Source of the DNA: a bacterium
GTDB lineage: Bacteria; Bacillota; Clostridia; Peptostreptococcales; Anaerovoracaceae
NCBI GenBank assembly: GCA_963626305.1
Contig: CAVFWT010000033.1
Coordinates: 1-54,624, forward strand
Length of the DNA: 54,624 nt
Reading direction: 5' to 3'
This document shows, piece by piece, positions 1 to 54,624 of this stretch (the stretch's first letter is position 1; the number at the start of each line of letters is the position of its first letter). A program made the translations under genes and the position numbers. The notes under the pieces are model-generated. The model searched no databases, was not told the DNA's origin, and saw nothing but the letters and a program-made list of their open reading frames with translations.

Positions 1-70
1 GATTTGGAGTTAATGAAAAAGTTAATTCATACATACTTTTTCCCGGGAATAAAGGAGGAAATACAAGAAC

Positions 71-1300
71 GTGGGTTTGAATGATTTGCTCAATATCAAT
101 AAATCGCTGGAAATTCTCAAAAGTCGCATGAGTATCACACGTCAGCGCTTAGAAGAAGTGCGCATGGAGTTGAATGATGCCAAAACACAAATTAAGAAAC
201 AGAACAATCGTATTTCTGAACTGGAATCGATTGTGCAGCGAGAGTTTGTTCGGCGCGATGAATGGGAAAGAAAAGAAGCAGAAGTTCATCGCCTTGCAAA
301 TGGGCGAAAGGTTTGGGTCATCAAATGTCCAGCACCGGATTCTGCCCTGAAGTATCATGGCGGTAAGTATGGTGATTATGCTTATTGCATGAATATCAAG
401 AAAAATCTAGAACAGCTCGGGTACTATGTCGTCCTCGATTGCTACGAAGATTGGAATTGCAGCATCAATGCGGACGTCGTTCTCGTCATCCGAGGAACAC
501 ATGACTTCCACCCCGATCGCCGTGACGAGCGCACGAAATTCGTGCTCTGGATGGTGAGTCATCCAGAAATGGTGACGATTGATGAACTGAATTTATACGA
601 TCTTGTTCTGGTGGATTCAGAGCCATATGCAGTAAGATTGAAACAAGAAGCCAATGTCCCCGTAGAACCATTCTACGTGCTGACCGATACGGATATGTTC
701 TACCCGCAATTGGACTCCGATGATGTAACATCACCGACCGTTGCGAGCTCAACAATACTTAGCAACAAACCGTTTGATGTAAATGCTCATTACAACCGCG
801 TTTTTATTGGAAATACGCGCGGAATTCTGCGTGATTGTATAAAATGGTGTAATGACAATCATATTGAAGTTGATGTCTGGGGGGCAGAGTGGGAGAAATT
901 TTTCCCGAACAGTCTGTATGTTCATCTTCACGGACAGGTGGCTTATGAGCAGATTCCGGAGATTTATCGTCATTCCAGATTTGTTATTAATGACCACTAT
1001 GAAGAAATGCTCGAAACCGGCATGCTGAATAATCGCTTTCCGGAAGTTCTTCTATCGGGTATTCCGATGATCTGTGACTGGTCCGAAAGTTTCGAGAAGA
1101 AATATGGAGACATGGTTCTCTTCTATCGAAACGAGGCGGAATTTCTTCAGTGCATGGAAGAAATGGAAACGCGTTATGATGAGCTAAAAGCAAATGTTAT
1201 GCAGAACCAGGAGAATTTACGAGCAACCTTTGATTTTCAAATGGGAATTCAGCGTATGGTAAAGCTGATTGAAGAATCTGGAAATAGCGTAACTAGATAG
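71..1300 (+). CDS. CgeB-like GT-B glycosyltransferase with N-terminal coiled coil
   Basis: 409-aa ORF with GTG start and AAAGGAGG upstream. Heptad-rich N-terminus. C-terminal FIGN...DVWG..W...INDH..M...G.LNNR.PE pattern typical of CgeB/Glyco_trans_1_2 proteins. Confidence 0.7.
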   Translation: MGLNDLLNINKSLEILKSRMSITRQRLEEVRMELNDAKTQIKKQNNRISELESIVQREFVRRDEWERKEAEVHRLANGRKVWVIKCPAPDSALKYHGGKYGDYAYCMNIKKNLEQLGYYVVLDCYEDWNCSINADVVLVIRGTHDFHPDRRDERTKFVLWMVSHPEMVTIDELNLYDLVLVDSEPYAVRLKQEANVPVEPFYVLTDTDMFYPQLDSDDVTSPTVASSTILSNKPFDVNAHYNRVFIGNTRGILRDCIKWCNDNHIEVDVWGAEWEKFFPNSLYVHLHGQVAYEQIPEIYRHSRFVINDHYEEMLETGMLNNRFPEVLLSGIPMICDWSESFEKKYGDMVLFYRNEAEFLQCMEEMETRYDELKANVMQNQENLRATFDFQMGIQRMVKLIEESGNSVTR

Positions 1301-1410
1301 TGCCAATAGGGCGTATTTATAAAAACGATAAATCGATTTGCAGTAATATGACCTCAACATCATGTATAATCAACGATGATAGAATTTATGAACTTTAAGG
1401 AGGATTATTT

Positions 1411-2046
1411 ATGAAGAAGATGTTATTGGTTGCCGCACTGGCTGTAACGATGGTATTCTCTCTGGCAGCATGCGGAAGCTCGAGTTCCAGTAGCGACGCT
1501 GCTAGTGCAGAAGTTACAACGAACAAGGATGCGAAATCCATTTCCTTCGTTGCAACTGTTAATGAGAAAGGCCTCAAGGCAGATTCGACCATGCATTACA
1601 TCGTTAATGCGGACGGTAAGGCTGCAAAGAAGGCTATTTTTACCACAAATGTAACACCAGAGCAGGTATACAATGCCCTGGAAGAAGTAGGCGGTAAGCC
1701 ATGGAATACTTCCACTGACAGAATCGAAGACGGTGAGTTCACCGACGGACCGAAGGTGAAGGTAACACTTTCATGGGATGGTGAGGACTCCGTTGCATTC
1801 GCAGATACCGTTAAGACGGCAGATGGCAACATCAAGGACGACATTCGTTTCTCTGGAAATCTGGACAACAACAATGACTGTGGTTCCGGATGCGTTATGT
1901 GCCTCAACAGCTGCTGGGCTGGAATTCTTTCCAACGCTGCATATGGCTTCAACGCAATTGATGGTGGCGATGTAGTTGCGCAGGCAAATACGGACAATCT
2001 GCCAGAAGCAGGTACGGAAGTAACTGTTACATTCACACTCAAATAA
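1411..2046 (+). CDS. YdjY-like Cys-rich lipoprotein
   Basis: Strong RBS (AAGGAGG), lipobox LAAC, Ser-rich tether, C-terminal CGSGCVMCLNSC motif resembling YdjY-domain proteins. Confidence 0.7.
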   Translation: MKKMLLVAALAVTMVFSLAACGSSSSSSDAASAEVTTNKDAKSISFVATVNEKGLKADSTMHYIVNADGKAAKKAIFTTNVTPEQVYNALEEVGGKPWNTSTDRIEDGEFTDGPKVKVTLSWDGEDSVAFADTVKTADGNIKDDIRFSGNLDNNNDCGSGCVMCLNSCWAGILSNAAYGFNAIDGGDVVAQANTDNLPEAGTEVTVTFTLK

Positions 2047-2068
2047 GATAAGCAGGGAGCAAATAATC

Positions 2069-2506
2069 ATGACGAACGATATGGTAATTGAAAAATTCAA
2101 GAACGGTATTGATTGCGGTCAGGTGGTTACAGAACAGTTTGAAGTCGAGACCGGCTTCACTGTTTCTCAGCTTCGTAAGATTTCTGCTTGTTATGCCGCT
2201 GGCATGATGAGAGGCGAGACTTGTGGAGCTGTACTGGGTGCATATAACGTAATTGGCTTGATTTATGGACACAGCGAAGAAGGAGACGAGGCACAGAAGG
2301 GAAAGATGCTCGAGAAGATGCTTCGTTTCAATGAATACTTCTCCGAGAAGTATTCGGACGGGTTCCAATGTAAGGAGCTGCTGGGTGCGGATATTTCGAC
2401 ACCAGAAGGCGGCAAGAAGATTAACGAAGAGAATCTTCTCTTTACCAAATGTCCACAGATTTGCTGTGATGTCGTAGAAGTATTGAAGAAAGTCATTGCG
2501 GAGTAA
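2069..2506 (+). CDS. C-GCAxxG-C-C family putative redox-active protein
   Basis: DCGQ...ETCGAVLG...QCKELLG...KCPQ cysteine pattern in a 145-aa protein. Confidence 0.85.
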   Translation: MTNDMVIEKFKNGIDCGQVVTEQFEVETGFTVSQLRKISACYAAGMMRGETCGAVLGAYNVIGLIYGHSEEGDEAQKGKMLEKMLRFNEYFSEKYSDGFQCKELLGADISTPEGGKKINEENLLFTKCPQICCDVVEVLKKVIAE

Positions 2507-2509
2507 TAT

Positions 2510-3550
2510 ATGTCCCATAATAATTCGATAACAATCGACACGATTCCGGGCCTGCGTGCATTTACGCAGAGCCCGGATTATCGTAGTGCCTTAAATTTAC
2601 CGGAAGAACAGCAGGAAACCTATGAGCTCTTAGCCTTCGGCGAGTACAACATCAACTTTATGTTTATGCACCCAATCGATGGGGAGAAGCGTGTTCTTCG
2701 TGTAACCACAGAGAGCCAGATGCATCTTTCGAATCAGATTGAGTACGAAGCGAATGCACTCAATCTTCTTGGTGCTTCCGGCAGAACGCCACAGCTATGC
2801 TATGTGCAAGGTGGTAATGAGACACTCGAGAAGGGTGCTCTTGTGATGAGCTTCCTACCCGGAAGAGCGCTTGATTACGCCAGTGCCGACGAGCTTTACG
2901 AGACGGCACGGTGCCTGGCGGATGTACACAGTACGCCTGTGTCGTCAGATGCCGGACTCATTCAGCCGGAAATGCCCATTCGTGCAATCCTGGAAGAGTG
3001 CGAAGAGATGTTCCAGACATATATGGAATCCGATTTGGCGGCCGACGATATCAAGACAAGAATCCGTCGCCTTCTAGATGAGGGATGGCACCGCATTCGG
3101 GATGCGAAGCCGTATGATGGGTATTTCTGCTGCGTCAATACGGAACTGAATAATACCAACTTCTTAGTGGATGATGACTGTCACGTGATGCTGGTGGACT
3201 GGGAGAAACCACTCTATTCCGACCCGGCGCAGGACCTCGGACACTTCTTGGCACCGACAACCACGTTCTGGAAGACGGATGTCATCTTTGACGATTCGAC
3301 GATTGAACGGTTCTTGGATGACTATCTGGATGCCGTCCAAGACCGCTTTGACACCACCGGACTTCGGGAACGCACGAAAGAATTCATCGTCATTACTTGC
3401 CTGCGCGGGCTCACTTGGTGCGCAATGGCTTGGGTGCAATACCAAGGGGATGGCAAGAGCCTCACCAACGAGAGCACCCGCGTCAAATTGGACGCTTATC
3501 TGAGCGATGCATTTTTGACACGTATTGAAGAAATTTATGGAATTCGTTAA
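2510..3550 (+). CDS. APH/choline-kinase-like phosphotransferase with atypical catalytic loop
   Basis: GEYNINF glycine loop, VLRV, LADVH, NTELNNTNFL (Brenner-like), LVDWE and DPAQDLGHF motifs. Confidence 0.8.
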   Translation: MSHNNSITIDTIPGLRAFTQSPDYRSALNLPEEQQETYELLAFGEYNINFMFMHPIDGEKRVLRVTTESQMHLSNQIEYEANALNLLGASGRTPQLCYVQGGNETLEKGALVMSFLPGRALDYASADELYETARCLADVHSTPVSSDAGLIQPEMPIRAILEECEEMFQTYMESDLAADDIKTRIRRLLDEGWHRIRDAKPYDGYFCCVNTELNNTNFLVDDDCHVMLVDWEKPLYSDPAQDLGHFLAPTTTFWKTDVIFDDSTIERFLDDYLDAVQDRFDTTGLRERTKEFIVITCLRGLTWCAMAWVQYQGDGKSLTNESTRVKLDAYLSDAFLTRIEEIYGIR

Positions 3551-3597
3551 AATAAATATGGCAGGTCGCATTTACCGGCCCGCCGTATTTTATTTTT
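3549..3597 (+). terminator. Probable intrinsic terminator
   Basis: Imperfect stem aatatggcaggtcg/cggcccgccgtatt followed by a T-rich tract right after the stop codon. Confidence 0.55.
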
Positions 3598-3631
3598 AGC
3601 AAAATTCGTAAGAGAAGGATATTGGAAATAT

Positions 3632-5500
3632 ATGGTTTTATTGACAGCGAAGCACATTAAGAAGCGCTTTTCGGAGAAGCAGCTCTTGGAAGACGTGGAG
3701 ATGAGCATTCACCTTGGACACAAAATCGGTCTGGTAGGTGTTAACGGAAGTGGCAAATCCACGCTCCTCAAGATTATCGCAGGTGCGATGGAGCCGGATG
3801 ACGGCGAGATTCTTCGGAGCAACGAGCTTCGCATCGGATATCTCCCGCAGAATCCCGAATATGACCCGGCAAAGACTGTGCTGGAACAGGCAATGGCCTA
3901 TGCAGAGGGAAACATTCCGGAATATATGGTAAAAACATATCTCACGAAGCTCCACATGGAACGATTCGACCAACGAATGGATCAATTGTCGGGTGGTCAG
4001 CGGAAGCGTGTGGCGATGGCAGCAGTGATGTGCAGCGATACGAATCTTCTGATTCTCGACGAGCCGACGAACCACATGGATAACGACGTCATCGAATGGC
4101 TTGAAGACCAGCTCGCAATGTACAAAGGGGCAATTCTCATGATTACCCACGATCGATATTTCCTGGAACGCGTCACGGATCACATTTGTGAGATTGAGAA
4201 AGGGAAGCTCGTCAGTTATCAGGGCAGTTATCAAGACTATCTGGTGGCGAAAGAAGAACGACTCGAACAGAGCAAAGCCAACGAGCGAAAGCGGGCGAAC
4301 TTGTATCGCAAGGAACTTCGCTGGATTCGTTGGACCGCTCCGGCGAGAACCGGAAAGTCCAAGAGCCGAATTCAGCGCTTTGAGAAGATTGAAGCCGCGA
4401 AGGAGACATTTGATGATCCGCGAATGGACATCGGTACAATTAGCGCACGCCTTGGAAAGAAAATCATTGAGCTTCAGCACCTTTCCAAAGCCTATGAGGG
4501 CGTGAATTATATCAACGATTTCAGCTACAATATCTTGCGAAACGACCGCATCGGAATCGTGGGGAACAATGGATGTGGCAAGACCACGTTGCTTCGTATC
4601 ATCATGGGACAAGTGGATCCCGATGCCGGAAGCGTGGAAATCGGTGAGACAGTCTGCATTGGATATTTCGCACAGGAAGCCGAGGAGATGGATCCGAACC
4701 TTCGCGTTATCAAATACATCGAAGAAATCGCGCGTAATGTAAAGACCAAAGACGGATACCTATCGGCGTCCCAGATGCTCGAGAAATTTCTCTTCCCGTC
4801 GCACATGCACTCGGTTCGGATTGAGAAGCTTTCGGGCGGCGAGCGCCGGAGACTCTATCTGCTTGCGGTACTCATGCGAGCGCCAAACGTCCTGATTCTC
4901 GACGAGCCGACGAACGATCTGGATATCGATACGCTGACTGTTCTGGAGGATTATCTGGACGATTTCCCGGGAGCAGTTATCATCGTATCTCACGATCGCT
5001 ATTTCCTAGACCGCTTGGTCATTCGAACATTCGCCTTCGAAGAAGATGGTCACATCCGCGAATACACGGGCGGTTATAGTAAATACATGAACGAGAAAGA
5101 TGCTCGGGAAGCCGTGCTCTTGGCCAAAAGTAAATCGGATTCCAGGAACACTTCCGATTCTGCAGATACAGTGATGAGTTCCGAAAACGCATCTTTGACC
5201 GATAATTCCAGTAACAAAGGCGATGGCCGAAACCAGCGTGCGCCGAAACTGAAGTTTACTTATAAGGAGCAGAAGGAATTCGATACCATTGATGAGGATA
5301 TCGAGAAGTTAGAGGCACGGATTGATGAGCTTGAATCGGAAATGCTGGCAAATGCGTCAGATGCTTTTATCCTGGCAGACTTGTCGGAAGAGAAGACGAA
5401 GATTGAAGCAGAGCTGGAACACAAAATGGAACGCTGGGAATATTTGAATGAATTGGCAGAACGTATTGCACGCGGCGAGCGAGTAGGCGATAATAATTAG
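3632..5500 (+). CDS. ABC-F family ribosome-associated ATPase (Uup/YfmR type)
   Basis: Two Walker A motifs (GVNGSGKST, GNNGCGKTT), two LSGG signatures, two DEPTN motifs, inter-ABC linker, C-terminal coiled coil, no TM segments. Confidence 0.92.
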   Translation: MVLLTAKHIKKRFSEKQLLEDVEMSIHLGHKIGLVGVNGSGKSTLLKIIAGAMEPDDGEILRSNELRIGYLPQNPEYDPAKTVLEQAMAYAEGNIPEYMVKTYLTKLHMERFDQRMDQLSGGQRKRVAMAAVMCSDTNLLILDEPTNHMDNDVIEWLEDQLAMYKGAILMITHDRYFLERVTDHICEIEKGKLVSYQGSYQDYLVAKEERLEQSKANERKRANLYRKELRWIRWTAPARTGKSKSRIQRFEKIEAAKETFDDPRMDIGTISARLGKKIIELQHLSKAYEGVNYINDFSYNILRNDRIGIVGNNGCGKTTLLRIIMGQVDPDAGSVEIGETVCIGYFAQEAEEMDPNLRVIKYIEEIARNVKTKDGYLSASQMLEKFLFPSHMHSVRIEKLSGGERRRLYLLAVLMRAPNVLILDEPTNDLDIDTLTVLEDYLDDFPGAVIIVSHDRYFLDRLVIRTFAFEEDGHIREYTGGYSKYMNEKDAREAVLLAKSKSDSRNTSDSADTVMSSENASLTDNSSNKGDGRNQRAPKLKFTYKEQKEFDTIDEDIEKLEARIDELESEMLANASDAFILADLSEEKTKIEAELEHKMERWEYLNELAERIARGERVGDNN

Positions 5501-5593
5501 ATTACGGTAGGTGTTTAGAATTCGTCGCCGTAACGAATGCGGCGATGGTGTAAGTCTATGTTGCATAATGGTAAAAGGGATAAGGAGACAGCT

Positions 5594-6820
5594 ATGGGAA
5601 TGAATGAGACACCATCATCAGAGAGAATGCACATTGGATTCTTCGGACTTCGGAATGCCGGTAAGTCCAGCCTTGTGAACGCAGTGACCGGTCAGGAGAT
5701 GGCCATCGTATCGGATGTGCGAGGGACGACGACGGATCCCGTCTATAAGTCCATGGAGTTGCTGCCGATGGGACCGGTTGTCATCATCGATACGCCGGGA
5801 ATCGACGATACCGGAAAACTGGGGGAGATGCGTGTTCGCAAGACAAAGCAGATTCTGAACCGGACGGATGTCGCCGTGCTGGTGACCGATGCGACGCGCG
5901 AGCTATGTCCGGAGGAGCAGGAACTGCTGAAGTTATTTGATGAGAAGAAGATTCCGCACGTTATCGCTCGGAACAAAGCCGATCTGCTCGATGAAGTGCC
6001 GACGGTGGTAACAGAAGTGAGCGAAATGCACAAGGAATGTTACACCAGTGCGGAGACGGGCGAAGGCATCTATGAGCTCAAGGAAACCATCGCCCACATG
6101 GGACGCGGTGATGGAATGGATAATCGTCGCTTGGTGGCGGATCTGGTAAAACCAATGGACGTGGTAATCCTCGTGATTCCGATTGATAGTTCGGCACCGA
6201 AAGGCCGCTTGATTTTGCCACAGCAGCAGGCAATTCGCGATCTCCTAGAAGCGGGCGCGGTATCGATTGCTGTCCGTGAGACCGAACTCAAGGAGACCTT
6301 CGATAAGCTTGCAAATCCACCGGCACTTGTTATCACAGATAGCCAGGCGTTCGAGAAGGTATCCGCCGATACACCGGAAAGCGTGCCACTCACGTCCTTC
6401 TCGATTTTGATGGCGAGATACAAAGGGTTCTTGGAAGCTGCAGTGGAAGGGGCAGCGATGCTGGACCACCTGAAACCGGGCGATACTGTTTTGATTTCCG
6501 AAGGCTGCACTCATCACCGTCAATGTGAGGACATCGGTACCGTCAAATTACCGAATTGGCTGAAGAAACACTGCGGATTCGAAGTGAATTTCGAGACGTC
6601 TTCCGGCAGAGAATTCCCAGAGGATCTATCAAAATATGCACTCGTGATTCATTGTGGTGGCTGCATGCTCAATCAGCGTGAACTGCTGTACCGCATGAAG
6701 TGTGCGCAGGATCAGAACGTGCCATTCACCAATTACGGCGTATCGATTGCGCACATGCGAGGAATTTTGGCGAGAAGCACGGCGATGCTCCCAGGCATTA
6801 CCGATATATTAAAGGAGTAA
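5594..6820 (+). CDS. hydF: [FeFe]-hydrogenase H-cluster maturation GTPase
   Basis: GLRNAGKSS, GTTTDPV, DTPG and NKAD GTPase motifs plus EGCTHH...HCGGC Fe-S motif. Start moved to ATG 5594, which follows an AAGGAG RBS. Confidence 0.95.
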   Translation: MGMNETPSSERMHIGFFGLRNAGKSSLVNAVTGQEMAIVSDVRGTTTDPVYKSMELLPMGPVVIIDTPGIDDTGKLGEMRVRKTKQILNRTDVAVLVTDATRELCPEEQELLKLFDEKKIPHVIARNKADLLDEVPTVVTEVSEMHKECYTSAETGEGIYELKETIAHMGRGDGMDNRRLVADLVKPMDVVILVIPIDSSAPKGRLILPQQQAIRDLLEAGAVSIAVRETELKETFDKLANPPALVITDSQAFEKVSADTPESVPLTSFSILMARYKGFLEAAVEGAAMLDHLKPGDTVLISEGCTHHRQCEDIGTVKLPNWLKKHCGFEVNFETSSGREFPEDLSKYALVIHCGGCMLNQRELLYRMKCAQDQNVPFTNYGVSIAHMRGILARSTAMLPGITDILKE

Positions 6821-6823
6821 CGG

Positions 6824-7408
6824 ATGAAAATATGGGTCACTAGGCATGGACAGACGAAATACAACAAATCGAAGCGGATGCAAGGATTGACGGATGAGCC
6901 ACTTAATGAGACGGGGATTGCTCAAGCGAAAGCCGCAAGAGAAACTATCGGTGATGTCAAATTCGACGCAGTATACGCTAGTCCGCTGGACCGTGCAATC
7001 CAGACGGCATCAATTATCGGTGGTGTTCCGCGTGATGAGGTCATTGTGGACTCGCGAATCATTGAGGTGGATTTCGGAAAGTATGAACTCTGCAAATATA
7101 GCCTGCTCGGACCGAAGATGTGGCTCTATTGGGGATTTCCGGAAGTGATGCCGGCACCGAAGAGTGTAGAACCGGTGTCATCGATGGTGGCAAGAAGTCG
7201 CGACTTCCTGCAGGAAATCGAACAGAAGGGATTTGAGAATGTCTTGGTTGTCTGTCACGGTGGAATCATCCGTGCGCTGAGCGGTTATCTGATGGATCGC
7301 CCGAATGGCATCTACTGGAGACCAAAACCACACAACTGTGAAATTCGTATATTTGAAGTGGAGAACGGTCAGCATCGGCTCCTCGATAGCGTGCGCTCAG
7401 ATGAGTAA
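6824..7408 (+). CDS. Histidine phosphatase (phosphoglycerate mutase-like) family protein
   Basis: RHGQT, SPLDRA and VCHGG motifs. Confidence 0.9.
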   Translation: MKIWVTRHGQTKYNKSKRMQGLTDEPLNETGIAQAKAARETIGDVKFDAVYASPLDRAIQTASIIGGVPRDEVIVDSRIIEVDFGKYELCKYSLLGPKMWLYWGFPEVMPAPKSVEPVSSMVARSRDFLQEIEQKGFENVLVVCHGGIIRALSGYLMDRPNGIYWRPKPHNCEIRIFEVENGQHRLLDSVRSDE

Positions 7409-7522
7409 CGTGAGGGGAAATCTTACTCATTAATGTGCCGAATACAGTTCGAGCAAATTCTAATGAACTCTTAATTTGGAAAAGTAAGATAAGCATGATA
7501 TACTTTTACATAATAAGTAATA

Positions 7523-7552
7523 AAGCAGGGTATGAGTATAAATACCCTGCTT
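7523..7552. terminator. Perfect 11-bp hairpin, possible terminator
   Basis: aagcagggtat-N8-ataccctgctt between the phosphatase and pgi; U-tract is weak. Confidence 0.45.
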
Positions 7553-7597
7553 CCTATTGTAGCTCAATAGAAGCTTGTGGAGGAAATTCACGAAATT

Positions 7598-8827
7598 ATG
7601 ATAATAGATACCACGAAAAATTATGTTGATTGGGGAAATACGTCTGATTTGCTCGCAAAGGCAGGTAATTTATATTCTGCATTCCGAGATGAAACGCAGG
7701 ATATGACCGGTTGGGCGAACTTGCCGTGTGACTTCGATGAAACATTGCTGCAAGATATTGAGCGTACGGCAGCACAGATTCGAGAACAGTGCAATCGGAT
7801 GATTGTCATTGGCATCGGTGGTTCATATCTCGGTGCGAAAGCAGTCTACGACGCACTTGGTGGAAACAAGGACGGGTATCCGGAATTGTGTTTCGCAGGT
7901 TATAATTTGAATGCAGCGTCTTTGAACCGTGTGGTGAAGAAGTTAGAATCGCAAGATACTTGTCTCTGTGTAATATCGAAATCCGGAAATACAGTAGAGA
8001 CTTCTTTGGTGTATTCGATTCTCAAAGAGAGAATGATTCTGAAGTACGGCGAGGAAGAAACAGCGAAGAGAATTTATGCGATTACGGACGCGAATAAGGG
8101 CCGTCTTCACGATGAGGCAATCCGCAGTGGATATAAAATGTTCGCGGTACCAGAGAGCGTGGGCGGAAGATATTCCGTGCTTTCGGTGGTGGGCCTGCTT
8201 CCAATTGCGGTAGCGGGTCACAATATTCGAGAACTGCTAAAAGGTGCAGCGGCGCTAGCAAATTCCAATGAGTGGAATTCCGAACTGCTTCATTATGCTG
8301 TATCTCGAAATTGCCTGGCGAAAGAAGGTAAAGTGCTGGAAATCTTCGAATGCTTCGAGGAGAATCTTCAGAATTTCGCAGAATGGCTCAAGCAATTGTT
8401 CGGTGAGAGCGAAGGCAAAGATGGCAAAGGCGTCTATCCGGGAAGCATGTTTTTTACGAGGGATCTCCATTCGATGGGACAGTTCCTTCAGCAAGGAAAT
8501 CAGATTTTCTTCGAGACGATGATTTGTGTGAAGAATGCGAATATCGATTTCGTTATTCCTGAAGATGTAGGAGCACCATATGCCGGAAAGAGTCTGGAAC
8601 AAGTAAATCGCTGTGCAGAAGACGCAGTGGTACTTGCGCATTCAAAGGCGGGAATTCCAATTCATCGAATTGAGATTGACGCCCTGGATGAGTATAACTT
8701 GGGTGAACTCATCTACTTCTTTGAGATGTCTTGTGCGATATCGGCTTCTCTTTTCGAAGTGAATCCATTTGATCAACCGGGAGTGGAAGATTATAAGCGA
8801 GAAATGAGACAGCTAAGTAGTCTGTAG
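7598..8827 (+). CDS. pgi: Glucose-6-phosphate isomerase
   Basis: IGIGGSYLG, ISKSGNTVET, VGGRYSV, QLFGESEGK, DLHSMGQ and NPFDQPGVE motifs. Start placed at ATG 7598 after GGAGG. Confidence 0.93.
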   Translation: MIIDTTKNYVDWGNTSDLLAKAGNLYSAFRDETQDMTGWANLPCDFDETLLQDIERTAAQIREQCNRMIVIGIGGSYLGAKAVYDALGGNKDGYPELCFAGYNLNAASLNRVVKKLESQDTCLCVISKSGNTVETSLVYSILKERMILKYGEEETAKRIYAITDANKGRLHDEAIRSGYKMFAVPESVGGRYSVLSVVGLLPIAVAGHNIRELLKGAAALANSNEWNSELLHYAVSRNCLAKEGKVLEIFECFEENLQNFAEWLKQLFGESEGKDGKGVYPGSMFFTRDLHSMGQFLQQGNQIFFETMICVKNANIDFVIPEDVGAPYAGKSLEQVNRCAEDAVVLAHSKAGIPIHRIEIDALDEYNLGELIYFFEMSCAISASLFEVNPFDQPGVEDYKREMRQLSSL

Positions 8828-8850
8828 AAACAATTCAAAATAAGCGTTAT

Positions 8851-8879
8851 AAAAGGGCAGCCGCAAGGCTGCCCTTTTT
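8851..8879. terminator. Bidirectional intrinsic terminator
   Basis: aaaagggcagcc-gcaa-ggctgccctttt between convergent genes. Confidence 0.85.
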
Positions 8880-8964
8880 GTATGTCGATGTATACTTTAA
8901 TATGTATTGTTAAATATGTATTATGTTTTATTACTTAATTCAACGTTGATGATCTTACAGTCGC

Positions 8965-10224
8965 TTACTCTGCATCTGCCAAAGTCTTCCGGTATTCCTT
9001 CATCTCTACCGTCTGACCGGTCAGTCGGGAGAGTTCAGCTGCATTTGCAATCAGATGACTCTCAATGGACTCCGCAATTAGCGAGCGATTGCAAGTCCCC
9101 GAAATCGGTCCATTTTCCAACATCTCAACAAAAGCTTTTACAATGCCAAGGTCACCACCACCGTGTCTGCCGCGATATGGTGGGAGCTTAATCGTCGTGG
9201 TTTGAGATGGAACATCCGCAAAGGATGCAAATCGAGTGACTTTGAGGAAGTCCTCGGAGTCATCACCATAGACAGCACCATCGTCGCACATCACTTTGAT
9301 TCGGCGGTGCATGCTATCCGAGAATGCACTCATTTGGAATGTTGCAGTCACGCCATTCTCGAATTCAATCGACGTGGTCTGGTGGTCGCACACGTTGTTG
9401 TCGCAATGGAACACGCATCGTCCGTATGGCCCTGTTTCGATTGCATGGCGCATCCCGTCTTCGGTCAGGTCCTCCGTTACATCCACGCTGCGCCACTGCC
9501 CAATCATTGGCAGGTAGGTTCGGTATGCGTTAAATCGGCAAGATGCACCGAGTGAACAATCTTTGCAACGCTCGGCACTTCCTTCCGGTGCATTGTCTGC
9601 TTTGAAGTAGGATAAGCCGCCAAAAGAAGAAACTTTACGTGCGGGACTTCCGGCGAGCCAAGTGAGAATATCCATATCATGACAGGATTTCTGTAAGATG
9701 ATGGGACTGCTCGTCTCACTGTTGTTCCACTTACCGCGAACGAACGAGTGTGCCATGTGAAAGTTTCCCATATACTCGGCATACTCGATGGATCGCACTT
9801 TACCGAGGTTGCTCGATTGGAGAAGCTTCTGGATAGTCGCAAAGAATCCCGTGTAACGGAGCACATGACAGACCAAGACTTTGCAGCCCTGTGCATTCGC
9901 CACCTTCTGAATCTCAACGCACTCTCTGGAATCTGGGGAAATCGGTTTCTCCAGAAGAAGGTCATAACCGAGCTTTAGAAGTGGAATCGCACAAGAATAG
10001 TGATCGCGGTCCATGGTAGCGATGATGGCAGCATCTGCCATCTTGCCTTGCTGCAGGAAATCTTCTAGGCATGCAAAAGAATGAGGAATGTGATGCGCTT
10101 TCGCTGCTGCTTCGCGTCGTTCCTCTCGCGGTTCCACGACCGCACAAATCTGTATGCCCATCTCTGTGAGGTACGAGGCGTAGATGTTTCCTCTTTGCCC
10201 TGCCCCAATTAATGCGATTTCCAT
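8965..10224 (-). CDS. Gfo/Idh/MocA family oxidoreductase
   Basis: IGAGQRG Rossmann motif, LLEKP, CHVLRY, KSCHDMD and HGGGD motifs. AGGAGG RBS. Confidence 0.9.
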   Translation of the reverse strand: MEIALIGAGQRGNIYASYLTEMGIQICAVVEPREERREAAAKAHHIPHSFACLEDFLQQGKMADAAIIATMDRDHYSCAIPLLKLGYDLLLEKPISPDSRECVEIQKVANAQGCKVLVCHVLRYTGFFATIQKLLQSSNLGKVRSIEYAEYMGNFHMAHSFVRGKWNNSETSSPIILQKSCHDMDILTWLAGSPARKVSSFGGLSYFKADNAPEGSAERCKDCSLGASCRFNAYRTYLPMIGQWRSVDVTEDLTEDGMRHAIETGPYGRCVFHCDNNVCDHQTTSIEFENGVTATFQMSAFSDSMHRRIKVMCDDGAVYGDDSEDFLKVTRFASFADVPSQTTTIKLPPYRGRHGGGDLGIVKAFVEMLENGPISGTCNRSLIAESIESHLIANAAELSRLTGQTVEMKEYRKTLADAE

Positions 10225-10301
10225 AGCACCTCCTTCTGCTGTAAATACTCGGATTTATTATAGGGGAGAAATCCTATTTTTACCAATATAAAGAAACTAT
10301 A

Positions 10302-10342
10302 CAAGCCCATGCGGTCGCAATAATTGCGGCAACATGGGCTTG
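10302..10342 (-). terminator. Hairpin downstream of AEC transporter, possible terminator
   Basis: caagcccatg...gtcgcaa-taa-ttgcggc...catgggcttg inverted repeat. Confidence 0.5.
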
Positions 10343-10368
10343 AAGAAGTCTGTGTGAATGTATATCGA

Positions 10369-11301
10369 TTAGATGAACATTGTGACAATCGGTAGCGTAA
10401 AGATGGACAGCAGCGTGGTGAGTGCATAACCGCGGCTGCACAGGTCGGCGTCCAGATTGTAACTCTCGCAGGCGATAACCGGCATACTGCCGTTCGGCAT
10501 GCCGTAGAGCAGAACGAAGATTCCGAGGACGGTCGGGTCGAAACCGAGTCCGTCAAAGTGGCGGACAATGAATGCCACCGCGATGGCAACGACCAGGAGC
10601 TGGAAAAGCGCAAATACGTAGAGCCTTACATCGTTGAAGACGCGCTTTAGGTCGCACTGCGCCAGCGAGCATCCCGTGATAATCATGGTCAGTGGGATGC
10701 AGGCATCAGATACATAGTCAATGCAGCTGACCGCGATACTCGGCAGATGAATGTTAAATACGATGATGAGAAGTGCAATGAATACACATGCGAGTCCCGG
10801 ATTCAGCAGCGAGCGGATGGTGAACGGCGTTGTATCTCCTGCCATTTTCTTTAGCGTATGCGTTGCATATGTGTAGAACAGGAGGTTGAACCCAAGTGCA
10901 TAGAACGTGATGTGGAACGTCTGATTTTCGCCGTAGAGCGATTCGACCATTGGAATTCCGATAAAAGCAGTGTTCGCGAAGACGAGCATGATGGTTACAA
11001 TTTTCTGTTCGTTGCCAACAACGCCCATGAGCCTGGAAACGAGCGGCCCAAGAAGGAGCGTTAGCCCATAGAAGACGGCAGTTAGAATTGCATCTTGAAT
11101 GATCATGCTTCTAGAAATACTGCCGACGCCCCCCAGTGCGGTCGATACCATCAGAAGTGGGTTAAAAATATTGACGACCACTGTGGACAGTTCCGCAGTT
11201 CCCTGCTTGGTCAGCCATTCTTTACGGAAACAAAAAAATCCTACAAAAATTAAACAAAAGAGAAGCACGAGCTTCTCGAGAATGATAATACTGTTGCTCA
11301 T
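10369..11301 (-). CDS. AEC (auxin efflux carrier) family transporter
   Basis: About 10 hydrophobic segments, FANTAFIGIP and GMP motifs, TTLLSIFTLP C-terminus. Confidence 0.88.
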   Translation of the reverse strand: MSNSIIILEKLVLLFCLIFVGFFCFRKEWLTKQGTAELSTVVVNIFNPLLMVSTALGGVGSISRSMIIQDAILTAVFYGLTLLLGPLVSRLMGVVGNEQKIVTIMLVFANTAFIGIPMVESLYGENQTFHITFYALGFNLLFYTYATHTLKKMAGDTTPFTIRSLLNPGLACVFIALLIIVFNIHLPSIAVSCIDYVSDACIPLTMIITGCSLAQCDLKRVFNDVRLYVFALFQLLVVAIAVAFIVRHFDGLGFDPTVLGIFVLLYGMPNGSMPVIACESYNLDADLCSRGYALTTLLSIFTLPIVTMFI

Positions 11302-11377
11302 AATCTAGTCCCTTCAATAATTTATAATTATTTTATCATATTATTGAATAGAATTGAAGGATGCAATTCCAGATTTC

Positions 11378-11440
11378 GGGCGGTGCAGTACCCGGATGGA
11401 AATGTCTTGCAGAATATTTCCTCCGGGTACTGCACCGTCC
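11378..11440. repeat. Long inverted repeat (hairpin A), apex TATTCTGCAAGAC on the minus strand
   Basis: gggcggtgcagtacccgga(t)ggaaat / atttcc-tccgggtactgcaccgtcc; gtcttgcagaata at 11404-11416. Confidence 0.9.
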
Positions 11441-11576
11441 TTTGTCACATAAGTGCCTACGATAACTGCTAATGCGTTTTGGAAAACATATATGAAGAAG
11501 CACGGATATTGATCTTTACGATAATGGTAGATATTGTGGTGATGCGATGATATAATCGATTAGACATGCAAACTGA

Positions 11577-11872
11577 ATGAATAAAAACCATTAACACTTC
11601 TAGTAGGATTAACGGGTAGTATATCTTATGCCCTTTTGAGTTTTAGCAATTGTTTGATTGTTAGAAGGAGGAAATTGCCAATTTGGATTCCAGTGCTACT
11701 TGCTGGAAGTTTATGTATAATGTCAATCCTTTCTGTTATCACAGATATACTTGTGGAAGGAGATGGTAGTTTTACGCCTATGTGGATTTATCTTGCGATT
11801 ATGACGCTTGCATTCACACACAACACTTATTTGGCAAGGGCATCTAGCAATCAACAAATAAACGATGAATAG
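11577..11872 (+). pseudogene. Small AT-rich membrane protein, probably frameshifted near its start
   Basis: The frame of ORF 11636-11872 is open and hydrophobic back to 11585 (KPLTLLVGLTGSISYALLS). ATG 11577 is out of frame across an A5 run; adding one A gives MNKKPLTLL.... Confidence 0.4.
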
Positions 11873-11887
11873 ATATTTGAAATTTAA

Positions 11888-11988
11888 AGAATCACACCCC
11901 TTATTCCAAAATTATTCTGCAAGACTATTTTGGAATAAGGGGTGTGATTCTATTCTGTAAGACCATTTTGGCGGTAGGTGTGTGCTTT
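11888..11988. repeat. Perfect 25-bp inverted repeat (hairpin B) plus degenerate 38-bp tandem duplication
   Basis: 11888-11912 is the exact reverse complement of 11927-11951, with loop tattctgcaagact. 11913-11950 and 11951-11988 match at 29/38 positions by manual count. Confidence 0.9.
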
Positions 11989-12073
11989 TATTCTTTTGCA
12001 ATCAACCCAGAAAGATGGTATTATTTTTGCATGTGGTACAATGTTATCAGAGTATAGAATTCTACAGGACTGA

Positions 12074-13399
<1,326 letters not shown>

Positions 13400-13474
13400 T
13401 TCCGCAAGACAGCGGTGCAGAAGATTGTGGGTATAACCACAATCTTGCATCCTCGGAAAATATAGACAAAAGTA

Positions 13475-13509
13475 ACGGGAGAAGGCGTCTCGCCTTCTCC
13501 CGTATTTTT
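13475..13509. terminator. Intrinsic terminator (eno/MATE convergent)
   Basis: Perfect 13-bp stem acgggagaaggcg-tct-cgccttctcccgt followed by attttt. Confidence 0.85.
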
Positions 13510-13559
13510 ATGCAAAGATTTCCGATTCTGCATCCTGTTTTATTCTGCAAACGTTTCCG

Positions 13560-14933
13560 TTAGCCTTCGCACGGCTCATTGACGTGGATGTAATGATACT
13601 GTTTGTTCTTCGTAATGAGGAATGCCCATGACATAATCGCAGAAGCAATTTCGGCAACGAAGACCGACCACCAGATGCCGTTGAGTCCGAATATTGACGG
13701 CAAGAGGAGGACTGATAGAAGTTCGAACACTAGCGTTCGGACGAAAGATATAACGGCGGAGATGGTGCCGTTGTTCAGTGCCGTGAAGAACGAGGATGTG
13801 AACATGTTGCCACCGGACAGTAAGAACGAGAACAAGAAGATTCGGAACGCGTGGATGGTCAGCTCCAGGAGTTCCGGATTGTACCCGACGAAAATACCGG
13901 AAATAATCGGTGACAGAACCTGTGCTGCAGCGAACATGAATATGCCTCCGATGTATTCAATGCGAAAACTGATTTTGAGCAAGTTGTTGAGCTCACGGTG
14001 ATTTCTAGCACCGTAATGGTATCCGATGACGGGTGCAGCGCCCATTGCATAGCCGAACATCATGGCGAGGAAGATGTACTGCACGTACATAATCGTGCCG
14101 TAAGCAGCAACGCCGTTTGCACCAGCATAACGCATGAGCTGCATGTTGTAAGCCATTGCGACGATGGAGCCGGAGATGTTTGCCATCAATTCGGACATGC
14201 CGTTGTAAGCGGCTTTGCGAATTGGAATCCACTGAAGTTTGGTCCAGTGGAAACGAAGAAAACTCGGGTTCGGACGTACGAAGTACAGGAGCGGAAGAAG
14301 TCCGCCGACAACCTCAGAGAGCCCCGTTGCAATTGCGGCACCGGCAACACCCCAGCCAAATCCAGCGATGAATAGGGCATCGAGAATCATGTTTGTCAGT
14401 CCGGCACTGATGGTGATAACCAGTCCGAGTTTTGGGCGCTCTGCTAGACTCATAAAAGACTGGAACATGTACTGGAATTGCGTGGCAACAACGAACATGA
14501 TACTGATTCGGCCGTAGAGCACTGCATCGTGCAGCATCGCTTCGGAAGCGCCGAGAAGCAGGACGATTTGTTTCATGAAGACGACGCCGAGAATCATGAC
14601 AATGATTCCGATAATCGCGGCTACCTCAATCATCATTGAGAAGTATCGATTGGCTTTCTCGTCATTTCCTTGACCGCGCGTCATGGAAATCAGTGCCGTT
14701 CCGCCGGAACCAAAGATGGTACCGAAACCGCAAAGAATCATAATCGCTGGCATGACCAAGTTGACCGCGGCAAATGCGTTCTCGCCGACGAAATTAGAAA
14801 CAAAAAGACCGTCCACCACGCCATAGAGCGAAGTGAACATCATCATGAACATTGTCGGAGTGCAGAAACGCAAGATGCGTTTCCACGTGAAGTGATCCGA
14901 CAATTGAATAATATCTTTTTCCTTAGAACTCAT
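13560..14933 (-). CDS. MATE family efflux transporter
   Basis: About 12 TM segments, YGVVDGLFV, NMILDALFI and GVAGAAIAT motifs, two-fold internal repeat. Confidence 0.93.
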   Translation of the reverse strand: MSSKEKDIIQLSDHFTWKRILRFCTPTMFMMMFTSLYGVVDGLFVSNFVGENAFAAVNLVMPAIMILCGFGTIFGSGGTALISMTRGQGNDEKANRYFSMMIEVAAIIGIIVMILGVVFMKQIVLLLGASEAMLHDAVLYGRISIMFVVATQFQYMFQSFMSLAERPKLGLVITISAGLTNMILDALFIAGFGWGVAGAAIATGLSEVVGGLLPLLYFVRPNPSFLRFHWTKLQWIPIRKAAYNGMSELMANISGSIVAMAYNMQLMRYAGANGVAAYGTIMYVQYIFLAMMFGYAMGAAPVIGYHYGARNHRELNNLLKISFRIEYIGGIFMFAAAQVLSPIISGIFVGYNPELLELTIHAFRIFLFSFLLSGGNMFTSSFFTALNNGTISAVISFVRTLVFELLSVLLLPSIFGLNGIWWSVFVAEIASAIMSWAFLITKNKQYHYIHVNEPCEG

Positions 14934-15107
14934 AAAAAAATTAACCCTCTCTCAAGTTAACAAAATGGTATCGTATATAGCCATTATCGTCAAGAAAAGA
15001 AAGGGTGAAGATTGTGAAAAACCAGGATTTGCAACTATCTAGGACATGAAATCAAAACTGCTTGGGCAACCTCAAAACGTGTGAAAACTTAATGTTTCCA
15101 TAATCGC

Positions 15108-15890
15108 TTAGAGTGTGCACAGCGAGCTAAAAGCAAACATATAGTGACAGAAACTTCCGGCCATCACGAACAAGTGAAATAGTTCATGGTTACCAAATCC
15201 CTTCTCGTTCTTCGGGATGATGTTCAGTTTTAGCGCGTAGATGACACCACCGACGGTATAGAATAAGCCGCCCGATAGGAGCCACAAAAATCCGGATTTC
15301 GGCAGAATTGATAAGATGGCAGGGAATTCCGACAAGCAGAGCCAACCCATTCCAATGTAGATTACCGAAGATACCCATTTCGGGCAGCCCACCCAGAAGA
15401 ATTTAAAGAAGATTCCGACGATTGCTACCGCCCATACTGTAATCAGAAGGCGAAGTCCGCTATTGCCTGGGAGGACAATGAGGCAGACTGGTGTATAGGA
15501 TCCGGCAATGAGAACAAATATGCTCATGTGATCCAGTCTTTTTAGCCGGTGATTCGAAGTCTCATCGAGCTGAAAGGCGTGATACGATGCGCTGGCACCG
15601 TACAGAAGAATCATGCTGAGCATAAAGATGCTGAGGGATACCATGCCGGCTGTATCTAGATGGCAATGTGAACCGCGGATGAGAAGCAGCGGCGTTGCAG
15701 CGATTGCCATCAAGAAGCCAATGAAATGCGTCAGCGCGCTGATGGGGTCTTTCGCGTGAAACGTTGAAATGTGAGCGGAAGCATCAGATGACGGAACGCG
15801 GCGGAGCTTAAATTCGCCTTTTCGCAAAGACTGATTTTGATTCCTGGTATATGTGATATTCGATGGCATGTGATGAGTCATGTTTTGCAT
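15108..15890 (-). CDS. trhA: PAQR/hemolysin III family membrane protein (TrhA-like)
   Basis: SALTH, SASYH, RLDHMSIFVLIAGSYTP and HELFHLFV motifs. GGAGG RBS. Confidence 0.88.
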   Translation of the reverse strand: MQNMTHHMPSNITYTRNQNQSLRKGEFKLRRVPSSDASAHISTFHAKDPISALTHFIGFLMAIAATPLLLIRGSHCHLDTAGMVSLSIFMLSMILLYGASASYHAFQLDETSNHRLKRLDHMSIFVLIAGSYTPVCLIVLPGNSGLRLLITVWAVAIVGIFFKFFWVGCPKWVSSVIYIGMGWLCLSEFPAILSILPKSGFLWLLSGGLFYTVGGVIYALKLNIIPKNEKGFGNHELFHLFVMAGSFCHYMFAFSSLCTL

Positions 15891-15980
15891 ATATAATTAC
15901 CTCCTGGATGATGCTGCTGAATAAGCGATATAAATGAAAAAGGTCATTAACTGAAATAGAAGTATTTATATTCTCGTAAT

Positions 15981-16035
15981 CGGTTATTCAATAACTGATA
16001 TGAGATATATTAGCGGTTATCGAATAACTTGTCAA
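15981..16035 (-). promoter_or_regulatory. sigma-A promoter of trhA with two palindromic operator-like sites
   Basis: Minus-strand TTGACA (16030-16035), 17 bp, TAATAT (16007-16012). CGGTTAT-N3-ATAACT at 15981-15996 and 16014-16029. Confidence 0.7.
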
Positions 16036-16054
16036 GCGATATTCAAAATAATAT

Positions 16055-16083
16055 TTGACGGTTTCAAATAGTTGAATTAAAAT
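16055..16083 (+). promoter_or_regulatory. sigma-A promoter of DUF1836 gene
   Basis: TTGACG-17 bp-TAAAAT. Confidence 0.6.
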
Positions 16084-16131
16084 AATTTCATAACAGATGT
16101 AACGATATACCGAAGCAAAGGAGAAGTTTTC

Positions 16132-16692
16132 GTGAGCGATACAATCAAAACCGAAACAAAGAAATCCAATCAGAACACCTCTCGCCAGATTCAAGAAATC
16201 TTAAACAGCGTGAAACTTCCGGAATATGGCGAGATTCCGGATGTTGGGTTGTACTTGGAACAAGTCACGCGGTTTATTAACGGATACCTTACAGATTTTC
16301 CGGAGATGCAGGTGACCCCATCGATGATAAGCAATTACGTCAAACTCAAGATTGTTTCGAAGCCGAATCGCAAGAGCTATTCAAGGGAGCAGATTGCCCG
16401 CTTTCTGTTCATTGCACTGGCGAAGACGGTTCTTTCCATGGATAACATCCGGAAAGTGTTTGCCATCCAAGAAGAATCTTATGATGCGGAGGAAGCGTAT
16501 GAATTCTTCCGGAAGAAGCTAGTCCAAGCGTTGACTACTTTTGGCAAAAGCACATCCGAGATGTCCGAGAATTACCGAGAGGAACAACATATGATGGATT
16601 GCACCGCCACAGCGATTGCGCACAAGATGTATTTGAACCTGTATTTCTCCTGCGAACTATCCGATGCTGCATCGGAGAAACCGGAGAAATAG
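16132..16692 (+). CDS. DUF1836 domain protein (putative transcriptional regulator)
   Basis: LP.Y.EIPD.GLYLEQV...TPSMISNYVK..IV.KP..KSYSREQ pattern; divergent from trhA; GTG start with AAGGAG RBS. Confidence 0.85.
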   Translation: MSDTIKTETKKSNQNTSRQIQEILNSVKLPEYGEIPDVGLYLEQVTRFINGYLTDFPEMQVTPSMISNYVKLKIVSKPNRKSYSREQIARFLFIALAKTVLSMDNIRKVFAIQEESYDAEEAYEFFRKKLVQALTTFGKSTSEMSENYREEQHMMDCTATAIAHKMYLNLYFSCELSDAASEKPEK

Positions 16693-16821
16693 AACACGGG
16701 ATTAAATATAAAGAAATTCTTAAGAAGGACTCCTTAAATTGAGGCATCGAGTGGAATGTGTTAACATGAAACCGACTGCTTTTGGAAACAGAAGATAGGA
16801 AATATCGGGAAGGAAACATAT

Positions 16822-19350
16822 ATGTCGCATATGATTGAACTTCGCAAGGTGTCGAAGTTTTATACGAATAAAGATCTGGTGAGCACCGGCTTTTCGAAGC
16901 TGGATCTCAACCTGGATATGGGCGAATTTGTTGCAATTACCGGTGAGAGCGGAAGCGGTAAGTCGACCTTGCTGAATGTCATCTCCGGATTAGACAGCTA
17001 CGAAGAAGGTGAACTGTTCGTCGCCGGCGAAGATACCAGCGCATTTCGTACGGAAGATTACGAACAGTATCGCAAGACGTACATTGGCAACATTTTCCAG
17101 GATTTCAATCTGGTGAATAGCTACACCGTGTATCAGAACATTGAGCTGAGCATGCTCCTCTGTGGCGCAGACAAATCGGTACAGAGGGAGAAAATTTACG
17201 AGTGCCTTCGACTGGTCGGCATGGAAGATTATGCAAAGACGAAGGCATCGAAACTCTCTGGTGGACAGAAACAGCGTGTCGCAATTGCACGTGCACTAGC
17301 GAAGAATGCACCGATTATCGTTGCGGACGAACCAACGGGGAATCTGGATAGTGCATCGGCCGAGAAAGTAATGGAAATTCTCCACCGCATTTCGGCAGAT
17401 AAGCTGGTTGTCATCGTCACGCACAACTACGAACAAGCAGAGCCGTATGTGACACGAAAGATTACGATGCATGACGGACGTATTATTGAGGACAAGAAAC
17501 TTCGGAATACATCGGCGGAAGAACTTGAGGCAGAAACTGAAAACCGCTACGAAGACTACAATGATGCACAATACAGTGACGCATCATCGGCTTATACCAA
17601 AAACGACAAAGCAGATAGCGATACACAAGGTGAGCCGCCGAGACTCGGAAGCCGTAGTGCACGCAATGCAGAGCGTGAGAAAAACGAGAAATCCCATCGG
17701 AAATCTCGAAGTGCGCGAAACACTCAGAATGAAGGAGCTGAAATCGAGAAGAAATCCGCTGGTTCCCGAGGCGGCCGAACCGCTCGGCGCAGCTCAGATG
17801 GCGGATACGGAAACATTTCAATGGGGTCGCAGCTGCGCCTCGGCGTGCGGAACGCGTTTAACATTCCGGCGAAATTCATCCTCCTTCTCATTGTCTACAC
17901 ATTCGTCTCGGCAGCAGTGATGAACCAATACGCATCGACGCTGAAGTCGTGGCACAGTCAGTCGCTGCTCGGTAGCAACGAGTACTTCACAGACACATCG
18001 GCGGAAAGAATCATCGTGACGAAGAAAGATAAGAGCTCCTTCACGACTGCGGACTACGACAAGATTCAGAAGATGAACAACGTGGATTACATTATCAAGT
18101 GCGACTCCGGCATCGATTCCGGAATCTCTTTCGAGTCTTCGAAATATGTCATCAGCGGTCCGATGTATCCAGCCAGCACACTCAAGAAGAGTGAACTCAG
18201 CATGGGACGATTGCCGGAGAAGGATACGGAAGTCGTGCTCGAAGTCGATCAGGATTCGTATTCCTATGATGCCATTAAGAGCCTGGGGGAGAAAATCCTC
18301 GGAAAGAAATATTATATCCAGTCGCTCAACGGTTCTTCCGATGACCACCTGCTCAAGGATAAGGTGAGCATTGTGGGCGTCATCTTCCTCGATGAAAAGT
18401 CGAATCGCCAGAGTAACGGAAATACGTATATTTATGTAACAGACAGTGTCGCTGCCAAAATTCTGGTGAAGAGCACCGCAACCTCTGCCAATGTCACGAT
18501 GGACTTTGCGGGGACGAAGCAGGATTTCAGTGGCTATCAGGTGGTCTATCCGTCCGCCAAAGTTCCGAAAGGACAGGTGTACATCTCGGAAGATCAGGCA
18601 TATCAATATTTCGAGAATGGAAGTGCGCGTGGAAAATCGTTCACACTAAGCGTGAAGACACATTATTTTAAAGACACGAAGAATCTCAAAATCGGTCAGG
18701 TATTCAAAGAGAGCAACATCGAGAGCACACTCGGACTCTCGAAGAAGAATTATGACTCGTATTCCGGCAATGTCTATATCAGTAAGTCGGATTACAACGA
18801 CCTATTCAACAAAGGAAACTATCAGAGCAGCGTCTATGTCAAGAACGAGAAGAATTCCGACCGCACCGTGCAAGCGCTTCACGAAGCAGGCTTCAAGACA
18901 CTGGTTGTGAAGGATACCCTGAGTAGTGACAGCGATAGCTTCACATTCTTCCTAAAATTAGGTTCGGCAATCCTCATGGGCATCGAGTTCGTCGTACTGT
19001 TCTTTATCGCCTACGCAGTCATTCGCCTCGTGATGCGCTCCAGAAATTCGTATTACTCGACGCTTCGAATTCTGGGTGCGACGAAGAAGAACACGGACAA
19101 TATCTTGCGGACAGAGCTCCTGCTGATGATGGGAATATCGTACGGTGTCGTTGTGGTTTGCGCCGCGCTGATCAAACGCGGTGTTATTCCGCTCGCATCT
19201 ATGAGCGCACAACTTTCATATTTCGGACTGGTGCACTACGTGCTCCTGCTGATTGTGCTGTTCCTCATGTCGTTGCTGATTGCCAACCGATACTCGCGTA
19301 AGATATTCAGCAAGAGCGCGATGAAGAGTTATCGCGGAGAGGAGGTGTAA
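16822..19350 (+). CDS. ABC transporter ATPase-permease fusion (MacB/FtsX-like)
   Basis: [17 protein letters not shown] and DEPTGNLD motifs. One TM, a large extracellular domain, then three C-terminal TMs with LRILGA. Confidence 0.9.
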
Positions 19351-19353
19351 GAC

Positions 19354-21840
19354 ATGATTCAACTTGAACACGTTCAGAAATATTTTAACCGCAGGAAAGC
19401 GAACGAAATCCATGTCATCAACGACACCACTCTGGAATTTCCGGAAAGCGGTATTGTCGCATTGCTCGGTCCATCCGGCTGTGGCAAGACGACACTGCTG
19501 AATACCATCGGCGGTCTCGACAAGGTTCATTCGGGTAAAATTATCATCGATGGAGAATCCATTACCCGCCGAAGCAGCAACAAAATCGACGTGATTCGTA
19601 ATGCCAAAATCGGCTACATCTTCCAGAACTACAATCTGCTAGATGACCGTACCGTCTTCGATAACGTTGCCATTTCGCTGCGCATGGTAGGCATCAAAGA
19701 TCGCAGCATAATTGCTCAGCGCGTGAACTACTGCCTCAAGGCGGTAGGAATCTATGCATTCCGAAACCGTACCGCTGATGCATTGTCGGGAGGACAACGT
19801 CAGCGTGTAGCAATTGCTCGTGCGATTGCGAAGAATCCGAGAATCATCATCGCCGATGAGCCGACCGGAAACCTCGACAGCGCGAATACGATTGAGGTAA
19901 TGAATATTATCAAGGCGATTTCGAAAGAACGCCTGGTCATTCTCGTAACGCATGAGACGGAAATTGCCGAATTCTATGCGGACCGAATCATCCGCTTGCG
20001 AGACGGTAAAGTCATCGATGATCAGCGCAATGACACATCGAAACAGCTGGATTACCAGCTGGAGAACAAGATTTACCTCAAGGATATGGCGCACGGCGTA
20101 CGTTTTAAGCACGAAGGCGTTACGTTGGATTTTTATCAGGATAAGGAACGGGATAGCCAAATCAAAATCGTGCTGCGCGGTGGAAACCTATACATTAACA
20201 CAGGCGGTATGTATAAAGTCGTGGACGAAACATCGAACATCGAGATGATTGATGACCATTATTCTGCGATGGATTCCACCATTTACGAAGATATTCACTT
20301 TAAGTACGATGAGCACATGCCGGCAGACTTCAAGGCGAAGTACACCTCCGTATACACGGTGTGGAATATGCTTCGGACGGGATTCCAGAGCGTTCGAAAA
20401 TTCGGTAAGCTAAAGAAATTGCTGCTTGCCGGATTCTTCTTCGCGGCGATGTTTACTTTTATCGCGGTCAGCAATATCTTTGGAATTCTGGATATTCAGG
20501 AGAAGGACTTCCTCACGACGAATAGCCATTACATCACGGTGGCAAATGCGAAACACGATGAATCGATGCTCAAGAAGATTCGAAATATGGATGGGGTCGA
20601 TTACGTCGTGCCGGGAAATACGCGGATTGTCGTCTATTTGCCACTGGATGATTATTACCAGACATCCCAGGCGATTACGAAGCTGACAGGGTCTATTACC
20701 CACGCAGAAGAATTGACGAAGAGCGATTTGGTGAAGGGGCGGCTTCCGAAGAGTGATCACGAAATTGTCGTGGATCGCATGATTCTAGACAAATACATTT
20801 CTGCGGGTGCGGGTAAAATCGTCGGACTGAATACGCTCGGTGGATTCTTAGACCGTAAAGTGCGAATTAAGAACTTGTCTGATTATACGATTGTCGGTGT
20901 GTCGGATACAGGTTCGCCATCGATTTTCTTTAAGACGAATCAGACGATTGATGTGCTTGCAAACGCGGAGAAGGGAACAGACGATACGGCGACGGATTAT
21001 TCCACGTATAACGTAGGAGATGACTTTTCAGCTTTGACAGAAGGCGATGAATCGGAGACGGATGAAAACACGGTGGTAAATTACAGCCTGCGTTCGTCCG
21101 GACTCAAGATTAAGAAGGGCCATGCGCCGACAGATACCTATGAGGTAATCGTGAACAACTCCCACAATGGAGAAGATGGATATACGCTTGGTAAAACCAT
21201 TTCGAAGAAAGTCAATGGACATAAGCTGAAGCTTGTCGGTTTCTACACATCTGACTACCAAACCGATTATTACTACGTCAGCCGTGATACGCTGCGTCAG
21301 AATTATATCGCACAGCAGAAAGAGTGCTCCGTCTATGCGACGGATACTTATGCAGCACTGACTTCGCTTCAGGATGCGGGATATTCTGCGAAAATCAACT
21401 ACGAACGGGATCGCTCGAGTTACGTCAAGTCGCACTGGGATAGCCTCAAATCCAGCATGATTGTGGCCGGCATCCTATTGCTCGTGTCTTTAGTTGAAAT
21501 CTTCTTGATGCTGAGATCGTCATTCTTATCCAGAATCAAGGAAGTCGGAACGATGCGTGCGATTGGACTGAAGAAGAAAGATATCTATCGCATGTTCACC
21601 GGCGAAATTCTTGTCATCACTGCGATGACCGCGATTCCGGGGATCGGTGTATCCTATTACATTCTGTACAATCTGGTGAAGAGTATCTCGACACTTCAGG
21701 ATCAATATTTGGTCAACCCAGGGGTTGCACTGGCAACATTTGTCGGACTACTGCTGATTAACTTAATCGCCGGACTTTTTCCGGTATTCCGCACGATGCG
21801 AAAGACCCCGGCGGAGATTCTGTCGAGAACGGATATTTAA
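19354..21840 (+). CDS. ABC transporter ATPase-permease fusion (MacB/FtsX-like)
   Basis: GPSGCGKTT, LSGGQRQR and DEPTGNLD motifs; FtsX-like RIKEVGTMRAIG; ends KTPAEIL. Confidence 0.9.
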   Translation: MIQLEHVQKYFNRRKANEIHVINDTTLEFPESGIVALLGPSGCGKTTLLNTIGGLDKVHSGKIIIDGESITRRSSNKIDVIRNAKIGYIFQNYNLLDDRTVFDNVAISLRMVGIKDRSIIAQRVNYCLKAVGIYAFRNRTADALSGGQRQRVAIARAIAKNPRIIIADEPTGNLDSANTIEVMNIIKAISKERLVILVTHETEIAEFYADRIIRLRDGKVIDDQRNDTSKQLDYQLENKIYLKDMAHGVRFKHEGVTLDFYQDKERDSQIKIVLRGGNLYINTGGMYKVVDETSNIEMIDDHYSAMDSTIYEDIHFKYDEHMPADFKAKYTSVYTVWNMLRTGFQSVRKFGKLKKLLLAGFFFAAMFTFIAVSNIFGILDIQEKDFLTTNSHYITVANAKHDESMLKKIRNMDGVDYVVPGNTRIVVYLPLDDYYQTSQAITKLTGSITHAEELTKSDLVKGRLPKSDHEIVVDRMILDKYISAGAGKIVGLNTLGGFLDRKVRIKNLSDYTIVGVSDTGSPSIFFKTNQTIDVLANAEKGTDDTATDYSTYNVGDDFSALTEGDESETDENTVVNYSLRSSGLKIKKGHAPTDTYEVIVNNSHNGEDGYTLGKTISKKVNGHKLKLVGFYTSDYQTDYYYVSRDTLRQNYIAQQKECSVYATDTYAALTSLQDAGYSAKINYERDRSSYVKSHWDSLKSSMIVAGILLLVSLVEIFLMLRSSFLSRIKEVGTMRAIGLKKKDIYRMFTGEILVITAMTAIPGIGVSYYILYNLVKSISTLQDQYLVNPGVALATFVGLLLINLIAGLFPVFRTMRKTPAEILSRTDI

Positions 21841-21940
21841 CCAGCAAGGTATCCGGTTGAATCTGGAATCGAACATCGAAAACGGACGAATATTCTTTTG
21901 AAAATACATGCAAGACGGGCACTCAAACAGCGCCCCTTGT

Positions 21941-21969
21941 TTGTAGAAGCGCTTGCTGTGTGGTATAAT
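21941..21969 (+). promoter_or_regulatory. sigma-A promoter of glnS (extended -10)
   Basis: TTGTAG-17 bp-TATAAT with TGn immediately upstream of the -10. Confidence 0.6.
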
Positions 21970-22002
21970 CAAAGCGATTGTACTAAGAATTTGGAGGCTG
22001 TA

Positions 22003-23661
22003 ATGAGCAACGAAACAACGAACGAATACAAGGAAATGCGTGGAAACTTCATCCACGACATCATTGAAGAGGACCTGAATTCCGGTAAATGGGATCATAT
22101 TGCAACTCGCTTTCCACCGGAACCGAATGGCTATTTGCATATCGGACACGCAAAGTCCCTGTGCCTCAACTTCGGAACGGCTCTCAAATACGGTGGAACT
22201 TGCAATCTCCGCTACGACGACACCAACCCGGTAAAAGAAGATACCGAGTATGTTGACGCCATCGAGGAAGATGTGCACTGGCTCGGTTTCGAATGGAATA
22301 AGCGCCTGTGGGCATCGGATTACTTCGACCAGATGTACGATGCAGCAATTATCCTGATTAAGAAGGGTAAGGCATATGTTTGCAATCTGACTCCGGAGGA
22401 AATCAAAGAATACCGCGGTACACTTACCGAACCGGGCAAGGAGAGCCCATATCGCAATCGTACCGTGGAAGAGAATCTGGACCTGTTCCAGCAGATGAGA
22501 GACGGCAAATTCGGCGATGGTGAAGCCGTGCTTCGTGCGAAAATCGATATGGCGTCGCCGAACATCAACTTGAGAGACCCGATTATTTACCGCGTCGCTC
22601 ATGCAACCCATCATAATACGGGAGACAAGTGGTGCATCTATCCGATGTATGACTTTGCGCATCCGATTGAAGATGCGATTGAAGGAATTACACATTCGAT
22701 TTGTACGCTGGAATTTGAAGACCACCGTCCGCTGTATGATTGGGTGCTTCGCGAAGTTGGTCTTTGGGAGAATCCACCGCGTCAGATTGAATTCGCTCGA
22801 CTGAATATCACCCATACGCTGATGAGTAAGCGTTACCTGAAGAGACTCGTAGACGAGCACCTTGTGGAAGGCTGGGATGACCCAAGAATGCCAACTATTG
22901 CCGGTATTCGCCGCAGAGGTTATACACCGGAAGCTGTTCGTGCGTTCTGCGATGAAATCGGCGTAGCGAAAGCTAACTCCACCGTTGATATTGCACAGCT
23001 GGAGGCGATGGTTCGAGATGATTTGCAGGACCGCGTTCCGGCAATTCACGTGGTAACCAACCCAATCAAGGTGGTTATCACTAACTATCCAGAAGGCAAG
23101 CTCGAAATGTGCCGCGTGGAGAACAACCGCAAGGTTCCGGAATTGGGCGAACGTGAAGTTCCGTTCGGTCGTGAACTATGGATTGACGGAGATGATTTTA
23201 TGGAAGTTCCAGTCAAGAAGTATTTCCGTCTCTTCCCAGGCAACGAAGTTCGTTTCAAGGGGGCATATTACATCACTTGCAACGAAGTGATTAAGAACGA
23301 AGATGGTTCCATCAAAGAACTGCATTGCACTTATGATCCGGATACACAGGGGGGCGATTCGAAGGACGGTCGCAAGGTAAAGGGCACGATTCACTTTGTT
23401 GAAGCCAGCACCGCTGTTCGAATTCGAATCCGCGAGTACGGCTACATGATGCAGGAATCCGAAGACGGATCGCTCGTATTTGACCCAGAATCCATCCAAG
23501 ATACCTGGGGTTATGCCGAACCATCCGTTCAGAACACGAAGCCAGAAGAACGCTTCCAGTTCTTCCGCAAGGGATATTACATTGCGGACCGTGAGCTGAC
23601 CACTGATGATGAGAAAGTATTCAACAGCATCGTTGGTCTGAAGAGTTCTTGGAAGAAATAG
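22003..23661 (+). CDS. glnS: Glutamine--tRNA ligase
   Basis: [39 protein letters not shown] and KVKGTIH motifs. Start placed at ATG 22003 after GGAGG. Confidence 0.96.
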
Positions 23662-23815
23662 ACCATTTCTAGTTTGGCGATTTTTTCAGCCGAGCGATTT
23701 CCTTAGGAAATTCGCCGAAGTGACACCGTCTCCGAAGCGAACCTGAAAGAAATCCACACGGATTCATCATGGCTGATAGACAATAATGAATGATAAATAA
23801 TTGAGGATAGATATA

Positions 23816-25630
23816 GTGGATACGATCAACAGTATTGTAAATTCAATATTATCTTTCGCAGAATCAAACCCAGTGGTGGCAAAATATATCACCACTGGGC
23901 TTCGTTGGATTTTTGTGCTCCTAGCGATATGGATTCTGCTGATGTGTATTATTTCGCTCCTCTCCACAAGAGCAACGCCAGAAGTCTGGGGATATCTCTA
24001 CGTGGAGAACGGAACGGGAATTCCGATTACGCATTGGGAGAACATCATCGGCCGCTCATCGTCGGTTGATCTTCGCATTAAAAACAAAACCATCTCGAAG
24101 AGCCAAGCGCTCCTGATTCGGCGTTCGGAAGAACGGTGGATGATCAAAGACCTCGGATCCACCAACGGAACGGTGGTGAACGGACGGAGATTGGTTCCGG
24201 GTCGTCGTTACCTGATCGAACCGGGTGACGAAATCTACTTCGGTAAAGTTCGCGCGACGTTGGCATCCATTAGCATCGAAGAAACGCAGAACAATGAAGA
24301 ACTGCGAATGATGGATAAGGAACCGCTGGCACCATGGCCCGCACTCTTTGGAATTACGGCATTCCAGATTCTCACTGTCGTGCAGCTGATTATCGGCATG
24401 GGTACCGATGTCACGGTCACCGCATTGATGTCTATACTGCTCTTAGGTGTTGTGATGTGGGTTTACATCCTTGCTGGCAAAGCGATGGGACGCAAAGGCT
24501 TCGAAATCGAACTGATTGCCTTCTTCATGTCCACCATCAGCATGGCGATTACAGCATCGTCAGAACCGAGTCGCTGTGTATCTCAGCTCATTGCGATTGT
24601 CATCGGACTGGTGCTGTTCTTCGCGATATGCCTATTCCTGCGCGACTTGGAACGCACGAAGAAAATCCGTCCGATTCTGGCAGGAATCTCGGTACTGCTG
24701 TTTCTGTTCAATCTTGTTTTTGGCCGAAATAAATTCGGGGCAGCCAACTGGTTATACATTGGAAGTTTCGGATTCCAGCCTTCCGAACTGGTCAAAATTG
24801 TCTTTGTCCTGGTCGGAGCAGCAACGCTGGAGGAACTCTTCGAGAAGAAGAACTTGATGCTCTATGTTATCTTCTCCTTCTACTGCCTCGGATGCCTGGC
24901 GGTGATGGGAGACTTCGGTACTGCACTCATTTTTTTCGTCACCTTCGTTGTGGTTTCGTTCCTTCGAAGCGGTGACTTGTCTCGATTAATTCTGACGGGC
25001 GTGAGTGCCGGCCTCCTGGGGCTGCTCGCGCTTCGTTTTATCTCCTACATTGCGAACCGATTTGCAATCTGGGGACACGTGTGGGACGATCCGGCGGGTG
25101 CGGGTTATCAGCAAGTTCGAACCATGTGTTACAGTGCGAGCGGTGGATTGCTCGGCTTAGGTGCCGGTAATGGTTCACTCAAGTATGTTGGTGCCGCGAA
25201 TACGGACTTGGTATTCGGTATGGTGACCGAGGAATGGGGCTTGATTATTGCGCTCCTCCTGATTCTGTGCATCATCACGCTTTGCCTCTTTGCCGTGAAT
25301 TCCATCATGGCAGGACGCTCGACGTTCTATACGATTGGTGCGTGCGGAGCGGCGACGTTCTTTCTGTTCCAGACGATGCTCAACGTCTTCGGATCGGTGG
25401 ATATATTCCCATTGACCGGAGTTACGTTCCCATTCGTGTCCGCAGGTGGCACCAGTATGATGGCGTCGTGGGCGATTCTTGCCTTCTTCAAGGCGGCGGA
25501 TATGCGTAAAGATGCCAGCATTGCAATACGGCGGTCGAAAGTACGAGTGCCGATTCGCAAAGATGATGATGAGAAGGAAGAATATTCAGATGAAGACCTT
25601 TCGGATGACGTGGAAGTTGTATACGAGTAG
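23816..25630 (+). CDS. FHA domain-FtsW/RodA/SpoVE (SEDS) fusion protein
   Basis: N-terminal TM, FHA domain (IIGR...DLGSTNGT), SEDS motifs FQPSELVK, DFGTA, NTDLVF and PLTGVTFPFVSAGGTS. Likely GTG start at 23816 (alternative TTG 23801). Confidence 0.9.
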   Translation: MDTINSIVNSILSFAESNPVVAKYITTGLRWIFVLLAIWILLMCIISLLSTRATPEVWGYLYVENGTGIPITHWENIIGRSSSVDLRIKNKTISKSQALLIRRSEERWMIKDLGSTNGTVVNGRRLVPGRRYLIEPGDEIYFGKVRATLASISIEETQNNEELRMMDKEPLAPWPALFGITAFQILTVVQLIIGMGTDVTVTALMSILLLGVVMWVYILAGKAMGRKGFEIELIAFFMSTISMAITASSEPSRCVSQLIAIVIGLVLFFAICLFLRDLERTKKIRPILAGISVLLFLFNLVFGRNKFGAANWLYIGSFGFQPSELVKIVFVLVGAATLEELFEKKNLMLYVIFSFYCLGCLAVMGDFGTALIFFVTFVVVSFLRSGDLSRLILTGVSAGLLGLLALRFISYIANRFAIWGHVWDDPAGAGYQQVRTMCYSASGGLLGLGAGNGSLKYVGAANTDLVFGMVTEEWGLIIALLLILCIITLCLFAVNSIMAGRSTFYTIGACGAATFFLFQTMLNVFGSVDIFPLTGVTFPFVSAGGTSMMASWAILAFFKAADMRKDASIAIRRSKVRVPIRKDDDEKEEYSDEDLSDDVEVVYE

Positions 25631-25676
25631 CGTGTTTCTGCGATGCAAATCCGGAGAAAGAGAAGAGGTTTAATCT

Positions 25677-27035
25677 ATGCGTAAAGTAGAACGGCGAGCT
25701 ACCATCTGTCTGCTCTTGGCCGCGGTGCTTTTTCTAGGCACTGCGTTCTACGTGTGGCGATTTGTCACGAAGGGAAAGACGTGGGCGAGCTTCTATGGAA
25801 ATCAACAAATATATACTGACGGAAAACTGAACCGAGGAATCATCTACGACCGAAACGGAACGCAGCTTCTGAAATGTGACAAAGACGGCACGCACTATTC
25901 GGATGATTATGAGCTCCGTTTGGCGACGGTGCATGCGGTCGGCGATTCCGCCGGAAATGTATCGACGGGTGCTATCAATATGTGGAGCTCCGAGCTAATC
26001 GGATACGATTTGCTGAACGGTACGTACGATACGACATCGGACGGAAAGAAAATCACATTGACTATCGATGCAGAGGCGAATCGAACAGCGTACGAATACC
26101 TTTCTGGGAAGACCGGAACTGTCGGGGTGTACAACTACGAGACCGGAGAGATTCTCTGCATGGTGAGTACACCGACATTCGATCCGAATGAAAGCCAGTC
26201 TTCGAATGAGAACACGGGCGAGACGGGCTCAGTATACTTCAACAATTTTCTGCAGGGTGCCATGACACCGGGTTCGACATTCAAGCTGGTGACCGCTGCG
26301 GCGGCAATCGATTCCCTGTCGGATGTAGACAGTTTTAGTTTTACCTGTGATGGAACGAATGAATACAATGGTGAGAAAATAACTTGTACTTCGGCACATG
26401 GAACCGTGGATTTCGAGGATGCGCTTGCAGTATCTTGCAACGGTGCGTTTGGTAAGCTGGCGAGAAAAGTAGGTGCGACCAATCTGGCGACTACGGCAAA
26501 GAAAGTCGGATTGACGAGTTCCGTCAACGTAGATGGAATCAAGACGAAGAAGGGCTCCTTCACCTTCTCATCGGATAACGACATCAATCTGAGCTGGGCA
26601 GGAATCGGCCAGTACAAGGATCAAGTGAACCCTTGTGCGATGATGGTATACATGGGTGCTATCGCGAACGGTGGGGAAGCCATTCAGCCGAGACTCTTGA
26701 AGTCATCGACGTTCTTGAATATCGGTTCTTCGGGAAAATCGCTGGGTGAATACCTCAGCACGAGTACGGCGAAGAAGCTCAAATCCATGATGAAAAACAA
26801 CGTCAAGACGACATATGGCGAATACAACTATTCTGGACTCGATATTTACGCGAAGTCCGGAACGGCTGAAACCGGAAGTGGCGAAGATTCTTGGTTTGTT
26901 GGATTCATCGACAACGATAATTACCCACTGGCATTCGTTGTCTGGGTAAAGGACGGCGGTACAGGATATGCTACTGGTGGACCAATTGCCAACGCGGTAT
27001 TGAACAAGATTATTAGCGATGGGGATTCGGAATAA
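25677..27035 (+). CDS. Class B penicillin-binding transpeptidase (PbpA-like)
   Basis: N-terminal anchor; GSTFK (SxxK), SCN (SxN) and KSGTAE motifs; directly follows the SEDS gene. Confidence 0.9.
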   Translation: MRKVERRATICLLLAAVLFLGTAFYVWRFVTKGKTWASFYGNQQIYTDGKLNRGIIYDRNGTQLLKCDKDGTHYSDDYELRLATVHAVGDSAGNVSTGAINMWSSELIGYDLLNGTYDTTSDGKKITLTIDAEANRTAYEYLSGKTGTVGVYNYETGEILCMVSTPTFDPNESQSSNENTGETGSVYFNNFLQGAMTPGSTFKLVTAAAAIDSLSDVDSFSFTCDGTNEYNGEKITCTSAHGTVDFEDALAVSCNGAFGKLARKVGATNLATTAKKVGLTSSVNVDGIKTKKGSFTFSSDNDINLSWAGIGQYKDQVNPCAMMVYMGAIANGGEAIQPRLLKSSTFLNIGSSGKSLGEYLSTSTAKKLKSMMKNNVKTTYGEYNYSGLDIYAKSGTAETGSGEDSWFVGFIDNDNYPLAFVVWVKDGGTGYATGGPIANAVLNKIISDGDSE

Positions 27036-27066
27036 AAATAAAGATTTGAAGTAGCGTGTTGAAATT

Positions 27067-27155
27067 AAAAAAGGCGGACTGTCTGATTGGACAGCCCGTC
27101 TTTTCGTATCTTTTGCTTAAAAGAAAAGCCCTGTGTTACATGCAGGGCCTTTTTT
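27067..27155. terminator. Two tandem terminator hairpins between convergent genes
   Basis: aaaaggcggactgtc...gacagcccgtctttt (27067-27104) and aaaagccctg...cagggcctttttt (27124-27155). Confidence 0.75.
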
Positions 27156-27175
27156 AATCATCGGTTGTTCTGCAG

Positions 27176-28150
27176 CTAATCGGCGATAATTACCGGTGTT
27201 CCGACACTCACCTTGCGGTAGAGTTCACCGGCTGCTGATACTGGCATGTTGACGCATCCATGGGATCCGCTGTATTGATAGATGCTGCCGCCGAATACGC
27301 TGCGCCATTCTGCACTGTGAAGGCCAAATTCACCGCCGATGAATGCCATCCAGTAGTTGACCTTGACGTCGAAGTCTTCGCCTTTGAGTCTGGTTCCGGT
27401 ACTCATAGAATTGATGAAGTACGTTCCTTTTGGCGTGTCATGGGAACCTTTCGTTCCGGTGACCACAGGTGTGGACATGTTGACTTTGCCATTCACGAAA
27501 TAGGTCAGTGTCTGCTTGGAAATGCTGACGAAGACGTAAGTGCCTTTCGCGCCGTACTTTGGATTCTGCACGTGGAATGTCGCTTTGGCTTCACTGACAT
27601 TGCCCACCTTGTCTGTTGCTTTTGCGTGGATGACATAATCGCCCGCTTTTTTCATGGAGATTTTGTCATGTGTAAGCTGAATAGTGACTTTGCCGGAATT
27701 ATCCCTCGCTTGGAACATGCTCTGAAGAAGTTCTTCGAGTTCTTCGTCCGTGTATTCTGTGCCATTGAAGGTGTAGACATCTTTGGCTTTCGTGAATTTC
27801 GGAGCTTCGCAGTCGCGAACCGTGACTGTATACCTACGATAGACTTGATTGTTGTAATAGATGGTAAGCGAATAATTCCCTGGTTTGTCATATTTCTTGC
27901 CTGCAACCTTCTTTCCGTGGTAAACGACAGAAGTGTGCTTTCGAACGTAGTCTTGATCCTCTTTGGAGAGCACGTCCATGTTAATGTATTCTTCAATTTC
28001 GGTAGAAACTACAGATTTGTAGTTGATTGTAATGTTGCTATGAGCGTATTTCTGATTCAGTTCCAAGATGGGCGAGCATCCGGAAAGACTCAAAATCGCA
28101 ATTACGCATAAAAAAATAAGGCCTATTGCCCGATAAATCGACTTGCGCAT
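27176..28150 (-). CDS. L,D-transpeptidase family lipoprotein with Ig-like domains
   Basis: LSGC lipobox; D..AP and ATD..GN Ig-like motifs; VVTG...TPKG and GLHSAEWR...SHGCVN YkuD motifs. Confidence 0.9.
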   Translation of the reverse strand: MRKSIYRAIGLIFLCVIAILSLSGCSPILELNQKYAHSNITINYKSVVSTEIEEYINMDVLSKEDQDYVRKHTSVVYHGKKVAGKKYDKPGNYSLTIYYNNQVYRRYTVTVRDCEAPKFTKAKDVYTFNGTEYTDEELEELLQSMFQARDNSGKVTIQLTHDKISMKKAGDYVIHAKATDKVGNVSEAKATFHVQNPKYGAKGTYVFVSISKQTLTYFVNGKVNMSTPVVTGTKGSHDTPKGTYFINSMSTGTRLKGEDFDVKVNYWMAFIGGEFGLHSAEWRSVFGGSIYQYSGSHGCVNMPVSAAGELYRKVSVGTPVIIAD

Positions 28151-28259
28151 ACGTTCCCTCCGTTCAAGGCATTATACATGATACTTTTAAAATATACAAT
28201 AAAAGAAATAGGAGCACTCTGTTATTTTGTAGATTATAACAAAAAATACAAAGATAATA

Positions 28260-28287
28260 TTGACATAATGTAAAATTCTTATATAAT
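28260..28287 (+). promoter_or_regulatory. sigma-A promoter upstream of lysine riboswitch
   Basis: TTGACA-16 bp-TATAAT. Confidence 0.7.
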
Positions 28288-28317
28288 AAATTAAGTCAAC
28301 TGAATAAAACCTGATTC

Positions 28318-28473
28318 GATAGAGGTTGCGGAAATCAAGAGTACTGAATTGCGAACGCAGAGGATGCGGTAATTCGAGAAAGGGAAATCCGCCGAAGGCT
28401 GAAGCCATCCTACAGCGGAAGCCTGGGCCATCGCAGAATATGCGATGGACTGTCACATAAGTGGAGCGCTATC
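28318..28473 (+). ncRNA. Lysine riboswitch aptamer
   Basis: gatagAGGTTGCG...AAGAGTA...GAAAGGG...CGCCGAAG...CTGTC-ACataaGTG-GAGCGctatc. P1 gatag/ctatc, kissing loops aggatg/catcct, P4 ccatcgca/tgcgatgg. Confidence 0.93.
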
Positions 28474-28513
28474 AATGGTGATATTTGCATTGCAAATGTT
28501 TATATGAGTACAT

Positions 28514-28555
28514 GCCATGGATACGTTTCAGACGTTATTCAGGGCTTTTTTATTT
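28514..28555 (+). terminator. Riboswitch expression-platform terminator
   Basis: Imperfect stem gccatggatacgtt/gacgttattcagggc followed by a T7 tract, upstream of the transporter RBS. Confidence 0.65.
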
Positions 28556-28612
28556 ACTACGAAACGGGCGTATTGGAGGGGATGCGCCAGAAAAGAACAA
28601 TAGGAGGTTCAA

Positions 28613-30226
28613 ATGACACGTTTTATTCGCAATCGAATGAGCTTTGTAATCGGGCTCTCGATTCTCATGATCGCTTCGATGCCGGTTCTCTGCTTCGCTG
28701 CAGAGGAGAAGAAGGCAGCTCTTTATGCAACACCTTGGTCGGTTCTTCCACCGGTTATTGCTATCTTGCTCGCACTGGTTACTAAGGAAGTATACAGCTC
28801 GCTGTTCATTGGCGTACTCAGCGGAGCAGTGCTTTACGCAGGCGCAGATTTCTCCGGTATTATGGATCATTTGGTTAATGATGGCCTGATTGCTGCTCTG
28901 GCAGATGCTGGCAACATGGGTATCGTAATCTTCCTCGTTATCTTAGGAATGTTCGTTGCAATGATGAACATGAGCGGAGGCTCTTCTGCTTTCGGTGATT
29001 GGGCAGCAACCAAAGTCAAGAGTAGACAGCACGCACAGTTCACCACGATTATTCTTGGAATCCTGATTTTCGTGGATGACTACTTCAACTGCCTGACCGT
29101 AGGTAGTGTAATGAAGCCACTTTCCGACAAATATAACATTTCTCGTGCGAAGCTGGCTTATCTGATTGATGCAACTGCCGCTCCGGTCTGCGTGCTCGCT
29201 CCGATTTCGTCCTGGGCAGCTGCCGTATCTGGCTTTGTGGAAGGTCAGAATGGACTAACAATCTTTATCCGTGCAATCCCGTATAACTTCTACGCAATTT
29301 TCACTATCGTAATGATGTTTGCGCTGGTTGCCATGAATTTTGATTTTGGCAAGATGGCAATTTATGAAAAGAATGCTATTGAAAATGGCGACTTACTCAC
29401 AATTCATGAAAATCTGGCGTCTCAGGATGAAGTAATTGCTGAGAATGAAAATGGCCGTGTAGCCGACTTGGTTATTCCAGTAATTGTCCTGATTGTATGC
29501 TGCCTCATCGGTATGATTTATACAGGTGGATTCTTCAGCGGAGAATCGTTCATCAACGCCTTTGCAAACTGCAGTGCAGCACTCAGCTTGTCTATGGGCA
29601 GCTTGGTTGCTCTGGTAATTACCATTGCATATTATACGGTTCGTCGTGTTCTTAAGTTCAGCGACTGCATGAATTGCATTCCAGAAGGTTTCAAGCAGAT
29701 GGTTTCGCCAATCCTGGTTCTGACCCTCGCTTGGTCGCTGAAGAACATGACCGATAGCCTTGGTCTGGCTGAATTTGTATCCCATATGGTTAGCTTGATG
29801 CCAGAAAGCTGGCTCGTAGTAATTCCGGCAGTGCTTTTCGTCGTATCTTGTGCACTGGGATTCTCCTCTGGCACATCTTGGGGAACTTTCGGAATCCTGA
29901 TTCCAATTGCATTGGCAATCACATCCTCTCACCCGGATATGATGATTTCTGTTATGGCTGCTTGCATGGCTGGCGGCGTATGCGGAGACCACTGCTCGCC
30001 GATTTCCGATACGACCATCATGGCATCGGCTGGTGCCGGCTGCAACCATATCAGCCACGTTGAAACACAGCTGCCATACGCAATTGTCGTACTGTCCGTA
30101 TCTACTGTTTCATACCTGGTAGTTGGATTCACCAAGTCCTGCATCCCAGGTCTGATTGTTGGATTCGTACTTCTAATTGGATTCCTCAAAATTATGAAGA
30201 ATCGTCAGATTGCAAAGAATAATTAA
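28613..30226 (+). CDS. NhaC-family transporter, probable lysine importer (LysW-like)
   Basis: IFVDDYFN, KLAYLIDATAAP, GTSWGTFGI and GDHCSPISDTT motifs; lies downstream of a lysine riboswitch. Confidence 0.88.
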   Translation: MTRFIRNRMSFVIGLSILMIASMPVLCFAAEEKKAALYATPWSVLPPVIAILLALVTKEVYSSLFIGVLSGAVLYAGADFSGIMDHLVNDGLIAALADAGNMGIVIFLVILGMFVAMMNMSGGSSAFGDWAATKVKSRQHAQFTTIILGILIFVDDYFNCLTVGSVMKPLSDKYNISRAKLAYLIDATAAPVCVLAPISSWAAAVSGFVEGQNGLTIFIRAIPYNFYAIFTIVMMFALVAMNFDFGKMAIYEKNAIENGDLLTIHENLASQDEVIAENENGRVADLVIPVIVLIVCCLIGMIYTGGFFSGESFINAFANCSAALSLSMGSLVALVITIAYYTVRRVLKFSDCMNCIPEGFKQMVSPILVLTLAWSLKNMTDSLGLAEFVSHMVSLMPESWLVVIPAVLFVVSCALGFSSGTSWGTFGILIPIALAITSSHPDMMISVMAACMAGGVCGDHCSPISDTTIMASAGAGCNHISHVETQLPYAIVVLSVSTVSYLVVGFTKSCIPGLIVGFVLLIGFLKIMKNRQIAKNN

Positions 30227-30300
30227 TTTTGCTTTCGATTTCAATCGATGAGATCTGAATACATCTTTTGAGATTTAGCGTAGCATCGATATGTAACTAC

Positions 30301-30341
30301 AGCGACGAATCAAGCCGTAAGTCTTGATTCGTCGCTTTTTT
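30301..30341 (+). terminator. Intrinsic terminator
   Basis: agcgacgaatcaag...cttgattcgtcgct followed by a T tract. Confidence 0.85.
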
Positions 30342-30363
30342 AATTGCATGGAAATATCTTCAT

Positions 30364-30414
30364 TTGACAATGGAAAGACACTTTCTTACAATCATTCTAT
30401 GGAACAAATGTTTG
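30364..30414 (+). promoter_or_regulatory. sigma-A promoter with downstream LexA (SOS)-box-like site
   Basis: TTGACA (30364)-17 bp-TACAAT (30387). GAACAAATGTTT at 30402-30413 versus Firmicute consensus GAAC-N4-GTTC. Confidence 0.6.
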
Positions 30415-30471
30415 CTGAGATGGATTGCTTCATATGAAATGTGAATGTCATCTACCATGGGAGGTATGACC

Positions 30472-31197
30472 ATGAATTCGAAAGATAAATATACCACAGA
30501 AGAAATTCTGACGTTGATTCGAAATCACGATGGAAAGAGTGAACTTGACTTGAGTAAGCAAGACATCGTTGATGTAGATATTTCGGGCTGGGAACTCCCG
30601 GAAAACATCAACTTCGACGGAGCTGTTTTTACCAATGTAGATATGGCTGGGACGACATTCCGGAAGTGTAACTTTAACCATTCGTGGTTCAAGGAATGCA
30701 AGACAAAGGGAATTCGGTTTCTGTATTGCGATGTGCAGGAAGCCAATTTCCGGTGGATGGATTTTACCGGAGCAGATTTCTCCGGGTCTAATTTTCATCA
30801 TACGTTGTTCGAGTATGCAATGACGGAAGATATCACCGACAACGAAGATACGAAATTTTACCGGATGGCCTGCCCGGAGACGGGACCGTTCATCGCCTGG
30901 AAATGCTGCACGGAGCTTCGTGTCGTACAGCTTCTGGTGCCAGCGGATGCACGGCGTGTGTCGGCAACAGCAGAGACTTGCCGTTGCGACCGTGCGAAAG
31001 TCTTATCCATTAAGAGCATCGATGAGACGATATCCTACACATGGGCGCAGTCGACGGTCGATCCCGATTTCTATTACGAAGTGGGGAAATGGGTGGAGCC
31101 AGCGAATGGATTTGAGCCGAATCGTTGGCGCGATTCGTCCCAGGGAATTCACTTCTTCATGGAACGTCAGCAAGCGGTGGATTATCAATCAAAGTAA
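30472..31197 (+). CDS. Pentapeptide-repeat protein with C-terminal DUF5758-like domain
   Basis: A(N/D)FxG-type pentapeptide repeats; C-terminal GPFIAWK...VPADARR.SAT...CRCDRAKV...RW....GIHFF. ATG 30472 follows GGAGG. Confidence 0.82.
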   Translation: MNSKDKYTTEEILTLIRNHDGKSELDLSKQDIVDVDISGWELPENINFDGAVFTNVDMAGTTFRKCNFNHSWFKECKTKGIRFLYCDVQEANFRWMDFTGADFSGSNFHHTLFEYAMTEDITDNEDTKFYRMACPETGPFIAWKCCTELRVVQLLVPADARRVSATAETCRCDRAKVLSIKSIDETISYTWAQSTVDPDFYYEVGKWVEPANGFEPNRWRDSSQGIHFFMERQQAVDYQSK

Positions 31198-31206
31198 GGA
31201 GCGAGA

Positions 31207-31980
31207 ATGAAATTCGAAGATTATAAAGACGATATTATATATGGATTTAGCACGAGAAACGGTGGGGTCAGCACGGGTGTATATGAGTCGATGAACCTCA
31301 GTTTGACGCTTCCGGATGATCCGAAGAAGGTGAGAAGAAACTATGAGCTCTGGAGTGAAAGCCTCGGCGTCGATGTGCACCGCATCGTGATTGGACAGCA
31401 GACACATACGAACAATGTTGTTCGGGTGGATGAGCACAACTGCGGGGAAGGCGTGTTCAAAGACCGGATGCCGGATGTGGATGGACTTGTTACGAATGTA
31501 CCCGGCGTGGCATTGGTGACACATCATGCGGATTGTACTCCGGTATATTTGTATGATCCGAAGCATCACGCTATCGGAATGGTGCATGCGGGGTGGCGTG
31601 GAACGGTGCAAGAAATTGCACGCGTTGCCGTTGAGAAGATGACGGCAGAATTCGGTTCGAACCCAGCCGATATGGTCGCGATGATTGGACCATGCATTTC
31701 GAAAGAACACTTCGAATGCGACCGCGACGTAGTGGATGCAATTGAGGCAATGAGCGTCGACGCGATGGAATTCGTGGATTATGACGAAGACGCGAAGAAA
31801 TATCACGTGTCTATTGCGGATGTGAACCGTCGCGTATTAGAGGTCACCGGTATTCCGGCAGACCACATCGATATGCAGAATCGGTGTACCTACGGCAATC
31901 CTGAACTTTATTTTTCCCACCGAAGAGACGGATTGAATCGTGGCGGACACTCTGCACTACTGATGCTTCGCGAGAAATAA
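31207..31980 (+). CDS. pgeF: PgeF/YfiH/YlmD laccase-domain protein
   Basis: FSTRNGGVS, QTH, DGLVT, HADCTP, HAGWRG, IGPCI and YFSHRR motifs. Confidence 0.92.
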   Translation: MKFEDYKDDIIYGFSTRNGGVSTGVYESMNLSLTLPDDPKKVRRNYELWSESLGVDVHRIVIGQQTHTNNVVRVDEHNCGEGVFKDRMPDVDGLVTNVPGVALVTHHADCTPVYLYDPKHHAIGMVHAGWRGTVQEIARVAVEKMTAEFGSNPADMVAMIGPCISKEHFECDRDVVDAIEAMSVDAMEFVDYDEDAKKYHVSIADVNRRVLEVTGIPADHIDMQNRCTYGNPELYFSHRRDGLNRGGHSALLMLREK

Positions 31981-32183
31981 GTCGGAAGAATAAGCTTGGA
32001 TATGCAAATGTGGATGATCGAGTGTTGAGGTCAAGACCGATGATGGTCTTCAATGTTTCGAGAACACTGGGCTCGAGCGATACTTCGAGAAAGACTAGTT
32101 TGTTATAGATAAAAGGTATTGCGAATTTACTTTAAATAGTTTATCCTTATGAAAGTGTTTGAAATGAAAAGAGGGGTTATACG

Positions 32184-32855
32184 ATGAAAGTTACATGGAT
32201 AGGACATTCCTGCTTTAAGCTAGAAGAGAAGGGATATACAATTGTAATCGATCCGTATGAAGCGGATTCGATTCCCGGCCTGACACCAGTGCACGAGAAA
32301 GCTAATGAAGTGCTGAAGAGCCACGATCACTACGATCATAACGCATTGGATTCGGTTGAAATCATCGAAGGCGGAGAGTCGCCGTTCAAGATTTCGACGA
32401 TTGAAACATATCACGATGACAGCCATGGTGCTGAGAGAGGCAAGACACTGATTCATATCTTCGAGACGGAAGACCGCAAGGTTGCACATCTCGGAGATCT
32501 CGGCTGTGAACTTACCGATGATCAGATGGCACAGCTAGCAGATATTGATTTGATTATGATTCCGGTGGGCGGTATCTATACGTTGGATGCGGCACAGGCA
32601 GCACAGCTTACTGTAGATCTGAATGCAAGATGGACGATTCCGATGCATTACAGAAGCCAGGAGAGCGAATTCGGTCTGCCGGAGCTGGGTACAGTATATG
32701 ATTATTCTCTGAGACTGCACGATGTATGGGTTAATTCCATCCATACGCTGGATCTCAATGACAACTATGCTGCTCGCGTCGTTGTTCTTCAACCGCAGAA
32801 CATGAAGAAGAAGTTCATGAGCATTGGTGATTTTGAGAAATTAAGCAATCGCTAA
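32184..32855 (+). CDS. MBL-fold metallo-hydrolase
   Basis: WIGHSCF, IDPY, SHDHYDH, HLGDLG and IPMHY motifs. Confidence 0.9.
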   Translation: MKVTWIGHSCFKLEEKGYTIVIDPYEADSIPGLTPVHEKANEVLKSHDHYDHNALDSVEIIEGGESPFKISTIETYHDDSHGAERGKTLIHIFETEDRKVAHLGDLGCELTDDQMAQLADIDLIMIPVGGIYTLDAAQAAQLTVDLNARWTIPMHYRSQESEFGLPELGTVYDYSLRLHDVWVNSIHTLDLNDNYAARVVVLQPQNMKKKFMSIGDFEKLSNR

Positions 32856-32904
32856 TGGGATGGGAATGAAGGCATTTCCACAAAATATTTTTATCAATTA
32901 TTCG

Positions 32905-32943
32905 AAAGGTGATGGAAACGTTTGTGTATTCATCACCTTTTTT
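32905..32943 (+). terminator. Probable intrinsic terminator
   Basis: aaaggtgatg...catcaccttt followed by ttt. Confidence 0.65.
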
Positions 32944-33014
32944 CATTGGATTGACAACAAATTGTGCTTGTGCGGTGATATAATACACTTAACCGAATAA
33001 AGGAGGTAACAGCA

Positions 33015-33548
33015 ATGAAAGTTATGATTACCGCAAAGAATTACAAACCGAGCGAACGACTTCAGGAGAACATCGAGAAGAAGTTCTCGAAGCTCGAGAA
33101 GTACTTCCAAGATGACGTTACCGCGAATGTGATTGTCTCCAAATTCAAAGACAAGACGAAACTGGAGGCCACCATCAACGCTAAGCAGACGATTTTCCGT
33201 GCAGAGGAAATCTCGGACAATGTCTACGAAGCAATGGATGTCATCATTGATCGGTTATCTCAGCAGATGAAGAAATTCAAGGGGAAGCTCGAAGCTCGCT
33301 ACAAGGAGAACAAGGCACTCAAATTCGAATTCATTCCCGATATTGAGGATGACGAGGAAGAAGAGCCAATCACCGTGGTTAAAAGAAAGCAATTTGAACT
33401 TCAGCCAATGAATTACGAGGAAGCAATCCTTCAAATGGAAATGCTCGGTCACGACTTCTTCATCTACTTCGATATGGACACCGAATCCACGAATGTGGTG
33501 TACAAACGCAAGGGCGATGCGTACGGCTTGATTGAGACGTACAGATAA
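33015..33548 (+). CDS. hpf: Ribosome hibernation promoting factor (long HPF/RaiA)
   Basis: EKKFSKLEKYF, IFRAEE and YEAMD motifs; C-terminal PM..EEAILQMEMLGHDFF...VVYKRK...YGLIE. AAGGAGG RBS. Confidence 0.95.
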   Translation: MKVMITAKNYKPSERLQENIEKKFSKLEKYFQDDVTANVIVSKFKDKTKLEATINAKQTIFRAEEISDNVYEAMDVIIDRLSQQMKKFKGKLEARYKENKALKFEFIPDIEDDEEEEPITVVKRKQFELQPMNYEEAILQMEMLGHDFFIYFDMDTESTNVVYKRKGDAYGLIETYR

Positions 33549-33592
33549 TTACAGATAATTATCGTCATATGACACGTTAATAGGAATAATAT

Positions 33593-33628
33593 GAAGGCGG
33601 CAGAGCGTAGGCTCCGCCGCCTTTTCTT
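33593..33628 (+). terminator. Intrinsic terminator of hpf
   Basis: aaggcggc.gagc-gtag-gctc.gccgcctt followed by ttctt. Confidence 0.75.
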
Positions 33629-33655
33629 GACAGTATTATACCCCTACGGTAATAT
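33627..33655 (+). promoter_or_regulatory. sigma-A promoter predicting a leaderless mRNA
   Basis: TTGACA-17 bp-TAATAT; the ATG at 33662 begins 7 nt after the last base of the -10; no SD sequence. Confidence 0.6.
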
Positions 33656-33661
33656 ATTGGC

Positions 33662-35203
33662 ATGAGTAGAACAACTCCGAGGAGACAAAGCGGTTCCACG
33701 CGTTCGAGACGAGATTCGCAAGGAACTGGCCGGAGATCGGGAGCGAGTTCACGGACAACGCGTAGCGCTTCTCGAAGCACGCGAGGAAGGCGGACTGGCA
33801 GTGATACTCCGGTAAAAAGCAGAGCTTATACCACCTCCGAGAGTCGAATACTGGATTTCTTAGCGGCGATTCCGGCGTTCATCGTCATCGTTATTACCTT
33901 GCGAGAAATCTTTCTGGCGGTGACCGATTCCGCCATGAAGTCGGAACAGTATACGACATTCCCGGAGCTTTTTGAGTTCGGAAATTTTGTCATTATTCTC
34001 GTGGGGATTCTCTACGTTGTACTTTCGAACATGGTGCCCACCAAGAAAAAACCGCTATTGCAGAGGAATCCGGAATTTCTATTCTTCGGATGTTTCTTAA
34101 TCTTGATGGCGCTGTCTACATTGATTAACGGAATCGATGATAAGGCAATCCATGGATTGCCCTATCGTAACCAAGGCATCTTCCACTTTGCGTTCTATAT
34201 CTTAATCTATTATTTCGTCTCCTCGAAAATCAAAATTCAGCAGTTACGAAAGATGATGCTTCTATCTTTTCTGTTCACAGCAGATGCATTAGCGATTACC
34301 GCAATCGGACATCAATTCTTTATCAATATTGCAGCCTACTCAGGGAAGAAGGGCTTGAGTGCGATTTTTTTTAACAGCAACCACTACGGATATTTCCTTG
34401 CGATGGCATTGATGGTAGGGATTACCGCGTACATTGTCGGTGAACGAGTATGGGTGCGCGATTTCGGTTTTTTGTCAGGAATGCTGAACATGTTCGTGCT
34501 ATTTTTGAATAACACATTCGGCGCGATTCTAGGAGCTTTTGCCAGTCTGATCCTCGTCCTGGTGCTGGCGCTGATTAAATTGCCGAAATCCAGGTGGCGT
34601 GCCGTGTCGGTCGCATCGCTTATCGTCGCGTTGCCGCTGGCAGGGGGAATTCTCCTGAATGCGCAATTCGACAACTTTGTGGTGTTGATTCACGACATCG
34701 GCAAGATTCTCAGCGGTAGCTCGAGTGCGGCTTCGGCAGGAACTAATCGCTGGGGACAATGGGTCAAAGCCGTGCAATATATCCAGGAGAAACCACTTCT
34801 TGGTTATGGATGCGAGGGCGCATCAAAGCGGATGATGTCGGAAATCAATATTTCGAATCCGCACAACGAGTTGCTGACGTATGCGCTGTTCTTCGGCGTT
34901 CCGGCAGCAGTGTGTTACACCATCGGCATTTTGATGATTTTCTTGCGCCATCTTGTGGGCAAAGCCTGGAAAGATCCCTATGCGTTGATGGCGTTCTCGG
35001 CTGCATTCGCCTATTTCATTTCGTCACTCTTCGGGGTAGCCATGTTCTACACAACGCCGTTCTTCTTCATCATGCTGGGCTACAGTAGCAACCCAGGTAA
35101 AACGAGCCGTTCGAGAAAGCAGCGTGGAACGTCGTCGAGAAGGTCTTCGAGAACGCGAAGTCGTTCATCGGACCGGACAAGCCGTTCGACTTACCGAAGA
35201 TAA
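33662..35203 (+). CDS. O-antigen ligase/Wzy_C family membrane protein
   Basis: Multiple TMs; F.NSNHYGYF, SAGTNRW..W, KPLLGYG and NPHNELL motifs; Arg/Ser-rich termini. Confidence 0.85.
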   Translation: MSRTTPRRQSGSTRSRRDSQGTGRRSGASSRTTRSASRSTRGRRTGSDTPVKSRAYTTSESRILDFLAAIPAFIVIVITLREIFLAVTDSAMKSEQYTTFPELFEFGNFVIILVGILYVVLSNMVPTKKKPLLQRNPEFLFFGCFLILMALSTLINGIDDKAIHGLPYRNQGIFHFAFYILIYYFVSSKIKIQQLRKMMLLSFLFTADALAITAIGHQFFINIAAYSGKKGLSAIFFNSNHYGYFLAMALMVGITAYIVGERVWVRDFGFLSGMLNMFVLFLNNTFGAILGAFASLILVLVLALIKLPKSRWRAVSVASLIVALPLAGGILLNAQFDNFVVLIHDIGKILSGSSSAASAGTNRWGQWVKAVQYIQEKPLLGYGCEGASKRMMSEINISNPHNELLTYALFFGVPAAVCYTIGILMIFLRHLVGKAWKDPYALMAFSAAFAYFISSLFGVAMFYTTPFFFIMLGYSSNPGKTSRSRKQRGTSSRRSSRTRSRSSDRTSRSTYRR

Positions 35204-35276
35204 GAAGAGAAGCTGGAAACCGTAGGCACATTCGAAAACACATCGGAAATGCACTCAGCATATAATGTGAGAAATC

Positions 35277-35311
35277 AAAAGCGTCCCATCCTTGCGGATG
35301 GGACGCTTTTT
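35277..35311. terminator. Bidirectional intrinsic terminator
   Basis: Perfect 15-bp stem aaaagcgtcccatcc-ttgc-ggatgggacgctttt. Confidence 0.88.
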
Positions 35312-35352
35312 CGTCATATTTCGTAATTGCATTTCGCTATTCTGTTTCGCAA

Positions 35353-36654
35353 TTATTTCCGAATGATTACTTTCGTTCCAACAGAAATCATGTTGTAGAG
35401 CTGTCTCGCCTTTGACGGCGGCATGTTCACGCAACCATGCGATCCAGAATATTTGTAGATGGAACCGCCGAAGGATGAACGCCAAGATGCATCATGCATT
35501 CCGTACGCTTGACCGATGAACGGGAGCCAATATGAAACGCGGGTGACATAATCGGATCCGGTTAGATTAACGTTTCTCGACTTGCGGTTCAAAGTGAACT
35601 TTCCGGTCGGTGTTCTTGTTCCCGGTCCACCGGTCACGACCGGACTGCTCAGCTTCACTTTACCATTGACATAATATTTCAGACGCTGACTGCTGATATC
35701 GATTAGTACGTACTTCTTGTAATTGTATGGACCGTATTGGTGGCGCGCCTTATAAATCTGTGAACAGGAAATTGCGCCGGTCTTGGAATTTGGCTTAATG
35801 GTGATATTCCGATATTTGAACGAACTACGTCTTGCTGCCGCATTTTTCTGGAACGAGTAATAATACTTACCCGATTTCATCAGCTTGCTGGTGACGAGTT
35901 TGCCGCCTTTCTTCGAATAGTAAGTGTTGCCGTTCCAGCGGAAACGACCTTTCTTTGTGCGAAGTATACCGTTCGAACTGGAGTAGTAGTAATATTTGCC
36001 CCACTTATAGACGCCGGTCTTAATCACACCGTTGCTTGCGGCACGATATTTCTTCTTGGATATTTTAAAAGTACATCCGGTTCGAATGACGCCGCCTTTC
36101 TGCACGTAGTAGCGTTTCCCTTTTGAGGTGACAAATCCCTTCGACGTGCGAATGACGCCTTTGCTATCCGCATAGTAATATCTCTTGCTGACTTTAACGA
36201 TGCCGTATTGCAAATAACCGCTTCCACTAAAGTAGTACTTCTTACCGCTGATGGTCTTCATGCCGGTAACAAAGTGGTCAGCCTTATCATAATAATAAGT
36301 GTGACCGTTCTCTGTGACCCAGCCGAGTTTTGGCTGTGGTGTAGGTTCAGGCTCTGGTTCTGGTTCGGGTTCCGGTTCTGTGGTTTCGGTGTTTCCGGTT
36401 CCGTCGTTTTGTGCTGAATCGCTTTCAGAGGATGGAGATACATCTGTAGCAACTGTAGAATTCGTATTCGATTTTCCATCGGAGCTCGTATCCGAGTTCG
36501 ACTCGGCTGCAAGAGCAGGCTGGCTGCTCTCAGTAGAAACGTTAGCGGTCGTTTCATCACTGGCGAAAACCACACTCACAGATACAGTAAGTGTAGCGAT
36601 GAGTGTCAGCGAGACGAGAATGCTACGCCACCGAGTAAATTTCCTTTTGTCCAT
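35353..36654 (-). CDS. Secreted L,D-transpeptidase with Tyr/Lys-rich cell-wall-binding repeats
   Basis: Signal peptide (VFA|SD), Ser/Thr linker, (EP)n tract, YYY-rich repeats, YGMHDASWR...SHGCVN YkuD motif. Confidence 0.9.
   Translation of the reverse strand: MDKRKFTRWRSILVSLTLIATLTVSVSVVFASDETTANVSTESSQPALAAESNSDTSSDGKSNTNSTVATDVSPSSESDSAQNDGTGNTETTEPEPEPEPEPEPTPQPKLGWVTENGHTYYYDKADHFVTGMKTISGKKYYFSGSGYLQYGIVKVSKRYYYADSKGVIRTSKGFVTSKGKRYYVQKGGVIRTGCTFKISKKKYRAASNGVIKTGVYKWGKYYYYSSSNGILRTKKGRFRWNGNTYYSKKGGKLVTSKLMKSGKYYYSFQKNAAARRSSFKYRNITIKPNSKTGAISCSQIYKARHQYGPYNYKKYVLIDISSQRLKYYVNGKVKLSSPVVTGGPGTRTPTGKFTLNRKSRNVNLTGSDYVTRVSYWLPFIGQAYGMHDASWRSSFGGSIYKYSGSHGCVNMPPSKARQLYNMISVGTKVIIRK
36332..36378 (-). 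repeat. (Glu-Pro)n linker repeat
   Basis: Degenerate 6-bp unit encoding TEPEPEPEPEPEPTPQP. Confidence 0.8.
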
Positions 36655-36795
36655 AATATATATTTCCTTTTCTCTTCGTAAGAGTAACGTATTGTTCTTT
36701 CAGAAAATAGTATACTCCTTATTTTCCCGGAATGATATGAATCTTTTCCAATCCTCTGAGCCGTATCCAACAATCATCGGAGCACAACCGAGCAA

Positions 36796-38733
36796 TTAGA
36801 GTGTCCAGTAGTTCATGTCTACGCGTCCGCTGATTCCGCTTACCGTGCCCGAGCTGGTGTATTGCCAGCATTGGTATTTTCCTTTGTAGGTGACTTCCGT
36901 GTTGTATTGTGCCACCCATACTTTGTAGGCAGAGAGTTTTGTCATATCCAGGTTGTTGTTAAGCCAGCTAGTGCTCGCATAAATCATCGGTGTATAACCG
37001 TTTTTCTTGACTGTATCGCAGAACGCCTTAATAACAGCGGTTCGCTTCGCTTTGCTCAGTTTCTTCGAGGAAGCACGTCCAGAAATGTTTTCGGTGTCAA
37101 CGACGAGTGGGAGATTGATAGAGCAACCCGATTTCTCGATTTGCTGAATTGCAAATGTCGCTTCTTTCCTCGCTTCTGCTTCTGTCTTCGCCTGTGAGAA
37201 GTAGTATGCACCGACATCCAGTCCCACTGCGGTCGCATTTTGAATGTTTGTCTTGAAGGTTGAATCCGCGTTGCATTCACCCTTCTCTGTGCCGGAGTAT
37301 CCGCAGCGCAGGAATGCGAAGCTGATACCGCTTGCTTTTACTTTCGACCAATTAATATTGTTTCCTTGCCAATAGGAAACGTCGATGCCTTTCATATATT
37401 TTCGATCGGAAGAGGTGATATTCCCCGTGCTATCCGCCGTATATGTATATTTTCCGACTTTGAATGTGCCGGTCTTCGCTGCCGCATTGCTTCCTGCATA
37501 ATACATGTTTGCCCCGTAAAAGAAGAACCGATTCGTATATAGATTACCGGATGGACGAGAGTAATAGGTTTTGCCATTCCAGTGAATCAGACCGGCGGAT
37601 TTGCGAAGCCGTCCATTGCTGCTTGAATAGTTGTAATACTTTCCCCACTTGTAGACGCCTGTGTGAATCTGCCCGTTCTTTGCCGCGCGGTACGTGTATT
37701 TCCCAATTTTGAACGATTTGCTCGTATAGATTTTGCCACCTTTGCGGACATAGTATTTGTGCTTATTCCAAGTAACAAACCCCTTGTTCTTCTTGAGTTT
37801 TCCACTGCTTCCGGAGTAATAGTAATACTTTCCCCACTTATAGATGCCCGTGTGAATCTGTCCGGTTTTCGCCGCGCGGTATGTGTACTTGCCAATCTTG
37901 AAGGATTTACTCGTATAAATCTTACCACCTTTGCGGACATAATATTTGTGATTGTTCCAAGTAACAAATCCTTTGCTTGTCTTGAGGCGTCCACTGCTGT
38001 CTGAATAGTAATAATATTTTCCCCATTTGTAGACACCGACGTGAATCTGTCCGTTTGCTGCAGCACGATACGTCTTCTTCTTTACGACAAAACTCTTGCT
38101 AGTGGTAATCCGGCCGCCTTTCTGCAGGTAGTACAGCTTACCATTCCAGCGAAGAAATCCAGCGGTCGTGCGAATCTTACCGTTTGCATCTTGATAATAG
38201 TAGTATTTTCCCTTCTTGATAACACCCGCCTGAATTGTTGGTTCGTTGGCAACGACGCGGAATGTCATAATTGAAGTGCTGTTTTGCTTTAGCTCATATG
38301 TTCCCGTCTGACTCGTATCCAGCTGATAAAAAGAATCTTCATCAGCTACGAGTTCCGTGCCATCTTCACTACCGGAAGGACACTGGAGGAGAGGGGCGTC
38401 CGTGTCTGCACTAGAATTATCCGTGTCGGTCTCACTGTTTAATAGGGCAGAAGATGTTCCATTCGTAGTTCCACTGGTGGTATCAGAACTGTTCTCCGAT
38501 GTAGCGATATCCGGATTGCCGCTTTCACTGGTAGATGCGTTTTGTGTTATTTTGACATAGATGATGTCCCCTTGCGTAAAGTCTGGAACGTTGGTTTCGT
38601 CGTAAGTCACCAGCGATTCGGACTTGCTTTTATCGGAAGTGTACTGGACAATAATGTTGCTGCCTGCGAATGTGAAGGTGGCAGATGAAGCAAGTAATAT
38701 TGCGATTATGCATATTTTGGAAAGTTTTCTCAT
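36796..38733 (-). CDS. GH25 lysozyme/muramidase with cell-wall-binding repeats
   Basis: Signal peptide, repeat region, then KGIDVSYWQ, YYFSQA, VVDTE, WVAQY, WQYTSSG and VDMN motifs. Confidence 0.92.
   Translation of the reverse strand: MRKLSKICIIAILLASSATFTFAGSNIIVQYTSDKSKSESLVTYDETNVPDFTQGDIIYVKITQNASTSESGNPDIATSENSSDTTSGTTNGTSSALLNSETDTDNSSADTDAPLLQCPSGSEDGTELVADEDSFYQLDTSQTGTYELKQNSTSIMTFRVVANEPTIQAGVIKKGKYYYYQDANGKIRTTAGFLRWNGKLYYLQKGGRITTSKSFVVKKKTYRAAANGQIHVGVYKWGKYYYYSDSSGRLKTSKGFVTWNNHKYYVRKGGKIYTSKSFKIGKYTYRAAKTGQIHTGIYKWGKYYYYSGSSGKLKKNKGFVTWNKHKYYVRKGGKIYTSKSFKIGKYTYRAAKNGQIHTGVYKWGKYYNYSSSNGRLRKSAGLIHWNGKTYYSRPSGNLYTNRFFFYGANMYYAGSNAAAKTGTFKVGKYTYTADSTGNITSSDRKYMKGIDVSYWQGNNINWSKVKASGISFAFLRCGYSGTEKGECNADSTFKTNIQNATAVGLDVGAYYFSQAKTEAEARKEATFAIQQIEKSGCSINLPLVVDTENISGRASSKKLSKAKRTAVIKAFCDTVKKNGYTPMIYASTSWLNNNLDMTKLSAYKVWVAQYNTEVTYKGKYQCWQYTSSGTVSGISGRVDMNYWTL
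37540..38230 (-). repeat. 189-bp (63-aa) intragenic tandem repeat, about 3.5 copies
   Basis: Anchor gtgaatct recurs at 37663, 37852 and 38041 (period 189). Boundaries are approximate. Confidence 0.88.
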
Positions 38734-38874
38734 AGAATCTCCATTTTCGATATATTTGTAGTTGTGGTTTCATTCAAAATAATCTCAAAAAGTATTAACA
38801 GATTATACCATAGAATGCTTGGAGTTTTCTTAAAATATGCCTTCGCATACCACAGATAATCGTAGTGCTCTCCA

Positions 38875-38939
38875 AGGAGAAAATCACCCAACAGAAAAAG
38901 ATGCGATTGCTCGCATCTTTTTCTGGGAGGATTTCTCCT
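38875..38939. terminator. Long hairpin/terminator between the two GH25 genes
   Basis: cagaaaaagatgcga-ttgc-tcgcatctttttctg core with outer aggagaaa/tttctcct arms. Confidence 0.7.
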
Positions 38940-38972
38940 CCATATAGGGCTTTATGATTGATATTTACATAT

Positions 38973-40463
38973 TTAGTTGTACCAGTAGTCCATATCGACA
39001 CGGGTACTAATGCCATTGACCTTACCGGAACTGCTGTATTGCCAGCATTTATACGTTCCGCCGTAAGTGACCTTGGAATAGTACTGTGCGACCCAGACGT
39101 GGTAGTTCGACAACTTGCTCATGTCCAGCTGATTGTTGAGCCAACTGGTGCTGGCGTAAATCATTGGAGTGTATCCCTGTGACTTGACGCGATCGCAGAA
39201 TCCCTTGATGGCAGCGGTACGGTTCTTTTTTGAAAGTCTTGCACTGGAAGCACGAGCACCGGATAAGTTTTCCGTATCGATAACAATCGGATAGCTAACG
39301 TCAATTCCTGCCTTTTTAATCAATTTGATACAATAATCCGCTTCCTCTTTACCTTCCGTCGAATTGATGGCTTCCGTGAAGAAGTAGACACCGACTTGGA
39401 TGCCTGCGGCTTTCGCCTTCTTGATGTTGTTCATGAAGGTGCTGTCTGTGTAGAGCTTTCCGTTGGACGAGCCACGGTATCCACAGCGGATAATCGCGAA
39501 TTTGACGCCGGAAGCCTTCACCTTGTTCCAATTAATAGAATATTGGAAGTAGGATACATCGATTCCTTGAACCTTGCCAGTAGAGAGGTTCGTAATGCGG
39601 CCGTTCGAAACGGTTGTATAGGACTGACCACTAACTTTGAAGGTTCCGGTCTTGATTGCACCGGTAGCGGAGGCATAATACTTATCTCCGTCTACTGTGA
39701 AGAACTTGCTTGTGTAGATTTTGCCACCAGATGCGACATAGTAGCGCTTCTTGTTGTACGTGATGAATCCCTTGGTGGTTTTTATGCGATAATTGGACGG
39801 GCTGGCATAATAGTAGTAAGAACCAACCTTGAATACGCCGGTTGCTAGATGTCCGTCGGTATAAGCTTTATAGGTATAACCGCTCACCTTGAACAGGGAG
39901 TTTACTTGCAGCTTACCTTTACCACCCGATGTGATATAGTAGCGCTTACCTCCGTAGGTGAAAAAACCGGCTTTCGTTCGAACGACACCATTCTTATCCG
40001 CGTAGAAGTGTGCAACGGTTCCGTACTTGAATACGCCGGTTCCGATTCTGCCATTGCTGTATGCCTTGTATTGTTTGCCATTCAACTTTAGCGTATGGCT
40101 TGTGTAAATCTTACCGCCATCCTGAACGTAATATTTATTGCTTTTGTAAGTAACGAATCCGGCTGTGGTCTTCACTTTGCCGGAAGTGGTTCCTGCATAG
40201 TAATAATATCCTTTGTAAGTGAAGCAACCTTTCGTCAGCTTGCCTTTCTCATTGAAGAAGTACTTGCTTCCGTCGATGGTCGCAAAACAATTCTTATAAT
40301 ACTTTCCGGATTTGTAATAATAGTACTTCGAAGAACCGGAAGTCTTCCATCCTGTTTTGGTGGATGTTGCTGCATGACTCGGAGTTGCCGCAATGCCAAA
40401 GATGAGGACTGCCGCAATAAATAATGCCGCGAGCATGTTTCTGTGTGATAGTTTCTGATACAT
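38973..40463 (-). CDS. GH25 lysozyme/muramidase with cell-wall-binding repeats
   Basis: Signal peptide (SHA|AT), repeats, then QGIDVSYFQ, VYFFTEA, VIDTE, WVAQY and VDMD motifs. Confidence 0.92.
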   Translation of the reverse strand: MYQKLSHRNMLAALFIAAVLIFGIAATPSHAATSTKTGWKTSGSSKYYYYKSGKYYKNCFATIDGSKYFFNEKGKLTKGCFTYKGYYYYAGTTSGKVKTTAGFVTYKSNKYYVQDGGKIYTSHTLKLNGKQYKAYSNGRIGTGVFKYGTVAHFYADKNGVVRTKAGFFTYGGKRYYITSGGKGKLQVNSLFKVSGYTYKAYTDGHLATGVFKVGSYYYYASPSNYRIKTTKGFITYNKKRYYVASGGKIYTSKFFTVDGDKYYASATGAIKTGTFKVSGQSYTTVSNGRITNLSTGKVQGIDVSYFQYSINWNKVKASGVKFAIIRCGYRGSSNGKLYTDSTFMNNIKKAKAAGIQVGVYFFTEAINSTEGKEEADYCIKLIKKAGIDVSYPIVIDTENLSGARASSARLSKKNRTAAIKGFCDRVKSQGYTPMIYASTSWLNNQLDMSKLSNYHVWVAQYYSKVTYGGTYKCWQYSSSGKVNGISTRVDMDYWYN

Positions 40464-40516
40464 ATTTTCCCGTAGTTTTGAAATGTTCTTTCCAAATAAG
40501 CCCTAAATTTTGGTAT

Positions 40517-40560
40517 AAAAAACCACCCTAAGGTCAGAAGAGTCTCTGAACCTGAAGATG
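40517..40560 (-). terminator. Leader terminator (attenuator) upstream of GH25 gene
   Basis: Minus strand catcttcaggttcaga-gactct-tctgaccttagggtg, then g and T6, between the promoter and the start codon. Confidence 0.7.
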
Positions 40561-40609
40561 TCTCGTTACCATATGCCGGAGCGACCGGCTACTGTTCTTT
40601 ACAGGTAAG

Positions 40610-40638
40610 ATAATAACATTCAAAAAAATAAAATGCAA
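40610..40638 (-). promoter_or_regulatory. sigma-A promoter of GH25 gene (extended -10)
   Basis: Minus strand TTGCAT-17 bp-TATTAT with TGn upstream of the -10. Confidence 0.65.
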
Positions 40639-40680
40639 TAATATTATTCGTAAACTGGCGGAAAAAATTTATCGGTAAAC

Positions 40681-40709
40681 TTGTTAGCCTATATGTTATG
40701 TGCTAAAAT
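40681..40709 (+). promoter_or_regulatory. sigma-A promoter of teichoic-acid-type operon
   Basis: TTGTTA-17 bp-TAAAAT with TGn. Confidence 0.55.
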
Positions 40710-40733
40710 CACACTATATTGAGGTAGGAAAGC

Positions 40734-41897
40734 ATGAGATACATAAGATATTGTACCAACTTAATAACGGCATTTACATTTATGGTGCTCAGTGCATGCG
40801 TGCGGAAATTATCGCCCGTACGCAAGAATAAAGCGATGTTCATTTCGGATGTTCGTAGTGAGAACGGCGGAAGCCTCCTCTGTGTCTGCAATGCGCTCGG
40901 AGATGAATACAAGAAGGTGACATACTTCAAGGCAGATCGCAGACTGTGGAGCTCGCCCAAAGAATTTTATCGGCTCGTCTATGATATGACGACGGCAGAA
41001 GCAATCTTCCTGGAAGATTATTTTCGATACACATCTTATTATAAGGTGAGAGAAGGACAGAAAATCTGTCAGCTCTGGCATGGCGCAGGTGCATTTAAGA
41101 AATTCGGCTACAGCCGAGCAGCGGGAAATGAGCATATCCGAATTCACAAAGGATATCGAAAATACACGAATGTAATTACCAGTGCAGAGGCGATTAACTC
41201 ATGCTACGAGGAAGCGTTTGGTGTCGCTGCAGACAAAGTATGTGCGACCGGAATTCCGCGCACCGATATGTTCTTTGATTCGGATTATTTGGAAGCGGCA
41301 AAGGAACGCCTCTATGAGGCATACCCGGTAATGAAAGACAAGAAGGTGATTCTTTTTGCCCCAACATATCGCGGACTTCGTGCCGATGATGCGGAATATG
41401 ATTTCAATCAAGTGCCAATTGACCAGCTCTACGAAGCACTTCACGAAGATTTCGTGTGGGTGTTCAAATGGCATCCAGCGCTCTACAACAACATTGCGAA
41501 TGGCAAGGTAAAGACGCCGGACTTTGGCAAGTATCCCGATTTCTTCCTGGACCTTTCTTCGGAGCGAGAGATTAATGATATTCTCACCGTTACGGATGTG
41601 ATGATAACGGATTATTCTTCTGTTATATTCGATTATTACTTGACGGGCGGACGAATGATTTTCTATCCGTACGATTTCGATCAATATTATAATGGACGGA
41701 GTTTCTACTTCGACTACGAGGATTACCTCTGTGGCCCGATGGTGAAAACTCCCGATGAGCTCATCGAAGCGATTCGGAATCCCTCGAGCGGAGAAGAAGA
41801 AATTCGTGCACGATTCGGAACGCGTTTTATGGAAGCTTGCGACGGACACGCGACCCAGCGCGTGGTAGACTGGGTGTTTGACAGGAGGTCAGAATGA
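40734..41897 (+). CDS. CDP-glycerol/ribitol:polymer phosphotransferase (TagB/TagF family)
   Basis: QLWHGAGAFKKFG, GIPRTD, FAPTYRG, KWHP, ITDYSS and DGHAT motifs. Confidence 0.92.
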   Translation: MRYIRYCTNLITAFTFMVLSACVRKLSPVRKNKAMFISDVRSENGGSLLCVCNALGDEYKKVTYFKADRRLWSSPKEFYRLVYDMTTAEAIFLEDYFRYTSYYKVREGQKICQLWHGAGAFKKFGYSRAAGNEHIRIHKGYRKYTNVITSAEAINSCYEEAFGVAADKVCATGIPRTDMFFDSDYLEAAKERLYEAYPVMKDKKVILFAPTYRGLRADDAEYDFNQVPIDQLYEALHEDFVWVFKWHPALYNNIANGKVKTPDFGKYPDFFLDLSSEREINDILTVTDVMITDYSSVIFDYYLTGGRMIFYPYDFDQYYNGRSFYFDYEDYLCGPMVKTPDELIEAIRNPSSGEEEIRARFGTRFMEACDGHATQRVVDWVFDRRSE

Positions 41898-43021
41898 AAA
41901 TCCTAATCAATCTGGCCATCGCGTTGTGCAATGTGGTCTACTCGTTTCACAAGCTCGCACCGACAAGGAATCGCATCGCCATGATTAGCCGTCAGAGCGA
42001 TGCGTTGACGCTGGACATGCGCCTATTGAAGGAAGAGATAGAGCACCAGAATCCCAGCGTGGAAGTGGTGACGATGAATCGCCGAATTCCGCCGGGGCTT
42101 ATCGGTAAAATTAAATACGTATTCTATATGCTTGGTCCGGAGATGCACACGATTGCGACGTCGAAAGTCGTGCTTCTAGAGGGATATTGCATCAATGTGA
42201 GCATTCTTCACCACAAGAAAGACCTCAAAGTCATTCAGCTTTGGCATGCACTGGGCGTGTTCAAACGGTTTGCTTATCTTGCAGTCGGAACAGAAGAAGG
42301 GCATAGCGAAACACTGGCAAAGGCGATGCACATGCATGAGAATTACGACTATGTTATTTGCAGCAGCGAGTTTTGTCGCCCGTATTATGCAAAGGCGTTT
42401 GGATATCCGGAAGAGCAAGTGAAGGTGTATCCCCTCCCACGAACCGACCTCTTGCAAAGCGAAGATTATCGCCAAGAGACAGGCAAAAGAATATTGGCGA
42501 AGTATCCAGCCCTTGAGGATAAGAAGAATATTCTCTATGCACCAACCTTCCGAAGCGATGTGGACATCACGGAACATTTGCAAAAACTATTCAATGCATT
42601 CAATTATGAAGAGTATAATCTGATTGTAAAACTTCACCCGATTGACCGTACGGCGGTGAACCGGATGGAGGTTTTTGACTGTTCAGAATTCACGACGATG
42701 GAACTGTTCTCGGTCAGCGATGTGCTCATTACCGATTACTCTTCGATTCTGTTCGAAGCAGCTGTCGCGGAAATGCCAATCTACTTATATACGTATGATT
42801 TGGACGAATACTTGGCACGTCGTGGCTTCATTATCGATTTCCGTAAAGATATTCCGTTCCCAATGTACGAGAACCCAGGGGAACTTCTGGATTCGATTCG
42901 ACGAGGCGAAAGTAGTGCAGAGGTATCGCACGAATTCATTCAACGTTACGTAGAGCCAGGAACTGGAAATACGCGAAAACTCGCGGAATTCATACTCGAG
43001 CAACTGAGTGAGAAGGCGTAA
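41894..43021 (+). CDS. CDP-glycerol/ribitol:polymer phosphotransferase (TagB-like)
   Basis: QLWHA, LPRTD, YAPTFR, KLHP and ITDYSS motifs; 4-bp overlap with the previous gene. Confidence 0.9.
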   Translation: MKILINLAIALCNVVYSFHKLAPTRNRIAMISRQSDALTLDMRLLKEEIEHQNPSVEVVTMNRRIPPGLIGKIKYVFYMLGPEMHTIATSKVVLLEGYCINVSILHHKKDLKVIQLWHALGVFKRFAYLAVGTEEGHSETLAKAMHMHENYDYVICSSEFCRPYYAKAFGYPEEQVKVYPLPRTDLLQSEDYRQETGKRILAKYPALEDKKNILYAPTFRSDVDITEHLQKLFNAFNYEEYNLIVKLHPIDRTAVNRMEVFDCSEFTTMELFSVSDVLITDYSSILFEAAVAEMPIYLYTYDLDEYLARRGFIIDFRKDIPFPMYENPGELLDSIRRGESSAEVSHEFIQRYVEPGTGNTRKLAEFILEQLSEKA

Positions 43022-43088
43022 TTCTTGAATTATAATAACATGTAAGATATAATTATATGATTTAACTCTGTTTCAAAGGAGGAAAGAA

Positions 43089-43796
43089 ATGGTATATGGT
43101 GTAATTCTGGCAGGCGGTATCGGAAGTCGTATGGGAAATGTCGACAGACCGAAACAGTACCTGCACATTGGCAAGAAACCGATTATTGTACATACGGTAG
43201 AGAAGTTCATCATCAATGATGCTTTCGAGAAGGTTATCGTGCTCTGCCCAGCACAGTGGATTACCTACACGAAGGATTTGTTCCGCAAGCACTTGCCGGA
43301 GAATAACGATGTTGTTGTTATTGAGGGCGGCAAAGAACGTAATGATACGATTATGAACGCGATCCGTTACATTGAAGAGACGGATGGATTGGATGAAGAA
43401 ACGGTCGTTGTAACACACGATGCGGTGCGTCCCTTCGTTACTCACCGCATTCTGGAGGAGAATATCGAGTATGCTCGTAAGGGCATTGCTTGTGATACGG
43501 TAATTCCGGCAACAGATACAATTGTAGAAAGTACCGATGGAGAGACCATCGCGAACATTCCAAATCGCCGGAACTACTATCAGGGACAGACGCCGCAGAG
43601 CTTCCGTGCGAAGAAGTTCAAGGATATGTATGAAACCTTATCTCCAGAAGAGAAGGCAATTCTGACGGATGCGGCAAAAGTATTTGTCGTAAAGGGTGAA
43701 AAGGTCGCACTGGTAAAGGGTGAAACCTTCAACATCAAAGTAACGTATCCATATGATCTGCAGCTTGCAGAAACGCTGCTGGGAGGCGATAAGTAG
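43089..43796 (+). CDS. tarI: Ribitol-5-phosphate cytidylyltransferase (IspD/TarI family)
   Basis: ILAGGIGSRMG, PKQY, THDAVRPF, GQTPQSF and NIKVTYPYD motifs; adjacent to tarJ. Confidence 0.88.
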   Translation: MVYGVILAGGIGSRMGNVDRPKQYLHIGKKPIIVHTVEKFIINDAFEKVIVLCPAQWITYTKDLFRKHLPENNDVVVIEGGKERNDTIMNAIRYIEETDGLDEETVVVTHDAVRPFVTHRILEENIEYARKGIACDTVIPATDTIVESTDGETIANIPNRRNYYQGQTPQSFRAKKFKDMYETLSPEEKAILTDAAKVFVVKGEKVALVKGETFNIKVTYPYDLQLAETLLGGDK

Positions 43797-44821
43797 TGTT
43801 AAATACAGTATATAGACTCGTTGAGCCAAGACGAATTGAATCGGAGTTTTCGGATGTCGATGTGAATGGAAATCACATTCTGGTACGCCCGACCCATCTG
43901 TCGATTTGCAATGCGGACCAGCGTTATTTCCAGGGAACCAGACCACCGGAAGTACTTCGCAAGAAACTGCCGATGGCATTGATTCACGAAGCCATTGGTA
44001 AGGTTATCTATGATCCAACGGGAACTTATGAAGCTGGACAGAAAGTCGTAATGGTTCCCAATACGCCAGTGGAAGAAGATGATGTCATTGCCGAGAACTA
44101 TCTAAGAAGCAGCAAGTTCCGTGGCAGTGGCTTCGATGGATTTATGCAGGATATCGTTCCAATGCGGCCGGACCGCGTGGTTGCAGTACCGGACGGGATT
44201 GATGATTTGGTGGCTGCTTTTACCGAACTGGTGTCAGTTAGCTATCACGCAATTGACCGCTTCGAACAGAAAGCACATAGCAGAAGAAATAGCTTTGGCG
44301 TGTGGGGTGATGGAAACCTTGCGTTTATTACATCGCTCTTGCTGAAGAAGCGTTTTCCAGAGAGCAAGGTCTACATCTTCGGAAAGCATGAATATAAGAT
44401 GGCAGATTTCGTGTTTGCGGATGGCACATATTTTATCGACAGCATTCCGGAAGATCTCCGCATCGACCACGGATTTGAATGCGTTGGTAAGGCGGGCTCT
44501 GGCTCGTCGATTAATCAGATTATCGATTACATCAATCCGGAAGGTTGCATCGCAGCACTGGGCGTATCGGAAGATCCGGTTCCGATTAATACGCGAATGA
44601 TTCTGGAGAAGGGATTGACGCTGTTCGGAAGTAGCCGAAGCAGTGCGGAGGACTTCCACAACTTGCTCCAGTTCTATAAAGCACATCCGGAGGTGGTGGA
44701 CTACATGTCCAGCATCATCGGTGAAGTAGTTGAAGTTCGCACAATTAAAGACATGACCTATGCCTTTGATTCGGACACACAGAAACATGGCGGTAAGACC
44801 GTGATGATTTGGAAGAAATAG
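43796..44821 (+). CDS. tarJ: Ribulose-5-phosphate reductase
   Basis: LSICNADQRY, PMALIHE, GVWGDGNL and LEKGLTLFGSSRS motifs; GTG start overlaps the tarI stop. Confidence 0.9.
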   Translation: MLNTVYRLVEPRRIESEFSDVDVNGNHILVRPTHLSICNADQRYFQGTRPPEVLRKKLPMALIHEAIGKVIYDPTGTYEAGQKVVMVPNTPVEEDDVIAENYLRSSKFRGSGFDGFMQDIVPMRPDRVVAVPDGIDDLVAAFTELVSVSYHAIDRFEQKAHSRRNSFGVWGDGNLAFITSLLLKKRFPESKVYIFGKHEYKMADFVFADGTYFIDSIPEDLRIDHGFECVGKAGSGSSINQIIDYINPEGCIAALGVSEDPVPINTRMILEKGLTLFGSSRSSAEDFHNLLQFYKAHPEVVDYMSSIIGEVVEVRTIKDMTYAFDSDTQKHGGKTVMIWKK

Positions 44822-44841
44822 CAATAAAGAGAGGGTTATAA

Positions 44842-47772
44842 ATGTCACCGAAAGTATCGATTATTCTTCCGGCATATAATGCAGAGCAAACGCTTTCTCG
44901 CATGCTGGATGCAATCCGAAACCAGACATTTGAAAATTATGAAGTTATTGCGATAGATGATGGATCCACAGATAGAACTGGCGATATTCTGGAGGAATAT
45001 CGGGAAGCAGATGATCGACTCCGAATTCTTAAGCAAGAGCACTCTGGCGTTAATGTTGCCCGCAATAGAGGGTTAGGCGAAGCTCAAGGCGATTATGTGG
45101 TCTTCTACGATGCGGATGACTTTGTTCCAGAGAATGCAATGAATGATTTGTATCACAGTGCACGAGATCGAATGGCGGATCTTATAATTGGCGAACATGG
45201 AATTCAGTACATGACCGAAATCTATGTGCCGAAGTCATCTGCCGTATTATCCAAGGAACTGGATATCCCCAAATATCACAAATCGCTTTGCTGGAACTTA
45301 ACCCTATGCAACAAGATGTTCCATCGGGATATTATTGAGAAAAATAATCTGAGATTTAATGAGAGCACCCACGGCGAAGACGGGGTGTTCTTGTTTCAGT
45401 TCATCCAGAAATCGAAGAACATTACAGGTTGCCCAGAGAACGTCTATACTCATGTCAAGAGCGCATTTTGGGAAGATAAGACACTGAGCCAGCAGATAAC
45501 TTGTGAGGCTTTTGCCTCTTGCTGCCGCAATATCAAAGCGATACTTCAGATTATTGATGAAGAGATGGAAGAAGACATCACCGCTATCGAGAAATCTGAA
45601 GTGACGCAGGCGGCCAAAGATGAAAGACATTATTTCTGGAAACAAATGCGTTCCACTATCTGGAAGAGCTTTGCCCAGACCATCGTGCTCGGTAAATTCT
45701 ACCGTAGATTATGGAATGGAGAAGATGAGCTGTTCCCTTTGATTCAGGAAAGTTTGGAAGAATGCAAAGCGAACATGTTCCCATCCCATTGGCAGTCTGT
45801 TATGGATATGAATACAGATCTTCGGTTGAATTCCGGATTAATGGATAAAGAGGCTCTGGCAGAGAACCCGGTTCTGTCCGTAATGATTACATCTCAGCTT
45901 TCGGCAGAAGATGTAGATACAATGCTTCAAGCATACTACGAACAGAGCTTCGTCTCTTTTGAAGTGATTCTGGATGATTCTCTGTTACATGCTGTATCTC
46001 CAGCGTTTCGTAATCGGAAGAACTTCCGCACATTACCGCATGACACTCTGCCGGCTTGGAAGAAAGAAGCATTACTTCAAGCAAATGGCATCGAGTGTAT
46101 ATTTGTGCAAGAAGCTATATATCCAGGTTCTAGAGCAATCGTACAGATGCTGGAAGCGAAGACAGAGCGAGAAGATGAGCGATGCTTTGTTACAATTCCG
46201 CTTTGCAGTAAGACAGATGGTGAATATCAGAATCTGATCGCACAGAATACGGCATTTATTAATGAATTTGCCGTTGTACACAGAAATACGAAGTACAACC
46301 AACTCGATGCTCTGTGGAGTAACAAGATTTTCAATATTAAGACACTACTTGCGAAGAAACGACTCTTCGAGAAGAATTCTACGGAAGACCTCGTGCGACT
46401 CTATGGCAATACACCATATGTGAAGTTTGATGGGAGTGCATTCCTGACAACGCTGACTGATCAAGATATTCTGAAGAATGTTTCCAGTCTATGGGTGAAG
46501 CTGGGATTCCATCATAAACTTCGCAATGAGCAGAAGAGACTCGCTCGAATTGAGAAAGAAAGCACGCCAGAGAAGACACTTTCCCAGATTTTTCGGAGAT
46601 GGTATCGCAGACAGCTTCGTGGCGGATATAAATTCCTAACATTGAAAATTCTGTTTCCGCTGTATTATAACTGGCATGCGAGGAAGCCGATTGAGAAGAA
46701 TAAAGTTCTGTTTATCGTAAATCGTAAGCCAACGCTTCCAAATGCGATGACTTATGTACATGGGTTGCTGGAAGATTCTGGCAAATTCGATATTCATGAT
46801 AAATTCCTACTCAATTTGACATTGCGTTATCGTCAGAAATTCAAAGTAGACCTAGACCTTATTAAGGATTTAGCAACTGCAAACTATGTATTCCTAGACG
46901 AAGCAACTGTCGTAACCTGTGGCGTTAAGAAACGCCCGGAGACCAAGATTGTGCAGCTGTGGCATGGCTGCGGTGCCTTCAAGAAATTTGGCTTCAGCAC
47001 GGCAGATAAAATTTTTGGCGGAGATGCTAAGACGCAGATTCGCTATCCAATGTATAAGAATTTCGATCTGGTATGTGTTAGTAGCCCAGAAGTTGTGTGG
47101 GCTTATGAGGAAGCCATGCGACTGGAAGGTGTGGGCAACGTCAAGCCGGTCGGCGTTAGCCGTACGGATGTGTTTTTCCAGGAGGAGTATATTGAAGCTG
47201 CCAAGGAAAGAGTAGAAGAAGCCATTCCGGCAGCGAAGGATCGTAAAATCATTCTCTATGCCCCAACGTTCCGAGGCCGCGTAGCTTCTGCCTATGGTCC
47301 AAATCATTTTGATTACGACCGTCTGTATGAAACTTTGGGTGATGAATATATTATTCTGATCAAACATCACCCGTTAGTGAAACAACTACCGGAAATTCCT
47401 TTGAAATACAAGGAGTCCTTTGTCTGGGATGTATCGAATAGCATGACGATTGAAGATCTAATCTGCACAGCAGATATCTGCATTTCAGATTATTCTTCCT
47501 TGATATTCGAATACGCGCTTTTCGAGAAACCAATCATCCTATTTGCATATGATTTGGATGTATATTTCGACTGGAGAGGCTTCTATTACGACTATTTCGA
47601 GATGGCACCGGGACCTGTTCTGGCAAGCACGGAAGAGATTATTGATTACATTGTAAATATTGATACGAAATTCGACCGAGAGAAAATGCATGCCTTTCGA
47701 GAGAAGTTCATGAGTTCTTGCGATGGCCATTCCACAGAGCGGATATTGGCAGAAGTGGGGCTTGAGTTGTAG
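44842..47772 (+). CDS. Bifunctional GT2 glycosyltransferase / TagF-family phosphotransferase
   Basis: N-terminal VSIILPAYN, IDDGSTD, ARNRGL and FYDADD; a degenerate second GT2-like segment; C-terminal QLWHG, YAPTFRG, ISDYSS and DGHSTER. Confidence 0.9.
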   Translation: MSPKVSIILPAYNAEQTLSRMLDAIRNQTFENYEVIAIDDGSTDRTGDILEEYREADDRLRILKQEHSGVNVARNRGLGEAQGDYVVFYDADDFVPENAMNDLYHSARDRMADLIIGEHGIQYMTEIYVPKSSAVLSKELDIPKYHKSLCWNLTLCNKMFHRDIIEKNNLRFNESTHGEDGVFLFQFIQKSKNITGCPENVYTHVKSAFWEDKTLSQQITCEAFASCCRNIKAILQIIDEEMEEDITAIEKSEVTQAAKDERHYFWKQMRSTIWKSFAQTIVLGKFYRRLWNGEDELFPLIQESLEECKANMFPSHWQSVMDMNTDLRLNSGLMDKEALAENPVLSVMITSQLSAEDVDTMLQAYYEQSFVSFEVILDDSLLHAVSPAFRNRKNFRTLPHDTLPAWKKEALLQANGIECIFVQEAIYPGSRAIVQMLEAKTEREDERCFVTIPLCSKTDGEYQNLIAQNTAFINEFAVVHRNTKYNQLDALWSNKIFNIKTLLAKKRLFEKNSTEDLVRLYGNTPYVKFDGSAFLTTLTDQDILKNVSSLWVKLGFHHKLRNEQKRLARIEKESTPEKTLSQIFRRWYRRQLRGGYKFLTLKILFPLYYNWHARKPIEKNKVLFIVNRKPTLPNAMTYVHGLLEDSGKFDIHDKFLLNLTLRYRQKFKVDLDLIKDLATANYVFLDEATVVTCGVKKRPETKIVQLWHGCGAFKKFGFSTADKIFGGDAKTQIRYPMYKNFDLVCVSSPEVVWAYEEAMRLEGVGNVKPVGVSRTDVFFQEEYIEAAKERVEEAIPAAKDRKIILYAPTFRGRVASAYGPNHFDYDRLYETLGDEYIILIKHHPLVKQLPEIPLKYKESFVWDVSNSMTIEDLICTADICISDYSSLIFEYALFEKPIILFAYDLDVYFDWRGFYYDYFEMAPGPVLASTEEIIDYIVNIDTKFDREKMHAFREKFMSSCDGHSTERILAEVGLEL

Positions 47773-47811
47773 TCCGTATTAATAAATTATTTTAGAAAGG
47801 ACCAGTTGTAA

Positions 47812-49725
47812 GTGTTCAATTGTAAAGCGGTAATTAACGAAATAAGCATTATTGATAATAAATTGAATTTAGAGGCAATTTTCAAATGCCCGTATAATGT
47901 CAGCGTCATTTCACCAAAAGTGAAACTCGTTTTCGAGTGTGGAGGGAAAACCAGACGTCTTCCACTCTTTGTAAAAAAATATTTTAGAATACAGCAAAGC
48001 GATTTGTGCATGATTAACTGTTCCTATTCGTTTGCACTGGACGAGTTATACTACAACTACACTTGCGACAAAGATATCACTGTCAGAATCGATTTTTATT
48101 ATGGCACAAATGAAATCGTTGGAATTCCGTTTTCTATTTCATCTTCTTCAAACTTTTTGCAAAGCAACAAGAATGTTGAAATCGATGAAGAGAATATCGA
48201 TTATGAGAGCTTTGAAACGTCGGAATTTACCCAAAATCTTTCTTTGAACGCAACGGATGAAGAAAGACAAAAGGATGCCTATCAGGTCGGCTTTGATTTT
48301 GATAATAACAGAATCATAATCCACCAAGTTCCCGAAAACCGAGATTCGTTCGATTTTGTTCAAAATAGCAAAATCGTTGTTCCACTGATAAGATTCGTAT
48401 TCTTTGTCCTAAGAATCGCGATAAGTATCGTACTGATTCCATACTTTGTAGTAGATGGTTTCTTAGCGGCAATCGATGTAACTCCAAAACATCGAATTGC
48501 GAAAACCGGTTCGCGAACCAAGGACATCTTGACTCAGATACAGTTGAACTTCTCGATGTTCCTTAGGAAGAATAAGAAAAAAGAAACCATTAAGGAAAAG
48601 ATATTCAACCTCTTATGCGTATTTGTTAACGTATACTTTAAATTGCAATCGGGAAAGCCAATTGTTGAGAATCAAATTTTCTTCGTATCGGGACGACGCG
48701 ATACGCTGGGCGGAAATTTAGAGTGCGTATATAATTACATTAAAGACCGTAAGGATATTGAATTCAAATTCTTGCTCTTTTCCGACAGTGAAGGTCATTG
48801 GAACCCGAAAAACCTCTTTAAATTCTTGAAACTGTATGCAACGTCAAAAGTTGTATTGGTAGATGACTATTTTAGACTTCTTGATCTTGTGACCAAGCGA
48901 GATGGCGTTAAGGTTTTCCAGCTTTGGCATGCCTGCGGTGCGTTTAAGACTTTCGGCTTCTCAAGACTGGGGAGAAAAGGCGGTGCAAAACAGACGAGCG
49001 TTAGCCATAGAATGTATGATTATGCTACCGTAAGTTCCACTGAAATTATTCGACATTATGCGGAAGGTTTCGGGCTAAGTGATGAAAACGTTGTTGCAAC
49101 CGGAATTCCGAGGACGGATGTTTTCTTTGATGAAGAATATAAAAAGAATATTCAAGCTTCTTTTTATGCAAAATATCCGCAGCTGAAGAACAAGAAGATT
49201 ATGATTTTTGCTCCAACTTTTAGGGGAAATGGCCAAATGACTGCTTATTACCCTGTTGAAGCCTTCCATGCTGTAGATATGTATGAGAGTCTGGGCGGTG
49301 AGTATGCGATTATTATTAAGCTTCATCCATTCTGCAAGGAACGCTTTGAAGTGCCGCAGGAGTACAGCGACTACATAATTGATTTGACGGATAAAGATGA
49401 AATTAATAATCTTCTTTTCGTTGCGGACTTGCTGGTAACGGATTATTCCAGTTCTATCTTCGAGGCATCTTTGCTGAACGTTCCGATGTTGTTCTATGCA
49501 TTTGACTTGTATGATTATATTTCAAGTCGAGATTTCTATTACGATTTTGAAAGCTTCGTTCCTGGTAAAATCGTATATAGTGAGAAAGCGTTAATCGATT
49601 GTATTAATGCCGATGATTTTGACAAAGAAAAAATTGATGATTTCAAGTACAAGTTCTTCGATGAACTGGACGGTAAATCCACGGAACGAGTTTCTAATTT
49701 GATTCTGGAAAACTTAAACAACTAG
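47812..49725 (+). CDS. TagF-family phosphotransferase with unknown N-terminal domain and TM segment
   Basis: QLWHACGAFK, GIPRTD, FAPTFRG, KLHP, VTDYSS and DGKSTER motifs; GTG start with AAAGGA RBS. Confidence 0.88.
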   Translation: MFNCKAVINEISIIDNKLNLEAIFKCPYNVSVISPKVKLVFECGGKTRRLPLFVKKYFRIQQSDLCMINCSYSFALDELYYNYTCDKDITVRIDFYYGTNEIVGIPFSISSSSNFLQSNKNVEIDEENIDYESFETSEFTQNLSLNATDEERQKDAYQVGFDFDNNRIIIHQVPENRDSFDFVQNSKIVVPLIRFVFFVLRIAISIVLIPYFVVDGFLAAIDVTPKHRIAKTGSRTKDILTQIQLNFSMFLRKNKKKETIKEKIFNLLCVFVNVYFKLQSGKPIVENQIFFVSGRRDTLGGNLECVYNYIKDRKDIEFKFLLFSDSEGHWNPKNLFKFLKLYATSKVVLVDDYFRLLDLVTKRDGVKVFQLWHACGAFKTFGFSRLGRKGGAKQTSVSHRMYDYATVSSTEIIRHYAEGFGLSDENVVATGIPRTDVFFDEEYKKNIQASFYAKYPQLKNKKIMIFAPTFRGNGQMTAYYPVEAFHAVDMYESLGGEYAIIIKLHPFCKERFEVPQEYSDYIIDLTDKDEINNLLFVADLLVTDYSSSIFEASLLNVPMLFYAFDLYDYISSRDFYYDFESFVPGKIVYSEKALIDCINADDFDKEKIDDFKYKFFDELDGKSTERVSNLILENLNN

Positions 49726-49854
49726 ACGTGTTGTATTCAGTGACTTTTGTAACACCTTAATCGAATTTGCGATGGAATGCTTTCGATTCCCATGAGCAAG
49801 TTCGGTCGAGGTGTTATAACTGTCTTATATCACAACAAAGGTGACAATCGCGAA

Positions 49855-51570
49855 ATGGATATTGCAAAAAGAATTTTAAAAAATCTCATATATATTGCGT
49901 ACTACCTAATTGCCGCCTTTCTTTTGTACTTCATTGTCTGCGGAAGGACGTTGACGGACTGGTATGATGAGACTTTCGGGACTTCTTTTCGAGAGATTAT
50001 CTATACATACGACCTCGGACTAACTGGTGCAGATGCTAGCTTCTTAAATGAAGCAGTTAAACTTTGCAAACCGGAACTCATTCATGCGACAATCGTCGTC
50101 GTCTTCATGATATTTGTAGATCAACTTCTCATGCGGAGAGTGGGACGACGGAGAATTCTTATCGACGAGGAGTCTATCGGAAAACATGTAACGGAAGGAA
50201 AACATGCCGCCGAAAGCACTCGAAAAATAGCTGAAAATCAATCATCCGAAAAACAGCAGACTCCGAAGCATGCGGCAAAAGAACCGCCAAAGCGACTCTT
50301 CCGAAAGTCTACGAAGCATTATCAGGTAAAACGCACATCTCTGGGATATGCATTTAACATCGGTTATCATGTGATTCTGTTCGTGATATTGATTTTTCTA
50401 GCGAGACCGGTTTATACATATGCAGATCAAGCTTTGAAAGTATCGGAATTTCTCCGTTCGCGTTATGAGTATACGAAAATCTACGACAAAGAATATGTGA
50501 ATCCCGCTGATGTCAAAATCACGAACACGTGCAAGACGAAGCGCAACGTCATCATCATCTATATGGAGAGCATGGAGACAACCTACGCTTCGAAGACGTT
50601 GGGCGGATTCCAGAGTCAGAATCTAATTCCAAATATCTATCAGCTCCAGAAGGATAACATCGCCTTTGGTGATCGTTCAGGGGTAAAAGGAACTTTAAAT
50701 CCATATGGTACAACGTGGACAACGGCGTCACTTCTGGCATCCTCTTCCGGTATTCCTTTCGCGTTTAACATCGGAAAGAATCGTAATCTAGGTTCCGGCA
50801 ACTCTGAAAGCGAAAAGTTTGCCAATGGCGTAACCACTCTCGGAGATATTCTCTCGGAACAGGGATATAACCAAGAGTTCATTTGCGGATCTGATTCGAC
50901 GTTCGGGCGAAAGAAACAGCTTTTCAAGGAACATGGTAATTACAAAATCTTCGATTACAACTCGGCGATTGATGCGGGTTACATCGATAAGGATTACAAA
51001 GTGTGGTGGGGACTCGAAGATCGAAAAATGTACGCGATGGCTAAAGACGAAATCCTAAAACTTGCCAGCGAAGACGAACCGTTCAACTGCACACTACTTA
51101 CGGTAGACACTCATCATAACGGCGGATACAAGTGTCTACTTTGTCCAAGCGATAAGGGAAGCAAGACCGCAAATGTCGTATCTTGTGCTGACCAACAGGT
51201 CCAGAATTTTGTCGATTGGTGCAAACGGCAAGATTTCTATAAGAATACAACGATTGTCATTCTCGGGGACCACCCGAGAATGGATAAGAAGCTGGTATCG
51301 GATGTAGATGCGAATGACCGTGAAGCGATTGATGTCTTCATCAATTCAGCATCCCCATATAAGAAAGCCAAGCAGAACCGAACTGCAACGACGATGGATC
51401 TCTTCCCGACGATTCTATCTTCCATGGGATATTCTGTCGAAGGAGACCGATTGGGATTGGGTACGAATCTCTTCTCTTCGGAGGAAACACTCGCTGAGAA
51501 AATAGGATATGATGCACTCAATTTGGAACTCAATAAGAATTCCAAATTCTACCACAAGCATTTCGGCTAA
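49855..51570 (+). CDS. LTA-synthase/OpgB-like phosphoglycerol transferase (sulfatase fold)
   Basis: About 3 TMs, then YMESME, TTWT (catalytic Thr), WWGLED, TVDTH, GDH and DLFPTIL motifs. ATG 49855 follows AAAGGTGA. Confidence 0.85.
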   Translation: MDIAKRILKNLIYIAYYLIAAFLLYFIVCGRTLTDWYDETFGTSFREIIYTYDLGLTGADASFLNEAVKLCKPELIHATIVVVFMIFVDQLLMRRVGRRRILIDEESIGKHVTEGKHAAESTRKIAENQSSEKQQTPKHAAKEPPKRLFRKSTKHYQVKRTSLGYAFNIGYHVILFVILIFLARPVYTYADQALKVSEFLRSRYEYTKIYDKEYVNPADVKITNTCKTKRNVIIIYMESMETTYASKTLGGFQSQNLIPNIYQLQKDNIAFGDRSGVKGTLNPYGTTWTTASLLASSSGIPFAFNIGKNRNLGSGNSESEKFANGVTTLGDILSEQGYNQEFICGSDSTFGRKKQLFKEHGNYKIFDYNSAIDAGYIDKDYKVWWGLEDRKMYAMAKDEILKLASEDEPFNCTLLTVDTHHNGGYKCLLCPSDKGSKTANVVSCADQQVQNFVDWCKRQDFYKNTTIVILGDHPRMDKKLVSDVDANDREAIDVFINSASPYKKAKQNRTATTMDLFPTILSSMGYSVEGDRLGLGTNLFSSEETLAEKIGYDALNLELNKNSKFYHKHFG

Positions 51571-51746
51571 CGATTCCGTTGTGATTTCGATAATATGGGT
51601 TTACGTCACCAACAATTGCTCTCGCTGAATAGTGGAGCGAGGTGAATGATTCAAACGATTGCTTCAAGCTACTATGAAATAATCGTATGAATCGTAAGTG
51701 TCAAATCTCGGAAAGCTTGATTTATAAGGTAATCTGTGCGAAAATC

Positions 51747-51775
51747 TTGAAAAGCACACTCTAATAAGATATAAT
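51747..51775 (+). promoter_or_regulatory. sigma-A promoter of ABC exporter genes
   Basis: TTGAAA-17 bp-TATAAT. Confidence 0.6.
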
Positions 51776-51813
51776 TACTTGGTTTATGATTATGCTATAA
51801 CAAGGGCGGAACT

Positions 51814-52596
51814 ATGAATAGATTCTTTGAAAACATCAAAAAATATCACAAATACGCAATCCGCAGCGCGAAAGCGGAACTCAAGAGTGAAGTTGCAGAC
51901 TCGTATCTGAACTGGCTCTGGTGGATTATCGAACCGGTTTGCTTCATGTTGATTTATACTTTTATCTTCGGTTACGTATTCCACAACAAGACGCCGTACT
52001 TCGCTTCGTTCGTATTCATCGGACTGACCGCGTGGGACTTCTTTAACCGCATGGTGAACGGCAGCGTTAAGCTGATTACCAACAACCGCGACCTTGTGAA
52101 GAAGGTATACATTCCGAAGTACATCTTGCTGCTAGCGAAGTCGTATACATATCTTTTCAAGATGGGGATTTCGCTGGTGATTACATTCGGTTTGATGCTT
52201 GCACAAGGGGTAAAATTAAGTTTGCATGTGCTCTGGTTTATTCCGATTCTGATTATCCTGTATATTCTGTGCTTCGGTATTGGAATGATTCTGATGAACT
52301 ACGGAGTTACAATCAATGACTTGGCGAACTTGGTTACAATTTTGCTTCGAATGGTGTTCTACCTGTCGGGTATTTTCTATAACATCAATGAGAAGTTGGC
52401 AGGTACGCTTTGCTTCATCTTGCTGCGCGTGAATCCAATCGCAATGCTGATGAATGAGCTGCGTAATACATTGCTTTATAACCAGAACCCAAGCTTCTTG
52501 TGGCTGGGTATTTGGTTGGTAATCGCACTTGGACTGAATGCGATTGGTATTCATTTGATTCATACGAACGAAAACAGTTATGCAAAGGTGATCTAA
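51814..52596 (+). CDS. tagG: Teichoic acid/polysaccharide ABC exporter permease (TagG/Wzm-like)
   Basis: AELK...SYL.WLW..IEP, LVKKVYIP, FYLSGIFY and NPI motifs; 6 TMs. Confidence 0.8.
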   Translation: MNRFFENIKKYHKYAIRSAKAELKSEVADSYLNWLWWIIEPVCFMLIYTFIFGYVFHNKTPYFASFVFIGLTAWDFFNRMVNGSVKLITNNRDLVKKVYIPKYILLLAKSYTYLFKMGISLVITFGLMLAQGVKLSLHVLWFIPILIILYILCFGIGMILMNYGVTINDLANLVTILLRMVFYLSGIFYNINEKLAGTLCFILLRVNPIAMLMNELRNTLLYNQNPSFLWLGIWLVIALGLNAIGIHLIHTNENSYAKVI

Positions 52597-53345
52597 TGAG
52601 TGATAACGAGAAGAAAATTGCACTAACGGTTCGAGATTTGCACATCTTCTACCGTGGTCTCAAGAAGACGTCCATCCGTTCTAGTTGGATGCGTCTCAAA
52701 GATAAAGTAGAAATATTTGAAGCGCTGAAGGGCGTTAGCTTCGACTTGGAAGAGGGTAAAATCCTTGGAATTATCGGTAAGAACGGAAGTGGTAAGTCAA
52801 CCATGCTCCGTGCGATTGCCGGAATTTTCTCGCCAGACCAAGGATCCATTGATTTGCACGGAAGACGCGTATCCCTTCTGTCTATCGGAGTTGGTTTTAA
52901 CAAGAAGCTGACTGGACGTGAGAACGTCTACCTTTCGGGAATGCTTCTGGGCTTCTCTGAAGAACAGATTGCAGAGAAGGAAAAAGAAATCATCGACTTT
53001 GCGGACATCGGCAAGTTTATCGACCGCCCGGTAAAGACGTACTCTTCTGGTATGTATTCCAAGCTAGCCTTCGCGATTACGGCGATTCTGGAAACGGATG
53101 TTATGTTGATTGACGAGGTACTGAGCGTTGGAGATCAGCGATTCAAGCAGAAGAGTTACAACAAGATGAAGGAATTGATTTCCGATGATACCAGAACGGT
53201 TGTTATCGTATCACACAGCTTGGGAACGATTGAAGAGCTGTGTGATGAAGTCCTCTGGCTCAACGATGGCGAGGTTATTGATCAGGGTGATCCGAAAGAA
53301 ATCTTGCCGAGATACAAAGAATTCATGAAATCGGGAAAGAAATAA
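52596..53345 (+). CDS. tagH: Teichoic acid/polysaccharide ABC exporter ATPase (TagH/Wzt-like)
   Basis: EALKGVSF, GKNGSGKST, LTGRENV, YSSGM and IDEVLSVGD motifs. ATG 52596 overlaps the upstream TAA. Confidence 0.82.
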   Translation: MSDNEKKIALTVRDLHIFYRGLKKTSIRSSWMRLKDKVEIFEALKGVSFDLEEGKILGIIGKNGSGKSTMLRAIAGIFSPDQGSIDLHGRRVSLLSIGVGFNKKLTGRENVYLSGMLLGFSEEQIAEKEKEIIDFADIGKFIDRPVKTYSSGMYSKLAFAITAILETDVMLIDEVLSVGDQRFKQKSYNKMKELISDDTRTVVIVSHSLGTIEELCDEVLWLNDGEVIDQGDPKEILPRYKEFMKSGKK

Positions 53346-53435
53346 CCAATACATCAAATGTTGATTAATTCTTTGTAAAAAGTTATAATAAGTTTTAATA
53401 GACTATACAATCTTTATTTGAGAGAGGGAAGATAA

Positions 53436-54624
53436 ATGAGAAGTAAGAACAGACAGCGCAGAAGTGCATTACTGGTGTTGCTTCTGACACTGGTACTTTG
53501 CTTGGGAACGCTCTTTGAGGGTGTAAGCGTTTTCGCAGATACAGAAGGCGGAACGGATTCGAATGCTGCTACTGGCACAACCGAACAGCAGGGCAATGCG
53601 GATCAGCAAGCTTCCGGTACGACGGATGGCACTTCAGATGAAGATGCACAGCCGACAGATTCGGAAGATGAAAATCAGCCAGCAGAAGCAAATGCGGTAG
53701 TGACAGCTAAGACAACAAAAGCAATTGAAGTAACCACTGCAAATGTAAGCAACTCGCTGTACAAGAATGTATCCGGAACTAAGAAGGTGACATTTGCTGT
53801 TAAATTCGATACAACGAAGGATTCGAATTATAACGGATATACTATCAGTGCTTTTAATGTATATGATGCCAAGGATAAGAAAAATGTCGTAGAAGGAACG
53901 AAGGTAGACACGAAGGCAACGGTTGCAGTTGTTGCGGGTCATACTTATTACGTTCAGGCTACTGCAACAAAGACGGATGCTAGCGGAAAGACTGAATCAG
54001 TACTGCTTCAGTCGGAGTCGAAATATTCGGTTACATTCCCTGGTGCAGTTTCTAAAGTAACTGCAAGTTGTGCGAGCAAGGATAACCTGATCAAGGTGAC
54101 TTGGGATAAGGTAGATGGTGCGGACAAGTATTACGTATATCGCAGCACATCCACAACTCGCCCTAGCACCCCGCTCAAGGCAGTGAGCACGAATTCGTAC
54201 TCCGAGAGAAAGAAGGGTGGGTCTTACTATTATTGGGTTCAGCCAGTAAATTCTAAGTCTGCAACCGCATCTTCTGAATATACTGGAAGCGAAAAAGTAA
54301 CTGCGGGCAATTATTTGACTTGCGGCGTACGGAACTATTGGTTCACAGTAAAGACGAAGAAGAAAGTTCCGATTTATAAGTCGGCAAGCAGCAAGAAGGT
54401 TGTTGGTTACCTCAAGAAAGGAACTGTCGTTAAGGTAAAGAAGAAGAGCCCGAAGAAAGTTGCTCAATACGGCAAGGTCAAAAGAGTTTACTTTAATGAG
54501 AATGGCAAGAAGGGTTGGCTCACTTATTCTTCTGTAAAGCTCACCACTCATGTATCTGGAAAGACGAATGACTGGAGCAAGAGCGTTAAAGAAGCATATG
54601 TGAACGGTAAGAAGTTCAAGAGCA
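53436..54624 (+). CDS. Secreted FN3/SH3-like domain protein, truncated at window end (absent from ORF track)
   Basis: Manual translation MRSKNRQRRSALLVLLLTLVLCLGTLFEGVSVFA|DTE..., acidic linker, KVTWDKVDGADKYYVYRS...YYYWVQPV (FN3-like), VPIYKSAS...GYLKKGTVV...KKGWL (SH3-like). Frame stays open to the end. Confidence 0.8.
   Translation, partial: MRSKNRQRRSALLVLLLTLVLCLGTLFEGVSVFADTEGGTDSNAATGTTEQQGNADQQASGTTDGTSDEDAQPTDSEDENQPAEANAVVTAKTTKAIEVTTANVSNSLYKNVSGTKKVTFAVKFDTTKDSNYNGYTISAFNVYDAKDKKNVVEGTKVDTKATVAVVAGHTYYVQATATKTDASGKTESVLLQSESKYSVTFPGAVSKVTASCASKDNLIKVTWDKVDGADKYYVYRSTSTTRPSTPLKAVSTNSYSERKKGGSYYYWVQPVNSKSATASSEYTGSEKVTAGNYLTCGVRNYWFTVKTKKKVPIYKSASSKKVVGYLKKGTVVKVKKKSPKKVAQYGKVKRVYFNENGKKGWLTYSSVKLTTHVSGKTNDWSKSVKEAYVNGKKFKS

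Follow-up and report, generated by a model that had tools for sequence, protein, structure and literature searches.

Hairpins A and B, two long inverted repeats that flank a short AT-rich segment between an AEC-family transporter gene and the enolase gene (eno), are copies of a dispersed family of intergenic palindromic repeats and represent two of its subfamilies. With moderate confidence, we favor the combined reading that the two hairpins stand for subfamilies of tip-conserved repeats spread non-autonomously by a trans-acting single-strand nuclease or transposase, and that the interval in which they lie is what remained after deletion.

Hairpins A, B and B' in the window

The window, which is the whole stretch of 54,624 nucleotides analyzed here, comes from assembly G000 (1.76 Mb, 84% complete) and was compared with eight congeners (G001-G008). 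The features in and around the interval are listed below.

10369-11301, minus strand: AEC-family transporter gene, left flank, transcribed away from the hairpins
11378-11440, minus strand: hairpin A, subfamily A, with its tip 13-mer at 11404-11416 on the minus strand and orthologues at the same locus in G005 and G006
11441-11584, no strand assigned: decayed AT-rich DNA, without a match to the G005 cargo proteins
11585-11872, plus strand: 3' gene remnant of 95 codons (called ORF 11636-11872), the parent gene being that of a 145-147 aa membrane protein
11888-11951, plus strand: hairpin B, subfamily B, with a perfect 25-bp stem, its tip 13-mer at 11913-11925 and, like A, orthologues at the same locus in G005 and G006
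11951-11988, plus strand: B', a 38-nt tandem copy of the tip and right arm of B, without a left arm
11996-12024, plus strand: promoter-like site upstream of eno, a host sequence that is similar in congeners without hairpins
12101-13399, plus strand: enolase gene (eno), right flank, transcribed away from the hairpins

The nearest named homologues of the AEC protein are labelled Eubacteriales and Clostridia. The arms of hairpin A (11378-11401 and 11417-11440) are 24 nt in length and 88% complementary, while those of hairpin B (11888-11912 and 11927-11951) are 25 nt in length and 100% complementary, with hairpin B having the top score among the 74 long inverted repeats of the whole G000 assembly. 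Folding z-scores were −8.5 for hairpin A and about −12 for hairpin B, and the tip folds as TCT-GNA-AGA. The exact tip 13-mer is found at 11404-11416 (minus strand), 11913-11925 (plus strand) and 11951-11963 (plus strand), and these are its only three exact copies in the G000 assembly. The stems of A and B score 8 of 48 against each other, compared with 23 to 31 of 48 for each stem against its own subfamily in relatives. Coordinates, arms, 13-mer orientations and fold all agree with the preliminary description, which had reported two hairpins with unrelated stems and an identical apex. The third 13-mer that it had noted is indeed an exact copy starting at 11951, but is not free-standing; instead, it begins the tandem copy B', which is identical to the tip and right arm of B at 29 of 38 positions and ends in a T-run ahead of the −35-like box of eno. 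The stem of hairpin B is perfect in G000 while the B copies in relatives have bulges, and the G000 stems are cleaner overall than those in relatives.

A 13-mer with two mismatches at 13398 was considered as a further family member and was rejected upon finding no match with the covariance model R1 described below. The segment 13398-13460, directly 3' of the eno stop, contains this 13-mer together with a 9-nt match to the left arm of A and forms a separate hairpin before the terminator; the feature was not seen 3' of eno in the eight congeners.

A repeat family with a conserved tip and divergent stems

Exact copies of the 13-mer, counted in 60 relatives, numbered 8 in G005 and 17 in G006, with 0 to 3 copies in the others being at the same level as a reversed control. 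Of the 25 copies in G005 and G006, 23 occupy the tip of a hairpin that measures 60-65 bp (arm score of at least 12), the two exceptions being a truncated copy and a copy at a contig end. By contrast, among 3000 random G000 positions only one attained such an arm score, and none of the 139 exact matches at other loci did. The idea that the motif also sits elsewhere at the apex of long inverted repeats with variable stems is therefore borne out. The stems sort into four subfamilies, which we named A-D. Alignment of 23 copies revealed 15 invariant columns around the tip, and stem cells were paired in 88% of cases with two-sided changes in 18 of 24 pairs, although shuffle figures for this pairing are overstated since the aligned copies are related.

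Covariance model R1, built on the tip of G000, G005 and G006 so that a second tip class can escape it, finds the family in five of the nine genus genomes (G000, G001, G005, G006 and G007). A fifth stem type is present in G001 and G007, in which a variant tip pattern is matched 17 and 8 times, respectively, and the number of copies ranges from 2 to 20 per assembly. The family is absent from G002, G003, G004 and G008. The three best assemblies are among these four non-carriers, which fall together on one side of a 100/100 branch in a midpoint-rooted tree of eno alone, and one loss of the family is therefore the simplest reading.

Structure of the tip

Constant throughout the family is a tip of 13-14 nt on an AAAT/ATTT-type closure, in which a mini-stem of 3 bp and a loop of three bases are accompanied by a short unpaired stretch that begins with ATT. 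In G001, the tip occurs as TCC-GNA-GGA besides TCT-GNA-AGA, and this compensatory T-A to C-G change at the loop-closing pair supports the tip fold proposed previously. A second tip class, carried by the same stems, has GCC-NNN-GGC or GGC-NNN-GCC with GAA, AAG, AAA, ATA, AAC or ATT as the loop, and a GNA loop is not required across the wider family. The proposed apex thus holds as a fold but not as an invariant GNA sequence. The unusual stability of GNA triloops, invoked in the same proposal, depends on a C:G closing pair (PMC3201870), while the closing pair at the tip in the window is T:A.

On the GNA strand, G-T mismatches exceeded A-C mismatches by 23 to 8 in 24 hairpins of G000, G005 and G006, whereas the count was 6 to 7 in 24 hairpins of G001 and G007. 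Strand choice from G-T wobble was rejected, and we draw no inference on the active strand because the excess did not recur. Tips that are nearly or fully symmetric were seen at G007:C175, G007:C119 and G006:C64, consistent with template switching erasing an asymmetric tip.

The AEC-eno interval among congeners

The AEC-eno interval is hairpin-free with a length of 325-357 nt in G001, G002, G003, G007 and G008. G004 likewise has no hairpins there and has lost the AEC start (the 5' end of the gene and its upstream region are missing at G004:C5 relative to G002, G003 and G008). In the presence of hairpins, the interval measures 643 nt in G006, 858 nt in G000 and 2940 nt in G005. The G006 interval is gene-less and contains C, B and A together with the tail that is left of a second, collapsed B, while that of G005 consists of an A-B pair, three genes and another A-B pair. 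In G005, the A and B of a pair are separated by a short spacer with the cargo (2.2 kb, 36% GC) outside the pair, and each pair lies in one copy of an exact direct repeat of 289 bp, which begins upstream of the AEC gene and brackets the cargo. The cargo genes encode a 239-aa frame without a family match, a membrane protein and a subtilase, presumably resembling a secreted peptide/immunity/protease unit. Within this cargo (G005:C13, L051:3190-5238), the 239-aa frame has a hydrophobic N-terminus and no Pfam match, and only 3 homologues were found for the 146-aa membrane protein. At a second G005 locus, an exact 129-bp repeat holds A.

In the G000 interval, A is followed by decayed DNA over 144 nt, then by the final 95 codons of the cargo middle gene, B and B'. 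Positions 11585-11869 match residues 55-146 of the intact G005 gene, the middle one of the three, with 54% identity, and the frame upstream of the remnant in G000 is full of stops. The membrane-protein cassette of the preliminary description is therefore a gene remnant, the 3' two-thirds of a broken membrane-protein gene. Because the intact gene lies in a G005 cargo between 289-bp repeats with A and B, the window interval most likely represents what deletions left of an older arrangement of hairpin, cargo and hairpin, a history that rests on G005 as the single comparison genome.

The alignment across congeners, which had been suggested as a way to see if the interval is invariant, showed variation in length, hairpin content and gene content. 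Neither of the two sequence-level outcomes named there as refuting the proposal, a motif without enrichment at hairpin tips and an invariant interval, was thus observed. However, the claim that A and B are paired sites for inserting, exchanging or inverting the 450-bp segment is not supported. The orientation of A, B and the membrane-protein gene is identical in G000 and G005 (the two genomes holding the gene). In G005 the A-B pair does not enclose the cargo, and what it encloses in G000 is a broken gene; furthermore, most arrays are gene-less and no recombinase or nuclease gene was found beside a hairpin.

Arrays, gene ends and polarity

Copies of the family are intergenic and occur singly or in arrays of alternating orientation with recurring spacers. 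A two-hairpin module is 152/162 identical at two unlinked G006 loci. At the rlmH end, a hairpin is present only in G001 and G007 among eight genomes compared, and at the fba end one is present in G006 and none in G004, G005, G008 and G000. Local tandem copies with microhomology junctions are common, as in B', the 67-68 nt units of G001 and G007, and the collapsed B of G006, with the junctions of partial copies falling near the tip.

The position of copies relative to stop codons was scored for 38 distinct hairpins with an arm score of at least 15, a threshold at which weaker A- and D-type copies dropped out. Thirteen of the 38 lie within 60 nt 3' of a long-frame stop, about 11 of which are independent with two pairs being orthologous, and all 13 have the GTC/GGC strand in the transcript; ten of them start −2 to +6 nt from the stop. 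In convergent gene pairs of G006, both genes meet the GTC/GGC strand first, on either DNA strand, indicating that hairpin polarity follows transcription and not replication direction. Replication polarity was also ruled out by the existence of both orientations within one array. The shared polarity of the 13 stop-adjacent copies points to a transcription or RNA role. Hairpin B is a counter-case in that it lies 15 nt after the remnant stop in the opposite orientation, with a frame too short for stop-codon scoring, and the junction of the remnant stop with B is probably a deletion product. The other 25 of the 38 copies are not near a scored stop, and several stand behind an ordinary terminator. 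Neither A nor B was called as an intrinsic terminator under a loop limit of 8 nt that works against both, and the flanking genes diverge. An Rfam scan returned 21 matches up to E 5, all far below the gathering cut-off.

At G001:C232 1-240, the end of G001:C77, G001:C17 and the end of G007:C175, a stop-adjacent family hairpin is followed by other tandem arrays. These are made of unrelated GC-rich hairpin units of 45-75 nt that run off contig ends, and part of the G007 array matches G004:C37.

Cargo beside hairpins elsewhere

A module with a 32-codon hydrophobic frame, which we take to be type I toxin-like and which has no NCBIfam match, adjoins hairpins seven times in G001 and G007, and the same module was found without a family hairpin at 11 of 11 other loci inspected. 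YefM/YoeB-like and YafQ-like genes each adjoin single hairpin clusters. Because the module is present both with and without them, hairpins travel with cargo at times but are not needed.

Mosaic arrays in which hairpins bracket the 32-codon-frame module were observed at G001:C37 (L248/L416), in C17, C28 and C258 of G001, and in C104 of G007. The same arrays hold a conserved non-coding block of ~350 bp, and G001:C37 has two modules in tandem 3' of a DNA-methyltransferase-like gene. Beside a hairpin pair at G006:C65 (L056:10925-13044), YefM and a truncated YoeB-like frame are followed by a DUF6036 nucleotidyltransferase gene and an HTH gene.

Searches for a putative partner enzyme and for relatives beyond the genus

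A co-occurring Y1/HUH or tyrosine-recombinase gene, as looked for on the suggestion of the preliminary description, was not found beside a hairpin in the fragmented assemblies of the genus. With Y1_Tnp (PF01797), no Y1 HUH gene flanked by hairpins was found in nine genus genomes, of which the carriers are 80-87% complete. None of G000, G001, G006 and G007 gave a match that was credible, and G005 and G002 yielded only fragments with no hairpin nearby, the one in G005 presumably from an IS200 TnpA. A Y1_Tnp match with an E of 0.16 in G006 was discarded owing to an internal stop and no credible frame. Tyrosine recombinase (PF00589) gave 21 matches in five genomes with no hairpin at the 19 loci scanned, and no gene beside a hairpin was found for GIY-YIG (PF01541) and DUF559 (PF04480) in nine genomes or for GxxExxY (PF13366) in five. 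None of the 14 GIY-YIG loci scanned was hairpin-flanked, the other 4 of the 18 being UvrC-sized frames in genomes without the family, and the small GIY-YIG gene of the genus is single-copy in 9/9 genomes without flanking hairpins. No hairpin was present within about 1.5 kb of the scanned tyrosine-recombinase, GIY-YIG or DUF559 loci, and R1, which may miss the second tip class, had 0 matches over 41 enzyme-related loci. Neither a target duplication nor a conserved cut site was seen among the copies. Such absence of an enzyme is weak evidence, as the carriers reach 80-87% completeness and many of their arrays run into contig ends, where a gene flanked by repeats would be missed.

Scans of species genomes (29 of 64 parts) gave 121 loci, with hairpins only at those repeating the G005 and G006 places. 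Metagenomes gave 0 loci in one scan and 16 in another, and viral sequences gave 0 and 47, with no hairpin among them; plasmids and phages gave no match. A pattern search of 400 family genomes found exact multi-copy matches only in G005 and G006. With R1, 150 family genomes yielded 6 weak single matches and 150 order genomes yielded one, a plain AT-rich hairpin, while the G001/G007-tip pattern had 2 single matches in 400 class genomes, neither of them a hairpin. Judging from these sequence searches, the repeat family is apparently confined to one genus with no convincing member outside it. In another genus, long hairpins sharing a branched tip were noticed as a small array at G032:C35 about 10250-10500 (L221); this tip begins and ends like the family tip, and the array is the only locus of its kind in G032.

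Explanations of the repeats and of the interval

In the mechanism that we favor, a trans-acting single-strand nuclease or transposase would read the folded tip and thereby spread non-autonomous hairpins. Such a tip-reading enzyme is suggested by conservation of the tip rather than the ends, together with modules that are nearly identical although their loci are unlinked. That copies with a conserved tip are dispersed to unlinked gene ends argues against a terminal-repeat transposase and for a protein reading a folded strand. The literature provides precedents: Ssn nucleases for single-strand repeat cutting (PMC11893778), and IS608/ISDra2 as well as group 3 TnpA-REP, which needs a G in the three-base loop, for loop reading (PMC8266576). 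Stem covariation may have arisen largely via arm-to-arm template switching without selection on each pair being needed; template switching can create and repair stems, and the clean stems in G000 are what it would leave (PMC8794818). As for the window, two deletions could have converted [A B]-g1-g2-g3-[A B] into A-g2'-B, with a slippage duplication then generating B'. A more far-reaching version, in which a single-strand nuclease or recombinase, undescribed and not of the RAYT type, would recognize and cut the tip and plant hairpins behind stops, at times with neighbor genes carried along, strikes us as unlikely. The same doubt covers its extension, by which the G005 cargo with its 289-bp duplication and the small-ORF modules of G001 and G007 would together represent a dispersed cassette system in Clostridia.

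The copies behind stop codons raise the possibility that the hairpins act in RNA as a 3'-end stem-loop (a terminator, an exonuclease barrier or a protein-binding site), being kept by selection, copied by recombination and read at the tip by a host protein. This would explain why 13 of 13 stop-adjacent hairpins put the GTC/GGC strand in the transcript and why polarity follows transcription at the G006 convergent pairs, and an effect on translation has been reported for REPs that lie within 15 nt of a stop codon (PMC12306157). However, A and B lie between divergent promoters and are not terminator-like, B has the opposite orientation after the remnant stop, 25 of the 38 copies are not near a scored stop with several behind an ordinary terminator, four congeners have no hairpins, and no Rfam family reached the cut-off. 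We thus consider this explanation rather improbable, and it is compatible with a tip-reading enzyme. The cassette system of the preliminary description, with A and B as attC- or origin-like sites at which an enzyme inserts, exchanges or inverts DNA between or beside them, is more doubtful still. It is opposed by the lack of inversion between G000 and G005, by the position of the G005 cargo outside the A-B pair, with a 289-bp duplication on its flanks that takes in host promoter DNA, and by a broken gene as the G000 insert, as well as by the module without a hairpin at 11 other loci, the lack of an integrase near a hairpin, and the variability here of the ends that are conserved in attC. In its favor are the foreign low-GC cargo between hairpin pairs in the G005 AEC-eno interval, the seven small-ORF modules beside hairpins, the YefM/YoeB-like and YafQ-like genes near clusters, and the partial-copy junctions near the tip. 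Finally, the palindromes could have neither a dedicated enzyme nor a function and be multiplied by replication slippage, template switching and RecA-type exchange, as the common local tandem copies with microhomology junctions would allow. Yet slippage fails to account for copies at gene ends that are unlinked, and a tip conserved in five genomes while stems diverge beyond recognition would be left unexplained, making this the least credible option.

Regarding the favored mechanism of a tip-reading enzyme, the short defined substrate and the five-versus-four presence pattern in one genus provide a handle for finding a partner protein; if found, the enzyme would be new both as a sequence-specific tool for single-strand DNA and as a way of capturing cargo. 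In its absence, the family would simply add to the uncatalogued repeat families, with no more than a decayed remnant in the window.

Comparison with known systems

No description of the family was found in the literature searched, in which subscription journals are largely missing and supplements are not covered, and this genus-restricted repeat family is apparently undescribed so far. Most of what has been characterized of REP-type repeats and their enzymes comes from Proteobacteria, and a tag at the foot of the hairpin defines them. The closest known elements are REP/BIME/REPIN with RAYT (PMC6006769, PMC8266576, PMC2817692). The present family shares with them multi-copy intergenic imperfect palindromes of similar size (REP 21-65 nt, PMC6006769), the division into several subfamilies within a genome, inverted dimers or alternating arrays, patchy presence among relatives and many copies after stop codons. 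It differs in having 2-20 copies per assembly instead of hundreds, no linked Y1 gene found, a host of a Clostridia lineage and a conserved part that is the tip, without the GTAG/GTGG/CGTC foot tag. By the rule given in PMC6006769, GTAG/GTGG (or CGTC) lies 0-2 nt from the hairpin foot, whereas a foot tetranucleotide on either strand within 6 nt of the foot was found in 2 of 38 distinct copies, which is chance level.

Integron attC sites are structure-based sites with variable stems and conserved ends that are directly oriented and bound intact genes. The family likewise has structure-type sites with variable stems, and accessory or toxin-antitoxin-like genes near some copies. By contrast, its ends are variable with a conserved tip, A and B are inverted, orientations are mixed, most arrays are gene-less and no integrase is nearby. 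Clustered hairpin repeats are also shared with the NTS/Ssn-related motifs of the Ssn GIY-YIG nucleases (PMC11893778) and with CGTC-tagged repeats (PMC3733652). An Ssn-type likeness extends to repeats read as single-strand DNA in one orientation and to one tip strand that starts with GTC, but the SRM pattern published in PMC11893778 is matched by 0 of 38 copies and the GIY-YIG gene is not hairpin-flanked. A short conserved core at the tip is found as well in REPs nested in long palindromes (GTAG-15 and CGTC-1, PMC3733652), with the difference that the core here is a 13-nt asymmetric tip rather than a REP dimer and that the outer stems form several divergent subfamilies. Taken together, the family likely behaves like REP/BIME-type repeats, as a variant rather than a member, and not as a dedicated gene-swapping switch, extending REP-like genomic behavior to Clostridia with the information moved from the foot to the tip.
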